A stretch of 64,000 bases of DNA. It comes from Alphaproteobacteria bacterium (GTDB lineage: Bacteria; Pseudomonadota; Alphaproteobacteria; JABAAW01; JAHZMA01). Positions 1 to 64,000 of the stretch are shown in pieces. Numbering within the stretch: the stretch's first letter is position 1; each line of letters starts with the position of its first letter. The notes beneath the pieces were generated by a model. That model worked only from the letters and a program-made list of their open reading frames with translations. It made no database searches and was not told where the DNA came from. The stretch lies in NCBI GenBank assembly GCA_965243045.1, contig CBDETR010000004.1:840821-904820 (forward strand), given 5' to 3'. A program made the translations under genes and the position numbers.

Positions 1-777
1 GTCATAGAGGAACATTTCCACAGCAATCATGCCAATAAGGTTAAGAGCAGTGGCAATTTTCTTGGCAATCTCGATGGCTTGTTCGGCAATTTCAGGCAGA
101 ATGATAGCAGGGGCAAGGGTAGAATAAAGAATATGGTCGCGATGGACATTATCCATAGGCGGATAATAATACAGAGAACCATCGGCTTTACGGGCGATAA
201 TCACAGAAATTTCTTTTTGATAATTGATGCGCTCTTCCAGAATGGCTTCTGTTGTAAATTCTGGTAAATCTGAGTTTTCATCAAGCGTGAATTGCCCTTT
301 GCCATCATAGCCAGAACGTGCCATTTTTAAGATAGCATCGGGTTGTACACGGCGTATCATTGCTAATTCTTGTGTATCGGCTACTTTCCACCATTTTGCG
401 GTAGGAATATCATATTTATCAAAGAATAATTTTTCAGCAACACGGTAATTCGCAGTGCCTAAAACAGAGCCATCGGGGCGTGTTGGGACTAAACCGCTCA
501 AAATATTTAATGTTTCAGTGGGAATATTCTCAAATTCTATCGTGACAACATCTATTTTTTTGGCAAATTTCTTTAACGCATCATGGTCTTGATAATCGGC
601 AATCATATGGTCTGAAGCTGTTTCAAAAGCAGGAGAGTTTTTAGAATCAGCATAGATGCATGTATGGTAACCCATACGCAGAGCAGTGGCTGAAATCATA
701 CGCCCTAATTGACCACCACCTAAGATGCCGATGGTGCTGCCCGGCGGAATTATTTTATTGTCATCACGCATGGTCAT
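1..777 (-). CDS. purK: N5-carboxyaminoimidazole ribonucleotide synthase (5' part; runs off window start)
   Basis: Manual translation MTMRDDNKIIPPGSTIGILGGGQLGRM...; contains IEFENIP and YDGKGQ motifs; directly downstream of purE. Confidence 0.92.
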   Translation of the reverse strand, partial: MTMRDDNKIIPPGSTIGILGGGQLGRMISATALRMGYHTCIYADSKNSPAFETASDHMIADYQDHDALKKFAKKIDVVTIEFENIPTETLNILSGLVPTRPDGSVLGTANYRVAEKLFFDKYDIPTAKWWKVADTQELAMIRRVQPDAILKMARSGYDGKGQFTLDENSDLPEFTTEAILEERINYQKEISVIIARKADGSLYYYPPMDNVHRDHILYSTLAPAIILPEIAEQAIEIAKKIATALNLIGMIAVEMFLYD

Positions 778-795
778 CTTTTTTGACTATGTATC

Positions 796-1275
796 TTAAA
801 TATTTGTTGGTACATTATTGGTTTGCTCATTTTGCCAGTTGATGAGGTTTTTTTGCACTTGTGCATCGCTTAAAGCAAGAATGCGCGCGGCTAACAAAGC
901 GGCATTTTTAGCACCTGCATCACCAATCGCTAACGTGCCTACAGGTACGCCAGCAGGCATCTGCACAATGGATAATAAGGAATCTTGTCCAGCCAAATGT
1001 TTGCTTGGTATCGGTACGCCTAGCACGGGTAGATGCGTTAAAGAGGATACCATCCCCGGCAGATGCGCCGCCCCGCCAGCACCAGCAATAATCACTTGAA
1101 TGTTTTTATCTGCCGCCTGTTTGGCAAAATCAAACATGCGTTGCGGGGTGCGGTGCGCTGAAACAATTTGCGCCAGATAAGGAATTTCCAATATCTGCAA
1201 CATATCCATCGCATGTTGCATGATTGGTAAATCACTTCTGCTTCCCATAATAATAGCTATTTTTGCGCTTTCCAT
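796..1275 (-). CDS. purE: N5-CAIR mutase
   Basis: [37 protein letters not shown] motifs. Confidence 0.97.
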
Positions 1276-2393
1276 TGCTCGGTCTCCATTTCTAATAACC
1301 GCGATAATGTCCGTTCAAACTCATCATGATGACTGCTTCCTTGGTAAAGTTCATGGATTGCAGTTTCGGCTAAACAAATAAGTTGCTTTTTTTTGCTATA
1401 TAACACATCTATCAATAAAATGAAACGCTTTAAGGCATTTCGGTCTTCTTGGTGCAATAAAGGGATATTGCTTAAGAAGAAACACTCGAAATGTTCGGCA
1501 AGATACAAATAATCATTGGCAGCAAGTGGGGATTCGCATAATTGCTGAAAATCAGCAGAGATAATTTTATCATAGCGCGCATGAATGGTTAAGATTCTAC
1601 CATCGGGGAACGAAATATCAGAAGATTCTTCAGGCAAATCACGAATGGCTTGCTGTAATTTTAGGGTAAAATTGCGTTTGCCTTTGGTATCATTCAAATG
1701 CCATAAAGGGGTTTGTGTGCCTGATTGCCGATAATCGCGCTGTGCCGTGATATTAAAAACATGGCATTGCTGATTGAGTAAATCAATGAAGGGTAAGAAT
1801 TGGTCGCGCTGAATGCCATTTTTATAAAGCAAATCGGGCGAAAAATTACTGGTAGCAATTAAGATAATCTGATGGTCAAAAAGCGCATTGAATAGATTTT
1901 TAAGAATCATGGCATCGGCAACATCCGTCACGTGAAATTCATCAAAGCAAATAATATTACAGATTTTACAAATTTCATTGGCAATAAAAACCAAAGGATT
2001 TTGCGTTTGTGTTTTGCGTAACTGGCTTAAACAGCGATGAATTTGCAACATAAATTCATGAAAATGGATGCTCATTTTTTGAGTTGTTGGCAAAGCATCA
2101 AAAAATAAATCCATCATCATGGTTTTGCCTGCACCGGGTGTGCCGTGAAGATATAAACCCTTAATATCAGGGGCTGATTTCTTAAAAGGGTTGATGGTTT
2201 TTGGCTGATTTTGTTGTTGTATGATTTGCAGGTAAATTTGATTTAATGCGGTAACGGCTTCATTTTGCGCATGGTCGGGGCTGATTTTTTGTTGTTTTTG
2301 CAGATGATGCAAGGTTTCAAGTGGCGGTTGTTCTTGATAATCATTGCTGAGATAAGGAAGAAAATAGTGTGCGAGGGCAGGTTGCTCACCCAT
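1257..2393 (-). CDS. zapE: AFG1/ZapE family ATPase
   Basis: [51 protein letters not shown]. Confidence 0.92.
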
Positions 2394-2413
2394 AGAATTA
2401 TCCGTGAAAAGCG

Positions 2414-3700
2414 TTATTTGGTTTGCGTTATAAAATCAGGTAAATCGCGGATAAAAATATCCTTGCGGTCTGGTCCTGTGGAAACCATCATAATTTTACG
2501 CTCTGTTGCATTTTCAATATAGCTGATAAAATCACGGGCTTCTTGCGGAAATTCATCAAAAGATTGCAAGCCATTCAGGCTTTTTTGCCAGCCTTTCATT
2601 GTGTGATAAACAGGCGTAATCACATCATCTTCGGGTAGATAAGATGGCAAATAATCAATCTGTTTGCCTTGATATAGATAATGGGTGCAAATATTAATCT
2701 CGGCAAATTCATCTAATATATCTAATTTTGTTAGCAACAATCCATCAATGCCCGATATATGAATGGCATGTTGCAATAAGGGCAAATCTAACCACCCGCA
2801 TCGCCTTTTGCGCCCAGTGACGGTGCCAAATTCATGCCCGCATTCTGCTAATAAATCGCCAATCTCGCCTAAATCTTCGCTTGGGAATATGCCATTGCCA
2901 ACACGGGTGCAATAGGCTTTGATGATGCCTAACTTAAAGGGGTGCACTGCTGTGCCACTGCCTGTGGCAATCGCGCCTGCGGTGGTGTTCGATGAGGTAA
3001 CATAAGGATAAGTGCCATGGTCAATATCTAATAATGCTCCTTGCGCGCCTTCAAATAGGAACCTTTTACCTTGCTTCATTAAATCGCGTAAAAACGGTAC
3101 AATCGGCACGGCATGGCGCAATAATAAATCACGATATTGCATAATGAAATCCATAATATCGCTTGGATTGATAGGTGCTTCACCAATGCCTTTTAGCCAA
3201 TAATTGTGATAATTGACGAGTGTTTCAATCTGATTTTTAAGATGTGTCTCATCATATAAATCACACACACGAATGGCACGGCGCGCGATTTTATCTTCAT
3301 AGGCAGGACCAATGCCCCGCGCTGTTGTACCAATTTTCTGCACTTGTCCGCGCAATTTTTCAATATGCGAATGAAGCGGTAAAATCAAAGCGGTGTTATC
3401 GGCAATTTTCAATCGGTCGTTAACAGCAATGCCCCCTGCTTCTAAATTGATAATTTCGCTATTTAAGGCTTCAGGGTTTAGCACCACCCCATTGCCAATC
3501 ACGCATAATTTATCATCGCGCACAATGCCAGAAGGAAGCAGGCTTAACTTAAAGACTTTTCCATCAATCACTAGCGTATGCCCGGCATTATGCCCCCCTT
3601 GAAAGCGGATAATCACATCGTAATAATCGGCAAGAATATCAACAATTTTACCTTTGCCTTCATCGCCCCATTGCAAGCCTGATATGGTTAAATGCTGCAT
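2414..3700 (-). CDS. purA: adenylosuccinate synthetase
   Basis: QWGDEGKGK, GGHNAGHT, GTYPYVTSS, GTVTGRKRRCGWLD. Confidence 0.98.
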   Translation of the reverse strand: MQHLTISGLQWGDEGKGKIVDILADYYDVIIRFQGGHNAGHTLVIDGKVFKLSLLPSGIVRDDKLCVIGNGVVLNPEALNSEIINLEAGGIAVNDRLKIADNTALILPLHSHIEKLRGQVQKIGTTARGIGPAYEDKIARRAIRVCDLYDETHLKNQIETLVNYHNYWLKGIGEAPINPSDIMDFIMQYRDLLLRHAVPIVPFLRDLMKQGKRFLFEGAQGALLDIDHGTYPYVTSSNTTAGAIATGSGTAVHPFKLGIIKAYCTRVGNGIFPSEDLGEIGDLLAECGHEFGTVTGRKRRCGWLDLPLLQHAIHISGIDGLLLTKLDILDEFAEINICTHYLYQGKQIDYLPSYLPEDDVITPVYHTMKGWQKSLNGLQSFDEFPQEARDFISYIENATERKIMMVSTGPDRKDIFIRDLPDFITQTK

Positions 3701-4878
3701 TATTCAGTCACTTCCTTAATGGTTTCTTGCCAATAATAATAGGCACAATCTAAACGTTTTGCTTCTACTTGGCAGGCTTTCTCATCCGTAAACGCGCTAA
3801 AGGCATTAATAATTTGATAGCCCTCTTTTTTATATTGGTTTAATTTTTGGCGAGTATCGGAATTGTGAGCATCTTGCATGGTAATCAGTATTTTTTGATT
3901 GATGGCTGATGTGCTTTGTAATGCCAATAGGGAATCCATATAAAATGAAAAACCAACAGCAGGCTCATCGGTGAAGGGTAATAAATAAGCCCCACCGCGC
4001 CCTAAAGGCAGTGGCGATGATTTTGCGAAGAAACTATAAAGCCAACCATCATGATAATCAACATCATCAATACGGGCAAAATCAATATGAAATTGTGCTT
4101 GAAATTGATAATGTTGTAACGCATTCCATAAATCATTGAGTTTTGTGAAATGCTGACGCAATGTTTCAGGCAAGTCAAAATTTTCAAAAAATTTCAAAAT
4201 ATCAGGCAGGGAACCTGTTTCTTTCACCAATGCGTAAATCAGTTTCTGATGGGTTTTATCATCGGTGATTTTATTAATCTGGTCTAACATTTTATTGGTG
4301 AAAATATCGTTTAGCCACAGGGCTTTTGCATCATCAAACTGAAACCAATCGGCTAATAAACTTGGCACATTCACCAAGGCAACATCAATATGAATATCTT
4401 TGATACCAAGCAAATTTAAGCTTTCAATCGCTAGATAAAGTAATTCGGCTTGGGCATGGACATGATGACTGCCAATAAGCTCGCAACCCATCTGTATAAA
4501 TTGACGTTCAGGGCGGATAAGCCCGCCTTTAATCCGCATCACATCACCCGCATAACATAATTGCAAGGGGCGCGGCGCATCTTGCAGATAAGTCATGGCA
4601 ATGCGTGCAACTTGCGGGGTGATATCGGTACGAAAACTAATGGTGCGCTGTGAATAAGGGTCGGTGGTTCTAAAACTATCGGTATTAGGGGTTTGTGGGC
4701 TGTTATTTAACGCCATTAAATTATCAGCAAATTCAAATAATGGTGGGTTCACAAGCTGATAACCCGCGTAATAAAAATGTTCTAATAATTGATTTTTGAT
4801 AATTTGCTGAGCAAAGGCACGCTTGGGTAAAGCATCGCTAACGCCGTTGGGCAAAAGTGAAATATCATGCAAATTCAT
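3700..4878 (-). CDS. hisZ: ATP phosphoribosyltransferase regulatory subunit
   Basis: LLPNGVSD, RTDITPQVAR, RQFIQMGCELIG, GRGGAY; conserved hisZ-purA order. Confidence 0.9.
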   Translation of the reverse strand: MNLHDISLLPNGVSDALPKRAFAQQIIKNQLLEHFYYAGYQLVNPPLFEFADNLMALNNSPQTPNTDSFRTTDPYSQRTISFRTDITPQVARIAMTYLQDAPRPLQLCYAGDVMRIKGGLIRPERQFIQMGCELIGSHHVHAQAELLYLAIESLNLLGIKDIHIDVALVNVPSLLADWFQFDDAKALWLNDIFTNKMLDQINKITDDKTHQKLIYALVKETGSLPDILKFFENFDLPETLRQHFTKLNDLWNALQHYQFQAQFHIDFARIDDVDYHDGWLYSFFAKSSPLPLGRGGAYLLPFTDEPAVGFSFYMDSLLALQSTSAINQKILITMQDAHNSDTRQKLNQYKKEGYQIINAFSAFTDEKACQVEAKRLDCAYYYWQETIKEVTE

Positions 4879-4917
4879 GAGCGCGTAACAATATCTAATT
4901 CGTGAAAAAAAGCACGA

Positions 4918-5394
4918 TTACGTTACCGCATAGCGCTTATAAACTTTTCCGGGAGCTTCCACATAACCGGCGAATAAATCAATAAAAGGAAAAATTTGAT
5001 TATAATTATCAATGCAACATGTCATCAATGTTCTTGCATCAAGTGCTTGTGATTCTTGAATGGGGGTTGTGGTAACTCCAAGAATCATTTGCCGATTATT
5101 GACATAAAACTTAACATTGGGTTGATAGTTAGAACGATAAAGCAGGCTGAGCACCTTATTGCGATGTTCAACGCCACCCTGGATAGAAAGCGGCATATAG
5201 CCAACAAAACAAATCATTCGCACATTAAAGCCACGATTATCACCCATATTTAGACCTTTATAATAGTTGCGTGTTAATTGCACCATATAAGACATACCGT
5301 GATGAAAAAAGCTAAAAAGGCTTGCTTGCCCAAGCACAATTTGCCCTTGGTCATTGGTTCTAAGCGCGGCAATATAAGTGGGTAACTGGTTCAT
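4918..5394 (-). CDS. hypothetical protein
   Basis: 158-aa ORF co-oriented with the operon; no motif recognised. Confidence 0.6.
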   Translation of the reverse strand: MNQLPTYIAALRTNDQGQIVLGQASLFSFFHHGMSYMVQLTRNYYKGLNMGDNRGFNVRMICFVGYMPLSIQGGVEHRNKVLSLLYRSNYQPNVKFYVNNRQMILGVTTTPIQESQALDARTLMTCCIDNYNQIFPFIDLFAGYVEAPGKVYKRYAVT

Positions 5395-5465
5395 TCTATA
5401 AGTAATGTTGCATTCAAAAATATCAGTTTAAGTGTATTAGGCGCAATTGCACTATTATCACATAA

Positions 5466-6203
5466 TCATTCTATCACTTTATTGATGTAACTTTCAAGTT
5501 GTTTGTAGCTATCTGAATCTTTAGGTAAATTATTTAAGGTTTTTTCAAAATATTTTTGCGCTTCTGCTTGATTGCCTGCGTGCCATTGATGAATTCCTAA
5601 AAATAATAAAGCCTCGCGCTGATTGGGATTTTGGGCAAGAATTTGTTGTAACAATACAAGGCTTCTTTGCGTATCTTTCCCCTGATTCTGCTTGCGTAAG
5701 CTACGGGTTAATGCAAGCAGTAACCCTTCATCATTAGGGGTGAGGGTGCGCGCTTTTTCTAAAATATCAACATATTTACCTGCTTCGCCTAATACCAAAT
5801 AAGCACGTGCCAGCCGTTTTAAGCCATCAATATCATTGGGATTTTCTTCTAATTTTTCTGCTAACCCTGCGACCATTCCCTGAATCATAGCAGTTTGCTC
5901 TTCTTCGCTCATTTGTTGTGCTTGCGCGAGTGTTTCTGCATCTAATTGGGGTGCAACTATTTTGTTATCTGTTAATGATGCTCCGATATTTCGTGGCATA
6001 TCAGGCAAGAATGGCGCGCCTACAATCAAATAAAGTAACAATCCTCCTAATATTGTGAAACCAGATAGAAAAATTCCATTTAAGCGATAATGACCATCAT
6101 TGTGGGATAATTGTAGATAACGCGAATAGGAAATAAGCCCGACTAACACACATGCAATGATGATGAAATAACCTGTTAGCATTTTATTGTTGCTCCGAAC
6201 CAA
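5466..6203 (-). CDS. ccmI: cytochrome c biogenesis TPR protein (CcmI/CycH-like)
   Basis: Two N-terminal TM segments, YLIVGAPFLPDMP, MIQGMVAGLAEKLEENPND, TPR repeats; last gene of the ccm operon. Confidence 0.8.
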   Translation of the reverse strand: MVRSNNKMLTGYFIIIACVLVGLISYSRYLQLSHNDGHYRLNGIFLSGFTILGGLLLYLIVGAPFLPDMPRNIGASLTDNKIVAPQLDAETLAQAQQMSEEEQTAMIQGMVAGLAEKLEENPNDIDGLKRLARAYLVLGEAGKYVDILEKARTLTPNDEGLLLALTRSLRKQNQGKDTQRSLVLLQQILAQNPNQREALLFLGIHQWHAGNQAEAQKYFEKTLNNLPKDSDSYKQLESYINKVIE

Positions 6204-6609
6204 ATTTACGCCATGCTAGCCATAACATGCCTAAAAATAAGAAAAAGGGACCAAACCATAATAATAATGTGCCTGCATTAAAAGGGGGTTTGAAATGGAT
6301 ATAATCACCGTAACGCTGTTTCACGGCATCAATCACTTGCTTGTCTGATTTGCCTTTTTGTAATTCTTCTAATACCATCAAACGTAATCTTTTGGCAATC
6401 AGCGCATCAGATTCCGCAATGCTTTGCCCCTGACAAATAGGACAACGTAATTCTTGCGAAATTTTTTGAGCGCGCACACGTAATTCTTCAGGAAAAGCAA
6501 ACAACACACTATCATCAATAGGCGTTTGTGCCATGCTGATGGGGGCAGTGAAACCTAGCATCAGAAATAATAATAGCACGCGAACAGTTATAATCATAGT
6601 CATAGTCAT
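6184..6609 (-). CDS. ccmH: cytochrome c biogenesis protein CcmH/CycL
   Basis: LRCPICQGQSIAES motif, RYGDYIHFKPP; start inferred at MTMTM. Confidence 0.92.
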   Translation of the reverse strand: MTMTMIITVRVLLLFLMLGFTAPISMAQTPIDDSVLFAFPEELRVRAQKISQELRCPICQGQSIAESDALIAKRLRLMVLEELQKGKSDKQVIDAVKQRYGDYIHFKPPFNAGTLLLWFGPFFLFLGMLWLAWRKFGSEQQ

Positions 6610-6613
6610 GGGA

Positions 6614-7210
6614 TTATTGACGATATTGTGTAAGGGTTGGTAAAATTTCATCTTTGATTAATTCTTCGGTTAAAACCCCTGCCCAACGGTAACGGATAAT
6701 GCCTTTTTTATCGATGATAAAGGTTTCAGGAATGCCATAAACGCCTAATTCAAGCCCTAAATCTTGTTTATTATCCATGATGACAGTCTTAAAAACATTG
6801 CCATGCTTGTTGAGCCAATTTTGGATATTTTGCCTATTATCATTCCATGCCACGCCATAAATGGGAATGTTATATCTTGTGGTTAAATCCTGCAATAAAG
6901 GATGCTCTGCCAAACAAGGCACGCACCAGCTGGCGAAAAAATTAACGATGCTCACATCTTCGTCAGTGATGAGGTCGTGATTATTGATAGGCTCGCCTTG
7001 CAATGTTTCCATCTGAAAGGCAGGTATTTTTTTACCGATATGGGGGGAGGGCAAGCCACGCTCTGGGCGCGATAGCCCAGCATATAACCCAAGAATAATC
7101 AGCACGATGAGTGTGAATGGCAAAAATATATAAAAGGGGTTTTTGCCAAAAGTAAATTTATTTAGCTTTTCATGATTTTTTTCCATAATTTTTTTCTGGG
7201 GCTTTTTCAT
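6614..7210 (-). CDS. ccmG: thiol:disulfide interchange protein CcmG/DsbE
   Basis: NFFASWCVPCLAEHP, LGVYGIPETF; start inferred from ATGA overlap with the ccmF stop. Confidence 0.93.
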   Translation of the reverse strand: MKKPQKKIMEKNHEKLNKFTFGKNPFYIFLPFTLIVLIILGLYAGLSRPERGLPSPHIGKKIPAFQMETLQGEPINNHDLITDEDVSIVNFFASWCVPCLAEHPLLQDLTTRYNIPIYGVAWNDNRQNIQNWLNKHGNVFKTVIMDNKQDLGLELGVYGIPETFIIDKKGIIRYRWAGVLTEELIKDEILPTLTQYRQ

Positions 7211-9108
7211 GATTTTTTTTCTCTTATGGAAGAATGATGAGGCGCACAATGACGTATCAAAGCAAGGGAAGCGGCAACAACCAATAGCAACGCCCCTAAC
7301 CAAATGAATCGCACCCATCTTTTATAATAAGCACGGATAACAATATTATCAGCCGAAACACTTCCCAAGGAAAGATATAAATCATGTCCCCAAAAGCTTT
7401 TAATGGCAGCTTCGGTTGTTTCTTGTTGGCGCGCAAAATAAAATCTTTTTTCAGGTTGCATGGTAAATTGTCGATTGCCATCGGTAATTTCTAACAACAC
7501 TTTTTGCGTTTGGTAATTACTTTCATTTTGCAAAATTAATTTCTGTGGCGTTATCACATAATGTTGGAATTCAAAACTTTCTTCAAAATTAATGGTGATG
7601 TTTTTTTCTAACGATGCGCTAGATGCCACCACCGCACCAATGGCAATCAGCCCCAGCCCGATATGCCCGATATTCATTGCCCAAACAGAGATATTACGTG
7701 AATATTTCCTGACATTATCAGCCGCGCTTATCAGCAACCATAATCCAACAAGAAACACCAAAAAAGCAGGTAATTGCCACAAACCTGAAAGCCATAACAA
7801 TCCGATGGTACTGCCGATGCTGAAAGGCAGTATTTTTTGCACATGTCTTTTGATGAGTTTAACCGATGTGATACGCCAGCGGATAGCAGGCACAAGCCCC
7901 ATTAAAATAATCGTGATGCTCATCAATGGGACAAAGGTTGCATTATAAAAAGGAACGCCTACCGAAATACGCGCACCATTGATAAGCTCGATGGCAAGCG
8001 GATAAAAGGTACCCAGAAAAACCGTGCCAGCCATTGCCAGTAAAAACACATTATTAAAAACCAGCAAACCCTCACGGCTGAAAGGCGCAAATTTTTGAGT
8101 TTCATGCATGGCACTGCCACGCAAGGCATAAAGCAAAAATCCACCAACAAGCATAATCGCAATAATCAGTAAAATAAAAACGCCACGCTCAGGGTCATTC
8201 GCGAAAGAATGGACAGAAGTTAAAATGCCAGAACGCACTAAAAATGTTCCGATAAGGGAAAGCCCAAAACCCATAATGCTTAAAAAAACAGTCCAATGTT
8301 TAAGGCTGTTTGATTTTTGTAGCACTGCTAGCGAATGGATTAAAGCAGTGGTTAACAGCCATGGCATTAAAGATGAATTTTCTACCGGGTCCCAAAACCA
8401 AAAACCGCCCCAGCCTAATTCATAATAGGCCCAGAAGCTTCCCAAAGCGATGCCCGCGCTTAAAAACAACCATGCTAACAATGCGAAGATACGGGTGATA
8501 TGCGCCCAATATTGGTCAATCTTACCATTGATTAAACCGCCAATGGCAAGCGAGAAAACAGTTGAAAGTCCGACATAACCTAAATAAAGCGTAGGCGGAT
8601 GGAAGGCTAATCCCGGGTCTTGTAAAATGGGGTTAAAGCCTTCGCCTTGCTGTGGCATGGGCAAGATGCGCGCAAATGGATTAGAGGTTAGCAACATAAA
8701 TAAGCCAAATAAGAAGATGCTACCCCCTTGAATCGCCAATGTGTAAAACCGCAAATGAATATCTTTTTTGGCACCGAATATCGCTAATAACGCGCTGAAA
8801 ATTGTCATCACGACTAGCCATAAAAGCAACGACCCTTCATGATTGCCCCATAAAGCCGTGATTTTATAAAGCATGGGTTTCAGCGTATGGGAATGTTGAT
8901 AAATCAGAAGCACCGAAAAATCACTACGGGCAAAACCAATCGCCAGCATTAAAAAACTAAAAATCATCAGCAAAGCTTGTACAATCGATAAAGCAGGTGA
9001 AAAATGAATCAAACCCTTATTGCCCAAATGTTGCAGAATAGGTAGCAATGCTTGAATCAGCGCGGCAATAATGGCAATATTGACTGCCAAATGTCCTAAC
9101 TCAATCAT
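7207..9108 (-). CDS. ccmF: heme lyase CcmF
   Basis: WGNHEGS, FHPPTLYLGYVG, WAYYELGWGGFWFWDPVEN, SVHSFA; start inferred at MIELGH. Confidence 0.97.
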   Translation of the reverse strand: MIELGHLAVNIAIIAALIQALLPILQHLGNKGLIHFSPALSIVQALLMIFSFLMLAIGFARSDFSVLLIYQHSHTLKPMLYKITALWGNHEGSLLLWLVVMTIFSALLAIFGAKKDIHLRFYTLAIQGGSIFLFGLFMLLTSNPFARILPMPQQGEGFNPILQDPGLAFHPPTLYLGYVGLSTVFSLAIGGLINGKIDQYWAHITRIFALLAWLFLSAGIALGSFWAYYELGWGGFWFWDPVENSSLMPWLLTTALIHSLAVLQKSNSLKHWTVFLSIMGFGLSLIGTFLVRSGILTSVHSFANDPERGVFILLIIAIMLVGGFLLYALRGSAMHETQKFAPFSREGLLVFNNVFLLAMAGTVFLGTFYPLAIELINGARISVGVPFYNATFVPLMSITIILMGLVPAIRWRITSVKLIKRHVQKILPFSIGSTIGLLWLSGLWQLPAFLVFLVGLWLLISAADNVRKYSRNISVWAMNIGHIGLGLIAIGAVVASSASLEKNITINFEESFEFQHYVITPQKLILQNESNYQTQKVLLEITDGNRQFTMQPEKRFYFARQQETTEAAIKSFWGHDLYLSLGSVSADNIVIRAYYKRWVRFIWLGALLLVVAASLALIRHCAPHHSSIREKKS

Positions 9109-9139
9109 CAGATTATTCTCCGCTCGCTTCTTCTTGCCA

Positions 9140-9568
9140 TTACTCTTGCCATTGCCCATTTTCTTTCAAAGCTTCTACCAATTCGCGTGGTATATAATTT
9201 TCATCATGTTTTGCTAAAATTTGAGTGGCAGTAAATTGTTCATTATTTTCGTAAATGCCTTGTGCGATAATGCCCTGCCCTTCGCGGAATAAATCAGGCA
9301 ACAGCCCTTCATAGTTAATCATCATTTCTGCCTGCCCATCGCTGATGATAAATTCTGCATATTGCCCCTCACGTTTCAGCGTATCTTCAACCACTAAACC
9401 GCCTAATCTTATGGGCGCACCTTTTTTGATTGTGCTAGTGGCAAGCGTTGAAGGGGTTTGAAAAAAAACAATATTCTGATTAAGTGCGCGCAAGATTAAA
9501 AAACTTGCCAGCGCAATAACAGCAATTAAGATGCTGATAAAAATAAGACGTTGATAATGTGGACGCAT
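9140..9568 (-). CDS. ccmE: heme chaperone CcmE
   Basis: RLGGLV, LPDLFREGQG, LAKHDENY. Confidence 0.97.
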   Translation of the reverse strand: MRPHYQRLIFISILIAVIALASFLILRALNQNIVFFQTPSTLATSTIKKGAPIRLGGLVVEDTLKREGQYAEFIISDGQAEMMINYEGLLPDLFREGQGIIAQGIYENNEQFTATQILAKHDENYIPRELVEALKENGQWQE

Positions 9569-9573
9569 AAAAT

Positions 9574-9861
9574 TTAACCTATAGCAACAAGACGAATATC
9601 ATGAAAAGTAATGATATTCTTATCAAAAATATAGATGATTTCACATTTATAGTCGCCTATTATTTTATCATCTAAAATCCTTGCATGAATAGTACCATCT
9701 GAATAATATGTTCCTAAAAGGTCGGGATTTTTTGCTTTAAAATAATTATCTAATTGCAAGATATATTCATCAAGCTCAGAAGCATTTTTAGTTCCTTTAA
9801 GTTTTTGAACAGAGGCAAAAAATACCTTGTTATATGTAACAGTCGCAACGGTTATTGCCAT
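9574..9861 (-). CDS. small hypothetical protein, candidate toxin (RelE/ParE-like size and pattern)
   Basis: 95 aa from an ATG overlapping the upstream stop (TAATG); AT-rich; the fold call is inference only. Confidence 0.5.
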   Translation of the reverse strand: MAITVATVTYNKVFFASVQKLKGTKNASELDEYILQLDNYFKAKNPDLLGTYYSDGTIHARILDDKIIGDYKCEIIYIFDKNIITFHDIRLVAIG

Positions 9862-10469
9862 TAAGAAAGCTTTTGAAGACTTGTATATGCCCAATCACGT
9901 GTATCTTTGAATAATTCTTCGGTGCTATGTCGATTTTCTAGCAGAACCATGCCAATGGGTATTTGGTCTTCATTATCAAACGCACGCCAACAAATATCAT
10001 GAGATAAGTCGCTAATTTCTTCGGCATTATAGTTAGTGATAATTGCATCAGCGACTTCTTCGATAATATTTTTATCATCATCAGTGAAATTATTAAAATC
10101 AGGTTTTTGAAGCGTTTGGTAATTAGTTGTTTTAAAAGTATGAGTAAATTTTTTTTCTACTTTTATCAAACCTTGTTCTTCCATTTTTTTAATAAGAGGA
10201 TAAAAATCAGGAATCATTGGACCATTTTCCCTGCGAATATAATAGGATAATGTACTGATTGTTTGGTAATTTTTACGGAATGTAAATCTATCACAAAACC
10301 ATAGAATTTTATTAAGTTTTATAGCCCCAAATAAGCCATCAGTTTTTTCTGATAAATAAACTACATAATGCATTAAATTTATTAATTTTTGCTCATTATA
10401 AGTTTGGGTTTCTCTTTGTGATGCGCCCAAACCAGCACGAATATCTTCTATGGTATAATTTTGCGTCAT
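9861..10469 (-). CDS. Panacea (DUF4065/SocA-like) antitoxin-domain protein
   Basis: KLNKILWFCD...RENGPM...EEISDLSHDICW pattern typical of DUF4065. Confidence 0.75.
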   Translation of the reverse strand: MTQNYTIEDIRAGLGASQRETQTYNEQKLINLMHYVVYLSEKTDGLFGAIKLNKILWFCDRFTFRKNYQTISTLSYYIRRENGPMIPDFYPLIKKMEEQGLIKVEKKFTHTFKTTNYQTLQKPDFNNFTDDDKNIIEEVADAIITNYNAEEISDLSHDICWRAFDNEDQIPIGMVLLENRHSTEELFKDTRDWAYTSLQKLS

Positions 10470-10532
10470 TCACCTAAAATTCTATTAAAGCCATTTCATT
10501 TTATTGATTATAGGGTTAAGTGTCAATATTTT

Positions 10533-10682
10533 TTACTTTATATTACTGTTTGTTGCTATTTTCTGGCGGATTTTTTTTAATTGTATCAGGCTATAAAACG
10601 TAAGTAACCCTAATAATCCACAAAACACAGCATAGGCAAAAAAGATAAAAAAAGCGTAATCATTGTTGAAAAAATCAATCAT
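10533..10682 (-). CDS. ccmD: heme exporter protein CcmD (below ORF-track cutoff)
   Basis: Manual translation MIDFFNNDYAFFIFFAYAVFCGLLGLLTFYSLIQLKKIRQK..., 49 aa with one TM then a basic tail; ATGA overlap with the ccmC stop. Confidence 0.8.
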   Translation of the reverse strand: MIDFFNNDYAFFIFFAYAVFCGLLGLLTFYSLIQLKKIRQKIATNSNIK

Positions 10683-11410
10683 GATGCACCTGTGATATGA
10701 CGGTTTTTATATTTTTCCTGCAACGATAATAATTCCATGCGTTTTAATATCAGCCAAATGCTAAAAAATGTAACGGTTGTCAGCATTAAAAATAAAGGTG
10801 TTAAAAACTCACCTGCAATCGTTGGGCCGCCTATGCGGATTAATGAAGCCGGTTGATGCAGGCTATTCCACCATTCTACTGAAAATTTGATAATTGGTAA
10901 ATTTACCGCACCCACCATGATGACAATCAACGCATTGGTGCGCCCTGTGCGAGTAGGAAAATTTTGAATGAACAGAAGATAGCCTAAATAAAAGAAAAAT
11001 AGCACCAATACCGATGTTAATCTTGCATCCCACACCCACCATGTGCCCCATATAGGTTTGCCCCAAAGCGAGCCTGTGACAAGGCAGATAAAGGTAAAAC
11101 ACGCCCCCAATGGTGCGGCGGCGCGCACAAAGGTTTCTGCCAAAATATGTTTCCAGACAAAATAAACAAAACCTGCCACTGCCATTGCCGCATAAATCAT
11201 GGTTGCCATATAGGCTGAAGGCACATGCACATACATGATGCGGACAGAGCTTCCCTGTTGATAATCATCAGGTGATGCAAAAAAGGCAAAATATAACCCA
11301 AGAATGAAGCAAATAATCCAGACAAATAAAGAGAACGGACTTAAATATTTTGTCAACTTTTGAAAGCGATAAGGGCTAGAAAAATAATGGAGCATTTTGT
11401 AAAAATTCAT
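10679..11410 (-). CDS. ccmC: heme exporter CcmC
   Basis: RIMYVHVP, WGKPIWGTWWVWDARLTS, WWNSLHQ. Confidence 0.97.
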   Translation of the reverse strand: MNFYKMLHYFSSPYRFQKLTKYLSPFSLFVWIICFILGLYFAFFASPDDYQQGSSVRIMYVHVPSAYMATMIYAAMAVAGFVYFVWKHILAETFVRAAAPLGACFTFICLVTGSLWGKPIWGTWWVWDARLTSVLVLFFFYLGYLLFIQNFPTRTGRTNALIVIMVGAVNLPIIKFSVEWWNSLHQPASLIRIGGPTIAGEFLTPLFLMLTTVTFFSIWLILKRMELLSLQEKYKNRHITGAS

Positions 11411-11419
11411 TGAGTATCA

Positions 11420-12094
11420 TTACCATCTTGCGGTAGAAATTTGTAGAAATTTAACCGCAACTAACGGGCATAATACCGTGCTTAATAAAGAAAATCCAGT
11501 CAGCAATAGTAGATGAGGCAAATAATCCAAGCCAAAATAATGATGCTCAATCGCGGATGCGGCAAAAATCATCATGGGCAGTAAAAGAGGCAGTAATAAT
11601 AAAGCAAAAAAACCATTTCCGCTTGCCATCTGATTGTGCGATGTGGCAAGGGGCGCGCTCATCATGCCGCCCATAAAACTGATGCCTAATAATAGGATAA
11701 GCCCAACCCCTACATAAAGCAGTGTAAAGTTAATAGGAAAATTTGCAACCAGAGCGTAAATCAATAAAGCGGGTAGCAAGCCAATCATTTGTCCAAAATA
11801 AAGCCCGATGATTTTTGCATAAATATAGCATAAAAGTGGCGTGCGACTGCCATGAAGAATTTGCAAAAAACCATGTGTTACATCTTGATTATAAAGCTGG
11901 CTAAGGGGTAGTAGCATGGCAAGCATCAATAAAATAAAGCCGATTTGCATCTGCACAAGGGCAGGGGGGTTGCCAAGATAAAGTGTGAATTGCCCTGATA
12001 ATAAAAGAAACAAAGCTGGCAAAAACAGATTGCCTCGATTGCGCCATTGCAAAGTAAAATCACGTTTTAACAAATAAAAAAATTGCTTAAACAT
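11420..12094 (-). CDS. ccmB: heme exporter permease CcmB
   Basis: Multi-TM, LLLLPLLLPMMIF; lies between ccmA and ccmC. Confidence 0.85.
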   Translation of the reverse strand: MFKQFFYLLKRDFTLQWRNRGNLFLPALFLLLSGQFTLYLGNPPALVQMQIGFILLMLAMLLPLSQLYNQDVTHGFLQILHGSRTPLLCYIYAKIIGLYFGQMIGLLPALLIYALVANFPINFTLLYVGVGLILLLGISFMGGMMSAPLATSHNQMASGNGFFALLLLPLLLPMMIFAASAIEHHYFGLDYLPHLLLLTGFSLLSTVLCPLVAVKFLQISTARW

Positions 12095-12692
12095 ATTCAG
12101 GCGCGCTTATATTTAAGGTGATATGATGATGAGGCTGTATAGGCGGTGCGCTATGGCTGGTAAAAATGAGCATGCCATTTTGGGCAAGATGCGCTTCAAG
12201 CCATTGTTTAAAAATTTTTCTGCTATCCACATCAAGCGCGCTATCGGCCTCATCTAAAATCCATAAAGGGCGCGGGGTGATTTTCAAACGTAACAGGTTT
12301 AATTTTCGTTTTTGCCCCGCAGAAAGTTGATGCGTGAAAGTGGCACGATAATTTTGTAAATTAAATTCTGCTAATAAAGCTTCATTGTTGTCGTATGGTT
12401 GCTGATATAATTTTGCCCATAAACACAAACAATCCTGCACTCTCTCATGAGGGTGAAGTCCGTTATCATGCCCGATATAATGGCTATCGATGGCGTTATA
12501 AGAGCCATGAAACGGCGTTAACAACCCTGCCAATATCGCAAGCAAGGTTGATTTTCCAGCACCATTTGCCCCTTCTACCCATAAAGCTTCCCCTGATTTC
12601 AGGGTGAAATTCACATCCTTAAAAAGCGGATAATCATCGGCAACTGCCATCAGCTTGTGGGCAGTCAAAACTTGTTCATGATAGTGAGCCAT
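12087..12692 (-). CDS. ccmA: heme exporter ATPase CcmA
   Basis: GANGAGKST, LSAGQKRK, PLWILDE, FTSH. Confidence 0.93.
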   Translation of the reverse strand: MAHYHEQVLTAHKLMAVADDYPLFKDVNFTLKSGEALWVEGANGAGKSTLLAILAGLLTPFHGSYNAIDSHYIGHDNGLHPHERVQDCLCLWAKLYQQPYDNNEALLAEFNLQNYRATFTHQLSAGQKRKLNLLRLKITPRPLWILDEADSALDVDSRKIFKQWLEAHLAQNGMLIFTSHSAPPIQPHHHITLNISAPEYV

Positions 12693-12699
12693 ACTAGGC

Positions 12700-13164
12700 T
12701 CACTCCTTATTGGGTGAGATATGTAATAATTTTAAGATGGCATTACTTTGTGGACGTGCTTGGCGTAATTCATCGCATAATTGTGTATCGGAAAATAGTT
12801 GATGGCAATGGGCAAGTAAGCGCAAATGTTCTGCACCGCCACGGTCTGGCACAAGCAATAGAAAAATTAAATCCACCCGCGCATTTTCATATTCATCAAA
12901 TAAAACCGGTTCTTGCAACCGCATGAAAATAGCTAAATAATCTTGCAAATTAGGAATTTTTGTATGGGGCATGGCAACCCCCTCGCTAATCACCGTTGAT
13001 CCTAATTTTTCACGCGCAACCAAAGCACGGAACACAGTATTAATATTGAGCTGATGAATTTGTGTGGCACGCAAGGCAAGCTCGTAAAGCACTTGCTTTT
13101 TAGAATTTGCTTTCATAAAAGGCACAATCGCTTCAGGTTTGAGAATAGTTTGTAAACTTACCAT
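12700..13164 (-). CDS. ptsN: PTS IIA-like nitrogen regulatory protein
   Basis: SKKQVL, REKLGST, GVAMPH, VDLIFLLL; follows hpf; start inferred at MVSLQ. Confidence 0.9.
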   Translation of the reverse strand: MVSLQTILKPEAIVPFMKANSKKQVLYELALRATQIHQLNINTVFRALVAREKLGSTVISEGVAMPHTKIPNLQDYLAIFMRLQEPVLFDEYENARVDLIFLLLVPDRGGAEHLRLLAHCHQLFSDTQLCDELRQARPQSNAILKLLHISPNKE

Positions 13165-13175
13165 TTTGAAAACCC

Positions 13176-13778
13176 TTAATCTAAATGAGGCTCTACCCAA
13201 CCGATATTGCCATCAGGGCGCACATAAACCATGCTTAATCTATCATTGGCAGAATTCTTAAATAGCATGGCATTGCGTCCGCTTAAATCTAAACTTGCAA
13301 CCGCCATAGAAACAGAAAGCATTTTAATTTCAGTGGCTTCTTCGGCAATAATGGCTGGCGCGCCATCTTCTGCCACTGCTTCATTGTCGCCCAAATCATC
13401 CTCTTCATAATCATTATCCATGTCGTTCGGATGGTCAATCACATAATAAAGTGCTTGCATCGCCTGTTTTTCTAGGGCATTTTTATGATAATCGGTGAGT
13501 TTTCTTTTATGACGACGGATTTTTTTACTAACATGCTCTAAGGCTTCATCAAATGCTACATAGGCATTATGGGCACTGCCACGGGCAACCACATCCATTT
13601 TTTTTGCCAGATGCACTTTGATTTCCACATCAAAAAGACTGCCATTTTTTGAAAAAGCAATATCGGCTGTATCAGGGTTGGCAAAATATTTTGTAATAGA
13701 GGGGACAAGATGCGTTTCCACATAATCACGAATGGCATCGGTTAAATCGAAATGGCGAGAATGGGTTGTAATTTGCAT
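13176..13778 (-). CDS. hpf: long-form ribosome hibernation factor (HPF/RaiA)
   Basis: S30AE domain (KKIRRHKRKL) plus C-terminal VYVRPDGNIGWVEP. Confidence 0.92.
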   Translation of the reverse strand: MQITTHSRHFDLTDAIRDYVETHLVPSITKYFANPDTADIAFSKNGSLFDVEIKVHLAKKMDVVARGSAHNAYVAFDEALEHVSKKIRRHKRKLTDYHKNALEKQAMQALYYVIDHPNDMDNDYEEDDLGDNEAVAEDGAPAIIAEEATEIKMLSVSMAVASLDLSGRNAMLFKNSANDRLSMVYVRPDGNIGWVEPHLD

Positions 13779-13843
13779 TTATCTTGCTCCTGCTCAGATA
13801 TTATTAATTTCAAATTTCATTCTGATATGTTTGATAGAGTTTG

Positions 13844-15089
13844 TCAATCGGCAAAGCCTGTGATAATCGCATGATAGATATTGCAGAGCGTTTCAATATC
13901 ATCTATTGGCACGGATTCATCAATCTGATGCATTTGTTTGTTGCATAATCCAAAATCAACCACAGGGCAAAAATTTGCTAAAAAGCGTGAATCAGAAATG
14001 CCCCCTTCGGTAGAAAATTTAGGAGTTATATTTGAGATTAATTGTGTTGCATTGATAATATTATCGTGATGCTTGGTAGGGGCGCAATAAAAGCTTTCAG
14101 AAAAGGCTGTTGAAAGTTGATAACGATATTCAGGTTGCTTCATGGGTTTGGTTTTATCATATAATATTGGTGCGGTTTTTTCTATCATCGCACGAATGGT
14201 TTTTTCAAGCGACGCGCCTTGATGCTGATGATTATAGCGAATATTAAAGCGTGCGGTTGCTTTGCCGGGGCTGATATTGCTCACAGAATTATCAATATCA
14301 ATGCTGGTAATTTGCAAATGGCTGGCAGGAAAAAATTCATCGCCTTTATCCCATTCATGGTTAAGCAGATGATGCAGAATTTCATTCATTCCATGGGCGG
14401 CATTGGCGCATTGTTCGGGGTAGGCAACATGCCCTTGCAAACCATGCAATGTAAGCTTCGCATTGAACGAACCACGCCTGCCAATCTTCATGGCATCGCC
14501 TACTTGCTTGCTTGAAGTTGGCTCGCCTGTGATGCAAAAATCAATTTTCTTGCCTTGTTGTTGCAACCAAGTCACTATTTTGGCAACACCATTAATGGCT
14601 TTATCTTCTTCATCGCCTGTGATGATGATGCTTAAAATAATCGGTTTTTGTTGCAATTTATTTTCTGAAATAAAGCGCGCCAATGCAATAATCCACGAGG
14701 CAACAGCTGATTTCATATCTACCGAACCACGTCCGAATAAACGCCCCTCTCTTTGTTGGGGGCTAAAAGGTGGTGATTGCCATAAGGCTTCATCGCCTGC
14801 TGGCACCACATCAACATGTCCACAAAAAGCAAGATGGCAGAGATGATTTTCTGGCTGATTATCGGGGTTGCATTGATATTCTGCATAAAGATTGTCAACC
14901 ATTTCATCATTCGCCACCGTCATTTTCGCCACCGTCATTTTCGCCAAAAGGCAGACGTGTGCATGTAAAGCCTAGCTCTGTTAGCAGATTTTCTATCAGG
15001 TCAAAAATATCGCCACGCGCAGGTGAAACGCTTGGGTAAGAAATCAACTTTTCCGTTAATGCAACAGGGTTGGTGAATAACTCATTCAT
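13844..15089 (-). pseudogene. dapE: succinyl-diaminopimelate desuccinylase, split by a frameshift near 14907 (real or sequencing error)
   Basis: N-part (PVALTEKLISYPSVSP) and C-part (VDNLYA, FCGHVDVVP, GRGSVDMK, TGDEE, GRRGS, QGHVAYP, MHQIDE) are in different frames across a 15-bp tandem repeat. Confidence 0.85.
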
Positions 15090-15102
15090 AGGACAAAATT
15101 TG

Positions 15103-15939
15103 TTAGCTCCGCAATAAATCATTGATAGAGGTTTTAGAACGCGTGCGTGCATCAACTTGCTTGACAATCACAGCGCAATAAAGATTAGGACCGGGGCTAC
15201 CATCTGGCAGAGGCTTGCCCGGCAACGTGCCTGAAACCACAACAGAATAAGGCGGGACTTCGCCTTGATAAATCTCACCTGTATTGCGGTCAATAATTTT
15301 GGTAGAAGCACCAATGTAAACCCCCATAGAAAGCACAGAGCCTTCACGGATAATCACGCCTTCAGCAACTTCCGCCCGCGCGCCGATAAAGCAATTATCT
15401 TCAATAATAACAGGACCTGCTTGTAAAGGTTCTAAAACACCGCCAATCCCAGCACCACCTGAAAGATGCACATTCTTGCCAATTTGCGCGCAAGAACCAA
15501 CTGTTGCCCATGTATCAATCATGGCGCCTTCATCTACATAAGCACCTAAATTCACAAAGCTTGGCATAAGCACAACATTCGGGGCGATAAAGGCACTATG
15601 GCGCACCGTGCAATTAGGCACAGCGCGGAAGCCTGCTTTGGTAAAATCTTCTGCGCGCCAATTTGCAAATTTTGATGAAACCTTATCCCACCAAATGCCA
15701 CCATCAGCACCGCCTGATATTTCACGCATCGCATTGATGCGGAATGAAAGAAGCACGGCTTTTTTTGCCCATTGGTTGATATGCCAATCATCACCTTCTT
15801 TTTCGGCAACACGCAATTTGCCACTATCAAGCAAGTTTAAGGTATCGTTAATGGCATCACGCTTTTCACCTGTTATGTCAGGATTTAGTGAATCACGTAT
15901 TTCCCATAATTGCTCAATTGTTTGTTGTAACTGTTCCAT
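15103..15939 (-). CDS. dapD: tetrahydrodipicolinate N-succinyltransferase
   Basis: [45 protein letters not shown]. Confidence 0.98.
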
Positions 15940-16093
15940 TGTTTACCTCTGCTGATATGTTAAATTTCTGTAAGCAAGGCAATAGCAAAATTATCACGGA
16001 TAGGCAATAATAAACCGTGTATAGCATTAAAAAAAATATAAGAGTGATTGCTTTTATCGGGGTGAAATATTAAAAATGCGTTAAGGGAAGAAT

Positions 16094-18067
16094 ATGAATC
16101 ATTTGTCAACTCATTTTACAAATTTATTAAACGCGCTTAATCCAGAACAGCGCGAAGCTTGCACGCAATTAGATGGTGCTTTGCTGGTATTGGCAGGTGC
16201 TGGCACTGGGAAAACACGGGTTTTAACCACGCGGCTTGCCCATTTAATTGCCAGTGGTAAGGCGCGCTCTTATGAAGTTTTGGCAGTCACCTTTACCAAT
16301 AAAGCTGCCAGTGAAATGCGCGAACGAATTGAAAAATTGCTGGATATATCCCCTGATGGTGCTTCGGATATTCCATCGGGGCGGTTAAATGTAGGCACGT
16401 TTCATTCCTTATCAGCACGGTTTTTACGCCAACATAGTGAATTTGTAGGGCTAACGCCACGCTTTACGATTCTAGACCCTGATGACCAAATTAGATTGAT
16501 GCGCGAATTATTAACTGAAAATGGCGCAGGTGAAGATAATAAAAATTATGCACGCATGTTGATTTATATGATTGACCGTTGGAAGAATAAGGCATGGGTG
16601 CCTGATGATGTGCCTAAAGATGAGCAAGTTGATATGATGGGTACGAATTTGCAGGATTTCTATCAATTATATCAGGATAGATTGAAAACATTAAATGCCG
16701 TTGATTTTGGTGATTTGCTGTTGCATATGGTAGAAATTTGGCAGAAAAATCCTGACATTTTGCAAAAGTTCCATCAGCGTTTTCGCTATATTTTGGTGGA
16801 TGAATATCAAGATACCAATGTGGCACAATATTTATGGCTTAGATTATTGGCACAGAAAAATCGTAATATCTGTTGTGTAGGCGATGATGACCAAGCGATT
16901 TATTCATGGCGTGGTGCAGAAATTACCAATATTTTGCGGTTTGAAAAAGATTATCCAGAATCAAAAACCATTCGTCTTGAAATCAATTATCGTTCCACTG
17001 GGCATATTTTGCATGTGGCATCAAAGCTGATTGACCATAATCAAGGCAGGATGGGCAAAAAATTACGTTCTGATGATGAGATGGGTGAAAAAATTAGGGT
17101 GGGGCAGTTTTTCTCTGGTGATGAGGAAGCAAATTTTGTTGCCCAAGAGGCTGAAAGCCTAGCGATGAAGAAAATCCCTTTTAATGAGATGGCAGTGTTG
17201 GTGCGAACAGGAGCGCAGACGCGTGCTTTTGAGGAAAGCCTGTTAAAATTGGGTATTTCGTATCAAATCATTGGTGGCTTGCGCTTTTATGAACGCGAGG
17301 AAATTCGTGATATGGTTGGGTATTTGCGGTTAGTCGCGCAAGATAATGATGATTTGGCATTGCAACGCATTATCAATAAGCCCACTCGTGGCATTGGTGG
17401 TACTTCATTACAGACGTTAAGGCAGATGGCACTCACGCGGAAAATGCCGATTTATACATTTCTTAAAAATGAATTAGAGAATGTGCCAGAGATTAAAGCG
17501 CGCACTCGCAATGCCTGCAATGGGTTTGTGGCAATGATAGAAAAAGCGCGTAAAATGGCAGAAGAAGAATATCCGTTGCCACAAATTACTGAATTCTTAA
17601 TTCAAGAAAGTGGTTATCGCGATATGTTAAAGAAAAACCCTGATAAAATCAAAAGCGGAAGCAAGCAAGATAATCTGAATGAATTATTGATAGCGCAACA
17701 GCAGATGCATGATTTAGATGAATTTTTAGAGCATATTTCATTGATAATGGATAATGATACGCCACGCGAATTATCGGTTTATTTGATGACCATTCATGCT
17801 GCCAAAGGATTAGAATTTGATACGGTGTTTTTGCCCGGTTGGGAAGATGGGCTTTTTCCATCGCAACGAACGATAGAAGAAAGTGGCAATGTAGGGTTGG
17901 AAGAAGAAAGAAGGCTGGCTTATGTGGCGATTACGCGTGCGAAAAAACGCACTTATATTTCGCATGTAGCGGGCAGAAGATTATATGGGCAGTTTCAGAT
18001 GGCAAGCCCATCGCGCTTTATCAATGAATTAGCAGAAGATTCTATAGAAACAATATCCACTTATTAA
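16094..18067 (+). CDS. uvrD: UvrD/PcrA DNA helicase
   Basis: AGAGTGKT, VDEYQDTN, VGDDDQAIYSWRGA, TIHAAKGLEF, EEERRLAYVAITRA. Confidence 0.95.
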   Translation: MNHLSTHFTNLLNALNPEQREACTQLDGALLVLAGAGTGKTRVLTTRLAHLIASGKARSYEVLAVTFTNKAASEMRERIEKLLDISPDGASDIPSGRLNVGTFHSLSARFLRQHSEFVGLTPRFTILDPDDQIRLMRELLTENGAGEDNKNYARMLIYMIDRWKNKAWVPDDVPKDEQVDMMGTNLQDFYQLYQDRLKTLNAVDFGDLLLHMVEIWQKNPDILQKFHQRFRYILVDEYQDTNVAQYLWLRLLAQKNRNICCVGDDDQAIYSWRGAEITNILRFEKDYPESKTIRLEINYRSTGHILHVASKLIDHNQGRMGKKLRSDDEMGEKIRVGQFFSGDEEANFVAQEAESLAMKKIPFNEMAVLVRTGAQTRAFEESLLKLGISYQIIGGLRFYEREEIRDMVGYLRLVAQDNDDLALQRIINKPTRGIGGTSLQTLRQMALTRKMPIYTFLKNELENVPEIKARTRNACNGFVAMIEKARKMAEEEYPLPQITEFLIQESGYRDMLKKNPDKIKSGSKQDNLNELLIAQQQMHDLDEFLEHISLIMDNDTPRELSVYLMTIHAAKGLEFDTVFLPGWEDGLFPSQRTIEESGNVGLEEERRLAYVAITRAKKRTYISHVAGRRLYGQFQMASPSRFINELAEDSIETISTY

Positions 18068-18077
18068 AGGGTAGAAA

Positions 18078-18794
18078 ATGCCAGAAACTAGCCTAGAACG
18101 CCATATTATATTTGATACCGAAACAACTGGTTTTGACCCCGCTACAGGCGATAAAATTGTAGAAATCGGTGCGTTGGAAATGATTGATTTCGAGCTTACG
18201 GGTGAAGAATTTCACTGCTATCTTAACCCTGAGCGTGATATGCCCGATAGTGCGTTTCAAGTGCATGGGTTGGGTGATGATTTCTTAGCGGATAAACCGT
18301 TATTTGCGGATATGGCGCAAGGGTTTTTGGATTTTGTGGGTGATGGCATATTGGTGGCACATGCTGCCTCGTTTGATATGAAATTTATTCAGGCTGAATT
18401 GGAAGCGAATGGGTTTAAGAGCCTTAACAATAAGGTGGTTGATACGCTGATTTTAGCGCGTCAAAAATTCACAGGGCAGAAAAATAGTTTGGATGCACTC
18501 ACCGATAGATTTGGAATAGATTCCAGTATGCGTGAAAAACATGGCGCGTTATTGGATTCAAAAATTTTGGCAGAAGTATATCTTGAATTATTGGGCAAAA
18601 GACAAAGAGGTTTATTAGATGGTGCTACCCATCAAGATGATAAGCACGCGTTGGTAGAATTAGAAGATGATATTAATACCCCCCAACATCGCTTGGAACA
18701 AAAAATTATCATCAAAGCCAGTGATGATGAGTTGACAGCGCATCAGGCGATGCAAGAAAATTTTGGCAATGATTGCTTGTGGAAAAAACATTAG
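18078..18794 (+). CDS. dnaQ: DNA polymerase III epsilon subunit
   Basis: FDTETTG, HGALLDSKILAEVYLEL. Confidence 0.95.
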   Translation: MPETSLERHIIFDTETTGFDPATGDKIVEIGALEMIDFELTGEEFHCYLNPERDMPDSAFQVHGLGDDFLADKPLFADMAQGFLDFVGDGILVAHAASFDMKFIQAELEANGFKSLNNKVVDTLILARQKFTGQKNSLDALTDRFGIDSSMREKHGALLDSKILAEVYLELLGKRQRGLLDGATHQDDKHALVELEDDINTPQHRLEQKIIIKASDDELTAHQAMQENFGNDCLWKKH

Positions 18795-18842
18795 ATTGCT
18801 ATAAGAGAATATTATTTTTGCAATCATAGGAGTTTTTGCAAT

Positions 18843-19867
18843 ATGAAGAGACTATTAGATTTTTTCTTTGCTTCCAATTTAGACAATCGAAAAAGATATT
18901 TTTTTATTTTTATCGCGGTGATTATCTGCATTCAATCATTATCAAGCATCTTACCCTACCGAGAACGTTTTGATATTCCTTCTGAAAAATTGTTTTTTCG
19001 TCTGTTTGGGGGTACGCCAATGATCTAAATTTTGATTATCAACCTTTTTTGCACCCAGTTTTAGATTATCAGGTTCATCCACAGTTATTCTTCAATTCAG
19101 CTGAAGTCCCTATCAATAATTATAATGTCGTTATTCAAGAAAAATTACGCGCAACAGGAGATAAGATTCCTCATATTTTGGCATGAATATTACTGTTAGC
19201 AATTTATTTTCACCATATATGTAATGCTCAAAGAAATATTCATTATTATACAAAGATTTTGGTTGCAACGATTCTTACATTTGCAATGGTTGCATTACAT
19301 GCCTATGATTTTATGAGTGTGCAAGCAGCAAGCTGTGTTGCGCTTTATATGTATTTCTTCGGCGCAAATCATAAAGGTTCATTAAGTGAATTGGTGAGGA
19401 AGTTGCTACCGGGTATATGTGTGACAACAGTCGCTGTTATAATTGGCTTATTACTCGTTATTATATTGCATTTGCAAATTGTATCTTTTGATGATTTTTT
19501 GCGTAATACAACCAGACGTTCTATTGATTTAGTAAATAATTATCCTCTTCGTGTTGACCATTATCGTCCTAGCATTCTAACGGTTTTCATAAAATCTGCG
19601 GTGCCATTATTATTGATGTTTGTGATACCCGTTTTGTTAATTTTCACTTTTGTGAAAGAACAAAGTAAGTGGTTGTTGATGATTGTATTATTATTGCCTG
19701 TGTTGGGTGGTTTGTTATGGCAAATTCTTTTCCCCGAACATCGCAATCATGTAGAGCAATTTGAGCAAAGTCTGTATTATGGCATGTTGCCGATGTTGTT
19801 ATTGGTTGCAAGCCATCCTGATATCAATCAGCACATGAGTGCTTTCTTGCAAAAATTATTGAAATAA
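18843..19867 (+). pseudogene. disrupted membrane protein gene
   Basis: The frame of ORF 19259-19867 extends back to about 19016 through an in-frame TGA at 19184; a frameshift near the T/G runs at about 18993-19012 joins it to ORF 18843. Confidence 0.55.
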
Positions 19868-19944
19868 TCTCACATTCTTCTTGCAATCGCCCTTACATGT
19901 GCTAGAAAGAAATAAAGAGCTTTTTTTGATAAGGTGATGCAATA

Positions 19945-20976
19945 ATGCAAGAAACTATTGCAGATAATACAGCGCAAAGCAGGCTTGAAAAAAAGAGCAA
20001 AATATGGCTGTTTTTACCAAAATTGCCGATTAAATGTGGTTCGCCACTTTTTCAACTGCCCCCTAACCCATTGAAGGTGGCTCGCTATTGGCTTGGTGCG
20101 GGCTGGCTGTTATCCGTAAAAATTTTAATCTTATGCACCGCATGGCTAACGCTCAATCACTGGATGCAACCGATTGAAACTTACGCATCATTTGCATCAA
20201 ATGGGTTTTGGGATAATTGGTTTTTGCAACATTATATCCGCAATTTTGCGCTGATGGTTTGCGTGGTTGGTGGCTTGCATATTCTTCTTTATCGTTTGAA
20301 ATGGCAGAATGATGTTTTTCGTTTTGACCCCCGCCCTTTTGCAAAAAACAACAAATTATTCGCCTTTAATAATCAGGTTTGGGATAATATATTATGGAGT
20401 TTGGCAAGCGGGGTAATTATTTGGACTGCGTATGAGGCTTTCATGTTATGGGCATATGCAAGCGATTTATTGCCAAAGGCGACATTTGCTGAAAACCCGA
20501 TTTGGTTCTGCGCCTTATTCATTATTCTGCCCGCATGGCAATCCATTCATTTCTTCTTTATTCACCGCTTCTTGCATTGGAAACCGCTTTACCGTATCGC
20601 GCATTCGGTGCATCATCGCAATACCAATATCGGACCATGGTCGGGCTTTTCCATGCACCCTGTTGAACATATGCTTTATCTTAGCTATATATTCATTGTA
20701 TTTATTCTGCCCGCGCACCCCTTACATATTATTTTTATGTTGCAATTTAATTCTGTTGGCACCGCCATCGGACATGCAGGGTTTGAATCTTTGGTTATTT
20801 TCAAAAAATTGAAAATATCGCTGTCGCCTTTTGACCATCAATTGCATCATCGTTATTTTGATTGCAATTATGGCAATGCTGGCGAAGTGCCGCTTGATAA
20901 ATGGATGGGTACATTTCATGATGGTACGGCTGAAGGCATGGCGCATATGCGTGCAAGGCAAAAAAGAGATAAATAA
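19945..20976 (+). CDS. sterol desaturase / fatty acid hydroxylase family protein
   Basis: His boxes HRFLH, HSVHH, HQLHH; GFSMHPVEH. Confidence 0.9.
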   Translation: MQETIADNTAQSRLEKKSKIWLFLPKLPIKCGSPLFQLPPNPLKVARYWLGAGWLLSVKILILCTAWLTLNHWMQPIETYASFASNGFWDNWFLQHYIRNFALMVCVVGGLHILLYRLKWQNDVFRFDPRPFAKNNKLFAFNNQVWDNILWSLASGVIIWTAYEAFMLWAYASDLLPKATFAENPIWFCALFIILPAWQSIHFFFIHRFLHWKPLYRIAHSVHHRNTNIGPWSGFSMHPVEHMLYLSYIFIVFILPAHPLHIIFMLQFNSVGTAIGHAGFESLVIFKKLKISLSPFDHQLHHRYFDCNYGNAGEVPLDKWMGTFHDGTAEGMAHMRARQKRDK

Positions 20977-21119
20977 CTTATTATTTTTGCAACTTTCAAA
21001 TGGTTTTTTCATCAGTTTCAAATATTTCTTTTATCGGTTTTAAACAATGATGCTTGTGATTGATGCCGTAAATGGCTATATTGCATTGGATTAGATTTGA
21101 ATCATAAGGATACGGAATA

Positions 21120-21512
21120 ATGATGATGCGTGGTAAATTTTTATCTCAGTTGCGTTTGTTGATGATGGCGATATTCTGCATGGCTTGGCTTGGCAATCAG
21201 GCAATAGCAGCGGATGGGGCAGCAGATGGCGCAAAAATTTTCAAGCGATGCAAAGCATGTCATACATTGGAGGGCAAAAATAAAATTGGTCCTTATGTGA
21301 ATGGTGTTGTAGGGCGGGAAGCCGCCGCAGTTAAAGGGTTTAAGTATTCACGAGCCATGAAAGATTCAGGGCTTGTTTGGACAGAGGAAAATCTAGATAA
21401 ATATTTGGCAAATCCGCGTAAATTTATCCCAAAAAATAAGATGGCATTTGCAGGGTTAAGAAAAGAAGAAGAACGCAAAGCAGTGATTGATTATATGGCG
21501 GGTTTCGAATAA
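21120..21512 (+). CDS. class I cytochrome c (c2 family)
   Basis: Signal peptide, CKACH, KIGP, PKNKMAFAGL. Confidence 0.93.
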   Translation: MMMRGKFLSQLRLLMMAIFCMAWLGNQAIAADGAADGAKIFKRCKACHTLEGKNKIGPYVNGVVGREAAAVKGFKYSRAMKDSGLVWTEENLDKYLANPRKFIPKNKMAFAGLRKEEERKAVIDYMAGFE

Positions 21513-21544
21513 CATAGCGCGGATATTCTTTTTAAGTTTCCTAT

Positions 21545-21620
21545 AGGAGTGTAGCTCAATTGGTAGAGCACCGGTCTCCAAAACCGGGGGTTGCGGGTTC
21601 GAGTCCCTCCACTCCTGCCA
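21545..21620 (+). tRNA. trnW: tRNA-Trp (CCA)
   Basis: 76-nt cloverleaf AGGAGTG...CACTCCT-GCCA; anticodon loop CTCCAAA; GGTTCGAGTCC T-arm. Confidence 0.97.
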
Positions 21621-21625
21621 TTTAT

Positions 21626-21775
21626 TTCGCTTGGGTTGGCAAAAGCCACCCTGCGCTATATGGGGTTGCGACCTTGCTTATCGCAAGGAACCCCAAACCC
21701 CCGCGCATTAATATCGCTTGGGTTGGCAAAAGCCACCCTGCGCTATATGGGGTTGCGGGGGCATCGCACCCCCTT
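21626..21775. repeat. modular dispersed repeat cluster (REP-like)
   Basis: TCGCTTGGGTTGGCAAAAGCCACCCTGCGCTATATGGGGTTGCG occurs twice; GGGGTTGCG-hairpin-AACCCCAAACCCCCGC unit at 21662-21704. Confidence 0.8.
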
Positions 21776-21860
21776 AAAGATGTAAATAATAAATTAAAAG
21801 ATGAATTTTGAGACAGCTCTTGGTATGATAATTTTACATCATTGTTAACAGAGAGTAAAA

Positions 21861-22250
21861 ATGCCTGCCCCAGAAAAAATTAAACAGCTTGTTACGAATT
21901 TCCGCGAACAATTAGAACAGTTGAAACAAATATCGCATAATTCTGCTTTTCTATTCCCCCATAGAAGCGACTTTAATAAGGCAATGAGCAACAACACAAT
22001 GCTATATGCACTTTATCGCATGGGTTACCATAACCGCGCCACAATGCACGGCTTCCGTGCCACAGCTTCTACTATCCTGAATGAGAATGGCTTTAATAGC
22101 GATATTATCGAACGGCAATTATCGCATGGGGAAAGAAACAAGGTAAGGGCTTCATATAACCATGCGGAATATTTGCAAGAACGCGCGAATATGATGCAAT
22201 GGTATGCTGATTTTATTGAAACAAAACACAATGAGAGGCTTTACGCATGA
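21861..22250 (+). pseudogene. C-terminal fragment of a P4-like tyrosine integrase
   Basis: MSNNTMLYAL, HGFRATAST, IERQLSH, YNHAEYL; N-terminal arm- and core-binding domains absent; adjacent to tRNA-Trp. Confidence 0.88.
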
Positions 22251-23203
22251 TTGATGATTTTGAAATATTACGGAATAATCATTTTGAACCAATAAAAAAT
22301 TTAGGAATTAATCACTTAAGTGTAAATGATGCTTTGCTTATGGTTACTTATAATTCATTTATAAATGGTGAGATTAAACTAAAAGGCTACACATGGGGAG
22401 AAAAGGAATCAGCAATCAATAAATACCCTTTATTATCTGATAAAGAGTTACAAGGGAAATTAGCAAAAGAAGCAAAACAATATGGAATTCCATTTATGGA
22501 AGCTGTTACCAGCGGTGAATTACCTATAAGGCTTTTAACGAAAGATTTACATGGCAAGGTTAGAAAAGATTACACATTTATTCATATATCAGATTTAGAG
22601 CATTGGTTAAGCAAAAAGCGGATCTATTGTAGTGGTTTTTTGCACTATACAAGACAAGAGAACCACCTATATGAGAATATGGGGCATATCCTTTACGCTT
22701 ATAGATTACATCAAAGCAACAAAGAAGAGTTTGATAGAATTTATCAAGATACACAATCTAATATGATTGATGAAGCGTTAGGTATTCAAGGGTTAGAAAA
22801 AATGTCATTTATAACAAGTAATAGCTATCATAGAATTAAAGAATTAGAAGCAGAAAATGAGGCATTAAAGAAACAAAAAAGCCTAGCAAATGATAAAAAA
22901 CCTCACGGGCATACTACTAATGCCATGTTAAGAATGATTGCGACTCTATTAGCAACGGCTTATTCAAAAGAAGATTTTCTGAATCACAGAATCAAAAAAT
23001 CAGAAGTGATTGATGATGCCAAAGAAATCGGGTTAACACTTGATGATGAAACAGTTGATAAATACATAAAACAAGCACAACAAGCACAACAAGCACAACA
23101 AGAATATGAGATTAGAAAAATAGCGAATAAAAATTTAATCGCACCGAATAAAATTTATTCGCTAACAAAATTTGACAATCACACAAAACCACATTATTTG
23201 TAG
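22247..23203 (+). CDS. hypothetical protein of the integrative element
   Basis: 318 aa; ATGA overlap with the integrase fragment; C-terminal HTH-like segment (LTLDDETVDKYI); precedes alpA. Confidence 0.6.
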   Translation: MIDDFEILRNNHFEPIKNLGINHLSVNDALLMVTYNSFINGEIKLKGYTWGEKESAINKYPLLSDKELQGKLAKEAKQYGIPFMEAVTSGELPIRLLTKDLHGKVRKDYTFIHISDLEHWLSKKRIYCSGFLHYTRQENHLYENMGHILYAYRLHQSNKEEFDRIYQDTQSNMIDEALGIQGLEKMSFITSNSYHRIKELEAENEALKKQKSLANDKKPHGHTTNAMLRMIATLLATAYSKEDFLNHRIKKSEVIDDAKEIGLTLDDETVDKYIKQAQQAQQAQQEYEIRKIANKNLIAPNKIYSLTKFDNHTKPHYL

Positions 23204-23265
23204 CACATCGCACCGCACACGCGATGTGCTTTTTTTATGAATTGATAATGAAAGGATTTTTTATA

Positions 23266-23469
23266 ATGAATTATCAACCGAACCCCGAACCAATAAACAA
23301 CCCCATACCCGAACAAGGCTATATGCGCTTGCCCGCTATATTGGCAATCATAGCCGTATCACGTGCTTCATGGTGGCGATTGGTAAAAGAGGGCAAATAT
23401 CCGCAACCCGTTAAAATTATCGATATGCTAGGCGAAGAATGTTTGATGATTGATGGAGGAAGCGCATGA
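23266..23469 (+). CDS. AlpA family regulator/excisionase (C-terminus aberrant)
   Basis: GYMRLPAILAIIAVSRASWWRLVKEGKYPQPVK. Confidence 0.8.
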   Translation: MNYQPNPEPINNPIPEQGYMRLPAILAIIAVSRASWWRLVKEGKYPQPVKIIDMLGEECLMIDGGSA

Positions 23470-23829
23470 CTAATCTTAAAAGATTGTTGGTAAGCGCAGG
23501 CATGAAAAATTTTGTTAATTGGTTAGAAGAATGTAATGATAATTATCCTGAAAGGCAAAGTTCGTTGATTGAGTGCAAAAAAATGCGTGAAAAGAAGAAA
23601 ATACACACCCTATAACAGAATTGCCGAAGTAGAATATAGAATAAAATTTATAAATTATTAGAGAAAATTTGATTGCAGAAGCCTGTGATGAAGTTATCGC
23701 CAGCACGCATAAAACGGTAAAAGATGAAACTAATCAGAGCAAAAGAGTTAAAACAAAAATATGGCAATGGTAAAAGCCCATACGATACCTAATCAAAAAC
23801 ATGACTAACAATAAAAGTGATTTCAATTA

Positions 23830-25533
23830 ATGCCAAACGAAACTAATGCAGATAAAAACCGCGCTAAAAATATTATTTTCCTGATGTATGATCAGCTACG
23901 CTTTGATTATTTAAGTTGCTATGGTCATCCATTTTTGCAGACCCCTCATATGGATTGGTTGGCTAAGAATGGCGTGCAATTTACACGTTATTATGTGCAA
24001 TCGCCTATCTGTGGTGCCTCGCGCATGAGCTACCTAACAGGGCGTTATATCGATAGCCATGGTGCCAGTTGGAATGGTATTCCGTTAAATGTTGGTGAAA
24101 TCACGTTAGGCGAGCATTTGCGCGCGGCTAATATGGATAGCTGGCTGGTTGGTAAAACCCATTTTGAGCCTGATTATAAAGGCATGGAACGGTTGAAAAT
24201 AGATATGGATAGCCCCATGGGCAAAAGATTGCAAGAAGGCGGATTTGATATTCATACCCGCGATGATGGCTTATGGGGTTACGGACCTAATGGTTCTTAC
24301 GACCACAGAGCCTCACCTTATAATGATTATTTAGCGCAAAAAGGCTATGATGGCGATAACCCATGGCATGATTATGCCAATTCCTCAATCGATGAAAATA
24401 GTGAAAGCCTATCGGGTTGGTGGTTAAAAAATTGCGATAAGCCTGCCAATATTCGCAATGAAGATAGCGAAACCGTATGGCTCACCAGCTGTATGATAGA
24501 TTTTTTACAGCAACATAAAAACACATCACAGCCATGGCTATGCCATTTATCTTATATTAAACCGCATTGGCCTTATATTGTGCCGAAACCTTATCATAAT
24601 ATGTATGATGAGACGATGCTACTGCCATTGGTGCGTGCGCCACAAGAGCGTGAAACCAATAATGCAATTTTTCATGCCTTTAGCAATGCGCCAAAAGCAA
24701 AAGTTTTCTGGGATAAAGAAATCGCAACAAAGGTTAAAATTGCCTATATGGGGTTGATAAAACAATGCGATGATGAATTGGGGCGGTTATTGGATTATTT
24801 ACGCAGCGAAAATATGTTAGAGGAAACCATCATTGTGTTAACATCTGACCATGGTGATTATTTAGGTGACCATTGGATGGGCGAAAAAGATTTTTTTCAC
24901 GAAGCATCTGTGCGTGCACCTTTAATTATTTATGACCCCAGCGAACAGGCAAATTCTTCCCGAGGCACAATCTGCGATGCGCTAACAGAATCTCTTGATT
25001 TATTGCCAACCTTTATTGAAATGGCGGGGGGCAAGCCGCCTTACCATGTGTTAGAGGGGCGTTCTTTATCGCCATTTATTTATGATGATGGCGCGCCAAA
25101 AAAACAAGATTGGCGAAAATTTGTCATTAGCGAATATGATTATGGTTTAACGCCATTATGCCAGCGTTTGAATGTGGCAAGCGAAGATGCACGCATTTAC
25201 ATGGTTGCTGATGAGACTTATAAATTGATAGAAGCGAAAGGTAATTTTCCGCTTATGTTATTTGATTTACAGAAAGACCCGCAAGAATTGCATAATGTTG
25301 CACAAGATGAAGACTATCAAACAATCATTGCAATGATGCAAGAATATCTAAAACAATGGCACCAGCGTACATCGCAACGTACTACCATGTCTAACGATGA
25401 TATTGCACAAAAAACAGGAGCATCACGCGAAAAAGGTGTTTTATTAGGCTCCGTTGATGGTGAAGAATTCTCACCTGAAATCAGAAAATTTTATAATAAA
25501 GAAATCAATCAGAATTATCTGAAATCTGACTAA
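23830..25533 (+). CDS. sulfatase/alkaline phosphatase superfamily hydrolase (phosphonate monoester hydrolase-like)
   Basis: DQLRFD, CGASR formylglycine motif, YIKPHWP, TSDHGDYLGDHW. Confidence 0.85.
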   Translation: MPNETNADKNRAKNIIFLMYDQLRFDYLSCYGHPFLQTPHMDWLAKNGVQFTRYYVQSPICGASRMSYLTGRYIDSHGASWNGIPLNVGEITLGEHLRAANMDSWLVGKTHFEPDYKGMERLKIDMDSPMGKRLQEGGFDIHTRDDGLWGYGPNGSYDHRASPYNDYLAQKGYDGDNPWHDYANSSIDENSESLSGWWLKNCDKPANIRNEDSETVWLTSCMIDFLQQHKNTSQPWLCHLSYIKPHWPYIVPKPYHNMYDETMLLPLVRAPQERETNNAIFHAFSNAPKAKVFWDKEIATKVKIAYMGLIKQCDDELGRLLDYLRSENMLEETIIVLTSDHGDYLGDHWMGEKDFFHEASVRAPLIIYDPSEQANSSRGTICDALTESLDLLPTFIEMAGGKPPYHVLEGRSLSPFIYDDGAPKKQDWRKFVISEYDYGLTPLCQRLNVASEDARIYMVADETYKLIEAKGNFPLMLFDLQKDPQELHNVAQDEDYQTIIAMMQEYLKQWHQRTSQRTTMSNDDIAQKTGASREKGVLLGSVDGEEFSPEIRKFYNKEINQNYLKSD

Positions 25534-25543
25534 ACTAATAGCA

Positions 25544-25951
25544 TCACATAAAATTTTTCATCACACTTACTAATTTTTCACTCAAGGGTTCAGGCTTAAT
25601 TTTATCAATATTCTGCACATGCACAAGCACCGCATCACAATGAAGCCGATGCTCATTCTTGCAATGCATATCAATGGCAACCGTAAAACTGCTTTTGCCC
25701 AAATGGGTAATCAGCAAGCTGACATCTAATAAATCACCTAAATAAGATGGCTTTAAAAATTCACATGAAATTTTTAAGGTAGGCACACCGGCTTTTTCCC
25801 GATGCATTGTCGCAAAATTGTAATCAAGTGCAAGGTCAAACCATTCTTCTATCGTTGCATTAATCATTTCAAAATAACGCGGATAAAACACAATACGGGC
25901 AGGGTCACAATGCTGAAACAGCACTTTTTGAGTTGTTTGATAAGCGGGCAT
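25544..25951 (-). CDS. 4HBT-family acyl-CoA thioesterase
   Basis: FQHCDPARIVFYPRYFEM. Confidence 0.9.
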   Translation of the reverse strand: MPAYQTTQKVLFQHCDPARIVFYPRYFEMINATIEEWFDLALDYNFATMHREKAGVPTLKISCEFLKPSYLGDLLDVSLLITHLGKSSFTVAIDMHCKNEHRLHCDAVLVHVQNIDKIKPEPLSEKLVSVMKNFM

Positions 25952-26064
25952 GATATACCAATTATTCAGTTCTTAATTTCATTCTTTATCCTTGTCTGTA
26001 GGAATTTTTAAGCCTTATTATAATTGTAGCAGTTTTTACACCCTATTTTCAAGCATTAATAATA

Positions 26065-26222
26065 TGGGGGTGCGGTATCGCTTCTCGGTGATGAGGGCAG
26101 GCATTATTCATTAATATTATGGGGGTGCGGCGTGCCTTATTGGCACGACCCCCAAACCCCCGCATCATTAATATTATGGGGGTGCGGCGTGCCTTATTGG
26201 CACGACCCCCAAACCCCCGCGC
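26065..26222. repeat. modular dispersed repeat, 57-bp tandem duplicate
   Basis: CATTAATATTATGGGGGTGCGGCGTGCCTTATTGGCACGACCCCCAAACCCCCGC twice; core starts at 26121 and 26178. Confidence 0.9.
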
Positions 26223-26223
26223 A

Positions 26224-26949
26224 TTATAAACACATCATTCCAATGCTTGCGCCCCCGCAAACATAAAGCGTCTGCCCTGTTACAAAACTATTTGCAGGGT
26301 CGCAGAAAAATAAAAAAGCATTGCTAACATCTTCCACCTTGCCCAATCTGCCAACAGGAATTTTTTGTGCCAGCTGTGTTTCTTGTTCGCTTCCCTTAGG
26401 GATAATTCCCCAAAAATTATCCGTCCGAATAGGGCCCGGTGCCACGACATTAACGGTAATACCATAGGGTGCTAATTCTAACGCCCATGTGCGCGCCATA
26501 CCAATCATGCCCGCTTTTGTTGCAGAATAAGCGGTGCGTGTTGGTACACCCAAAGCAGCACGCGAGCCATTAAATAGGATACGCCCAAATTCTTGGCTTT
26601 TCATATTCGGTAAAAATGCTTGCAACAAAATTAATGCAGAGCCCAAATGCAACTGTGCTAAATTGGTAATATCTTCAGCCTTTGCCTCTTCAAGCAGGTT
26701 CGGAAAAATCAAGCCGGCATTATGGATAAGATGCGTTACCTGATGGTTTTTAGTAATTTCTTGAGCAATCTGTGTTGTTGCTTGTGCATCTAACAAATCG
26801 CATTCAAAATGTTTAAGGTTTTTATGGTGCCATTCTGGAATGCGCCGCGATAAATTCACCACCTGATAATCACGCTCGATTAATTTCATGGCAATATCAG
26901 CACCAATCCCTTTGCTTGCGCCTGTAATCACGGCTGTATAATCACTCAT
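26224..26949 (-). CDS. SDR family oxidoreductase
   Basis: TGASKGIG, HNAG, YSATK, VTGQTLYVCGG. Confidence 0.93.
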   Translation of the reverse strand: MSDYTAVITGASKGIGADIAMKLIERDYQVVNLSRRIPEWHHKNLKHFECDLLDAQATTQIAQEITKNHQVTHLIHNAGLIFPNLLEEAKAEDITNLAQLHLGSALILLQAFLPNMKSQEFGRILFNGSRAALGVPTRTAYSATKAGMIGMARTWALELAPYGITVNVVAPGPIRTDNFWGIIPKGSEQETQLAQKIPVGRLGKVEDVSNAFLFFCDPANSFVTGQTLYVCGGASIGMMCL

Positions 26950-26954
26950 CTTAA

Positions 26955-27743
26955 TTATCCCTTCATTGCAGAAGGCACCAATGCCAACACCCGCAAAGGC
27001 GAACCCGTTCCACCTTTTATTTTCAAAGGTGGTGCAATTAATATCGCGCCTGTGGGGGGTAATTTATCAAGATTGCACAAACATTGTAGCCCATATTTGT
27101 TAGCCTTATGCAAAAGAAAATGCGCTGGATAAGGCGGTGAATAATGCGCGCCTTGCCCGGCATCCGTGCCAACCGTTTCAGTGCCAAACCCACGAATATC
27201 ACGTTCTAATAATAATTTAATGGCATCAGGCGTAGGGCCCGGTGAATGAGGTCCATCATCAGCCATATTCAAATAATCCGCACCAGATTTTTTTGACCAA
27301 TCCGTGCGCATCAATACCCAGCTATCTTTTGGAATGGTGCCATATTTTTTTTCCCATGCTAAAATCAATTCAGGGGTAAGTTCAAAATCATCATCCTGTG
27401 CAGCCCCTTCCGAACAATCAATCACAATCACCGCCCCTATAAACATATCAGGGGGGATTTCATCAACCGCACCATTGGCAATATCTTTGCCAGAAACCCA
27501 ATGAATCGGCGCATCAAAATGCGTGCCGGTATGTTCATTCATGGATATATTATGCCATTTCCATGCAGGGCCTCTATGGTCGTAAGCAGAAACTTCTTCC
27601 ATTCTAAAGCGCGCGCATTGCCCAAATTCTGGAGGCAAAATCATCACAGGGAAATCGGGGTCAAGCGTATGGGTTAAATCCACCACTTGCAACTGCCCAT
27701 CAAGCAAGGCAACCGAAACATCATTGAGTAAATCAGCCATCAC
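26955..27743 (-). CDS. cyclase family (kynurenine formamidase / isatin hydrolase-like) protein
   Basis: EHTGTHFDAPIH, GTDAGQG, GGTGSPLRVLA. Confidence 0.9.
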   Translation of the reverse strand: MMADLLNDVSVALLDGQLQVVDLTHTLDPDFPVMILPPEFGQCARFRMEEVSAYDHRGPAWKWHNISMNEHTGTHFDAPIHWVSGKDIANGAVDEIPPDMFIGAVIVIDCSEGAAQDDDFELTPELILAWEKKYGTIPKDSWVLMRTDWSKKSGADYLNMADDGPHSPGPTPDAIKLLLERDIRGFGTETVGTDAGQGAHYSPPYPAHFLLHKANKYGLQCLCNLDKLPPTGAILIAPPLKIKGGTGSPLRVLALVPSAMKG

Positions 27744-28983
27744 GCGCTCCTGTTAATTCACGTTCTAACACCTTCGCATTTTGACGCCAGCGTTGGGCAA
27801 TATCTTTGGCAATATCGCCACAATACACATCTTCCAAACCTTCACATAAAGCCTCAGCAATTGATTTTGCCAATGCCCCATGCGTCACTTTTGGCGGTGG
27901 CAAAGGTTGATACCATTCATCATCGGTAGGCCCTGTAAAAACATTCATCACCCGTAAACCTGATGCGCGAAACTCGCCTCGCAATGTTTGGCTGAGTGAA
28001 TATGCCGCCGCTTGACTGGCAGAAAATGCGCCAAAAGCAGGGTCGGATGAAAGCGCGTTGATTGACAAAATATTGACAAATGCCACTGCGCTATTGGTGC
28101 CATCATTGGTGCGTGATGCCATTGCTGGACCAAAATTTTGTGCCAATCGCATCAACCCCAAAGCATTAATATCCATCTCTTCACGGGCAAAAATCGTATC
28201 AGCCCCCAACACGCCACCGGGGCGTATATGGCGCGCTGTATTAATCAGAATATCAGTTTTGCCACCAATTTCAGAAGCTAATTTCTTCACAGAGCTGGTA
28301 TCAGAAATATCAAGTGGTAAGATAGAAACATTATCAAAATCTTTAAATGCATCGCGCTTTACACCCCGTCGCCACGCTTCTGCTTCACCAAGAAAAATAT
28401 GCGATGCACCGCATTTTTGCAACTCATGCACCAATGGCACAACCACCGATGCGCGTAAATCAGTAATCAACACACGACGATGTTTTGGGTGTGCAGTCAA
28501 TGTGCGTAATTGGGCATCATCTTCCATATTATTGCTCCTTTTCATGGGCAAAGCAATCATCACTCCTTGCCCAGCCTTATCTAATTTTAATGCCATCTGC
28601 ACCGGTTCGCCATGTTTCACATCACCATGCAAATGGCACAATATCACCAGATTTGATGCAATTTGTACCAAGCCCGACCGCCACGGATAATTTTCGCGAT
28701 AATAGCTATCGGGTGATACATGAATGGTGGTTTCAGCAATCACGATACCTTTATTTTCTGTTTCGCGCCACTCTAAATCTACAGAAAGACATGAACAACA
28801 CACATCACGCGGGGGATATTGAATGGTTTTGCATTCTGTGCAATGCTGTAATGCAAATTCACCACGTGCCGCCGCCGCTGTTAGCCCCATGCCTGCCCGT
28901 GAGCGCGCTTCAGGAGGAAGAAGAGGTGATTTTTGCCGTAATTGTGGGTTCTTTTTGGCAGGCTTTAATAATTTTTCAGTCAT
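27733..28983 (-). CDS. Zn-ribbon/OB-fold (DUF35) - SDR fusion protein
   Basis: LQHCTECKTIQYPPRDVCCSC N-terminal domain followed by a degenerate SDR domain. Confidence 0.82.
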   Translation of the reverse strand: MTEKLLKPAKKNPQLRQKSPLLPPEARSRAGMGLTAAAARGEFALQHCTECKTIQYPPRDVCCSCLSVDLEWRETENKGIVIAETTIHVSPDSYYRENYPWRSGLVQIASNLVILCHLHGDVKHGEPVQMALKLDKAGQGVMIALPMKRSNNMEDDAQLRTLTAHPKHRRVLITDLRASVVVPLVHELQKCGASHIFLGEAEAWRRGVKRDAFKDFDNVSILPLDISDTSSVKKLASEIGGKTDILINTARHIRPGGVLGADTIFAREEMDINALGLMRLAQNFGPAMASRTNDGTNSAVAFVNILSINALSSDPAFGAFSASQAAAYSLSQTLRGEFRASGLRVMNVFTGPTDDEWYQPLPPPKVTHGALAKSIAEALCEGLEDVYCGDIAKDIAQRWRQNAKVLERELTGARDG

Positions 28984-30188
28984 GAGATGTTAGCCTCTTT
29001 CATCAAATCGCCTTGCGTTAAAATTGCCGCCGATGAGCATAAACCCCTATCATAATTAATCATGCCAAAGCCTGAAATCATCGCGCATTCTGCTTTTTCA
29101 ACTTGTGTATTGCCAGCCTGCTTGGTTACCTGACGAATGCCTTCTACCAATCCTAAATAGCCACCTGCCGCGCCTGCCTGCCCTACCGATAATTGCCCGC
29201 CCGATGTGTTATGGGGAAAATCGCCTTTGATTGTTAAATCATGCGCGCGCACAAATTTGCCTCCCTCGCCTTTTTTACAAAAGCCTAAATCTTCCATCTG
29301 CATCATAGAAATCACCGGGTAATCATCGTAGCTTTCTAGCAAATCAATATCTTGCGGGGTGCAATCTGCCATCTGATATAATTCATCAACATCCATTGCC
29401 CAACCACCGCGCAACTGAATAGGGTCGTCTGCAAAAGCATGATGCCGTTCAATCGTGCCAGCAATATGGGCATAAGGTAGGTTTCTTTTTTGGGCTTCAT
29501 CTTCACGCATCACCAAAAACCCTTCCGCACCCGCGCAGGGCATCACACAATCAAACAAGTGAATCGGCTCGGCAATGGCACGCGCATTTAAATATTGTTC
29601 CATCGTCAGAGGTTTCTTCATCAAAGCATAAGGATTTTGTAACGCATTAGCGCGTTGCGCCACCGCAATCATGCCAAACTCTTCACGGGTAACGCCATAT
29701 TCACGCATATAAGCATCGGCAATCAGGGCAAAATTCGCATTCGGCCCCCCATAACCATAAGGGTAGGAAGCATCCATTGCAAAACGAGAAAAAGAAGAAA
29801 GCAAACGCCGAAAACTATCAATATGATTGGTATCACCTGCAACACATGCCACATAATCAGCATCACCTGCTTGCACCGCACGCGCCGCCCTGCGCAACGC
29901 AATCACACCGCTTGCGCCACCCATCGGGATATTATCTAGCCAACGTGGGCAAAGCCCTAAATGTTGCGTTAATCCCACAATTGTATCAGGAAATAATGTA
30001 AAGCTAGAAACGGCAAATCCATCTAATGTTTGAGGCGTTAAATCAGCCTTTTGTAAAATTTCACGTAACGCACGGGCAATCCACCAATGTGCTGTTTCTT
30101 GACTATAACGGATATAGGGAATTGTGACAGGAGCTGTTACGACAACACCATGATAATTGCAACGCTTTTTGCCAGAAGCTGACATCAT
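28980..30188 (-). CDS. thiolase family protein (SCP2/non-specific lipid-transfer type)
   Basis: QRANALQNPYA, LFDCVMPCAGA, YDDYP, HNTSGGQLS. Confidence 0.88.
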   Translation of the reverse strand: MMSASGKKRCNYHGVVVTAPVTIPYIRYSQETAHWWIARALREILQKADLTPQTLDGFAVSSFTLFPDTIVGLTQHLGLCPRWLDNIPMGGASGVIALRRAARAVQAGDADYVACVAGDTNHIDSFRRLLSSFSRFAMDASYPYGYGGPNANFALIADAYMREYGVTREEFGMIAVAQRANALQNPYALMKKPLTMEQYLNARAIAEPIHLFDCVMPCAGAEGFLVMREDEAQKRNLPYAHIAGTIERHHAFADDPIQLRGGWAMDVDELYQMADCTPQDIDLLESYDDYPVISMMQMEDLGFCKKGEGGKFVRAHDLTIKGDFPHNTSGGQLSVGQAGAAGGYLGLVEGIRQVTKQAGNTQVEKAECAMISGFGMINYDRGLCSSAAILTQGDLMKEANIS

Positions 30189-31813
30189 TTTTTATCTCGT
30201 TTTTTCATCATGCGCATATCATAGGCTTTTTGCATCAAACCTTCAGCAAGTTTTTTTAATTCACCCCGTTGAATTTTTTGCGTGCCAGTTAAAGGCAATG
30301 TATCAATGAAGGCAATATAACCCGGCGCCTTATAATAGGCAAGCTGTGTTAAGCACCATGCAACAATATCAGATGCAATTTCTTGCGTATGATTATCGCT
30401 CACGATACAGGCAAAAACTTCATCGCCACGTATCTCATCAGGCACGGCTGTTACTGCCACCGCTCTAATCGCAGGATGGCGCATCAATGTGGATTCCACC
30501 TCGATAGCGGCGATATTCTCACCCGAACGCCGTATCACATTTTTTTTACGGTCAACAAAATAAACCGAACCATCTTCGGCGCGCCTTACAATATCGCCTG
30601 TGTGAAACCAATCATTTTCCCAAGCCTTATCGGTTGCGGTTTCATCTTTATAATAGCCTGCAAAAAAGCCATATCTTTGTTCTGCTTGATTGTTGGCTTT
30701 GGAACGTCTTACCAATAATTCACCCACGCCATATAGGCTCTTCGTACCATCATCAGCCAATAATGCCATTTCAATTTCTGATGCGGGTTTGCCCAAACAG
30801 CTTGTGCCAATTTCGCGTGGCTCTTGATTGGCGCAAATCACTGCCCCTGCGCCTGTTTCAGTCATTGCCCATGCTTCAATAAGGGGGAAATCAAAACGTG
30901 TTTCAAATGCTTCATGGATTTTTGGGTCAACTCCTGCGCCAAAACCAAACCGTATCGCGTGATTTTTATCATTAAAAGATGCTTCAGCTGCCATTAATAA
31001 AGACGGCATCACCCCAAGATAATGCAAGCAAGTTGCACGCGATTCCTGCACAGCTTGCCACCAGCTTGATGGATGAAAACGGTCAAGCACAATTAAACAG
31101 CCCCCCATCGTTACCATCGCCATGAATGAATAAGCCATTGCATTCATATGAAAAACTGGCAAAGGGGTTATCATTCTTTCGCCACCATTGCCAACAACAT
31201 TGTAAAGCGCGCATAAACCGCCTGCCTCCGCATACCAACGCCCTGCTTCTAAAAAGTAACTATTGGTTAAAATACAGCCCTTCGGATTGCCTGTGGTGCC
31301 AGATGTGTACAGCAAAGCCGCTTCTTGATGCGCGCTTGTTTTTATATCTTTGCTAAGTGTGGAGGGAATTTTATCGCCATGATTGATAATTTTTACCTTA
31401 ATTTTTGTTTCTAATGTCGCTTGGATTAAATCCATACGGCGCGAAGGTATCGTCACAATCAATGAAGGTTCAGAATGCCCAATCATATAACAAAGTTCAG
31501 CATGGCGTAAATCAGGATTCACAGGCACACAAGATGCACCAATATGGTTCAATGCCAACAGCCAGATAAAATAATCAGGGCGGTTTTCTAATAACAGCAT
31601 CACGCGATGCCCCTTGCCATATCCTGCTTGTTCTAACAAAGCAACCTGTTTCATCACCGCGCGATGGCATTGTGCATAGCTTTGTTCGCCTGCTTCTATA
31701 CCATAAATATCTGCGGTTTCATCAAGAACATGGAATAAAGGGCGGTTCGGATAACGCTGATAGCTTGCATAGAATGCATCAAAAATTGTGTGCAATCCCG
31801 ATGATGAAGTCAT
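30185..31813 (-). CDS. acyl-CoA ligase (CaiC-like AMP-binding protein)
   Basis: YTSGTTGNPKG, WAMTE, WFHTGD, RRSGENI, TGTQKIQR. Confidence 0.92.
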   Translation of the reverse strand: MTSSSGLHTIFDAFYASYQRYPNRPLFHVLDETADIYGIEAGEQSYAQCHRAVMKQVALLEQAGYGKGHRVMLLLENRPDYFIWLLALNHIGASCVPVNPDLRHAELCYMIGHSEPSLIVTIPSRRMDLIQATLETKIKVKIINHGDKIPSTLSKDIKTSAHQEAALLYTSGTTGNPKGCILTNSYFLEAGRWYAEAGGLCALYNVVGNGGERMITPLPVFHMNAMAYSFMAMVTMGGCLIVLDRFHPSSWWQAVQESRATCLHYLGVMPSLLMAAEASFNDKNHAIRFGFGAGVDPKIHEAFETRFDFPLIEAWAMTETGAGAVICANQEPREIGTSCLGKPASEIEMALLADDGTKSLYGVGELLVRRSKANNQAEQRYGFFAGYYKDETATDKAWENDWFHTGDIVRRAEDGSVYFVDRKKNVIRRSGENIAAIEVESTLMRHPAIRAVAVTAVPDEIRGDEVFACIVSDNHTQEIASDIVAWCLTQLAYYKAPGYIAFIDTLPLTGTQKIQRGELKKLAEGLMQKAYDMRMMKKRDKK

Positions 31814-32301
31814 GGCAGAAGCTGAATATTACGGAATGCCGCATCACAATTCAAAATATCCACGCGCTTATTGGCAATGCGAACTTTACCATCTATCAAG
31901 GAAAGTTCGTGGCGCGCGGTTAGGGCAAGCAAGCATTGTTCATCAAGACGCGTTTCAACATAATGCATGAAAGTTTTGGTAACATATTGCCCTTTTTCAT
32001 GATTGATTTCATCGATGAATGGGCGTTGAATTACGTGATGGCATCGGCTCTTTGGTTTTTGCGAAAAAGTGCGCGCGCCATTTAAGCGTTCTACACGCAA
32101 TTTGAGCATAAAAATATCTTCATACATGAGCGAAGTGGTATGGATAGGGTCGCTCTGTTGGTAATCAAGTGGCATCCAATAATGCCCATCTTCAAGCCAT
32201 AAAGCCAGCCATTCATCATAACGCCCTTCATCTAGCATTCGCACTTCCTCATAGATGAAGTCAATCAAATTTTCTTTGGTAATGGCGGAAGAGGCAGTCA
32301 T
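31810..32301 (-). CDS. aromatic ring-hydroxylating oxygenase beta subunit
   Basis: YEEVRMLDEGRYDEWLAL, YWMP, KRVDILN; start inferred from ATGA overlap. Confidence 0.9.
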   Translation of the reverse strand: MTASSAITKENLIDFIYEEVRMLDEGRYDEWLALWLEDGHYWMPLDYQQSDPIHTTSLMYEDIFMLKLRVERLNGARTFSQKPKSRCHHVIQRPFIDEINHEKGQYVTKTFMHYVETRLDEQCLLALTARHELSLIDGKVRIANKRVDILNCDAAFRNIQLLP

Positions 32302-33668
32302 GATGCGCCTATCCCTGTCTCTGTCTCTGTCTCTGTCTGGGCTTTTTGCACCATATCGGCAGTCATAAATTTTACCCAAGCATCAAATTGATTACGCATC
32401 TGCCGTTCGGTTGTGCCAAGCTCTACGCTTTCATCGGTGTAATCTTCGTCATCATCATATAGCCGTTGAATATTCACCCACTCCATCGCTTGAGTTTGCA
32501 AGCCTTCTTGCGCGCGTTCATACATTTCCAAATCATCATGCCCTACAATCGATGTGGGCGCATTGACCATTCGATTATACATGGCAGTGCGTGCAACCAA
32601 TTGTTCGGGCGCATCAACAAGGCGATAGATATAGCTTTCTACCAAAGTTTTATCCGCCGCCAATGGCAGAAAAACACGTAATTGCTGAATAGGCCCTTTC
32701 ACCATAATATTAGGAAAATAAACCGTATTATGACGATTTTCATCTAAAATATTTTTGGCTTTTTCTTCGCCATAACTGGCACGCATTTTATCAAAATAAC
32801 CCTCAATCGCATCATAATCGGAATGGATAGAATGATGAACGCCTGTATGCCCATGCCCGTTGGGCCAAGTGCGAATGCCCATTTTATCAAAAAAATCATA
32901 CGAGGACATAAAAGGTGCGATGATTTGCATGGCGGCTGGCAAAGGAGTTTCATCGGTTTTTTCCTGTTCCTCCCATAATTTAATTGCCGTGCCTGCCGAA
33001 CTTTCATGCGCCACCATCGGATGGCATGTATCGGTTTGATTTTCTACCAGCATTTTCCAGTTGCAATGATGCATATAGCGCAATGGCGGCCCGACCACTT
33101 CTAATTTTCCTGCGGGCGAACGGTCAACCATATTATCAATCGATGAAAGTGCATCGCCGAAAAAATCTTCAAATGAAATGCCATCTTGCGCCAACCGACA
33201 AAAGATAAATCCACGATAATTTTTAACGCCCCCAACGGCAAACATACCACGACTGCCATCACTTTTTTCAAAATCAGTATTCTCATAACCTTTTTTGAAC
33301 GGCACTGCCAACAGACTGCCATCAGTTTTGAATGACCACGCATGATAAGGACAACGAAAAAATTTACCCGTATTGCCTGTGCGGTCAATCACCAATTTTG
33401 TGCCTTTATGGGGGCAACGATTATAGAGAATATAAATCTCGCCATTAGAATGACGCACCTGAATAACCGGCTGATTGCCAACCATCGTATTAAAATAATC
33501 GCCTGTATTTGGGGTTTGGCTTTCATGCCCAACAAAAATCCACGCATTGGCAAATAAATGCTTCATCTCTAATTGATAAATTTTAGGGCTGATATAAACA
33601 TCGCGATGGATTTCGCGCCCACGAAATAAATCCTTAATGGTTTGCGGGTTTTGGCTGTTATAACGCAT
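32298..33668 (-). CDS. Rieske aromatic ring-hydroxylating oxygenase alpha subunit
   Basis: CPHKG...CPYHAW Rieske motif; NWK..ENQTDTCH...H and DD.E mononuclear iron ligands. Confidence 0.95.
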   Translation of the reverse strand: MRYNSQNPQTIKDLFRGREIHRDVYISPKIYQLEMKHLFANAWIFVGHESQTPNTGDYFNTMVGNQPVIQVRHSNGEIYILYNRCPHKGTKLVIDRTGNTGKFFRCPYHAWSFKTDGSLLAVPFKKGYENTDFEKSDGSRGMFAVGGVKNYRGFIFCRLAQDGISFEDFFGDALSSIDNMVDRSPAGKLEVVGPPLRYMHHCNWKMLVENQTDTCHPMVAHESSAGTAIKLWEEQEKTDETPLPAAMQIIAPFMSSYDFFDKMGIRTWPNGHGHTGVHHSIHSDYDAIEGYFDKMRASYGEEKAKNILDENRHNTVYFPNIMVKGPIQQLRVFLPLAADKTLVESYIYRLVDAPEQLVARTAMYNRMVNAPTSIVGHDDLEMYERAQEGLQTQAMEWVNIQRLYDDDEDYTDESVELGTTERQMRNQFDAWVKFMTADMVQKAQTETETETGIGAS

Positions 33669-33679
33669 CGCATTTCTCC

Positions 33680-33964
33680 TTATAAATCAAGCAAAAGGCG
33701 TGGTGTTTTAGAACGGCTGACACAAATCTGCATCATTTTGCCTTCGGCTTTTTCACTATCGCTTAACACATCATCGCGATGGTCTGGCACCCCTTCAATC
33801 ACATCCGTTTGGCAGATACCGCATTCACCCCGCCCACAATCATACATCACATCTATATTATTTTCTTCTAAAACCTCAATGATGCTTTTATCCGCAGGAA
33901 TTTGAAAAACCTCACCGCTTGATTCAAGCTCAATCTCGAATACTGTATTTTTTTCATTCATCAT
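33680..33964 (-). CDS. stand-alone plant-type [2Fe-2S] ferredoxin (like the C-terminal domain of PDR/VanB reductases)
   Basis: CGRGECGIC...PDHRD...QICVSRSK...LDL. Confidence 0.88.
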   Translation of the reverse strand: MMNEKNTVFEIELESSGEVFQIPADKSIIEVLEENNIDVMYDCGRGECGICQTDVIEGVPDHRDDVLSDSEKAEGKMMQICVSRSKTPRLLLDL

Positions 33965-33991
33965 AAAACCCAATTACCAATGTTTGAATCA

Positions 33992-35323
33992 TCAGCCACC
34001 ATAAAAAAGTTGCGGTAAGAATAACGATAGACCGGGAAATAAAGTAAGCAATAATAAGCGGGCAATATCCATCAGCCAAAAAGGCGTGATGCCTTTGAAA
34101 ATTTCAGAAATTTTTATATCGGGCAGCATATTGCCAAGCACAAAAACATTTAAGCCAATGGGCGGGGTTATCAGGCTGATTTCCGTAACCACCACCACGA
34201 TAATACCAAACCATACCAAGTCAAAACCAAGCCCTGCAACAATGGGGTAAAATACTGGCACGGTTAGCAAAATCATTGAAAGGCTTTCCATCACCATACC
34301 AAGCGCGATATAAATCAATAAAATCATGATAATAATCAATAAAGGTGCTAGCTGTGCTTGTATGATAATTTCGGCAAGTTGCACAGGGAAGCCAGTGCGT
34401 TCAATGAAAGCGGCAAAAATCAATGCGCCAAATAAAATAGCGAACAAAGACGCGCTGGTTTTCACTGAATCTGACGCAATTTTAAGCAAGATATTCCAGT
34501 TTAATGTTTTGCGGAAAAGGGCAATCAGAAATGCCCCCATTGACCCAACTGATGCTGCCTCGGTAGGGGTGAAAACGCCCAAATAAATACCGCCAATCAC
34601 CAATATCAACAAAAGAAGTGTACTTTGCACTTGCGTAAGAGCCAGCAATTTTTCTTTGCGCGGGGTTGCCTTGCCGGCAGGTCCTGCTTTAGGGTTGCGC
34701 CACACCACCCATTTTACCGCTAGCAAATAAAACACAATGCCAATCATACCGGGGATAAAACCAGCGGCAAATAGCTCGCGAATGCTCTGCCCGCTGATGA
34801 TGCCGTAAATCACCAATATCACGCTAGGGGGGATTAAAATTCCCAATGTGCCACCCGCCGCAACCGATGCCGCTGCCAAACGATTGCTATAACCATAGCG
34901 GCGCATTTCTGGAATTGCCACCCGCGACATGGTTGCCGCTGTTGCCAAGCTAGAGCCACAAATGGAAGAAAATATCCCGCAGGCTGTCACGCTTGCCATC
35001 GCAAGTCCGCCACGATAATGCCCTAAAAACGCGTAAGAAACATGATAAATTTGTTTGGAAAGTCCCGATTGTGAGACAAAATTACCCATCAAAATAAATA
35101 ACGGAATCACCGATAAAGAATAATCAGAGCTGATGGATAAAATTTGATTGGCAACTAAGGATAAAACAGGTTTCCAGCGAAAATCAACCCAACCTGTCTC
35201 AACCCACAAGCCATTAGAAATGGCAAAGCCAAAAAATCCGCATAAGCCCATGGCTAGCCCTATCGGCACGCGTAAAAAAATCAGTAGCAATACAGCGGTA
35301 ATGCCTATCAGGGATTCAATCAT
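33992..35323 (-). CDS. dctM: TRAP transporter large permease
   Basis: IPLFILMG, CGSSLATAAT, GGTLGILIPPS, TPTEAA, LITPPIGLNVF. Confidence 0.93.
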   Translation of the reverse strand: MIESLIGITAVLLLIFLRVPIGLAMGLCGFFGFAISNGLWVETGWVDFRWKPVLSLVANQILSISSDYSLSVIPLFILMGNFVSQSGLSKQIYHVSYAFLGHYRGGLAMASVTACGIFSSICGSSLATAATMSRVAIPEMRRYGYSNRLAAASVAAGGTLGILIPPSVILVIYGIISGQSIRELFAAGFIPGMIGIVFYLLAVKWVVWRNPKAGPAGKATPRKEKLLALTQVQSTLLLLILVIGGIYLGVFTPTEAASVGSMGAFLIALFRKTLNWNILLKIASDSVKTSASLFAILFGALIFAAFIERTGFPVQLAEIIIQAQLAPLLIIIMILLIYIALGMVMESLSMILLTVPVFYPIVAGLGFDLVWFGIIVVVVTEISLITPPIGLNVFVLGNMLPDIKISEIFKGITPFWLMDIARLLLLTLFPGLSLFLPQLFYGG

Positions 35324-35904
35324 ATCGATGGTTCGTCTTTATCGGTTTGTTTCATATCCATAGTCTTAAAAAGATGCGGTGCGAAACAATGAATCACAAG
35401 GCAAATGGATAGGGTTATCGAAATCAATATACATACCGCCCCAATATAATATTGTTCATAGGCGACTGGAATTTGCAGATATTCAGTAATGGCATCGCGC
35501 CGTAAAGAACGCGCGGCAAAATATAAAATTCTATCGCCTGCATAGAAAAAGCTGATGATGAATAACACCCAGACGACCCTTTGCCAAATTCTTGCAAAGC
35601 GTTCTGAAAAATATTTTCCGAATAAATCCACCGTTATATGGGCATTGGTCATGGTAATAATCCAAACGCCAGTGATGATAAAAATCGCTTGCGTGATTTC
35701 CGTTAATTCTGAACTGCCCTTAACTGGTATTGAAAACAAGTACCGCCCCACAACATCAACAAAGGTAAGTGCCATCAACAATAATAGTAAAACCCCCGAA
35801 ACGATACCAACATAATGCGGGCATGTTTTGGTCAGCAAATCTGTAAGTTGTTTTGTGAATTTTTGAATAAAGATATTTATTTCTTTATTATTTTTATTTG
35901 CCAT
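35320..35904 (-). CDS. dctQ: TRAP transporter small permease
   Basis: DVVGRYLF..P..G..E, HITVD; four TM segments; start inferred. Confidence 0.88.
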   Translation of the reverse strand: MANKNNKEINIFIQKFTKQLTDLLTKTCPHYVGIVSGVLLLLLMALTFVDVVGRYLFSIPVKGSSELTEITQAIFIITGVWIITMTNAHITVDLFGKYFSERFARIWQRVVWVLFIISFFYAGDRILYFAARSLRRDAITEYLQIPVAYEQYYIGAVCILISITLSICLVIHCFAPHLFKTMDMKQTDKDEPSI

Positions 35905-36008
35905 TTTCCAAACCTTACTTGCCGATAATGTATCAGCGATGATACAGGATAATTTTAACAAAAATCATGCGAATGTCAATAGCTTGCGCGCTTCCTAATT
36001 TCATAAAA

Positions 36009-36040
36009 AATGGGCAATCAAACGAATTTCATTGCCCATT
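36009..36040 (-). terminator. stem-loop between dctP and dctQ
   Basis: AATGGGCAAT / ATTGCCCATT inverted repeat followed by a T-run on the minus strand. Confidence 0.55.
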
Positions 36041-36069
36041 AATACATGATTATCAATATCAAAAATTAC

Positions 36070-37104
36070 TTATTTTGACATTTCTTTTTCATATTTGCGT
36101 GCCAATTTACGGAATTCTTTTAACGCTTTTTTGGCATCAACATCTCTATCTTGCACAGATACTAACCAATCGCTTTCAATGGTTTTGGCAAGCTTCCCAA
36201 ATCTTTTAATATCCGATTTAGGCAAAGTGATAACTTCAACACCAGCGGCTTTTGCTTTTTCATAACCAGCGGCATCGTTATTGCCCCATATTTTCCCAGC
36301 CAGTTGCGATAAATCTTTACCCGTAGTAGATAGCAAATTTTTACGATTTTTACTATTAAGTCCGGCAACAAAATCTTCATTCATAAAGACGGCAAAACTA
36401 CCAAGATACATACCTCCGGGAATTTCATAGATATATTTTGTTACCTCTGAAAGACGCAAGGCATTTTGTTCGCCAACGGGCATAAACACGCCATCAGCAA
36501 CCCCTTGAGATAAGATTTCATACACTTTAGACCCCGGTGCGGCAATAGGCGCAATGCCAAAATCTTTACCGATAAGCCCTTGCACACCGCCACCAACACG
36601 AATTTTCTTGCCTTTCATATCAGCAAGCGAATTAATGGGTCCACGCATTTGAATTTGCCCCGGTCCGTGTAGGAATAAAGCGGCAAGCATCAAACCTTCA
36701 TGCTCGTTGGCGTTACCCAAATATTTCTCATGCACTTCCCAATAAGCAATTGATGCCGCTTCAGCGCCAGCACCTAATAATGGCAATTCAGGCATAATGG
36801 TGAGCTTAAATTGACCCGGCACATAACCATGGAACGACCAACCAGCATCATAAGTGCCATCTTCTACCAAATCAAACACCCCTTTAGGATGCCCCTTATG
36901 ATATTCAAGTTTAAGCGTTAAATCGCCATTCGTGGCTTTTTCAATTCTTTCTTTCCATTGTTCAAAGAAACTGCTATTCATTTTATGGGATGGTGGCAAC
37001 CATGTGCCAACTTTTATTTCCTGCGCCGCATAAGCAACAGAACTTAAACATAATGCAAAACCAACAACTGACCCTGCTATCATTGTTCTAAGATTTTTTT
37101 TCAT
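36070..37104 (-). CDS. dctP: TRAP transporter substrate-binding protein
   Basis: Signal peptide, WLPPSH, KGKKIRV, YEILSQGVADG. Confidence 0.9.
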   Translation of the reverse strand: MKKNLRTMIAGSVVGFALCLSSVAYAAQEIKVGTWLPPSHKMNSSFFEQWKERIEKATNGDLTLKLEYHKGHPKGVFDLVEDGTYDAGWSFHGYVPGQFKLTIMPELPLLGAGAEAASIAYWEVHEKYLGNANEHEGLMLAALFLHGPGQIQMRGPINSLADMKGKKIRVGGGVQGLIGKDFGIAPIAAPGSKVYEILSQGVADGVFMPVGEQNALRLSEVTKYIYEIPGGMYLGSFAVFMNEDFVAGLNSKNRKNLLSTTGKDLSQLAGKIWGNNDAAGYEKAKAAGVEVITLPKSDIKRFGKLAKTIESDWLVSVQDRDVDAKKALKEFRKLARKYEKEMSK

Positions 37105-37195
37105 GATAAAACTCTCCTATATGTAAATATTTTAAGGCTATTTTAATAGCCTTTATCATCTTTAATTATATTACCAAAGATTCTTAGATTCTACC

Positions 37196-38716
37196 CTATC
37201 CTAGTTTTTTCTTATATGCAATATTCTTTTTAAGATAACGATACAGCTTATAAATTTGCCATAACAGTAATAGGATAACAATGGTTGCTAAAATCGAAGA
37301 AATCGGTCTATCAAAGAAATCACCAATATCTTTGACCCGCGCCAAAGACGAGCGTAATTTCACTTCCATGATATTGCCCAGCACCATGCCCAATATAATG
37401 GGTACAATAGGATAATTTAAGCGTTTTAAAATCATACCCAATATGCCAAACGCGCAGGCAATGATGCAATCAACAAAACTATTGCGTAAGGAATAAACGC
37501 CAATAAAGCTTAAAATTAAAATAAAGATGGCTAAAATGCGATTTGGTACTTTAATGATTTTTAATAAATTATCGGTGAAGAATATTAAGAAAACCACAAC
37601 AATCACATTAAGAATTAACAGGATAATGAACAATGCCCATACGAAATCTAATTGGTTTTGAAATAAGTCTGGACCGGGGATTACGCTATGCACATAGAAT
37701 ACCGAAAGCATCATGGCAGTAAGGGCTTCGCCGGGGATACCCAATGCCAAAAGCGGAATCATCGCAGCCGCCGGCACTGCATTATTGGCAGTTTCCGATG
37801 AAACAAGTCCCTCTTCACTGCCTTTGCCGAATTTTTCCTTATCTTTACTGGTGCTTTGCGCGTAATTATAAGAAAAAAACTGTGCCGTAAATTCACCCAC
37901 GCCGGGTATCATTCCCATGAACACACCAAACGATGCTGAAACAGCAACAATCCGCTTATAAAGCCAGATTTTCTTGATATGTGAAAACAGATTTCCTGAG
38001 ACATCCCCTTTGAGATTGCTGACATCAACATCATATTTTGTATCACCCTGCAGGAATAAAATAAAAGATTGCGACAATGCGAATAGCCCAAGTATGACGA
38101 CAATTAAATCAAACCCAGCCGCCATCCATGTTTGTGAAAAGCTAAAACGCTGTGTGAAACCAATCGGCTCTAACCCAACGGTGCTTAATAAAATGCCAAA
38201 GCCTGCCATCATACCAGCCGCCGCCACATGTTTGCGATGGGCAAAAATAACCAGTAAAATGCCTAACAATGCCGCTAGAAAAATTTCGCGCGAGCCAAAA
38301 TGAGGGGCAATTTTTGCCAAAATAGGCGATAGCAATATTAAGGCTATCACTGAAATAACGCCACCGCAAAAAGATGCCCCATAAGCCAACCCTAACGCTT
38401 GCTTTGCTTTGCCCTGTTTCGTCATGGGGAAGCCTTCATAGGTTGTGAGTGCATTTACTGCCGTACCCGGCACATTGATAAGAATAGCAGGAATAGCACC
38501 GCCAAACATAGAAGAGCCATAAATGCCCAACAATACCGTTAATCCAACAATCGGCTCTAGCGAGAAAGTGGCAGGTAATAAAATCGCAATCGCAACCGCA
38601 GGACCAATCCCCGGAATCGCGCCAATCAACACCCCACCGATAGACCCCACCAAAATAGCGATGAGTACATTCAATTGTGTGATAATGCCAAACGAGCTTA
38701 ATAACGTATCAATCAT
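37196..38716 (-). CDS. tctA: tripartite tricarboxylate transporter permease
   Basis: GAIPGIG, AILINVPGT, ETANNA, PLLALGIPG. Confidence 0.93.
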   Translation of the reverse strand: MIDTLLSSFGIITQLNVLIAILVGSIGGVLIGAIPGIGPAVAIAILLPATFSLEPIVGLTVLLGIYGSSMFGGAIPAILINVPGTAVNALTTYEGFPMTKQGKAKQALGLAYGASFCGGVISVIALILLSPILAKIAPHFGSREIFLAALLGILLVIFAHRKHVAAAGMMAGFGILLSTVGLEPIGFTQRFSFSQTWMAAGFDLIVVILGLFALSQSFILFLQGDTKYDVDVSNLKGDVSGNLFSHIKKIWLYKRIVAVSASFGVFMGMIPGVGEFTAQFFSYNYAQSTSKDKEKFGKGSEEGLVSSETANNAVPAAAMIPLLALGIPGEALTAMMLSVFYVHSVIPGPDLFQNQLDFVWALFIILLILNVIVVVFLIFFTDNLLKIIKVPNRILAIFILILSFIGVYSLRNSFVDCIIACAFGILGMILKRLNYPIVPIILGMVLGNIMEVKLRSSLARVKDIGDFFDRPISSILATIVILLLLWQIYKLYRYLKKNIAYKKKLG

Positions 38717-38722
38717 AATGTA

Positions 38723-39256
38723 TTACAGATACACAATGAAGAAATTACGAATGGCGGCAGGAAATAGCTCATATAGCATGGCACCGGGAATTTTAATTTG
38801 TAGAAAACTTTTGAAGATAATCACAATGGCAAGCGTAACGCCAATGCAAATAAGAAAGATTTTTTTATCTTTCACGCCAATGCGCCACAACATGGTGACA
38901 ATCATCATCAGGCTCATAGGCAGGTAACCAATAATCGGTACCAAAATCACATAGGCAAGAAACCATACGCAATATTCTAACGACCGTGACCATAATAAAA
39001 CTTCTTGCCATCTGCCCGCTTGTCTCTGAGAAATCAGGCTACTGCACATATGAATAAAGCCAAAAAACACCATCATGCCAATGCCTAGCATCGACCAAAA
39101 AGCAGGCTGTGCAAAGAACCGTTTGCGTGGAAACCATGTGGCTTGTTCGGGGATTTGACTGGCAAGGACTAATGCAAATAACAGAAAAAACAGACTAAAT
39201 ACGAAGTCTGCCGGATTGCGTTCTCGTGTGAGTAAAGCTTTTAATACAATATGCAT
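38723..39256 (-). CDS. tctB: tripartite tricarboxylate transporter small subunit
   Basis: Small multi-TM protein between tctC and tctA; C-terminal FLQIKIPG. Confidence 0.82.
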   Translation of the reverse strand: MHIVLKALLTRERNPADFVFSLFFLLFALVLASQIPEQATWFPRKRFFAQPAFWSMLGIGMMVFFGFIHMCSSLISQRQAGRWQEVLLWSRSLEYCVWFLAYVILVPIIGYLPMSLMMIVTMLWRIGVKDKKIFLICIGVTLAIVIIFKSFLQIKIPGAMLYELFPAAIRNFFIVYL

Positions 39257-39278
39257 CTTTAAAACGACTTTTTATTGA

Positions 39279-39332
39279 TAGACTTGCCAACCTTGAATGA
39301 ACCAAATTTGGTTAAACAGGTTGGCAAGCCTA
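39279..39332 (-). terminator. stem-loop after tctC
   Basis: CTTGCCAACCT / AGGTTGGCAAG inverted repeat. Confidence 0.55.
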
Positions 39333-39344
39333 TAAAGATAATAA

Positions 39345-40283
39345 TTACTCTAATATTTTCGTAATATTTTTCAATGTATTAATATCGCTTTTGATTTGCT
39401 TTTTAACAGCTTTGCCATCTTGCCAATAAATCAAAGCACCTGTTGTTTTAGCAATCTCTTGCGCTTTAGCAGAAAGCATTGTTTTCTTAGCAACCGCAAT
39501 AATTTTATCTTGCACATTTTTAGGCGTGCCGTTTCTTACAAATAAGCCATTCCAAAGTGAAATATTAAGCGATTTATCAAACTCTTTTACCGTTGGCGTA
39601 TTAGGCGTTAAAGAAATACGCTCATCACCAACAGATGCAAGAACTTTAATATCTTTCAAACAAGGTAAAACAAGTTGAATGGTTGTATTCATCACATCTA
39701 CATCGCCCGATGCAAGCGAGTTACAATCAAGCTTATCAAAGGCTGCTTCGCTAGCATAAGAAAAACCCATTTTCTTTGCTAGTGCGAAAGTAACACGTGT
39801 GGGTACCAAAGGTGCACCGAAATGCCCCAAAGCCACATCGTTGCTTTTTGCATATTTTGCCAAGCCTTCCATATCATCAAAAGGTGCATTTTTACCTGCG
39901 GCAATGATGAAAGGATATGTCAAGAAATTACCCAAAGGGGTAAACGGGTCAGGGTCTAATTCTGGAATACCAAGCGTTGGACCTACAACAGGAATCGCAA
40001 TGATAAAAGAACCGATTGTATAGCCATCAGCAGGTTCTTTTGCCACTTCTACAGCCGCCACAAAAGGATTGCCACCACTGGCTTTGTTCACAACCGCCGC
40101 TGATACTCCGTAAGTTTTTTGGAACTCTTCAGCAATCATGCGTGTTAGCACATCTTCCAAATCACCCGGAGGGAATGGAATGATAAAACGTACTGGTTTT
40201 TCTGGATATTCAGCCCGTGCCACAGCGAAAGGCAAAATGCTCATCGCCAGCACAAAAAGAATAATTTTTGAGATAAGTTTCAT
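39345..40283 (-). CDS. tctC: tripartite tricarboxylate transporter substrate-binding protein
   Basis: YPEKPVRFIIPFPPG, PADGYT, WNGLFV. Confidence 0.9.
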   Translation of the reverse strand: MKLISKIILFVLAMSILPFAVARAEYPEKPVRFIIPFPPGDLEDVLTRMIAEEFQKTYGVSAAVVNKASGGNPFVAAVEVAKEPADGYTIGSFIIAIPVVGPTLGIPELDPDPFTPLGNFLTYPFIIAAGKNAPFDDMEGLAKYAKSNDVALGHFGAPLVPTRVTFALAKKMGFSYASEAAFDKLDCNSLASGDVDVMNTTIQLVLPCLKDIKVLASVGDERISLTPNTPTVKEFDKSLNISLWNGLFVRNGTPKNVQDKIIAVAKKTMLSAKAQEIAKTTGALIYWQDGKAVKKQIKSDINTLKNITKILE

Positions 40284-40450
40284 AATCGTTTCTCCCTAGA
40301 AATTTATGAGATATAATAATCTATCTTCATTAAGTAGGCAGGGCAAGTTATTAATTATGTCCCTAATATTGCCACTGCGCGCTTAAAAAAATATAAACCA
40401 CTTAATTTATTTAACATGTGTAGTAAATTTGTCAAGTAAAATAAATGTTT

Positions 40451-40636
40451 TCAATTTTTTTGCATAACTTATGTTAGCACGGGGGTGCTGAAAATGTCAT
40501 CGATGGTTATTAAGAGTAATAGCGGGGGGATTTTTAAGGCAAGCGCAAGCGATATAGTTAGCAGGGGGCATCGCGATATGGCGGGCTTGCCCTCGCCATG
40601 GACGCGTATGTCGACCCCCGCATTAATATCGAGCAT
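40451..40636. repeat. direct repeat copy A (partner at 49153-49476)
   Basis: TCAATTTTTTTGCATAACTTATGTTAGCACGGGGGTGCTG...GTCGACCCCCGCATTAATATCGAGCAT nearly identical in both copies. Confidence 0.9.
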
Positions 40637-40640
40637 GGGG

Positions 40641-41672
40641 TTATAGGTTTTCCTCTTGCTTTTCTTTTTCTTTTTTTACAATTTGAAAAAATGGTCTTTT
40701 GCTTAATAAACCTATATCACCTGTTGAAATTATTACCTTATCAGCAGGATTTTTTGCCAAATCCTCTGATATAAGTTTAAATATATTTTGATACTCTGCA
40801 TCCTCATGCTTAAGCTCCCACATATTCCTATAACCCAATAACATTTCTGTCATAGAAGCTTTGTGTTGATATTCTTCTCCTAATTTTAATTTAATTTTAG
40901 CTGTATGAGAGCAAAAACGATAAATAAATACTAAGGGTACGCTTAATGATATTTTAAAGAATGATAATTCATAAAAACTTAAGCCTAAGTCATCATAAAA
41001 TTTAAATCCAAATATATCTGACAGCAATATAACTAAAATTGTAGCCAATGAACTCATAGCAAGGAACGAATATCCTGTATGAGACCATTTATTTCTATTA
41101 GCCTCTTTCTTAAAAGCACTATGTAATGATTTATCTATAAGTTCTTGATATAGTTTGTTGCTTTCAGCGAATAGTTTGTTGCTTTCAGTGAATAGTTGCT
41201 TATTCTTTTTTGTTAAACTTTGCACATCATGTTCTTGAGTTGATAAAATTTCACCACTTTTTGTAATCTTTTCTGCCAGTTCAGTTTCTGTTTTCGCTAT
41301 ACTTTCATATTTAGCAGTTAAATCTGTGTGAATGATATTGATTTTACCTACTACAATATCACTGTCTGTTTTATGAGTAGCTATTGCATCATAATTTTTT
41401 TTCATATCTGCATAGTGAGATTTGGCATCATCAGAGTTTTGCAGTATATCATTTTTTGTATTTTTTGCAGTCTTAATAATTTCTTGAAAAGTGTCATTTG
41501 CAGTTTGATTAATATTATAATCTTCAAAAAAAGTGCCATACATTTTTAATGTTTCTTGTATTGTTTCAATACTCCTCTCTAGGCTTTTTACGTCTGTTTG
41601 TAACGTACTAACGTGACTGTTAATATTAGGTTTCTTTGCTTTAGCGGTAGTATTTGGTTTTTTCTCACTCAT
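40641..41672 (-). CDS. hypothetical coiled-coil protein with two C-terminal TM helices
   Basis: Long heptad-like region, two hydrophobic segments, EEYQHKASMTEMLLGYR tail; very AT-rich. Confidence 0.65.
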   Translation of the reverse strand: MSEKKPNTTAKAKKPNINSHVSTLQTDVKSLERSIETIQETLKMYGTFFEDYNINQTANDTFQEIIKTAKNTKNDILQNSDDAKSHYADMKKNYDAIATHKTDSDIVVGKINIIHTDLTAKYESIAKTETELAEKITKSGEILSTQEHDVQSLTKKNKQLFTESNKLFAESNKLYQELIDKSLHSAFKKEANRNKWSHTGYSFLAMSSLATILVILLSDIFGFKFYDDLGLSFYELSFFKISLSVPLVFIYRFCSHTAKIKLKLGEEYQHKASMTEMLLGYRNMWELKHEDAEYQNIFKLISEDLAKNPADKVIISTGDIGLLSKRPFFQIVKKEKEKQEENL

Positions 41673-42078
41673 TCTATTTCTTCTTTATTGCTTTGGGTAA
41701 ATTATTGACTATTTTTGTGGTTTTTAGTGATAGGGTGATGATAGATTTTAGCAAATTGATAATATAATCGGGGTTATCGGGGGCGTATTGATTGGGGTTA
41801 TTTGTGTTGCCACTGGGTTTATGGGCTGGGGTGGCTATCACATTGCTATGTAAGCTATTGATAAAAAAACAATAAAAAGTTATTCATTTTTGTCATTTCA
41901 CCCTAGCTTACCCAACCCATACGCAGTGGGAGCAGGAATCGAACCCGCGGTTTCTGAGGATAAAATTACATATTATTTTTGAAAATTACAAGGGAAAAAT
42001 TATTTTGTGATGATTTACGTCTCAATTTTTGGTATAGATTACTATTATCTATTCTCTTAAGTTAAGAAGCTCGCTTTT

Positions 42079-44325
42079 ATGAAATTAACCGATACTGAAA
42101 TTCGTGATATTACCAAATCGTTGGAAGCGGGCAAGCCATTGCCTGATAAATACCGCTTTATGCTGTTTGATGATGACCGTCAAGTAGAATTGGTATGGAG
42201 TGGCAAAACGGCTGAAATCTGTAATGTTGTGCTTCCCTTTCAAATCATCGAACAGGTAGATGAGCCGCGCCGTAAGGATGCTGTGGCTGATGGGCAAATT
42301 GGTTTATTCGACCCCAATAGTGGCAGGCAATTAAAGGGGTGGAGCAATAAGCTGATATGGGGCGATAATAAACTGATTTTATCCTCGCTGAAAAATGGCA
42401 CGATGCGTGATGAGATTGAAAAGCAAGGTGGCATTAAGCTGATTTATATCGACCCGCCCTTTGATGTGGGTGCGGATTTTACGATGGATATTGCGGTAGG
42501 CGATGAAACCTTTACCAAACAGCCAAATATTTTGGAAGAGCTTGCTTACCGTGATACATGGGCAAAAGGCGCGGATAGTTTCATTGCGATGATTTATGAG
42601 CGGTTGATGCTGATGCGCGATTTGCTGGCAGATGATGGCAGTATTTATGTCCATTGCGATTGGCGCGTCAATGCCTATATCCGCCTCGCGATGGATGAGG
42701 TGTTCGGTAAAGGGAATTTTCGAAATCAAATTGTTTGGAAACGAACATCTGCACATAGTGATTCAAAAGGTTATGGTCAAATAAGTGATTTTATTGTTCA
42801 TTCAAGTAAAATGAATAATTATATATTTAATAAAATTTTCACTGCGTTTGACGATGATTATTTAAAACGATTTAATCATCAAGATTCCGATGGAAGAAAA
42901 TGGACTGATGGACCACTTACAGCATCAGGGTTAAGTGGTGGTGGTTATACATATACTTATAAAGGGATACACGGTTTTTGGAGATGTCCAGAAATTACCA
43001 TGCAAAAACTTGAAAAGGATAATAGACTTTATTTTACTACAGGGAATACAATTAGAATTAAGAAATATCTTGATGAGTTAGAAGGAAAACCACTTCAAAA
43101 TATATGGACTGATATTTTTCCTGTGAATTCCCAAGCAAAAGAAAAAGTTAACTATCCCACGCAAAAACCTGAAGCCTTGCTTGAGCGGATTATCAAAGCC
43201 TCATCGAATGAGGGTGATATTGTCGCTGATTTTTTTGCAGGTTCTGGCACAACATTGGCAGTGGCTGAAAAATTAGGGCGCAAATGGATAGGTTCGGATT
43301 TGGGAAAATTTGCCATTCATACCACCCGCAAACGCATGATTGCGGTGCAGAGGCAATTAAAAACTGATGGTAAATCATGGCGTGCTTTCGAGATACTTAA
43401 TCTTGGCAAATATGAACGGCAACATTATATTGGCGTTAATCTCAACCTGCCCGAAGCCGAACGTATCAAACAAATAAATGCCCGCGAAGCCAATTACACC
43501 GCAATGATTTTACATGCCTATCGCGCCGAAAAAAGTGAGAGTTTTAGCCATTTTCAAGGCAAAAAATTAGGACGGATGGTGGCGGTTGGCCCTATCAATT
43601 TGCCCGTAACACGGTTATTTGTAGAAGAATTGATTTTGCAATGTCGCAAGAATAATATTACGCAAATTGATATTTTGGCCTTTGAATTTGAAATGGGCTT
43701 ATTCCCATCAGTCCAAGAAGAAGCCAAAACCAAAGGCATTGATATGGCAATGAAATATATCCCCCGTGATGTGTTTGATAAACGCGCCATTGAAAAAGAC
43801 GAGGTGGTGTTTCATGATGTTTCTTATATAGAAGTGGAACGGGTTATAAAAGATGGCAAGCTGGCGGTAAAATTAACCGATTTTTCAGTCTATTATTCGC
43901 AAGATATGCTGGCAAATGTCATGGCGGGCTTGAAAAAGGGTAAGCAGAAGATTATTCTAACCGGTGGCAAAATCATCAAAATAGCCAAAGATAAAGAAGG
44001 GGTAGAAAGCCAAGAAATATTAACGCAAAATTGGCATGATTGGATTGATTATTGGGCAATAGATTTTGATTATGAATCGCGCCGTGAAATTATCAGGGTG
44101 AAAGATAGCGAAACAGATGAATATATAGAACAATGGAGCGGGGATTATATTTTTGAAAACAGGTGGCAATCCTTCCGCACCAAAAAAGACAAAAAGCTAG
44201 AATTTGAAAGTGTGGCTGTTGATATTGCGGGCGATAAAACCCGCAAGCATAAACGCAAAGTGGCCATAAAAGTGGTCGATATTTTCGGCAATGATACAAT
44301 GAAAATAATGGAGATAGTGGTATGA
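42079..44325 (+). CDS. mod: type III restriction-modification methyltransferase (Mod)
   Basis: NKLIWGDN, IYIDPPF, YPTQKPEALLERII, DFFAGSGTT, KVVDIFGND. Confidence 0.92.
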   Translation: MKLTDTEIRDITKSLEAGKPLPDKYRFMLFDDDRQVELVWSGKTAEICNVVLPFQIIEQVDEPRRKDAVADGQIGLFDPNSGRQLKGWSNKLIWGDNKLILSSLKNGTMRDEIEKQGGIKLIYIDPPFDVGADFTMDIAVGDETFTKQPNILEELAYRDTWAKGADSFIAMIYERLMLMRDLLADDGSIYVHCDWRVNAYIRLAMDEVFGKGNFRNQIVWKRTSAHSDSKGYGQISDFIVHSSKMNNYIFNKIFTAFDDDYLKRFNHQDSDGRKWTDGPLTASGLSGGGYTYTYKGIHGFWRCPEITMQKLEKDNRLYFTTGNTIRIKKYLDELEGKPLQNIWTDIFPVNSQAKEKVNYPTQKPEALLERIIKASSNEGDIVADFFAGSGTTLAVAEKLGRKWIGSDLGKFAIHTTRKRMIAVQRQLKTDGKSWRAFEILNLGKYERQHYIGVNLNLPEAERIKQINAREANYTAMILHAYRAEKSESFSHFQGKKLGRMVAVGPINLPVTRLFVEELILQCRKNNITQIDILAFEFEMGLFPSVQEEAKTKGIDMAMKYIPRDVFDKRAIEKDEVVFHDVSYIEVERVIKDGKLAVKLTDFSVYYSQDMLANVMAGLKKGKQKIILTGGKIIKIAKDKEGVESQEILTQNWHDWIDYWAIDFDYESRREIIRVKDSETDEYIEQWSGDYIFENRWQSFRTKKDKKLEFESVAVDIAGDKTRKHKRKVAIKVVDIFGNDTMKIMEIVV

Positions 44326-45515
44326 ATGATAATAAATATTCCAATAATCGGCGACATGCAAATAGGAGACATCACTCACCTAATAATATTCAAAAACCTG
44401 TTAATAAATTAAAAGAAATCACCATTAATGGATTTAAATCACTGGAAAAAATTGAAAAATTTTCTTTACAAGATTTAAATATTCTGGTTGGTGCTAATGG
44501 CGTTGGTAAATCCAATTTTTTAAATATTTTTGAAATGCTTAATTGGATGATACGTGGTAAAAATTTACAAGAATATATTTCTAGAAAAGGTGGCGGTGAT
44601 GATTTGCTTTTTAATGGTGCAAAACATACAAGGTCTATAGATTGTCTAATGACATTTTCAACAAGCACAGGAGAAACAGAGTATAGCTTTAATTTACAAC
44701 ATACAGACAATAATCAACTGACCTTTTCTCGTGAAGAATATAGATTCATGAGTGTAAGTGCACAAGAAATTAAGCGTAGTAAATCCAATTGGAAACAACT
44801 CGGCATCGGACATATGGAAGCTAAAATACTTGATAGTAATGATAAAACCGCGCAAGTAACGCGTAAAATTTTACAAAATTGTACTATCTATCAATTCCAT
44901 GATACTTCTGAAACCAGCCCATTAAAATTTAGTTCAGATATAACAGATAGAATTTTTTTGAAAGGCAATGGGCAAAATCTTGCATCTATTTTATATGATT
45001 TGCAACAAAATCAACATAAATATTATCAAGAAATTATTGAAAACATTCGTCTGGTATTGCCAATTTTTGCTGATTTTGAGTTACAACCCTATCATGGCAA
45101 AATTGCATTAAGATGGCGAAGGAATAATATGGATGATAAAACATTTGGAGCGCATTTAACATCAGATGGAACTTTACGCTTTTTTGCATTGGTTACATTG
45201 TTATGTTTACCAAAAGACAGAAAACCTGATGTACTGCTGTTAGATGAACCTGAATTGGGATTGCATCCTTATGCCATTTCATTATTGGCTGATTTGATTA
45301 AACGTCTAGCAAAAAGCAAGCAAGTAATTGTTGCAACGCAATCAGCACTCCTGCTAAACGAGTTTAATGCTGAAAATATTATTGTTGCAAATATGTCTGA
45401 TAATGGGGCAACAACAATGAAACGCCTTAAACAGAATGATTTAAAACAATGGCTTGATAAATATCAAATGGGCGAGTTATGGCAAAAAAATGTTTTTGGG
45501 GGCAACCCTAAATGA
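44322..45515 (+). CDS. AAA/ABC-type ATPase (AAA_15/AAA_21 family)
   Basis: GANGVGKSN, SDGTLRF, LLLDEPELGLHP, ATQS. Confidence 0.9.
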   Translation: MNDNKYSNNRRHANRRHHSPNNIQKPVNKLKEITINGFKSLEKIEKFSLQDLNILVGANGVGKSNFLNIFEMLNWMIRGKNLQEYISRKGGGDDLLFNGAKHTRSIDCLMTFSTSTGETEYSFNLQHTDNNQLTFSREEYRFMSVSAQEIKRSKSNWKQLGIGHMEAKILDSNDKTAQVTRKILQNCTIYQFHDTSETSPLKFSSDITDRIFLKGNGQNLASILYDLQQNQHKYYQEIIENIRLVLPIFADFELQPYHGKIALRWRRNNMDDKTFGAHLTSDGTLRFFALVTLLCLPKDRKPDVLLLDEPELGLHPYAISLLADLIKRLAKSKQVIVATQSALLLNEFNAENIIVANMSDNGATTMKRLKQNDLKQWLDKYQMGELWQKNVFGGNPK

Positions 45516-46066
45516 AAAGACTTGCCATTATTGTTGAAGGATTTACAGAACAAGATTTTGTTCAGACAATTCTAATAAATAATTTATCAAATTTACATAT
45601 TGCTTATATTAATTTAAGGGGAGGCAGAATATCAATAAATTCAATTATAAGAGATGTGAGTAATCTAATCGATAATTACGATTATGTCACAACATTGATT
45701 GATTATTATGGACTTAAAGAAACCAATAATAAAAGCATTGAAGAAATTGAGGTAGAACTACAACAAAAAATAGCAAATAATCGTTTTATCCCTTATATAC
45801 AAAAATATGAATTTGAAGCTTTACTTTTTTCTGATATAGCAAAGATAGAAAACAGTTTAGGGAAACGTTTCACACAAAAAAAGATAAAAAACAAGCCTGA
45901 AGAAATCAATCATAATAACCCCCCATCAAAATTATTGGCACGCATTTTCCCTGATTACATTAAAAGGTCACATGGGAATGCTATTTTAAAAGAAATAGGT
46001 TTGCAAAATATTAGAGAACAATGTCCTCGTTTTGATGAATGGATTAAAAAATTAGAAAAGTTGTAA
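45512..46066 (+). CDS. DUF4276 family (TOPRIM-like) protein
   Basis: IIVEGFTEQDF, TTLIDYYG, PYIQKYEFEALLFSD, PEEIN, PSK, CPRFDEWI. Confidence 0.85.
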   Translation: MKRLAIIVEGFTEQDFVQTILINNLSNLHIAYINLRGGRISINSIIRDVSNLIDNYDYVTTLIDYYGLKETNNKSIEEIEVELQQKIANNRFIPYIQKYEFEALLFSDIAKIENSLGKRFTQKKIKNKPEEINHNNPPSKLLARIFPDYIKRSHGNAILKEIGLQNIREQCPRFDEWIKKLEKL

Positions 46067-46067
46067 C

Positions 46068-48707
46068 ATGACCCTCTCGCCTAAATTCCCTGCATCGCCT
46101 CATGAAATTCTAGCCCCTGAAATTCGCTGGAAGCCCGATGCTACTCATGATGCGTTATTGCCACCCTTAGTGCAAGCCTTACGCACACAGGTGCAACAAT
46201 TCCGTGATGATGATTATGTCCAAGCAACCGCAACCAGTCGCACATTATTAAAATATTGGTTTCAAACCGAACATATCATGGGCGATATGATGAATGGAGG
46301 ACAAAGCTTTCAATATTATTTTGCCCAGCGTGAGGCAGTGGAAACCATCATTTATCTATATGATGTGATGCAGGCGAAAGATAAATATGATTTGATGCGT
46401 CTTGATGAAACGGGCAATATATCAGCAAGCATGTTTCCTGAAAATTGGTTGCGCTTTGTGATAAAAATGGCAACAGGTTCGGGCAAAACCAAAGTGATGA
46501 GTTTGATATTAGCATGGTGTTTTTATCATAAATTATATGAGGTGGGTTCTAACCTCGCCCGTAATTTTTTGGTGATTACCCCTAACATTATTGTGCTTGA
46601 TAGAATACGCAGTGATTTTGACGGGCTTAAGATTTTTTTCACCGACCCGGTCATTCCTGATAATGGCTACCAAGGGCAAAATTGGCGTGATGATTTTCAG
46701 CTTAATTTACATATCCAAGATGAGGTGAATATCATTAACCCAATTGGTAATATTTTCTTGACCAATATTCATAGAGTTTATACAGGTAACGAGGTTTTAC
46801 CCAGCGCAGATGATGATAACACAATGAATTATTTTTTAGGTAAACGCCCGACCTCAAGCGATGGTAAAATAGATTTAGGCAAAATTGTACGGAACATTGA
46901 TGAGCTGGTGGTGATTAATGATGAAGCGCATCATATCCATAATGATAAATTATCATGGTTTACCTCGCTTCAGGATATTCATCATCATTTGGTGCAAAAG
47001 GATAAATTCTTATCATTGCAAATTGATGTTACCGCAACACCAAAACATAATAATGGCAATATTTTTGTGCAAACCATTTCGGATTATCCGCTTGTGGAAG
47101 CCATATCGCAAAATGTGGTGAAGCATCCTGTTATTCCAGATGATGAATCTTGCGCAAAATTAATCGAAAAGCAAAGCTCAAAATTTACTGAAAAATATGC
47201 TGATTATATCAATCTAGGGGTGGAAGAATGGCGCAAGGTACATGCCGAGCATAAAAAATTAGGCAAGAAAGCTATTCTATTTATTATGACAGATGACATC
47301 ACAAATTGCGATGATGTGAAACAATATTTAGAACAAACCTATCCGCAATTTGAAAAAGCCGTGCTTGCTATTCATACCAATAAAAGCGGTGAGATAAAAG
47401 ATGATAAGGAATTACAAGAATTGCGTAAAGCAGCCAATGAAATAGATAGGCTTGATAATCCTTATAAAGCGGTGGTTTCTGTATTAATGCTAAAAGAAGG
47501 TTGGGATGTTAAAAATGTTACCACCATTGTAGGGTTGCGTGCTTATTCAGCCAAAAGTAATATTCTGCCCGAACAAACATTAGGGCGGGGTTTGCGCCGT
47601 ATGTATCCTGAAAACCAAGATGTGCCAGAATATGTCAGCGTGGTAGGCACAAAAGCCTTCATGGAATTTGTCAAAGAGATTCAACATGAAGGGGTGCGGT
47701 TAGAAGAAGTTGAAATGGGAGAAGGCACAAAACCTAAAACAGCATTAGTGATAGAAATTGATAAAGATAACAAAGCAAAAGATTTACAAAAACTAGATAT
47801 AGAAATCCCTATTCTCACAACAAGAATTTATCGCGATTATGAAAAATTATTAGACATTGAGTTGGAACAATTACCGTATCAAAAAATTATCTACCAGCAA
47901 TTTGAAAAAGATGGGGTAAGGGAGATTGTGTTTAAAGATATTGTCAGTGATGAGGTTAATCATACCACCCTATTAGATGATTGGGCAAACCTTGATTATC
48001 GCTCTGTGATTGGTTATTTTACCCGAACGGTCATGAAGGAATTAAGGTTGTTTTCTGGTTATGATATTTTATATGCTCTTATGAAAGAATTTATTACCCA
48101 TCATTTGTTTGATAAAGATATTATATTAAATGATGTGAATACGGTGATAAATTTATCCCAAATAGAAGTAACCCGCACCATTATTGAAACATTCGTTAAA
48201 ATCATCAATCAGCTCACAATATATGACAAAGGCACAACAGAAATAAGCGGTTCGCATAAATTGAGTAATATGAAACCTTTTCAAATGAAAGAAAAAGAGT
48301 TTTTAATACCGCAAAAAAGCATTGTAAATAAAATAGTAGGTGATAGCAATTTAGAACTGCGCTTTGCAGAATTTCTTGAAAATTGTAGTGATGTTATTGC
48401 CTATGGTAAAAATTATCTGGCCGTACATTTTAAGCTAGAATATGTAAGAGAAGATGGCAATATATCACATTATTACCCTGATTTTTTTGTTAAACAAACG
48501 GAAAAACAGATTTATATTGTAGAAACAAAAGGATTAGAAGATTTAGATGTGCCACATAAAATAAATCGATTGAAGCAATGGTGCGAAGATGTGAATAAAG
48601 TTTCAATGATAAAGTTTGGCTTTATCTTTGTTGATGAGGAAGGTTTTGATAAATATCGTCCATCATCTTTTGATGGTTTAATAAGAAGTTTTGTCAAATA
48701 CCAATAA
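46068..48707 (+). CDS. res: type III restriction endonuclease (Res)
   Basis: YFAQREAVET, MATGSGKT, NDEAHH, LKEGWDV, QTLGRGLR; C-terminal YYPDF...VETKG nuclease motif. Confidence 0.92.
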   Translation: MTLSPKFPASPHEILAPEIRWKPDATHDALLPPLVQALRTQVQQFRDDDYVQATATSRTLLKYWFQTEHIMGDMMNGGQSFQYYFAQREAVETIIYLYDVMQAKDKYDLMRLDETGNISASMFPENWLRFVIKMATGSGKTKVMSLILAWCFYHKLYEVGSNLARNFLVITPNIIVLDRIRSDFDGLKIFFTDPVIPDNGYQGQNWRDDFQLNLHIQDEVNIINPIGNIFLTNIHRVYTGNEVLPSADDDNTMNYFLGKRPTSSDGKIDLGKIVRNIDELVVINDEAHHIHNDKLSWFTSLQDIHHHLVQKDKFLSLQIDVTATPKHNNGNIFVQTISDYPLVEAISQNVVKHPVIPDDESCAKLIEKQSSKFTEKYADYINLGVEEWRKVHAEHKKLGKKAILFIMTDDITNCDDVKQYLEQTYPQFEKAVLAIHTNKSGEIKDDKELQELRKAANEIDRLDNPYKAVVSVLMLKEGWDVKNVTTIVGLRAYSAKSNILPEQTLGRGLRRMYPENQDVPEYVSVVGTKAFMEFVKEIQHEGVRLEEVEMGEGTKPKTALVIEIDKDNKAKDLQKLDIEIPILTTRIYRDYEKLLDIELEQLPYQKIIYQQFEKDGVREIVFKDIVSDEVNHTTLLDDWANLDYRSVIGYFTRTVMKELRLFSGYDILYALMKEFITHHLFDKDIILNDVNTVINLSQIEVTRTIIETFVKIINQLTIYDKGTTEISGSHKLSNMKPFQMKEKEFLIPQKSIVNKIVGDSNLELRFAEFLENCSDVIAYGKNYLAVHFKLEYVREDGNISHYYPDFFVKQTEKQIYIVETKGLEDLDVPHKINRLKQWCEDVNKVSMIKFGFIFVDEEGFDKYRPSSFDGLIRSFVKYQ

Positions 48708-48709
48708 TT

Positions 48710-48875
48710 ATTCCCCTATCCCATTATCAAAACTTGCTAGCAAGGCTTTAATATCACGGATGCGCCATTTAATTCCTCTAACCCGTTATATTTTTCATTA
48801 CATTGTTTTTTGCGTCATGGATGCGCCTTTCTCAGCTTTTGGCTGGGAAGCGGTGCTATATGTCCAAGCGTTTCG
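48710..48875. repeat. direct repeat copy (partner at 52558-52662); includes an AlpA-like C-terminal remnant on the minus strand
   Basis: ATTCCCCTA.CCAT.ATCAAAACTTGCTAGCAAGG...GCTATATGTCCAAGCGTTTCG shared; minus strand reads KWRIRDIKALLASFDNGIGE*. Confidence 0.8.
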
Positions 48876-48926
48876 ATGAGACATATACTGGCGATTATGT
48901 GCAAAATTTTTGAAAAATAATGCTAA

Positions 48927-49079
48927 TTATTTACTGTTGTTTTTTTGTGGGGGAGGTGGCGATTGAGGTAACATCGCTTTAGGTGGTTGCTGACCGTATG
49001 TTGCTGTACCTGGGCTTCCTTGAGGTTTCACCATACTAACAGGCGGTTGCTGACCTTCATTAAGTGTCTTTTTTGTCAT
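48927..49079 (-). CDS. small Pro/Gln-rich protein (or tail of a truncated membrane protein)
   Basis: GGAG about 8 nt before the ATG; repeated GQQPP motif. Confidence 0.4.
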   Translation of the reverse strand: MTKKTLNEGQQPPVSMVKPQGSPGTATYGQQPPKAMLPQSPPPPQKNNSK

Positions 49080-49152
49080 AGTATTTTCTCCAATAAATAT
49101 TGCTATTAAAATCAAAACAAATGATAGAATTAAAATCCAATCACGATAAACA

Positions 49153-49476
49153 TCAATTTTTTTGCATAACTTATGTTAGCACGGGGGTGCTGAAAATGTC
49201 ATCGATGGTTATTAAGAGTAATAGCGGGGGTTTGGGGGTTATTTTTATGCGTGGGCTTCTGCCTCACGCTATATAAAATGTCGCACCCCCATTAATAATG
49301 ATGTGCGGGGGTTTGGGGGTTGAGGCGAGTCCCGATGCCAGTTTTAAGTACAGCGGGGGGATTTTTAAGGCAAGCGCAAGCGATATAGTTAGCACGGGGG
49401 TGCGGGGGCATCGCGATATGGCGGGCTTGCCCTCGCCATGGACGCGTATGTCGACCCCCGCATTAATATCGAGCAT
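49153..49476. repeat. direct repeat copy B with nested modular repeat insertions
   Basis: Same as 40451-40636 plus an extra ~125 bp; 49224-49290 is a near-exact reverse complement of 55447-55513. Confidence 0.9.
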
Positions 49477-49558
49477 CGCACCCCCCTTTATAAATAATGT
49501 GGAGGTGGGGCGGTGGTGTAATAAGCATGATGCTTGGTGCATAAATTTTAAAATATTG

Positions 49559-51241
49559 TTAAGAATCATAGATACTAAAATTATTTTTGAATAATTCAAA
49601 TTCTTCTTTTTCAATAATAGGATTGAGGTCTTTCAATTTTGAATAATCTATAATAATGTTTTCTTTTAATTCTTTTTTAATATCGTCTTGTAACCAGCTA
49701 CTATTCCAAATTATAGTTTTCTTGTGCCTTACAATGTTACATATAGTTTTCTTGTGCCTTACAATGTTACATAAAGGGGTATCAGAAATAATTAATTTTT
49801 CATCATCTATTTTCAACCCTGTTGCTATTCTTTGCATCCAAATATGTAGATGTTCGGTATTGGGGAGGTTATTGAATTTTTTAATAACTTTTTTCAATAA
49901 TTTTTTCTTTTCTTCTTCATTTTTTATCCAACTTAAGAGATAACTTATAATAGCAGATATTTGGACATAAGCTTTAGGATTTTTATAAGCAATATCAGTA
50001 CAAATACTGATAAATAATGTTGGGTTTTTTTCATGTTTTTTAAAATCTTCTTGTTCCATATAATAATGAAGTCGGTAATAAAAATTTGTTAATGCGCTTA
50101 TTAGGCTACCTGAATTTGAGAATTGAGTGGCTAAATCATAGATTGTTAGCAAATGATTTCGTAAACTTGCTTCAATCATTTTTTGCTTCACTGCTTCAGG
50201 ATTTTCACCAGAAGCTTTTCTTTTCCAGTAAAAATTATCACCAATGACGGATTGTTTTTTCCAATAAATTTTGTCAGCTTTTATTGAATCAAAAATTAAT
50301 TCGTCTGAAAATTTTGTTTTTTCTGCATTGAGTTTTAAGCCAAGCTCAAACATAGTTTCAGTAAGGCATTTTACAATTTTTTGTCCATCTTGTCTTGAGT
50401 TGGTAAAAATTTTATAATCATCCCTATAGCGAATAATTTTGTAATTTTTTATTTTAATTTTTTTAATTTTTGAGGTTAGCATACAATCGCTATATCCCAA
50501 TAATATTTCTGCAATGAAATCCATTAGCACCGAACCTTGTGGAATACCATTGGTTTGACCGTGCGACATATCTGTTAAATGTTTATCAATAATATTTCCT
50601 ATTAAATTAGGATTATATCTGTCTTTTTTTGCGGAGCATTTACTATGAAGTGCCCATGCGATTGAATGTGTGTAAATCGAACCATAACAATCGGTAATAT
50701 CCGTTTGTGTTAGGCAATCATAATCTAATGCCATCTCGATAGATTTTTGTTCGATGCTTTGCCACCAATTTAATATTTGTTCTACTCTGTCAGTTTCTTC
50801 TGTTTGAGATTTTCGTGGTATGCTGGTGCATCGAATGTTTTTGTTTGTTTGAAGTTGTTCAAACCTTTCACAAATTAATTTCCAGCTTTCTTTTTTTGTT
50901 ATTTCATGCACAAGAGAAACATACAATGCGGGATGAATGAGTTCTAATGGCCGCCAAGCGTATTTTCCATCTTTATTAAACAATAATTTGTAATTAACAT
51001 CATCATAATTGCTTGGATTTTTTTTAGAAAAACATGGCTTTTTTTTAGAAAAACATGAAAGATTTTTTCTGCCTAAACATTCATCCATTTTTGATAAGAG
51101 AGGTTCAAAATTAAAATAATTTGGTAAGTCAAAATTACAGTAACTTTCTTGTTTCAGTAAAAAAGCTTTTGCCTCAACATTATTCATCTCTAATATAGTT
51201 TTACTTGTGTTTGATTGAGTCATGTTATTACCTTTAGCCAT
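49559..51241 (-). CDS. Abi-P2-like defence-associated reverse transcriptase
   Basis: RT motifs TDITDCYGSIYTHS, QTNGIPQGSVLMD, RYRDDY, LNAEKT; N-terminal SY..LP.Y.NF and KDG.Y.WR and C-terminal PNTE.L.IW.QR match Abi-P2 as recalled; start may be 51223. Confidence 0.85.
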   Translation of the reverse strand: MAKGNNMTQSNTSKTILEMNNVEAKAFLLKQESYCNFDLPNYFNFEPLLSKMDECLGRKNLSCFSKKKPCFSKKNPSNYDDVNYKLLFNKDGKYAWRPLELIHPALYVSLVHEITKKESWKLICERFEQLQTNKNIRCTSIPRKSQTEETDRVEQILNWWQSIEQKSIEMALDYDCLTQTDITDCYGSIYTHSIAWALHSKCSAKKDRYNPNLIGNIIDKHLTDMSHGQTNGIPQGSVLMDFIAEILLGYSDCMLTSKIKKIKIKNYKIIRYRDDYKIFTNSRQDGQKIVKCLTETMFELGLKLNAEKTKFSDELIFDSIKADKIYWKKQSVIGDNFYWKRKASGENPEAVKQKMIEASLRNHLLTIYDLATQFSNSGSLISALTNFYYRLHYYMEQEDFKKHEKNPTLFISICTDIAYKNPKAYVQISAIISYLLSWIKNEEEKKKLLKKVIKKFNNLPNTEHLHIWMQRIATGLKIDDEKLIISDTPLCNIVRHKKTICNIVRHKKTIIWNSSWLQDDIKKELKENIIIDYSKLKDLNPIIEKEEFELFKNNFSIYDS

Positions 51242-51338
51242 AAATTAAGGTGATAAATTAACTTAAAAATTAAATAATTGCTATTATAAACTTACATTCA
51301 CCCGCCTTGCCACATACTCACAGCCGTAAAGTTTTAGA

Positions 51339-51672
51339 AGTGCTCGCACTACGTACATTCCGCCCTTGAGTTTTTATCATAATTTTGTTAAGCTTATGAT
51401 GCCTTGTGATATAAAAATCACAAATAGGCAAACTGGGTTTCAACACCCGTATAGACGGCGATATTTCATCGTCGTTATGGAAACACAAAGTTTCCTACTG
51501 GCTAGCTTTGTGTTTCTGTGTTCTCGGTTCTTTGAACCGGGGACGATATTTATGTCCAAGTTGCTATTTCGGTAGTGACTAAAGAATATCGAGCTGTTTC
51601 TATACCAGCTGTTGAATCTCCGGTTCGCTAGAGAGCTAAATCTCTAGCGAGACGAACAGGAGATGCCGATAT
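51339..51672 (+). ncRNA. candidate highly structured RNA (about ten consecutive hairpins), unassigned
   Basis: Consecutive stems whose mismatches are G-U wobbles on the + strand, e.g. ACGGCGAT/ATCGTCGT, GGAAACACAAAG/CTTTGTGTTTCT, GTTCTCGGTTC/GAACCGGGGAC, AGTTGCTAT-TTCG-GTAGTGACT, TCGCTAGAGA/TCTCTAGCGA. Confidence 0.6.
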
Positions 51673-52090
51673 GGTTCTTTTTATCTCTATCATATTAATG
51701 CTATTCAGTCCGCTAGCATTGAGTGCATCCTACAATTATGATGCAACTATCATTCGTATCATTGATGGCGATACATTTGTCGCACGCATCAATATATTTC
51801 CTCGATTAGAAGCGATTTATTCAGTGCGAATTTTATCGATACAAGCCCCAGAATTAAGCGCAAAATGCCCTCAAGAAAAACAATTAGCAATACAAGCAAA
51901 GGCACGTTTACAAGAATTACTGCCCGTTGAAAGCAAGGTGCAACTTAAACATGTCAACAAGCTTGATAGTTTCGGGCGTGTGCTTGCCCATGTGCATCGT
52001 GATAAATATGGCGATATTGCTAACTGGCTTATCAAAGAAAACCATGCCGTGCCTAGCGCAAAAGGCAAAAAGCATCATTGGTGTGAGTGA
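51671..52090 (+). CDS. secreted thermonuclease (SNase/ParB-like) family protein
   Basis: Signal peptide, RIIDGDT, VRILSIQAPEL, DSFGRVLAHV; AGGAG RBS. Confidence 0.9.
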   Translation: MVLFISIILMLFSPLALSASYNYDATIIRIIDGDTFVARINIFPRLEAIYSVRILSIQAPELSAKCPQEKQLAIQAKARLQELLPVESKVQLKHVNKLDSFGRVLAHVHRDKYGDIANWLIKENHAVPSAKGKKHHWCE

Positions 52091-52205
52091 GGGCTTTATT
52101 ATTTAAGGGGGGTGTGACTTCGCATATTAATAAAAGGGGGTGCGGTATGGCTTATCGCGATTGAGGCATAAGCCCAATCGCTTGCCATAACCCCCAAACC
52201 CCCGC
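52088..52205. repeat. modular dispersed repeat
   Basis: GAGGGCTTTATTATTTAAGGGGGGTG (shared with about 55330) and a GGGGGTGCG-hairpin-ACCCCCAAACCCCCGC unit at 52136-52205. Confidence 0.85.
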
Positions 52206-52226
52206 GAACATACTAGCGCATCAATA

Positions 52227-52472
52227 TTGCACCCCCGTGAACGTTATTTTCCACTTATCCCTGAATTGATTGAAAAACCATCTGAAATATGGGTGAGCTT
52301 TGCCCGTGATAAAAAGACAGGTAAGGTTATTATCAGAAGGCGTTATGTCAAATTATTCAAACTAGCTGACAGCAAAGAACATGTTTCAATAGTGCTAGAC
52401 CAAGATAACCAGCACTGGTCGGCACTGACCTTTTTTCAAAGCACAGAAGATAGCAAACTCAACAATATATAG
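52227..52472 (+). pseudogene. fragment of a phage PBECR2-like nuclease-fold domain
   Basis: RERYFPLIPELIEKPSEIWV...GKVIIRRRYV pattern; no convincing start, begins right after a repeat. Confidence 0.55.
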
Positions 52473-52557
52473 AAAAAGATAGCAAAAATGCTTCAAATAT
52501 TTTTCCTACACAGGAAAAGGTATTTTTTGATTACACAACTATTTCATATAAATAAAG

Positions 52558-52662
52558 ATTCCCCTACCCATCATCAAAACTTGCTAGCAAGGTTTTAATA
52601 TCACGAATGCGCCTTTTCCCAAGCTTCGGCTGGGAGGTGGCGCTATATGTCCAAGCGTTTCG
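52558..52662. repeat. direct repeat copy (partner at 48710-48875)
   Basis: Matches 48710-48766 joined to 48820-48875 at an ATGCGCC microhomology. Confidence 0.8.
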
Positions 52663-52940
52663 TCAAAAAGCGCATCTATGCCACAAGATTTTTTTCGCAA
52701 ATCAAATGATAGTAAGGACAAAGAATACGATATTATTAGAAAATGCGCTTATTTAACTATCTATAAAAGTATTAAGGTTAAGTATGATTTAAGTTTCCGC
52801 AAGAATGATATTGAATTCTTAAAATCGTGCGAGGGTTGCCTTAAATAATTCACCCTTGATTGCAAACCTATAAAATAGTAATATCCTCCCTATCAAACAT
52901 ATGATGATTTGCGTTTATAAAAAGATAGGGGTGCAAACTC

Positions 52941-54162
52941 ATGAAAAAATTAGAATTAAAATATGTCGCTATTTTTTGTGCTTTTACCCTTGCCATTGCT
53001 GTTATTGCTTATTTTATCCTTGCTCCTACCCCTGAATATAATACCTCCCCCACCTCTGAATATGATTCAGATGCTTTAGTTGAAAGAGATGGTATTTATA
53101 ATGAAAAATTCTCTGATGTGCCTATCACGGGTGAAGTTATAGGCTATGATGAAGTTGAACAATTAGAAGCAACGCTTGATATCAAAGATGCCAAACAAGA
53201 TAATACACAAGATGAGTTTATTGAACTTTCTAATGAAAGTGAAAAGTTAGAAGCAACGCTTGATATCAAAGATGCCAAACAAGATAATAACCAAGATGAG
53301 CCTGTTGAACTTTCTAATGAAAGTGAAAAGTTAGAAGCAACGCTTGATATCAAAGATGCCAAACAAGATAATACACAAGATGAGCCTGTTGAACTTTCTA
53401 GCGAATATGGAAAATTAGAAGCAACGCTTGATATCAAAGATGCCAAACAAGATAATACACAAGATGAGTTTATTGAACTTTCTAATGAAAGTGAAAAGTT
53501 AGAAGCAACGCTTGATATCAAAGATGCCAAACAAGATAATAACCAAGATGAGCCTGTTGAACTTTCTAATGAATATGTGAAAAGTTAGAAGCAACGCTTG
53601 ATATCAAAGATGCCAAACAAGATAATACACAAGATGAGCCTGTTGAACTTTCTAGCGAATATGGAAAATTAGAAGCAACGCTTGATATCAAAGATGCCAA
53701 ACAAGATAATACACAAGATGAGCCTGTTGAACTTTCTAGCGAATATGGAAAAGCAACGCTTGATTAGAAGCAACGCTTGATATCAAAGATGCCAAACAAG
53801 ATAATACACAAGATGAGCCGCTTGTTGAACTTTCTAATGAAAGTGAAAAGTTAGAAGCAACGCTTGATATCAAAGATGCCAAACAAGATGCCAAACAAGA
53901 TAATAACCAAGATGAGCTTGTTGAAAGCGATAAAAGAAACGGACTTATTAAAACCTATTATCAAAATGGACAGTTAGAATCAGCCATTAATTACAAAAAT
54001 GGGAAACAAAATGGGCTTGCTGAACTTTATTACGAAAATGGTCGGTTATGGGAAAAGATTAATTACATAGCTGACAAACCAGATGGGCTTGTTGAAGTCT
54101 ATTATGTAAATGGACAGCTAAAGGGCAAGGGTAATTACAAAGATGGTAAATTGATAAAATAG
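52941..54162 (+). pseudogene. membrane-anchored MORN-variant (YwqK-like) repeat protein with an 84-bp VNTR, frameshifted
   Basis: N-terminal TM; LVERDGIY...TG; about nine 28-aa repeats; out-of-frame tail YYQNGQLESAINYKNGKQNG...GNYKDGKLIK*. Confidence 0.75.
53163..53925 (+). repeat. 84-bp tandem repeat, about nine copies
   Basis: TTAGAAGCAACGCTTGATATCAAAGATGCCAAACAAGAT... starts at 53163, 53247, 53331, 53415, 53499, 53585, 53669, 53764, 53851. Confidence 0.95.
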
Positions 54163-54178
54163 GCAAAGGCTAGCCTAA

Positions 54179-54270
54179 GTCGCCCCTGCGAAAGCAGGGA
54201 ACCATGCCGGCACTTCTTTCCTTACTGTGATATGGATTCCTGCTTTCGCAGGAACCCCAAACCCCCGCAT
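54179..54270. repeat. REP-like inverted pair fused to the modular repeat end
   Basis: CCTGCGAAAGCAGGGAACCAT ... ATGGATTCCTGCTTTCGCAGG followed by AACCCCAAACCCCCGC; sits between convergent genes. Confidence 0.8.
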
Positions 54271-54674
54271 TAAAAAGGTTTCTTTGAGAAATTTTGCCTA
54301 TATCGTTCTAATAACTTATCTTGCTGATATTCTTCTAACAACTTATGTTGTTCTAATAACTTATTTTTCTCATATTGTTCTAGTAACTTGTCCGTCTCTA
54401 ATTTTGATTTACGGAGAAGTTTTTCTCTTTCTGCCAATTTTAATTCCGTTTCTCTTAAAGTTTTTTCAAATTCTTCTAGGCATTTTTGCCTTTGATTAAA
54501 ATATTCTGTTTTCTCTAAAATATGTTGCTTTATCTCTGCAATAGTAACGACTTCATCAGACGATGGTTCATCTCTAACAAGGCAGTCAGTTTCTTTTTCA
54601 TCTGCTTGAATGATACCGTAAAAACCATAAGTAACAAATATCATCAAAACGCCTATTATCTTGATTAAGCCCAT
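54270..54674 (-). CDS. hypothetical exported coiled-coil protein
   Basis: N-terminal hydrophobic segment; repeated KLLE(Q/E/R)(Y/H) motif. Confidence 0.55.
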   Translation of the reverse strand: MGLIKIIGVLMIFVTYGFYGIIQADEKETDCLVRDEPSSDEVVTIAEIKQHILEKTEYFNQRQKCLEEFEKTLRETELKLAEREKLLRKSKLETDKLLEQYEKNKLLEQHKLLEEYQQDKLLERYRQNFSKKPF

Positions 54675-54723
54675 TTTTTATCCTTTATCTTTAACGAGAA
54701 TATTCTAATCATACTTTGTATTA

Positions 54724-54810
54724 TAGACAATATATACCCACATATAAAGAATAGACAATATATACCCACATATAAAGAGTAGACAATATATACCCACATA
54801 TAAAGAGTAG
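54724..54810. repeat. 28-bp tandem repeat, three copies, in a divergent intergenic region
   Basis: TAGACAATATATACCCACATATAAAGA(A/G) at 54724, 54752, 54780. Confidence 0.92.
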
Positions 54811-54846
54811 AGGTCATTAATTTATTTAAAAATAAGGAATTTAAGT

Positions 54847-55221
54847 ATGAAAAGTATAGAACAATTAAAAAAAGACGAGGCAAGAAAAGTAAATGCAATT
54901 AAAATCAATGAAGGAAGCATCGCAAAAACAAATCGTGAATTTCAATCTGTAAATAAAATGATTGAAGATACAAAGAATGCTATTAACGATATAACTAGAT
55001 ATATAAATAAAGAGGGGCTTAGCGAGGCAGAAATTATAGAAGCCGCTAAAAAGTTCGCAACATTTGAGAGTAGGCAAAATACACTTTTTGGCAGAAAAGA
55101 TAGAATAACGAAAAAGCTACAGCATTACCTAAAAGAACGTAGTAGATTGCAAGGTGAACTAAACCAAATAAGTCAGGAGCTTAAAAAAGCATTGGTTATC
55201 TCTCAATCTATTCAAGCATAA
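54847..55221 (+). CDS. hypothetical coiled-coil protein
   Basis: AAGGA RBS; 124 aa, heptad-rich. Confidence 0.55.
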   Translation: MKSIEQLKKDEARKVNAIKINEGSIAKTNREFQSVNKMIEDTKNAINDITRYINKEGLSEAEIIEAAKKFATFESRQNTLFGRKDRITKKLQHYLKERSRLQGELNQISQELKKALVISQSIQA

Positions 55222-55278
55222 TTGTCGTTTATCACAAGTAACTGATTTTAATAACTTTACAATTCAAACATTGAAAAA

Positions 55279-55317
55279 CTATAGCGCAAGCCAGTGTAAA
55301 ATTCACTTGCGCTATAG
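55279..55317. terminator. stem-loop downstream of 54847-55221
   Basis: CTATAGCGCAAG / CTTGCGCTATAG 12-bp inverted repeat. Confidence 0.5.
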
Positions 55318-55329
55318 AGAAGACGATGA

Positions 55330-55513
55330 GAGGGCTTTATTATTTAAGGGGGGTGCGACCTCGCCTTGTTGATGCGGGGGTCGACATGCGCTCCGCTGAT
55401 GCTGGCAAAAGCCCATCAGCTTCGCGATACCCCCGCTTCATATTATGGGGGTGCGACATTTTATATAGCGTGAGGCAGAAGCCCACGCATAAAAATGACC
55501 CCCAAACCCCCGC
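55330..55513. repeat. modular dispersed repeat cluster
   Basis: ATGCGGGGGTCGACAT (reverse complement of part of 40451/49153 copies), GGCAAAAGCC hairpin, full unit at 55447-55513. Confidence 0.85.
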
Positions 55514-55602
55514 ACTAACTCTATCGATCACAACTCTTTAACATGTAAACTTTCTTGACATTGAAAATGAAATCATGCAAATATCGGCTATAGCAAAATA
55601 AC

Positions 55603-56859
55603 ATGGATAATATCAATATGAATATGAATAAAACCATTCTCATCATTGGCACTTACGATACCAAAGAAGCAGAATTGAATTTTCTAGCAGAGACAATTCA
55701 GGAAGCTGGTGGTAAAATATGGGCAATGGATGTTTCTGTGCTAGGCGATACGGACGCGCAAATCCATACCAGTAAGCACGAAATCATGCAAATGGCAAAT
55801 ACAGATTTGCAGGGTTTGCTGGCTTTAGAGGATGAAAATCTCTCTTTTCAAAAAATGGCTGATGGGGCATCACAAAAAACGGCTGAGCTTTATAGAGATG
55901 GTAAAATTGATGGTATGATTGTGCTAGGTGGCACGATGGGCACTGATTTAGCACTTGATTGCGCGAATATGCTGCCCATTGGTGTGCCAAAACTGATTGT
56001 CTCCACGATTGCTTTTTCACCCCTTATCCCCATTGAAAGATTGCCAACCGATGCACAGATGATGCTATGGGCAGGTGGGCTTTATGGCTTAAATTCTATT
56101 TGCAAGGCAAGTTTAAGGCAGGCTGCGGGCAGTGTGTTAGGGGCGGCAGTTACCGCGCAACCTTACAAACGCGAAAAGCCCCTTATTGGCATGACCAGTC
56201 TTGGGAAAACAGTCTTAAAATATATGGTTAGTTTAGAGCCTGAATTGAGCAAGAGAGGTTTTGAATTAGCGGTTTTTCATTCTACCGGACTTGGTGGGCG
56301 CGCCTTTGAAAATTTGGCAAAAAGCTATAATTTTGCCTGTGTCTTTGATTTTTGTTTGCAAGAAGTTATCAATGGCATCAATCATTCGCCTGTTAACTCA
56401 GGCAACGACCGCCTTACCAATGCAGGGCTTGCCGGCATTCCGCAAATTATTGCACCGGGCGCATCAGATATTATTGATTTTTTAGTGAACGCACCTATTC
56501 CCCCTAATCTTGCAGGGCGCGAGCATCACGCGCATAATCGGTTGATTGATTCTGCCCTTGCCACAAAAGAAGAAAGACGGTTGATTGTGCATGAGATGAC
56601 CAAGAATCTTAAACTTGCCAAAGCCCCAGTCCATGTTTTTATTCCTTTATTAGGCGTAGAAGAATGGGATAAAGCAGGCAATCCTGCTTATCACCCTGAA
56701 GGCTTAAACGCCTTTAATGATGAGGTGAAAAAAATATTGATGCCAGAAGTGCCAACAACATTGCTTGATTGCCATATTAACGACCAAGCATTTATTGATG
56801 CAGTGTTAAAATTATTTGATGATTGGCTTGAAAAGGGTATCGTTAAAAGCACTATTTAA
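55603..56859 (+). CDS. Tm-1-like ATP-binding domain protein (UPF0261)
   Basis: IIGTYDTKEAE, GGTMGT, LPIGVPKLIVST, VFHSTGLGGRAFE, DCHINDQAF. Confidence 0.88.
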   Translation: MDNINMNMNKTILIIGTYDTKEAELNFLAETIQEAGGKIWAMDVSVLGDTDAQIHTSKHEIMQMANTDLQGLLALEDENLSFQKMADGASQKTAELYRDGKIDGMIVLGGTMGTDLALDCANMLPIGVPKLIVSTIAFSPLIPIERLPTDAQMMLWAGGLYGLNSICKASLRQAAGSVLGAAVTAQPYKREKPLIGMTSLGKTVLKYMVSLEPELSKRGFELAVFHSTGLGGRAFENLAKSYNFACVFDFCLQEVINGINHSPVNSGNDRLTNAGLAGIPQIIAPGASDIIDFLVNAPIPPNLAGREHHAHNRLIDSALATKEERRLIVHEMTKNLKLAKAPVHVFIPLLGVEEWDKAGNPAYHPEGLNAFNDEVKKILMPEVPTTLLDCHINDQAFIDAVLKLFDDWLEKGIVKSTI

Positions 56860-56980
56860 AGTTTAGATAATTGCCATAGAGACAATAAAATGATAGGTTG
56901 TTAGCATCCGTTATCTACGCAATGCGCGTTAATAGCGCGTTAATAACTATGAAAATAAGAAAAAATAAGGACATATCATT

Positions 56981-57556
56981 ATGAAAAAACATCTCATCTT
57001 ATTAAGCTTATGCTGTTCATTATGGGGATTTAATATCTCAGCACAGCAAGTGCCAGATTTACCACAATTATTTTTTGAAGATGCCTTAAAACAAGCCAAA
57101 GCAGGCGATGCTGAAGCGCAATATCAGCTTGGGCAAATCTATTATATAGGCACAGAAGCACCACAAGATTATAAAAAAGCCGCAAAATGGACAAAAAAAG
57201 CAGTCAAACAAAAACATGAAAAGGCAATCTTATTTTTAGGTGGCATGTATAATAAAGGGCGTGGTGTTAAACAAAATGCACGCAAAGCAGTGTTATATTA
57301 TCGTCAAGCTGCTGAACTTGGTAATCCCGTTGGTATGGGCGCATTAGGTGCTTCTTACGAAGATGGCGAAGGCGTTCCGCAAAGCAAAATATTCGCACAT
57401 ATGTGGTATTCTTTAGCAGGCGACAAGGGTTATGAGATTATGGCAAGCATGAGCCGATTTTTATCAGACGAATTAACATTAGAAGAATTGGCAACTGCGC
57501 AAGAATTGGCACGCCGTTGCGAGAAACAAAAATACCGTCAATGCGAAGTGATTTAG
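56981..57556 (+). CDS. exported Sel1-repeat protein
   Basis: Signal peptide; AQYQLGQIYYIG, LGGMYNKGRGV, YRQAAELG, AHMWYSLA. Confidence 0.9.
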   Translation: MKKHLILLSLCCSLWGFNISAQQVPDLPQLFFEDALKQAKAGDAEAQYQLGQIYYIGTEAPQDYKKAAKWTKKAVKQKHEKAILFLGGMYNKGRGVKQNARKAVLYYRQAAELGNPVGMGALGASYEDGEGVPQSKIFAHMWYSLAGDKGYEIMASMSRFLSDELTLEELATAQELARRCEKQKYRQCEVI

Positions 57557-57880
57557 TAATCAAAACTTACCATGCACTGCCCATGCACTGCATTGGTCAA
57601 TTACATTTTCAAAAAAGTTAACGCTTTTTTTAACTAAGGCTATCATTAAGCCTTCTGCAATGGTCACAAATTCGTAGATCACCAGTACCAGAAACTCGGT
57701 TCTCACTTTCTATGTTATTTCCTTCCGTACATTTAGTGTTATTATGATAAACATTCTTATTTTTATTTGAATGCCATGGTGATGTAACGCCCATTATCTT
57801 TCCCCTTTTGATAGAATAAGATTCTATATTATTTATTTTTAGGATTAAGTCAATATCTTTTTTAGGAATTATATAATAAG

Positions 57881-58420
57881 TTAAACTTCTAGCGTTCCCT
57901 GAGACTTTGATGGAGAAACGATATTTAAATTATATTCATTACATATTTTACCGTTATCGGTTCTTTCGATAAGTCCCAGTAATGATATTTTATTGCCTTT
58001 ATCAGCATTGTCTCGTGTATGAAATTCATCTACATTATAAATGATAGCGGTGGCTATGTGTATTGCATCACCCATATCCATTATCTTTCCCTTTGGATAA
58101 TTCGGACTATCAGGATGAATATAATAAAAGTTTCTTATTTCTCGTGCTAATATTAAAATATTTGTATTTATTTCTATGTTACCAAAATTAGAATTGTTGA
58201 ATAAATTTATAAAATCTTCTGCTCCCGCACCTTTTGATAATAGTTTACTGGGTAAAACTTCTAAATGAGTGATTGCAGATGTCAAAATAGTATTCATTTC
58301 CTCTTGATTCTCTAATATTATTGACTCAATTCCTGACTTTTCATCCTGTTTTATGTAGGTTTCATTACATAGCCATTCGTAGAAGATGCACGAATCCCAA
58401 TAATACAACTTTTTAGTCAC
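57881..58420 (-). CDS. PIN-domain (VapC-like) protein
   Basis: YWDSCIF, TSAITHLEV, DAIHIATA, FHTRD. Confidence 0.82.
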   Translation of the reverse strand: MTKKLYYWDSCIFYEWLCNETYIKQDEKSGIESIILENQEEMNTILTSAITHLEVLPSKLLSKGAGAEDFINLFNNSNFGNIEINTNILILAREIRNFYYIHPDSPNYPKGKIMDMGDAIHIATAIIYNVDEFHTRDNADKGNKISLLGLIERTDNGKICNEYNLNIVSPSKSQGTLEV

Positions 58421-59246
58421 CTATCAATTCATCCCATTCAATTTTTGGTTTTTCATTATTAGCAAACATTCCGCGCATTTCATAAAAAGATTTTCCAACC
58501 GTTTCTTTATTAGGAAAGAAACATATACTTTCTGCATAAACAATTACTGGGAACGGAGATTCTTCGTTGTAATGTAATATTCCATACACTTTAACTTTTT
58601 TAAACAAAAAGTTAGACATTTTATCAAGCATATCAGGGGTAAATTTACAGCTAATACTTTTAGCTCCATAAGATGGAATAATAATAAATTCATTTTTATT
58701 ATCAATGGCATCAATAGCTTCTAACTTACCAGTCACAGACCCAATAGAAGTGCCTTTGTGCCAAATTTTTCTTATACTTTGCTCTTTTTTTACAATAATA
58801 TTTTTAGCATTTTCCAAAAAAATAGAATCAAGCCTTACCTCTTCAGAATATCCATTTAAGTAGCAATTTTTATAGCCATTCTCGGGTGTAGCAACTCTTA
58901 TAAAAGAAATTTTAATATCTTCGGTTATTCTATCGTCAACAATCTTGCCGTTGGCAACTGTTTGTATTTGTTGCATTCCCCACTCAAATGCTCGGTGTGG
59001 GTTGTAATTCTTAACTTTTGGGCTAGGGCTTAAAAATATTTTTGTAGGATTCTTCTTCTCTACATCCACTATTTCAAATGATGTTCTAACATCCCTGCTA
59101 TTATTATAGGCTCGCTCCATTTTACTTAGCAATACCTTAATTTGGTGAATTTTAACAAGAAAAGAATCTAAACCCACGTTACCATTACGAGCATCCAAAC
59201 CTTCGAAGCACACAGTAAATGCTTGATCTTTGATGTGTTCACTCAT
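58413..59246 (-). CDS. hypothetical protein coupled to the PIN gene (possible C-terminal OB-like fold)
   Basis: 277 aa; overlaps the PIN gene start; GSVTGKLEAID...ISCKF...VKVYG. Confidence 0.6.
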   Translation of the reverse strand: MSEHIKDQAFTVCFEGLDARNGNVGLDSFLVKIHQIKVLLSKMERAYNNSRDVRTSFEIVDVEKKNPTKIFLSPSPKVKNYNPHRAFEWGMQQIQTVANGKIVDDRITEDIKISFIRVATPENGYKNCYLNGYSEEVRLDSIFLENAKNIIVKKEQSIRKIWHKGTSIGSVTGKLEAIDAIDNKNEFIIIPSYGAKSISCKFTPDMLDKMSNFLFKKVKVYGILHYNEESPFPVIVYAESICFFPNKETVGKSFYEMRGMFANNEKPKIEWDELIGD

Positions 59247-59644
59247 CGTCTTACCTTAAATACTTCCATTCATTATTATTTTCTGGCTTGCTATTCATTA
59301 GAATATTCACAACATTTTCAGGGCTATCATCTATACATTCTATGATGCGTGATGGCCTGCCTATTTGATTTTTATTGTCTTTATCATCCATCCGCTTATC
59401 TCTTTAATTGATTGTATGATAAATCTTTATCTTTCATATTATAAGCTATATTATTCATTTGTTGCAAGACATCTTTTTTGCGGTCATAAAAACAATAAGC
59501 AAAAACAACAAAAAAAGCAGAAATAATATAAATAATAGATAGGCTTGCATCATAAGCAAAGCAAGAAATTTGGCAAAGTGAATCGGGGAAAAGGAAAGGT
59601 GGGTTAGGCGATATGCGATAAATCTTTTTATTTTTTAAGGATAA

Positions 59645-61143
<1,499 letters not shown>

Positions 61144-61446
61144 ACACTGACACAAATTAACTGACATATATTTTATGTAATTTACATTACATAAGGCCAT
61201 AAAATGTATCTGTATAACAGACACCTTTTACGCACATCACAAAGGACATGCAAGGGTCTTGAAAGAGCGATTTAAAACAAATCACCTAACCCCCTGTCCT
61301 TTTCCCAATTCTTCACTTTGTCAAACAAACCATGCCATTTTTAAATATTGCATCAAACGAACGATGCAACATATTTTCCAACTAATTGTTGAGAAGTAAA
61401 AACAGCATAAAGGGCATGGAACGAGCGTTTCGTTCATGCAAGCGTG

Positions 61447-61475
61447 AATATAGCGGAAAGGTTTTCAAGATGCAA
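61447..61475 (-). promoter_or_regulatory. sigma70-type rRNA promoter
   Basis: Minus strand TTGCAT-17 nt-TATATT followed by CACGC, about 300 nt upstream of 16S. Confidence 0.6.
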
Positions 61476-61661
61476 GCGTTAAAATGAAAAAATGCATGAA
61501 TTGTATAAATAAATTTATTATAGGCAAAATAGCTGAAAAAAGATGCCACACCACCGAAATGATAATGCTTTTATGCTTGCGAATTATCGGCTATTTATGA
61601 TATATTTATCAGATATTGCAAAAAATACACTTATGAAAAAAAATACTGACATTAGGAAAAA

Positions 61662-63059
61662 ATGAAAATCTCTTTAAAAAATATAGGGCTTTTGAAATCT
61701 GCAGATTTCGAAGTCAATGATTTAACCATTATTTGTGGTGAAAATAATACCGGTAAAACCTATGCCACCTACGCTTTTTATGGTTTTTTATCTGAATGGA
61801 GGAGTTTGTTAGGATATTTCAAGGATAGTCATTTAGAAAAATATGTTAATGTTTTAGATAAAGCAGAGATAGAAAAATTATATAATAATCGCAAATTAAC
61901 ATTAGCTATACCAACATTCAAACAAAAGATGCTTCTAATGTTCGAATCCTTCACAAATGAATATGTTGAGAAATTACCATCAATATTAGCATCAAATCAA
62001 AATTTCAAAAATAGCAAATTTGAGTTTGATATAACTGATGATGACATGGAAACAATATTAAGAGCATTAGAAATAGATAATACTACGATGGTTCTAAATG
62101 ATTATATTATAAAAGTCAAAAGAGATGCCGGTCATATTGAGTTTCACCTTCCGTTAGAATTCAATAAAGACGATGAGTATAAAGAAAATTATCTGGAAGC
62201 AATAAAACTTCTATTAAAATATTCTCTCATAGATAGAATTATCAGAAAACTTATTCCAAGTACATTTATTGTGACCGCCGAACGAACAGGCGCCAGTATA
62301 TTTCGTGATGAATTAAATATCAATCGTGCAAAATTTTTAGATGAGTTAAGAGACTTGCAAGCAGAAAGATTTATGGAATGGCGAAACAAAACTTTGCAAC
62401 AACAAAGCCGTTATCCCTTGCCTATCAAAGACAGCTTAAATTTTATCAATGATTTGCAATTTATTGCCAGAAGGGATAGCTATATTGCGAAAAAACATGC
62501 TGATATATTGCAAGATTTTACAGAAATCATCGGTGGAACATATATAGTGAACGAGGCTGGAATTTACTTTGCACCTAAGGGGAAAAAAACGAGACTCACT
62601 ATGGCAGAAAGTTCTAGCTCGGTACGTTCAATGATACATTTAAGTTTCTATTTGCGGCATGTTGCAGAAAAAGGTGATATTCTCATCATTGATGAGCCGG
62701 AACTTAACTTACATCCTAGCAATCAACGAAAAATTTCCCGCCTTTTTGCACGCTTGGTCAATGCTGGTATTAAGGTTTTTATTACCACCCATAGTGATTA
62801 TATTATCAGGGAGTTAAATACTCTTATTGCGCTAAAACAAAATAAAAAAGCGATAAAAAAAGTTAAAAAAGAATATGGCTACAAAGGTAATGAATTATTA
62901 AATGCAAAACAAATTAATGTCTATATCGCTGAAAATAACAAACTCGTTCCTGCTGAGATTACACAAGAGGGCGGCATTGATGTGAACAGTTTTGACGATG
63001 CTATTGAAGACATGAATAAAATTCAAGATGATATTCTTTTCGGAAGCGATGATGAGTGA
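61662..63059 (+). CDS. AAA_15/AAA_21-type ATPase
   Basis: GENNTGKT, AERTG, SSSSVRS, IIDEPELNLHPSNQ, ITTHSDY. Confidence 0.9.
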   Translation: MKISLKNIGLLKSADFEVNDLTIICGENNTGKTYATYAFYGFLSEWRSLLGYFKDSHLEKYVNVLDKAEIEKLYNNRKLTLAIPTFKQKMLLMFESFTNEYVEKLPSILASNQNFKNSKFEFDITDDDMETILRALEIDNTTMVLNDYIIKVKRDAGHIEFHLPLEFNKDDEYKENYLEAIKLLLKYSLIDRIIRKLIPSTFIVTAERTGASIFRDELNINRAKFLDELRDLQAERFMEWRNKTLQQQSRYPLPIKDSLNFINDLQFIARRDSYIAKKHADILQDFTEIIGGTYIVNEAGIYFAPKGKKTRLTMAESSSSVRSMIHLSFYLRHVAEKGDILIIDEPELNLHPSNQRKISRLFARLVNAGIKVFITTHSDYIIRELNTLIALKQNKKAIKKVKKEYGYKGNELLNAKQINVYIAENNKLVPAEITQEGGIDVNSFDDAIEDMNKIQDDILFGSDDE

Positions 63060-63567
63060 TTCATTTGAAACTATTCTTAGTTCTGGAGCGATACAAGAAA
63101 ATAATTCAACGACAAAGCTTAAAGAAAAACAGCCAGGTAACAAATCTTACTCAATTGAAGTAACAAATACTGATGAAACATCACTTCTTGATTTTAATAA
63201 AATAGATTTTTTTAGGAAAACTTTCAAACCACCCTATGGGAAAAAAGCCGATTATGCCTTTATTGTAGGAGATAAAGTGATTATTATAGAGTTAAAATGC
63301 AGGGAAAAGCTAGATAAAAAAGACATTAGAAAACAACTTTTATGTTCAAAATCTTTCATAGAATATTGTATTAATTTAAAGAATACATTTCGCAGCAATG
63401 GCACAAAATATGAAATAATATTAATATGCCTTGTAAAAATAGCCGAAAAAAGACCACCTAAAATTGGGCTCACAGAATATATGTCACATAACATCACTTA
63501 TATTTATAGGAAATCAAGCGTTCATTTCAATCAATTAAAAAAATGTAGCGCAATTAATAAACGATAA
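63049..63567 (+). CDS. hypothetical protein with a PD-(D/E)XK-like motif, partner of the ATPase
   Basis: KKADYAFI...IIIELK...KQL; start overlaps the ATPase 3' end. Confidence 0.6.
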   Translation: MMSDSFETILSSGAIQENNSTTKLKEKQPGNKSYSIEVTNTDETSLLDFNKIDFFRKTFKPPYGKKADYAFIVGDKVIIIELKCREKLDKKDIRKQLLCSKSFIEYCINLKNTFRSNGTKYEIILICLVKIAEKRPPKIGLTEYMSHNITYIYRKSSVHFNQLKKCSAINKR

Positions 63568-63589
63568 TTGGGAATTGACAATCTCGTTA

Positions 63590-63730
63590 TTAATAAAGGG
63601 GGGGGTTAAGCCCCAATCTCATCGATATTTCAAGGCACAGCGGGGGGCATTATTATTCGTAAATTGGCAGTAAAACCACCAATTTACTACAAGGGGGTGC
63701 GATATGGCTTCTCGCGATTGAGGCAACGCA
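63590..63730. repeat. partial modular dispersed repeat
   Basis: GGGGGTGCGATATGGCTTCTCGCGATTGAGGCA at 63693, similar to the 52136 unit. Confidence 0.7.
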
Positions 63731-64000
63731 TCTCTCGTAAATTGAAGGACAGTCGCCACATATAAAGGGCTTCGGCTATTGCCTTTGCAAATGGTGGTAT
63801 TTTTTAAGATGCGTTATAATCGGCTTAATAGATAAATTTCTACATGACCGCAATTGGGTAGCTTTGATTTTGAGAATACAGAAGAAAGGTAATGCTGAGG
63901 ATTGCCACCAGAATATTGATAACGTAGCCATAAGAGTTGCTTATTCTTTTGTTCAGAGACAGCATTGTGGTGGGGTGGGATAAAAACTTTGCCTATCTCT

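Follow-up and report, generated by a model that had tools for sequence, protein, structure and literature searches.

The window, by which we mean the whole 64,000-nt stretch of DNA analysed here, carries an AbiP2 reverse transcriptase (RT) gene on the minus strand and an SNase-family nuclease gene on the plus strand (Table 1), and the gap between them (51242-51670) is the region under study. The product of the nuclease gene matched the Pfam SNase model (E 1.1e-05, 26.3 bits, cut-off 21) and PHROG 452 endonuclease (E 2.2e-15); its hydrophobic N-terminus looks like a signal peptide by eye, and export is predicted. The locus sits in a defence island flanked by short repeats, and the stretch was present in three DNA-type sequencing runs, all from one study and none recorded as RNA. 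A preliminary description had placed in the gap an unannotated RNA candidate of about 330 nt, favouring the plus strand because of its G-T pairs. When the plus strand of the gap was folded as RNA, it reached -128.8 kcal/mol against -94.1 +/- 5.4 kcal/mol for 100 dinucleotide shuffles, none of which was as good (z -6.44), and the minus strand gave a z of -3.68. The gap folds far better than its shuffled controls, the plus strand most of all, and the strand bias read from the G-T pairs is therefore present. A search of 49000-53000 against Rfam at E up to 10 returned no family on the gap and ARAGORN found nothing in it, in line with the claimed absence of tRNA and tmRNA hallmarks; the Rfam riboswitch, thermometer, C4 and isrK models gave no match on the region, and seven further loci from the same bacterial family gave no Rfam family matching the RNA. 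The candidate is thus real and without an Rfam match, but the conserved RNA is put at about 270 nt rather than 330 nt and belongs to a large family related to sRNA-Xcc1.

Conservation starts at a -35-like hexamer, which reads TTGAGT, TTGAAA or TTGCAA in six SNase-leader copies, and continues after 17 nt with an extended -10 element whose TG, TA and final T are invariant in 6/6 copies. This proposed promoter was not listed by a consensus promoter scan; stand-alone copies of the RNA carry TTGCAT, a 17-nt spacer and TATAAT at the matching site. We infer a transcription start near 51400. The stem-loop listed earlier at 51376-51400 lies in the conserved promoter spacer, 5' of this start. A pairing of the promoter region with 51630-51650 proposed by RNAalifold was rejected because it likewise involves sequence 5' of the inferred RNA start.

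Table 1. Features of the RT-SNase gap and its surroundings, with the stem-loops of the preliminary description that match covarying helices
Feature	Coordinates	Strand	Matching earlier stem-loop	Remark
Decayed fragment from the interior of a stand-alone-type RNA copy	48790-48878	+		R2 match
AbiP2 reverse transcriptase gene	49559-51241	-		
-35-like hexamer TTGAGT	51366-51371	+		putative; from conservation only
Extended -10 element TGTTAAGCT	51386-51394	+		pattern TGnTAnnnT
H1, 5' hairpin GCCTTGTGAT / ATCACAAATAGGC	51401-51429	+	51400-51430	
P1 5' strand: S1 AACTGGG (51431-51437), P1b TTCAAC (51439-51444)	51431-51444	+		partner 51611-51625
H3 hairpin GACGGCGAT / ATCGTCGT	51454-51475	+	51451-51478	
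H4 long hairpin GGAAACACAAAGT / GCTTTGTGTTTCT	51479-51517	+	51479-51517	
H5 hairpin: S2 GTTCTCGGTTC (51520-51530) with S3 GAACCGGGGAC (51534-51544)	51520-51544	+	51520-51544	
H6: stem GATATTT / GAATATC, loop ATGTCCAAG (51552-51560), inner hairpin (51562-51577)	51545-51590	+	51559-51580 (inner hairpin)	
H7 hairpin AGCTG / CAGCT	51592-51610	+	51592-51610	
P1 3' strand: P1b GTTGAA (51611-51616), S4 TCTCCGGTT (51617-51625)	51611-51625	+		
ATCTCC, strand able to shut the ribosome-binding site	51616-51621	+		
H8 hairpin CGCTAGAG / CTCTAGCG	51626-51649	+	51616-51664	counterpart of stand-alone terminator stem; enclosed by ATCTCC:GGAGAT
SNase ribosome-binding site GGAGAT (S5)	51659-51664	+		6 nt 5' of ATG 51671
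SNase-family nuclease gene, 139 aa	51671-52090	+		

The RNA is predicted to form H1 and then a long-range helix, P1, which would close a junction of five hairpins (H3 to H7), with H8, the ribosome-binding site and the start codon following 3' of P1. Homologous copies bear this model out. Across 19 copies 90.2% of cells pair (36-49% with the partners slid) and 58 of the 72 pairs change on both sides (19-23 when slid); across 36 copies including other bacterial families, 90.9% of cells pair (38-47% slid) and 67/72 pairs change on both sides (25-36 slid), and none of 500 shuffles reached the observed values in either alignment, although the pair counts lean towards the model because alignments A6 and A10 were fitted to it. 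In the MAFFT alignment of all subfamilies (A7) the P1 3' strand was one column out of register between subfamilies, and pairs were therefore counted on the model-fitted alignments. P1b paired in 99.5% of cells, with 6/6 pairs changing on both sides, and P1a in 87.6%. For H1 (model helices 1 and 2) the values were 80.5% and 92.1% (7/7 pairs changing on both sides), for H3 (helices 5 and 6) 87.6% and 80.4% (6/6), and for H4 (helices 7 and 8), which is shortened or missing in relatives from other families, 93.8% and 91.5% (13/13). H5 (helices 9-11) paired in 82.7-93.0% of cells, H6 (helices 12 and 13) in 95.6% and 95.5%, H7 (helix 14) in 94.1% (5/5) and H8 (helix 15) in 92.0% (7/7). The H6 loop is near-invariant, and ATGTCCA and AAA are invariant across a 22-sequence alignment.

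Seven of the nine stem-loops listed in the preliminary description thus match helices that covary across homologues; besides the promoter stem, the exception is 51434-51449 (GGGT/ACCC), a local alternative to the strongly covarying P1. The proposed pairing of ATCTCC with GGAGAT is complementary as claimed and is present in the single-sequence minimum-energy fold. A further proposed pairing, ATATCG with CGATAT over the start codon, exists in the window copy but is missing from the copies of genome G003.

That the region is a repeat element without RNA function, or a small protein gene occupying the 69-aa frame at 51366-51575, has next to no probability in our judgement. Short repeats are indeed abundant in this genome, some of them flanking the promoter-RNA-SNase module, and a frame of 69-70 aa is open in the window and in copy L003. 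Against this stand the compensatory changes in 67/72 pairs, the promoter and terminators at fixed places, and the conservation of the RNA in at least 12 other families of the class. The 69-aa frame was rejected, being open in only 2/6 close copies, as was a small frame from an invariant ATG (MSK...): it ends after 6-7 codons in certain copies but continues for at least 20 codons in others, and 3' of this ATG the stand-alone copies have one-base indels. The SNase frame can be extended upstream in L003 and the G003 copies, but stop codons interrupt it in the window, and this extension was also rejected.

The distribution of the RNA in its own genome and bacterial family shows which neighbour it accompanies. 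Three further copies occur in the same genome, two of them complete and directly 5' of SNase paralogues with no RT nearby, and a truncated copy lies on contig C3. Model R1 found 24 loci in 4/4 genomes of the family and none in seven genomes of the sister family. Eight of the 24 copies precede SNase paralogues, other copies lie 5' of a Bor lipoprotein or other exported proteins, and nine are stand-alone, with their own promoter and terminator and no downstream gene; the stand-alone promoter is near-consensus, the terminator is perfect, and a second terminator follows about 95 nt further on. In all eight close SNase paralogues the gene starts at a fixed distance from the RNA, and nucleotide identity among the leaders stays at 73-76% where the SNase proteins fall to 50-70%. 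The homology of the cassette has sharp limits, the -35 element on one side and the stop codon of the SNase gene on the other. The unit is a putative promoter, a leader of about 270 nt (about 51401-51670) and a gene for a predicted secreted SNase, and it is not tied to the AbiP2 RT. Linkage to SNase genes specifically was rejected, since 4/12 SNase paralogues of the family and all 22 more distant SNase loci lack the RNA. Copy L003 follows a gene that by eye resembles a phage tail fibre gene.

AbiP2 RTs are described as template-independent. The preliminary description had nevertheless raised the option of a retron-like RNA made with the RT, that is, a region transcribed on the minus strand to provide a template or primer RNA of the retron or DRT2/DRT9 kind. 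Position speaks for it, the region being directly upstream of the RT start, as does the duplication of the RT together with the first two thirds of the RNA. However, that duplication breaks the RNA inside H6, and it accounts for both of the family copies that adjoin an RT (98% identity), leaving 22/24 without one. Genomes G003 and G001, with 12 and two copies, have no AbiP2 match, and none of four weaker RT-like loci elsewhere in the class carries the RNA. Promoter conservation, G-U pairing and fold strength all point to the plus strand, opposite to the RT. When co-occurrence was checked, SNase genes were accompanied by the RNA in 8/12 family paralogues (0/22 at the distant loci), and the association with RTs failed. 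Like the defence-RT ncRNAs (retron msr/msd; DRT2/UG2, DRT3, DRT9/UG28), the RNA is structured, a few hundred nucleotides long and located next to a defence RT within a defence island; it differs from them in lacking RT co-occurrence, lying on the opposite strand and being linked to the gene on the other side. The conserved, structured RNA heads the nuclease gene rather than serving the RT, and a template role is extremely improbable. Since the AbiP2 RT here gains no template RNA, its template-independent description is unchallenged by this locus. Other UG/Abi RT groups do have adjoining ncRNAs; the portion of a UG/Abi survey used here names them for UG2, UG3+UG8, UG27 and UG28, not for AbiP2 (PMC9226505).

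The window copy is complete, which is at odds with a third earlier option, that of a remnant left by another element. Remnants do occur, on contig C3 and at the decayed fragment in Table 1. The latter was matched by model R2 (17.4 bits, E 0.0064, at 48819-48946) and follows the stand-alone type from the H4 3' arm to ATGTCCAAGCGTTTCGATG, diverging after that.

Beyond the bacterial family, relatives were found with R2, a model of the 3' half that acts mostly as a sequence model since its automatic consensus structure is poor (17 pairs). It matched 12/150 other genomes of the class, each family being represented by a single genome. By a manual tally, a same-strand reading frame begins within about 50 nt of the RNA 3' end in about 12 of 16 relatives, and 5/14 downstream reading frames matched PADLOC defence models. 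Relatives in other families often precede defence genes (PD-T4-3, PDC-S11, PDC-S26 and a type IIG enzyme); the nucleases found downstream are of PD-(D/E)XK, GIY-YIG (PD-T4-3), Mrr-type and SNase kinds, and the other downstream genes encode Bor, a protein resembling an outer-membrane beta-barrel, a restriction enzyme and further unassigned proteins. A terminator-like hairpin with a U run closes the RNA in most relatives.

The sRNA-Xcc1 family (RF02221) has been in Rfam for over a decade. On three relatives it gave sub-threshold matches exactly over the 3' domain (38.6-40.7 bits; gathering threshold 53 bits), and 8/12 R2-positive genomes had sub-threshold RF02221 matches at the same coordinates. 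Intermediates link the two, as RF02221 gives 32-41 bits, again at the same coordinates, on relatives found by our own models at E 1e-14 to 1e-6. The window copy itself gave no RF02221 match in 49000-53000 at E up to 10; its genome holds one match (33.6 bits), away from the window locus. Conversely, at 12 loci picked by RF02221 the full-length model found none and the 3' model matched weakly (7.8-18.7 bits). The RNA shares with sRNA-Xcc1 a three-way junction in which a G-rich and a C-rich strand form the outer helix (here S3:S4) around two hairpins, the first with a conserved A/U-rich loop, and which is followed by a terminator-type hairpin. It differs in having about 130 extra 5' nt (H1, S1/P1b, H3, H4 and S2), which supply a covarying long-range helix in competition with that outer helix, and in its predicted fusion to an mRNA in the window, with no terminator. 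These comparisons suggest that, at least in one large branch, the RNA extends beyond the 87-nt Rfam model, which corresponds to its 3' domain only, and the window RNA belongs to a large, little-understood family found 5' of nuclease, phage-defence and prophage cargo genes.

In the parts of the published reports drawn on here, sRNA-Xcc1 is an 88-nt free sRNA of Xanthomonas, seen as a band of about 100 nt and mapped at 88 nt (PMC2996969). Like the present RNA it is multi-copy; it lies on mobile or defence islands and is annotated in Xylella genomic islands, one Xylella genome having Rfam Xcc1, isrK and C4 matches within about 400 nt on one strand (PMC12189769). Like our RNA it lies upstream of same-strand cargo genes, namely the toxin gene symE in Xanthomonas integrons (10.1101/2025.06.18.660453) and the gene of an ORF6N-domain protein in APSE phages (10.1101/2020.03.17.996009). 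The same parts of these reports, which concern plant pathogens, aphid-symbiont phages and integrons, give no mechanism, and the literature searched, supplements aside, neither links Xcc1-type RNAs to defence genes nor describes the 5' domain.

This kinship raises the prospect that the product is a free, trans-acting Xcc1-type sRNA, either whole (about 260 nt) or processed to a three-way junction of about 95 nt, and that the SNase gene is incidental, being reached by read-through of a decayed terminator. The nine stand-alone copies with their strong signals and spaced second terminator, the terminator-like ends of most relatives and the roughly 100-nt Xcc1 band speak for such an sRNA; the near-invariant loop AUGUCCAAG could seed target pairing, and the window H8 corresponds to the stand-alone terminator stem. 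At the place of H8 the stand-alone copies read AGCTACTAGAG..CTAGTAGCTTTTTT, while the window has no T run 3' of the hairpin and H8 is absent from the terminator scan list. The close same-strand gene starts in about 12/16 relatives, the fixed distance in 8/8 close SNase paralogues and the joint change of the ribosome-binding regions with S4 argue against an incidental gene, and the sRNA is without known targets. A free sRNA is also compatible with a leader role, and both roles are possible together. We regard it as a minority prospect.

In type III toxin-antitoxin systems (ToxI/ToxN), the RNA consists of tandem short repeats processed by the toxin, a cytoplasmic endoribonuclease. The present RNA shares with these systems the order of promoter, RNA, hairpin or terminator and nuclease gene, which suggests a second role, that of an antitoxin-like partner (type III or type I style) limiting a harmful downstream nuclease, with the hairpin or terminator setting the ratio. 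The several nuclease kinds downstream and the toxin gene symE downstream of Xcc1 in Xanthomonas cassettes (10.1101/2025.06.18.660453) fit such a role. Yet Tandem Repeats Finder (51240-51700, minimum score 30) found no array, the window H8 has no T run behind it, and many other kinds of gene follow the RNA, including those of harmless exported proteins (Bor and the beta-barrel-like protein). The protein here is a predicted exported nuclease of the SNase fold, acting on DNA or RNA, rather than a cytoplasmic endoribonuclease, and since it appears exported, a cytoplasmic antidote would be unneeded. An antitoxin-like function is accordingly improbable.

The feature that distinguishes the leader is the C-rich strand S4 (AUCUCCGG), which has three possible partners: S1, S3 and the GGAGAT of the ribosome-binding site. 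The S3:S4 alternative, equivalent to the Xcc1-type outer helix, paired in 78.0% and 87.0% of cells, with 6/9 pairs changing on both sides even though the alignment used for the count had been fitted to the fold that rivals it, and the three-way junction of S3:S4, H6 and H7 paired in 91.0% of cells overall. This suggests two mutually exclusive folds of the RNA, each backed by covariation. S4 also fits its own ribosome-binding region better than those of other copies: in 27 copies the mean duplex energy was -9.70 kcal/mol with the copy's own site and -8.12 kcal/mol with the sites of other copies, and 1/5000 permutations was as low as the own-site mean, in a comparison based on a crude ORF caller, with doubtful starts among its entries and rows related to one another. 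The flanks of S4 and site co-vary (GUAUCUCC/GGAGAUAC, UAACUCC/GGAGUUA and AACUCCC/GGGAGUU), although it is in part trivial that a CUCC strand can pair with a ribosome-binding site, whichever site that is.

Our best reading, which we hold to be somewhat better than an even bet, is that 51366-51670 comprises a promoter and a plus-strand SNase 5' leader of about 270 nt, a 5'-extended, divergent RNA of the Xcc1 type, that gates translation. S4 would act as an anti-ribosome-binding-site strand: held by S1 (in P1) or by S3 (in the Xcc1-type three-way junction), it would leave the ribosome-binding site free and the SNase translated, and when the fold is lost or rearranged, S4 would pair with GGAGAU and shut translation. 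A ligand, a protein, RNA processing, temperature or infection are candidate triggers. The gate builds on what was observed, namely the fold and its conservation, the competing pairings and the linkage of the RNA, as a module, to the genes that follow it, and it presumes the transcript ends placed here, co-transcription with the SNase gene, and switching in cells in the direction just given. Among the readings of the preliminary description, which was partly supported overall, the plus-strand leader gating nuclease translation is favoured, by the conservation from promoter to SNase start codon, the covariation and the better fit of S4 to its own site, and the retron option finds no support and the remnant option does not suit the complete window copy. 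Findings against gating include the following. When the S1:S4 and S4:SD states were forced on six SNase leaders, they differed by 0.1-8.1 kcal/mol and three leaders favoured each, so that the energy gap has no consistent sign; and the nine stand-alone copies, with strong terminators and no gene, indicate that the RNA can persist without anything to gate. If the best reading is correct, an RNA with its own promoter stands directly 5' of cargo genes, including single-gene phage-defence nucleases, and the "virulence-associated sRNA" label would be recast as a testable cis-acting gate for mobile-element cargo.

The leader resembles translational riboswitches and RNA thermometers, which shut ribosome-binding sites, in having a strand complementary to the site and competing partners for it, and it may likewise be compared with c4 RNA of the phage P1/P7 immunity operon. 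A conserved, covarying fold (67/72 pairs) with invariant unpaired nucleotides (ATGTCCA and AAA) is also a riboswitch trait, and candidate platforms of the terminator type and of the ribosome-binding-site type both occur within the family, although the terminator-type copies have no downstream gene and their terminator barely overlaps the switching strand. Unlike the targets of those leaders, the genes downstream of this RNA are varied, with no shared metabolic theme, and they share no single function that points to a ligand.

The Xcc1 superfamily may be viewed as a module travelling 5' of cargo: nucleases, phage-defence genes and exported prophage proteins. A more speculative extension, to which we give only a small chance, is that mobile elements use it as a portable two-state sensor RNA ahead of cargo whose expression is costly or dangerous, such as defence nucleases, toxins and prophage conversion genes. 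The invariant loop AUGUCCAAG and the junction would bind a signal from the cell or from a phage (a small molecule, a protein or an RNase), which would flip the RNA between the P1 and three-way folds and thereby free or shut the ribosome-binding site (or terminator); the stand-alone copies, for their part, might target these strands in trans. If true, phage-defence genes would be switched at the level of RNA. As a minor observation on the 3' side of S4, a tRNA-like NCCA end occurs in most relatives, and NCUA or NCCC takes its place in most copies of the bacterial family; the NCCA-like end is base-paired within H8.

The 429-base gap between the AbiP2-type reverse transcriptase (RT) gene and the small SNase-family nuclease gene folded as RNA to -128.8 kcal/mol on the + strand, against -94.1 ± 5.4 kcal/mol for 100 dinucleotide shuffles (z -6.44), and the same test gave z -3.68 for the - strand. 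Rfam returned no match within the gap, even at E 10, and ARAGORN found neither tRNA nor tmRNA there. The preliminary description, which had reported a multi-hairpin RNA candidate lacking RNase P, tmRNA, SRP and tRNA hallmarks and had called for folding of both strands against shuffled controls, therefore stands as an observation.

Coordinates of the features discussed (window positions unless a genome and contig are named)
Feature	Position	Strand	Remark
Type III methylase to ResIII helicase genes	42079-48707		HEC-01A/HEC-01B pair nested between (E 1.6e-128, 4.1e-51)
Fragment of stand-alone-type RNA copy	48790-48878	+	R2 17.4 bits, E 0.0064
Short repeats	about 49150-49330, 52093-52215		~80 nt each
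Duplicated segment	49476-51567		G000:C3:14125-16204, 98% identity
AbiP2-type RT gene	49559-51241	-	PADLOC AbiP2, E 2.4e-188
Start of cassette homology	51365		ends at SNase stop, 52090
Helix P1	51431-51444 with 51611-51625
Strand S1	51431-51437
Strand S2	51520-51530
Strand S3	51534-51544		GAACCGGGG
Loop	51552-51560		ATGTCCAAG
Strand S4	51617-51625		CUCCGGUUC
Ribosome-binding site	51659-51664		GGAGAT
SNase-family nuclease gene	51671-52090	+	Pfam SNase, 26.3 bits vs cut-off 21
PD-T4-4_A homologue	61662-63059		E 7.9e-136
L007, leader RNA and shortened SNase paralogue	G003:C2:1153-1485
L040/L044, paired RNA copies	G001:C2:51520-53306
Weak RF02221 match	G000:C4:1775669-1775756	-	33.6 bits
L087, sRNA-Xcc1 array	G024:C1:749745-751817

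The RNA fold comprises a 5′ hairpin (H1), the long-range helix P1 around a five-hairpin junction (H3-H7) and a final hairpin (H8). Among 19 family copies, 90.2% of cells were paired, against 36-49% when partners were slid by 1-3 columns, and 58 of 72 pairs had changed on both sides, against 19-23 in the slid controls; with 36 copies, 14 of them from other families, the values were 90.9% against 38-47% and 67 of 72 against 25-36, and in neither set did any of 500 shuffles reach the observed values. The P1b segment alone was paired in 99.5% of cells of the 36 copies, with all six pairs changed on both sides. Both alignments were model-fitted and the sequences are related, which biases the pair counts in favour of the structure, yet the slid controls are exceeded by a wide margin. 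Covariation among the homologues is present, and, judged from these alignments, the RNA structure is under selection. The loop ATGTCCAAG is near-invariant. A conserved small reading frame starting at its ATG was rejected, as some copies have a stop after 6-7 codons and others stay open for 20 or more, and one-base indels lie 3′ of the ATG in the stand-alone units; a 69-aa frame across the RNA region is open in only two of six close copies.

Three further matches to the gap were found in the window's own genome (G000). L003 (76% identity) and L004 (73%) sit immediately 5′ of SNase paralogues, with no RT nearby and with a phage tail fibre-like gene (by eye) and a pentapeptide-repeat gene upstream. 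The third, on contig C3, duplicates the RT together with the 5′ two thirds of the RNA and breaks inside hairpin H6; the sequence past the break is unrelated and, about 1.3 kb on, includes a gene that by eye resembles Mu gp16. Homology between cassettes extends to the SNase stop and starts at a conserved promoter-like pair (TTGAGT, 17 nt, TGnTAAGCT), which the consensus promoter scan does not list, so the promoter is predicted from conservation. In the sister genome G003 the leader retains 73-75% nucleotide identity, against only 50-53% for the SNase protein. Of the family's 12 SNase paralogues, the RNA accompanies the eight closest and is absent from the four with 38-39% identity; it is likewise absent from all 22 of the more distant SNase loci of other bacteria. 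The gap feature is real and functional-looking, and the reading that fits it best is a promoter followed by the 5′ leader of the SNase gene, its transcript being predicted. At L007 the paralogue is shortened by a TAA stop (123 aa) and the leader RNA is intact. The nucleases of the window and of L004 carry IQAPE, that of L003 IDAPE and the G003 copies IDTPE. In staphylococcal nuclease the Asp-Thr at this position binds calcium, so the enzymes of the window and of L004 may have weakened or altered activity.

The alternative that the RNA serves the RT as a template was not supported. AbiP2 is rare in the class, with full-length matches in one of 401 genomes, the window's own (two duplicated copies); G003 and G001 hold 12 and two RNA copies, respectively, with no AbiP2 match, and none of four weaker RT-like loci has the RNA. 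The available part of a UG/Abi survey gives non-coding RNAs for UG2, UG3+UG8, UG27 and UG28, AbiP2 not being among them there (PMC9226505). The best explanation for the adjacency of RT and RNA is that one island carries both genes as cargo.

A covariance model (R1), for which six SNase leaders were combined with a structure drawn by hand, returned 25 rows across all four family genomes (G000 6, G002 5, G003 12, G001 2) and none in seven sister-family genomes (64-91% complete). The rows correspond to 24 loci, one row being the palindromic hairpin H4 on the opposite strand. Eight copies precede an SNase paralogue, two a 233-244 aa exported protein (one with a below-cut-off outer-membrane beta-barrel match), two a Bor lipoprotein (Pfam E 2.3e-21) or a 45-aa frame with the same N-terminus, and one a 135-aa protein with a hydrophobic N-terminus; one has no gene within 300 nt (a methylase fragment lies beyond) and one is the truncated C3 duplicate. 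The other nine are stand-alone units, in which a near-consensus promoter (TTGCAT, 17 nt, TATAAT) leads into an RNA of ~260 nt and a perfect terminator, followed ~95 nt later by a second terminator. The main rival to translational gating by the leader is a free, trans-acting RNA, and the two could hold together. Between both terminators, L054, L056-L059, L047, L050, L053 and L061 share a conserved stretch beginning GAAACGCTTATTTGGTTAACAACCGC, and read-through of the first would give the RNA a defined 3′ extension. The window's own genome lacks an intact stand-alone copy; a ~90-nt internal fragment of one lies just past the ResIII gene. L040 and L044 are 1.5 kb apart, one before the full Bor-like lipoprotein gene and the other before the 45-aa frame.

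A second model, of the RNA 3′ half (R2), matched 12 of 150 other class genomes (one per family sampled), all of 1.4-2.5 Mb; one of them, G050, is unpublished, and the other claims do not rest on it. R1 aligned 14 of the 16 R2 relatives over all or most of the architecture, with H4 often tiny. In E-value mode, Rfam sRNA-Xcc1 (RF02221) matched three relatives precisely over their 3′ domain, scoring 38.6-40.7 bits where the threshold is 53. Class-wide, RF02221 exceeded threshold in five of 151 genomes, and its sub-threshold matches coincided with the coordinates of the model matches in eight of the 12 R2-positive genomes. The reverse test, on 12 RF02221-picked loci, gave a weak link: R1 found none and R2 found them only weakly (7.8-18.7 bits). 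The window RNA is thus tied to sRNA-Xcc1 by intermediates and architecture and does not pass the RF02221 score test; it is best read as a divergent, 5′-extended branch of the sRNA-Xcc1 superfamily. As far as the accessible portions of the sources go, Xcc1 is a mapped 88-nt RNA in Xanthomonas (PMC2996969), has seven copies in Xylella, five in tandem within a genomic island (PMC12189769), precedes an ORF6N-domain protein in APSE phages (10.1101/2020.03.17.996009) and, in the Xanthomonas integron cassette that occurs most often, is found 5′ of the toxin gene symE and oriented like it (10.1101/2025.06.18.660453). L087 holds three above-threshold copies spaced exactly 994 nt apart, resembling the tandem array reported for Xylella (PMC12189769). 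Outside the window, a weak RF02221 match found by neither R1 nor R2 may be another, different Xcc1-type RNA of the same genome.

In the Rfam Xcc1 fold, S3 (the H5 3′ arm) pairs with S4 (the P1 3′ strand). On the 36-copy alignment, which is fitted to the rival fold, 78.0% and 87.0% of S3:S4 cells were paired and six of nine pairs had changed on both sides; within the RNA, S4 can therefore pair with either S1 or S3. S2 is a near-copy of S4. As the preliminary description had noted, ATCTCC, here within S4, is complementary to the ribosome-binding site GGAGAT, and this holds in the SNase leaders. In six copies, forced S1:S4 and forced S4:ribosome-binding site structures lay 0.1-8.1 kcal/mol apart, neither being favoured throughout. 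In 27 copies that have a reading frame beginning close to the RNA 3′ end (a set of interrelated rows from a crude ORF caller), S4 paired with its own ribosome-binding region at a mean of -9.70 kcal/mol and with those of other copies at -8.12, only one of 5000 permutations being as low. The two flanks co-change, as in GUAUCUCC/GGAGAUAC, UAACUCC/GGAGUUA and AACUCCC/GGGAGUU. S4 would close the SNase ribosome-binding site and gate translation, to which we give a roughly even chance. Of the proposed + strand leader gating the nuclease, the leader is favoured by the cassette conserved from the promoter-like pair to the SNase stop, and the gating stays a prediction.

The window copy lies within a dense defence island, in which the type III methylase, HEC-01A/B pair and ResIII helicase are followed by the AbiP2 RT, the RNA with SNase and, 10 kb downstream, PD-T4-4_A. 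By a tally of the ORF table, about 12 of the 16 relatives from other families have a reading frame on the RNA's strand whose start lies no more than ~50 nt away. Five of 14 downstream reading frames tested matched PADLOC defence models, namely PD-T4-3 (E 4e-108), PDC-S11 (E 3e-96), PDC-S26 (E 3e-26), a type IIG restriction-methylase (E 2e-212) and UzuA (the second gene downstream of the RNA); the other nine matched nothing. Two loci carry WYL-domain regulators immediately 5′ of the RNA, and one carries an Abi_2 gene that diverges from it. At the loci selected by RF02221, with scores above or slightly under its threshold, the downstream genes encode a weak Rha-like protein, an HTH protein, a DNA methylase and unassigned proteins. 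The genome has over 60 occurrences of the short repeats that flank the RT-RNA-SNase module, several of them in tandem right upstream of the L003 cassette.
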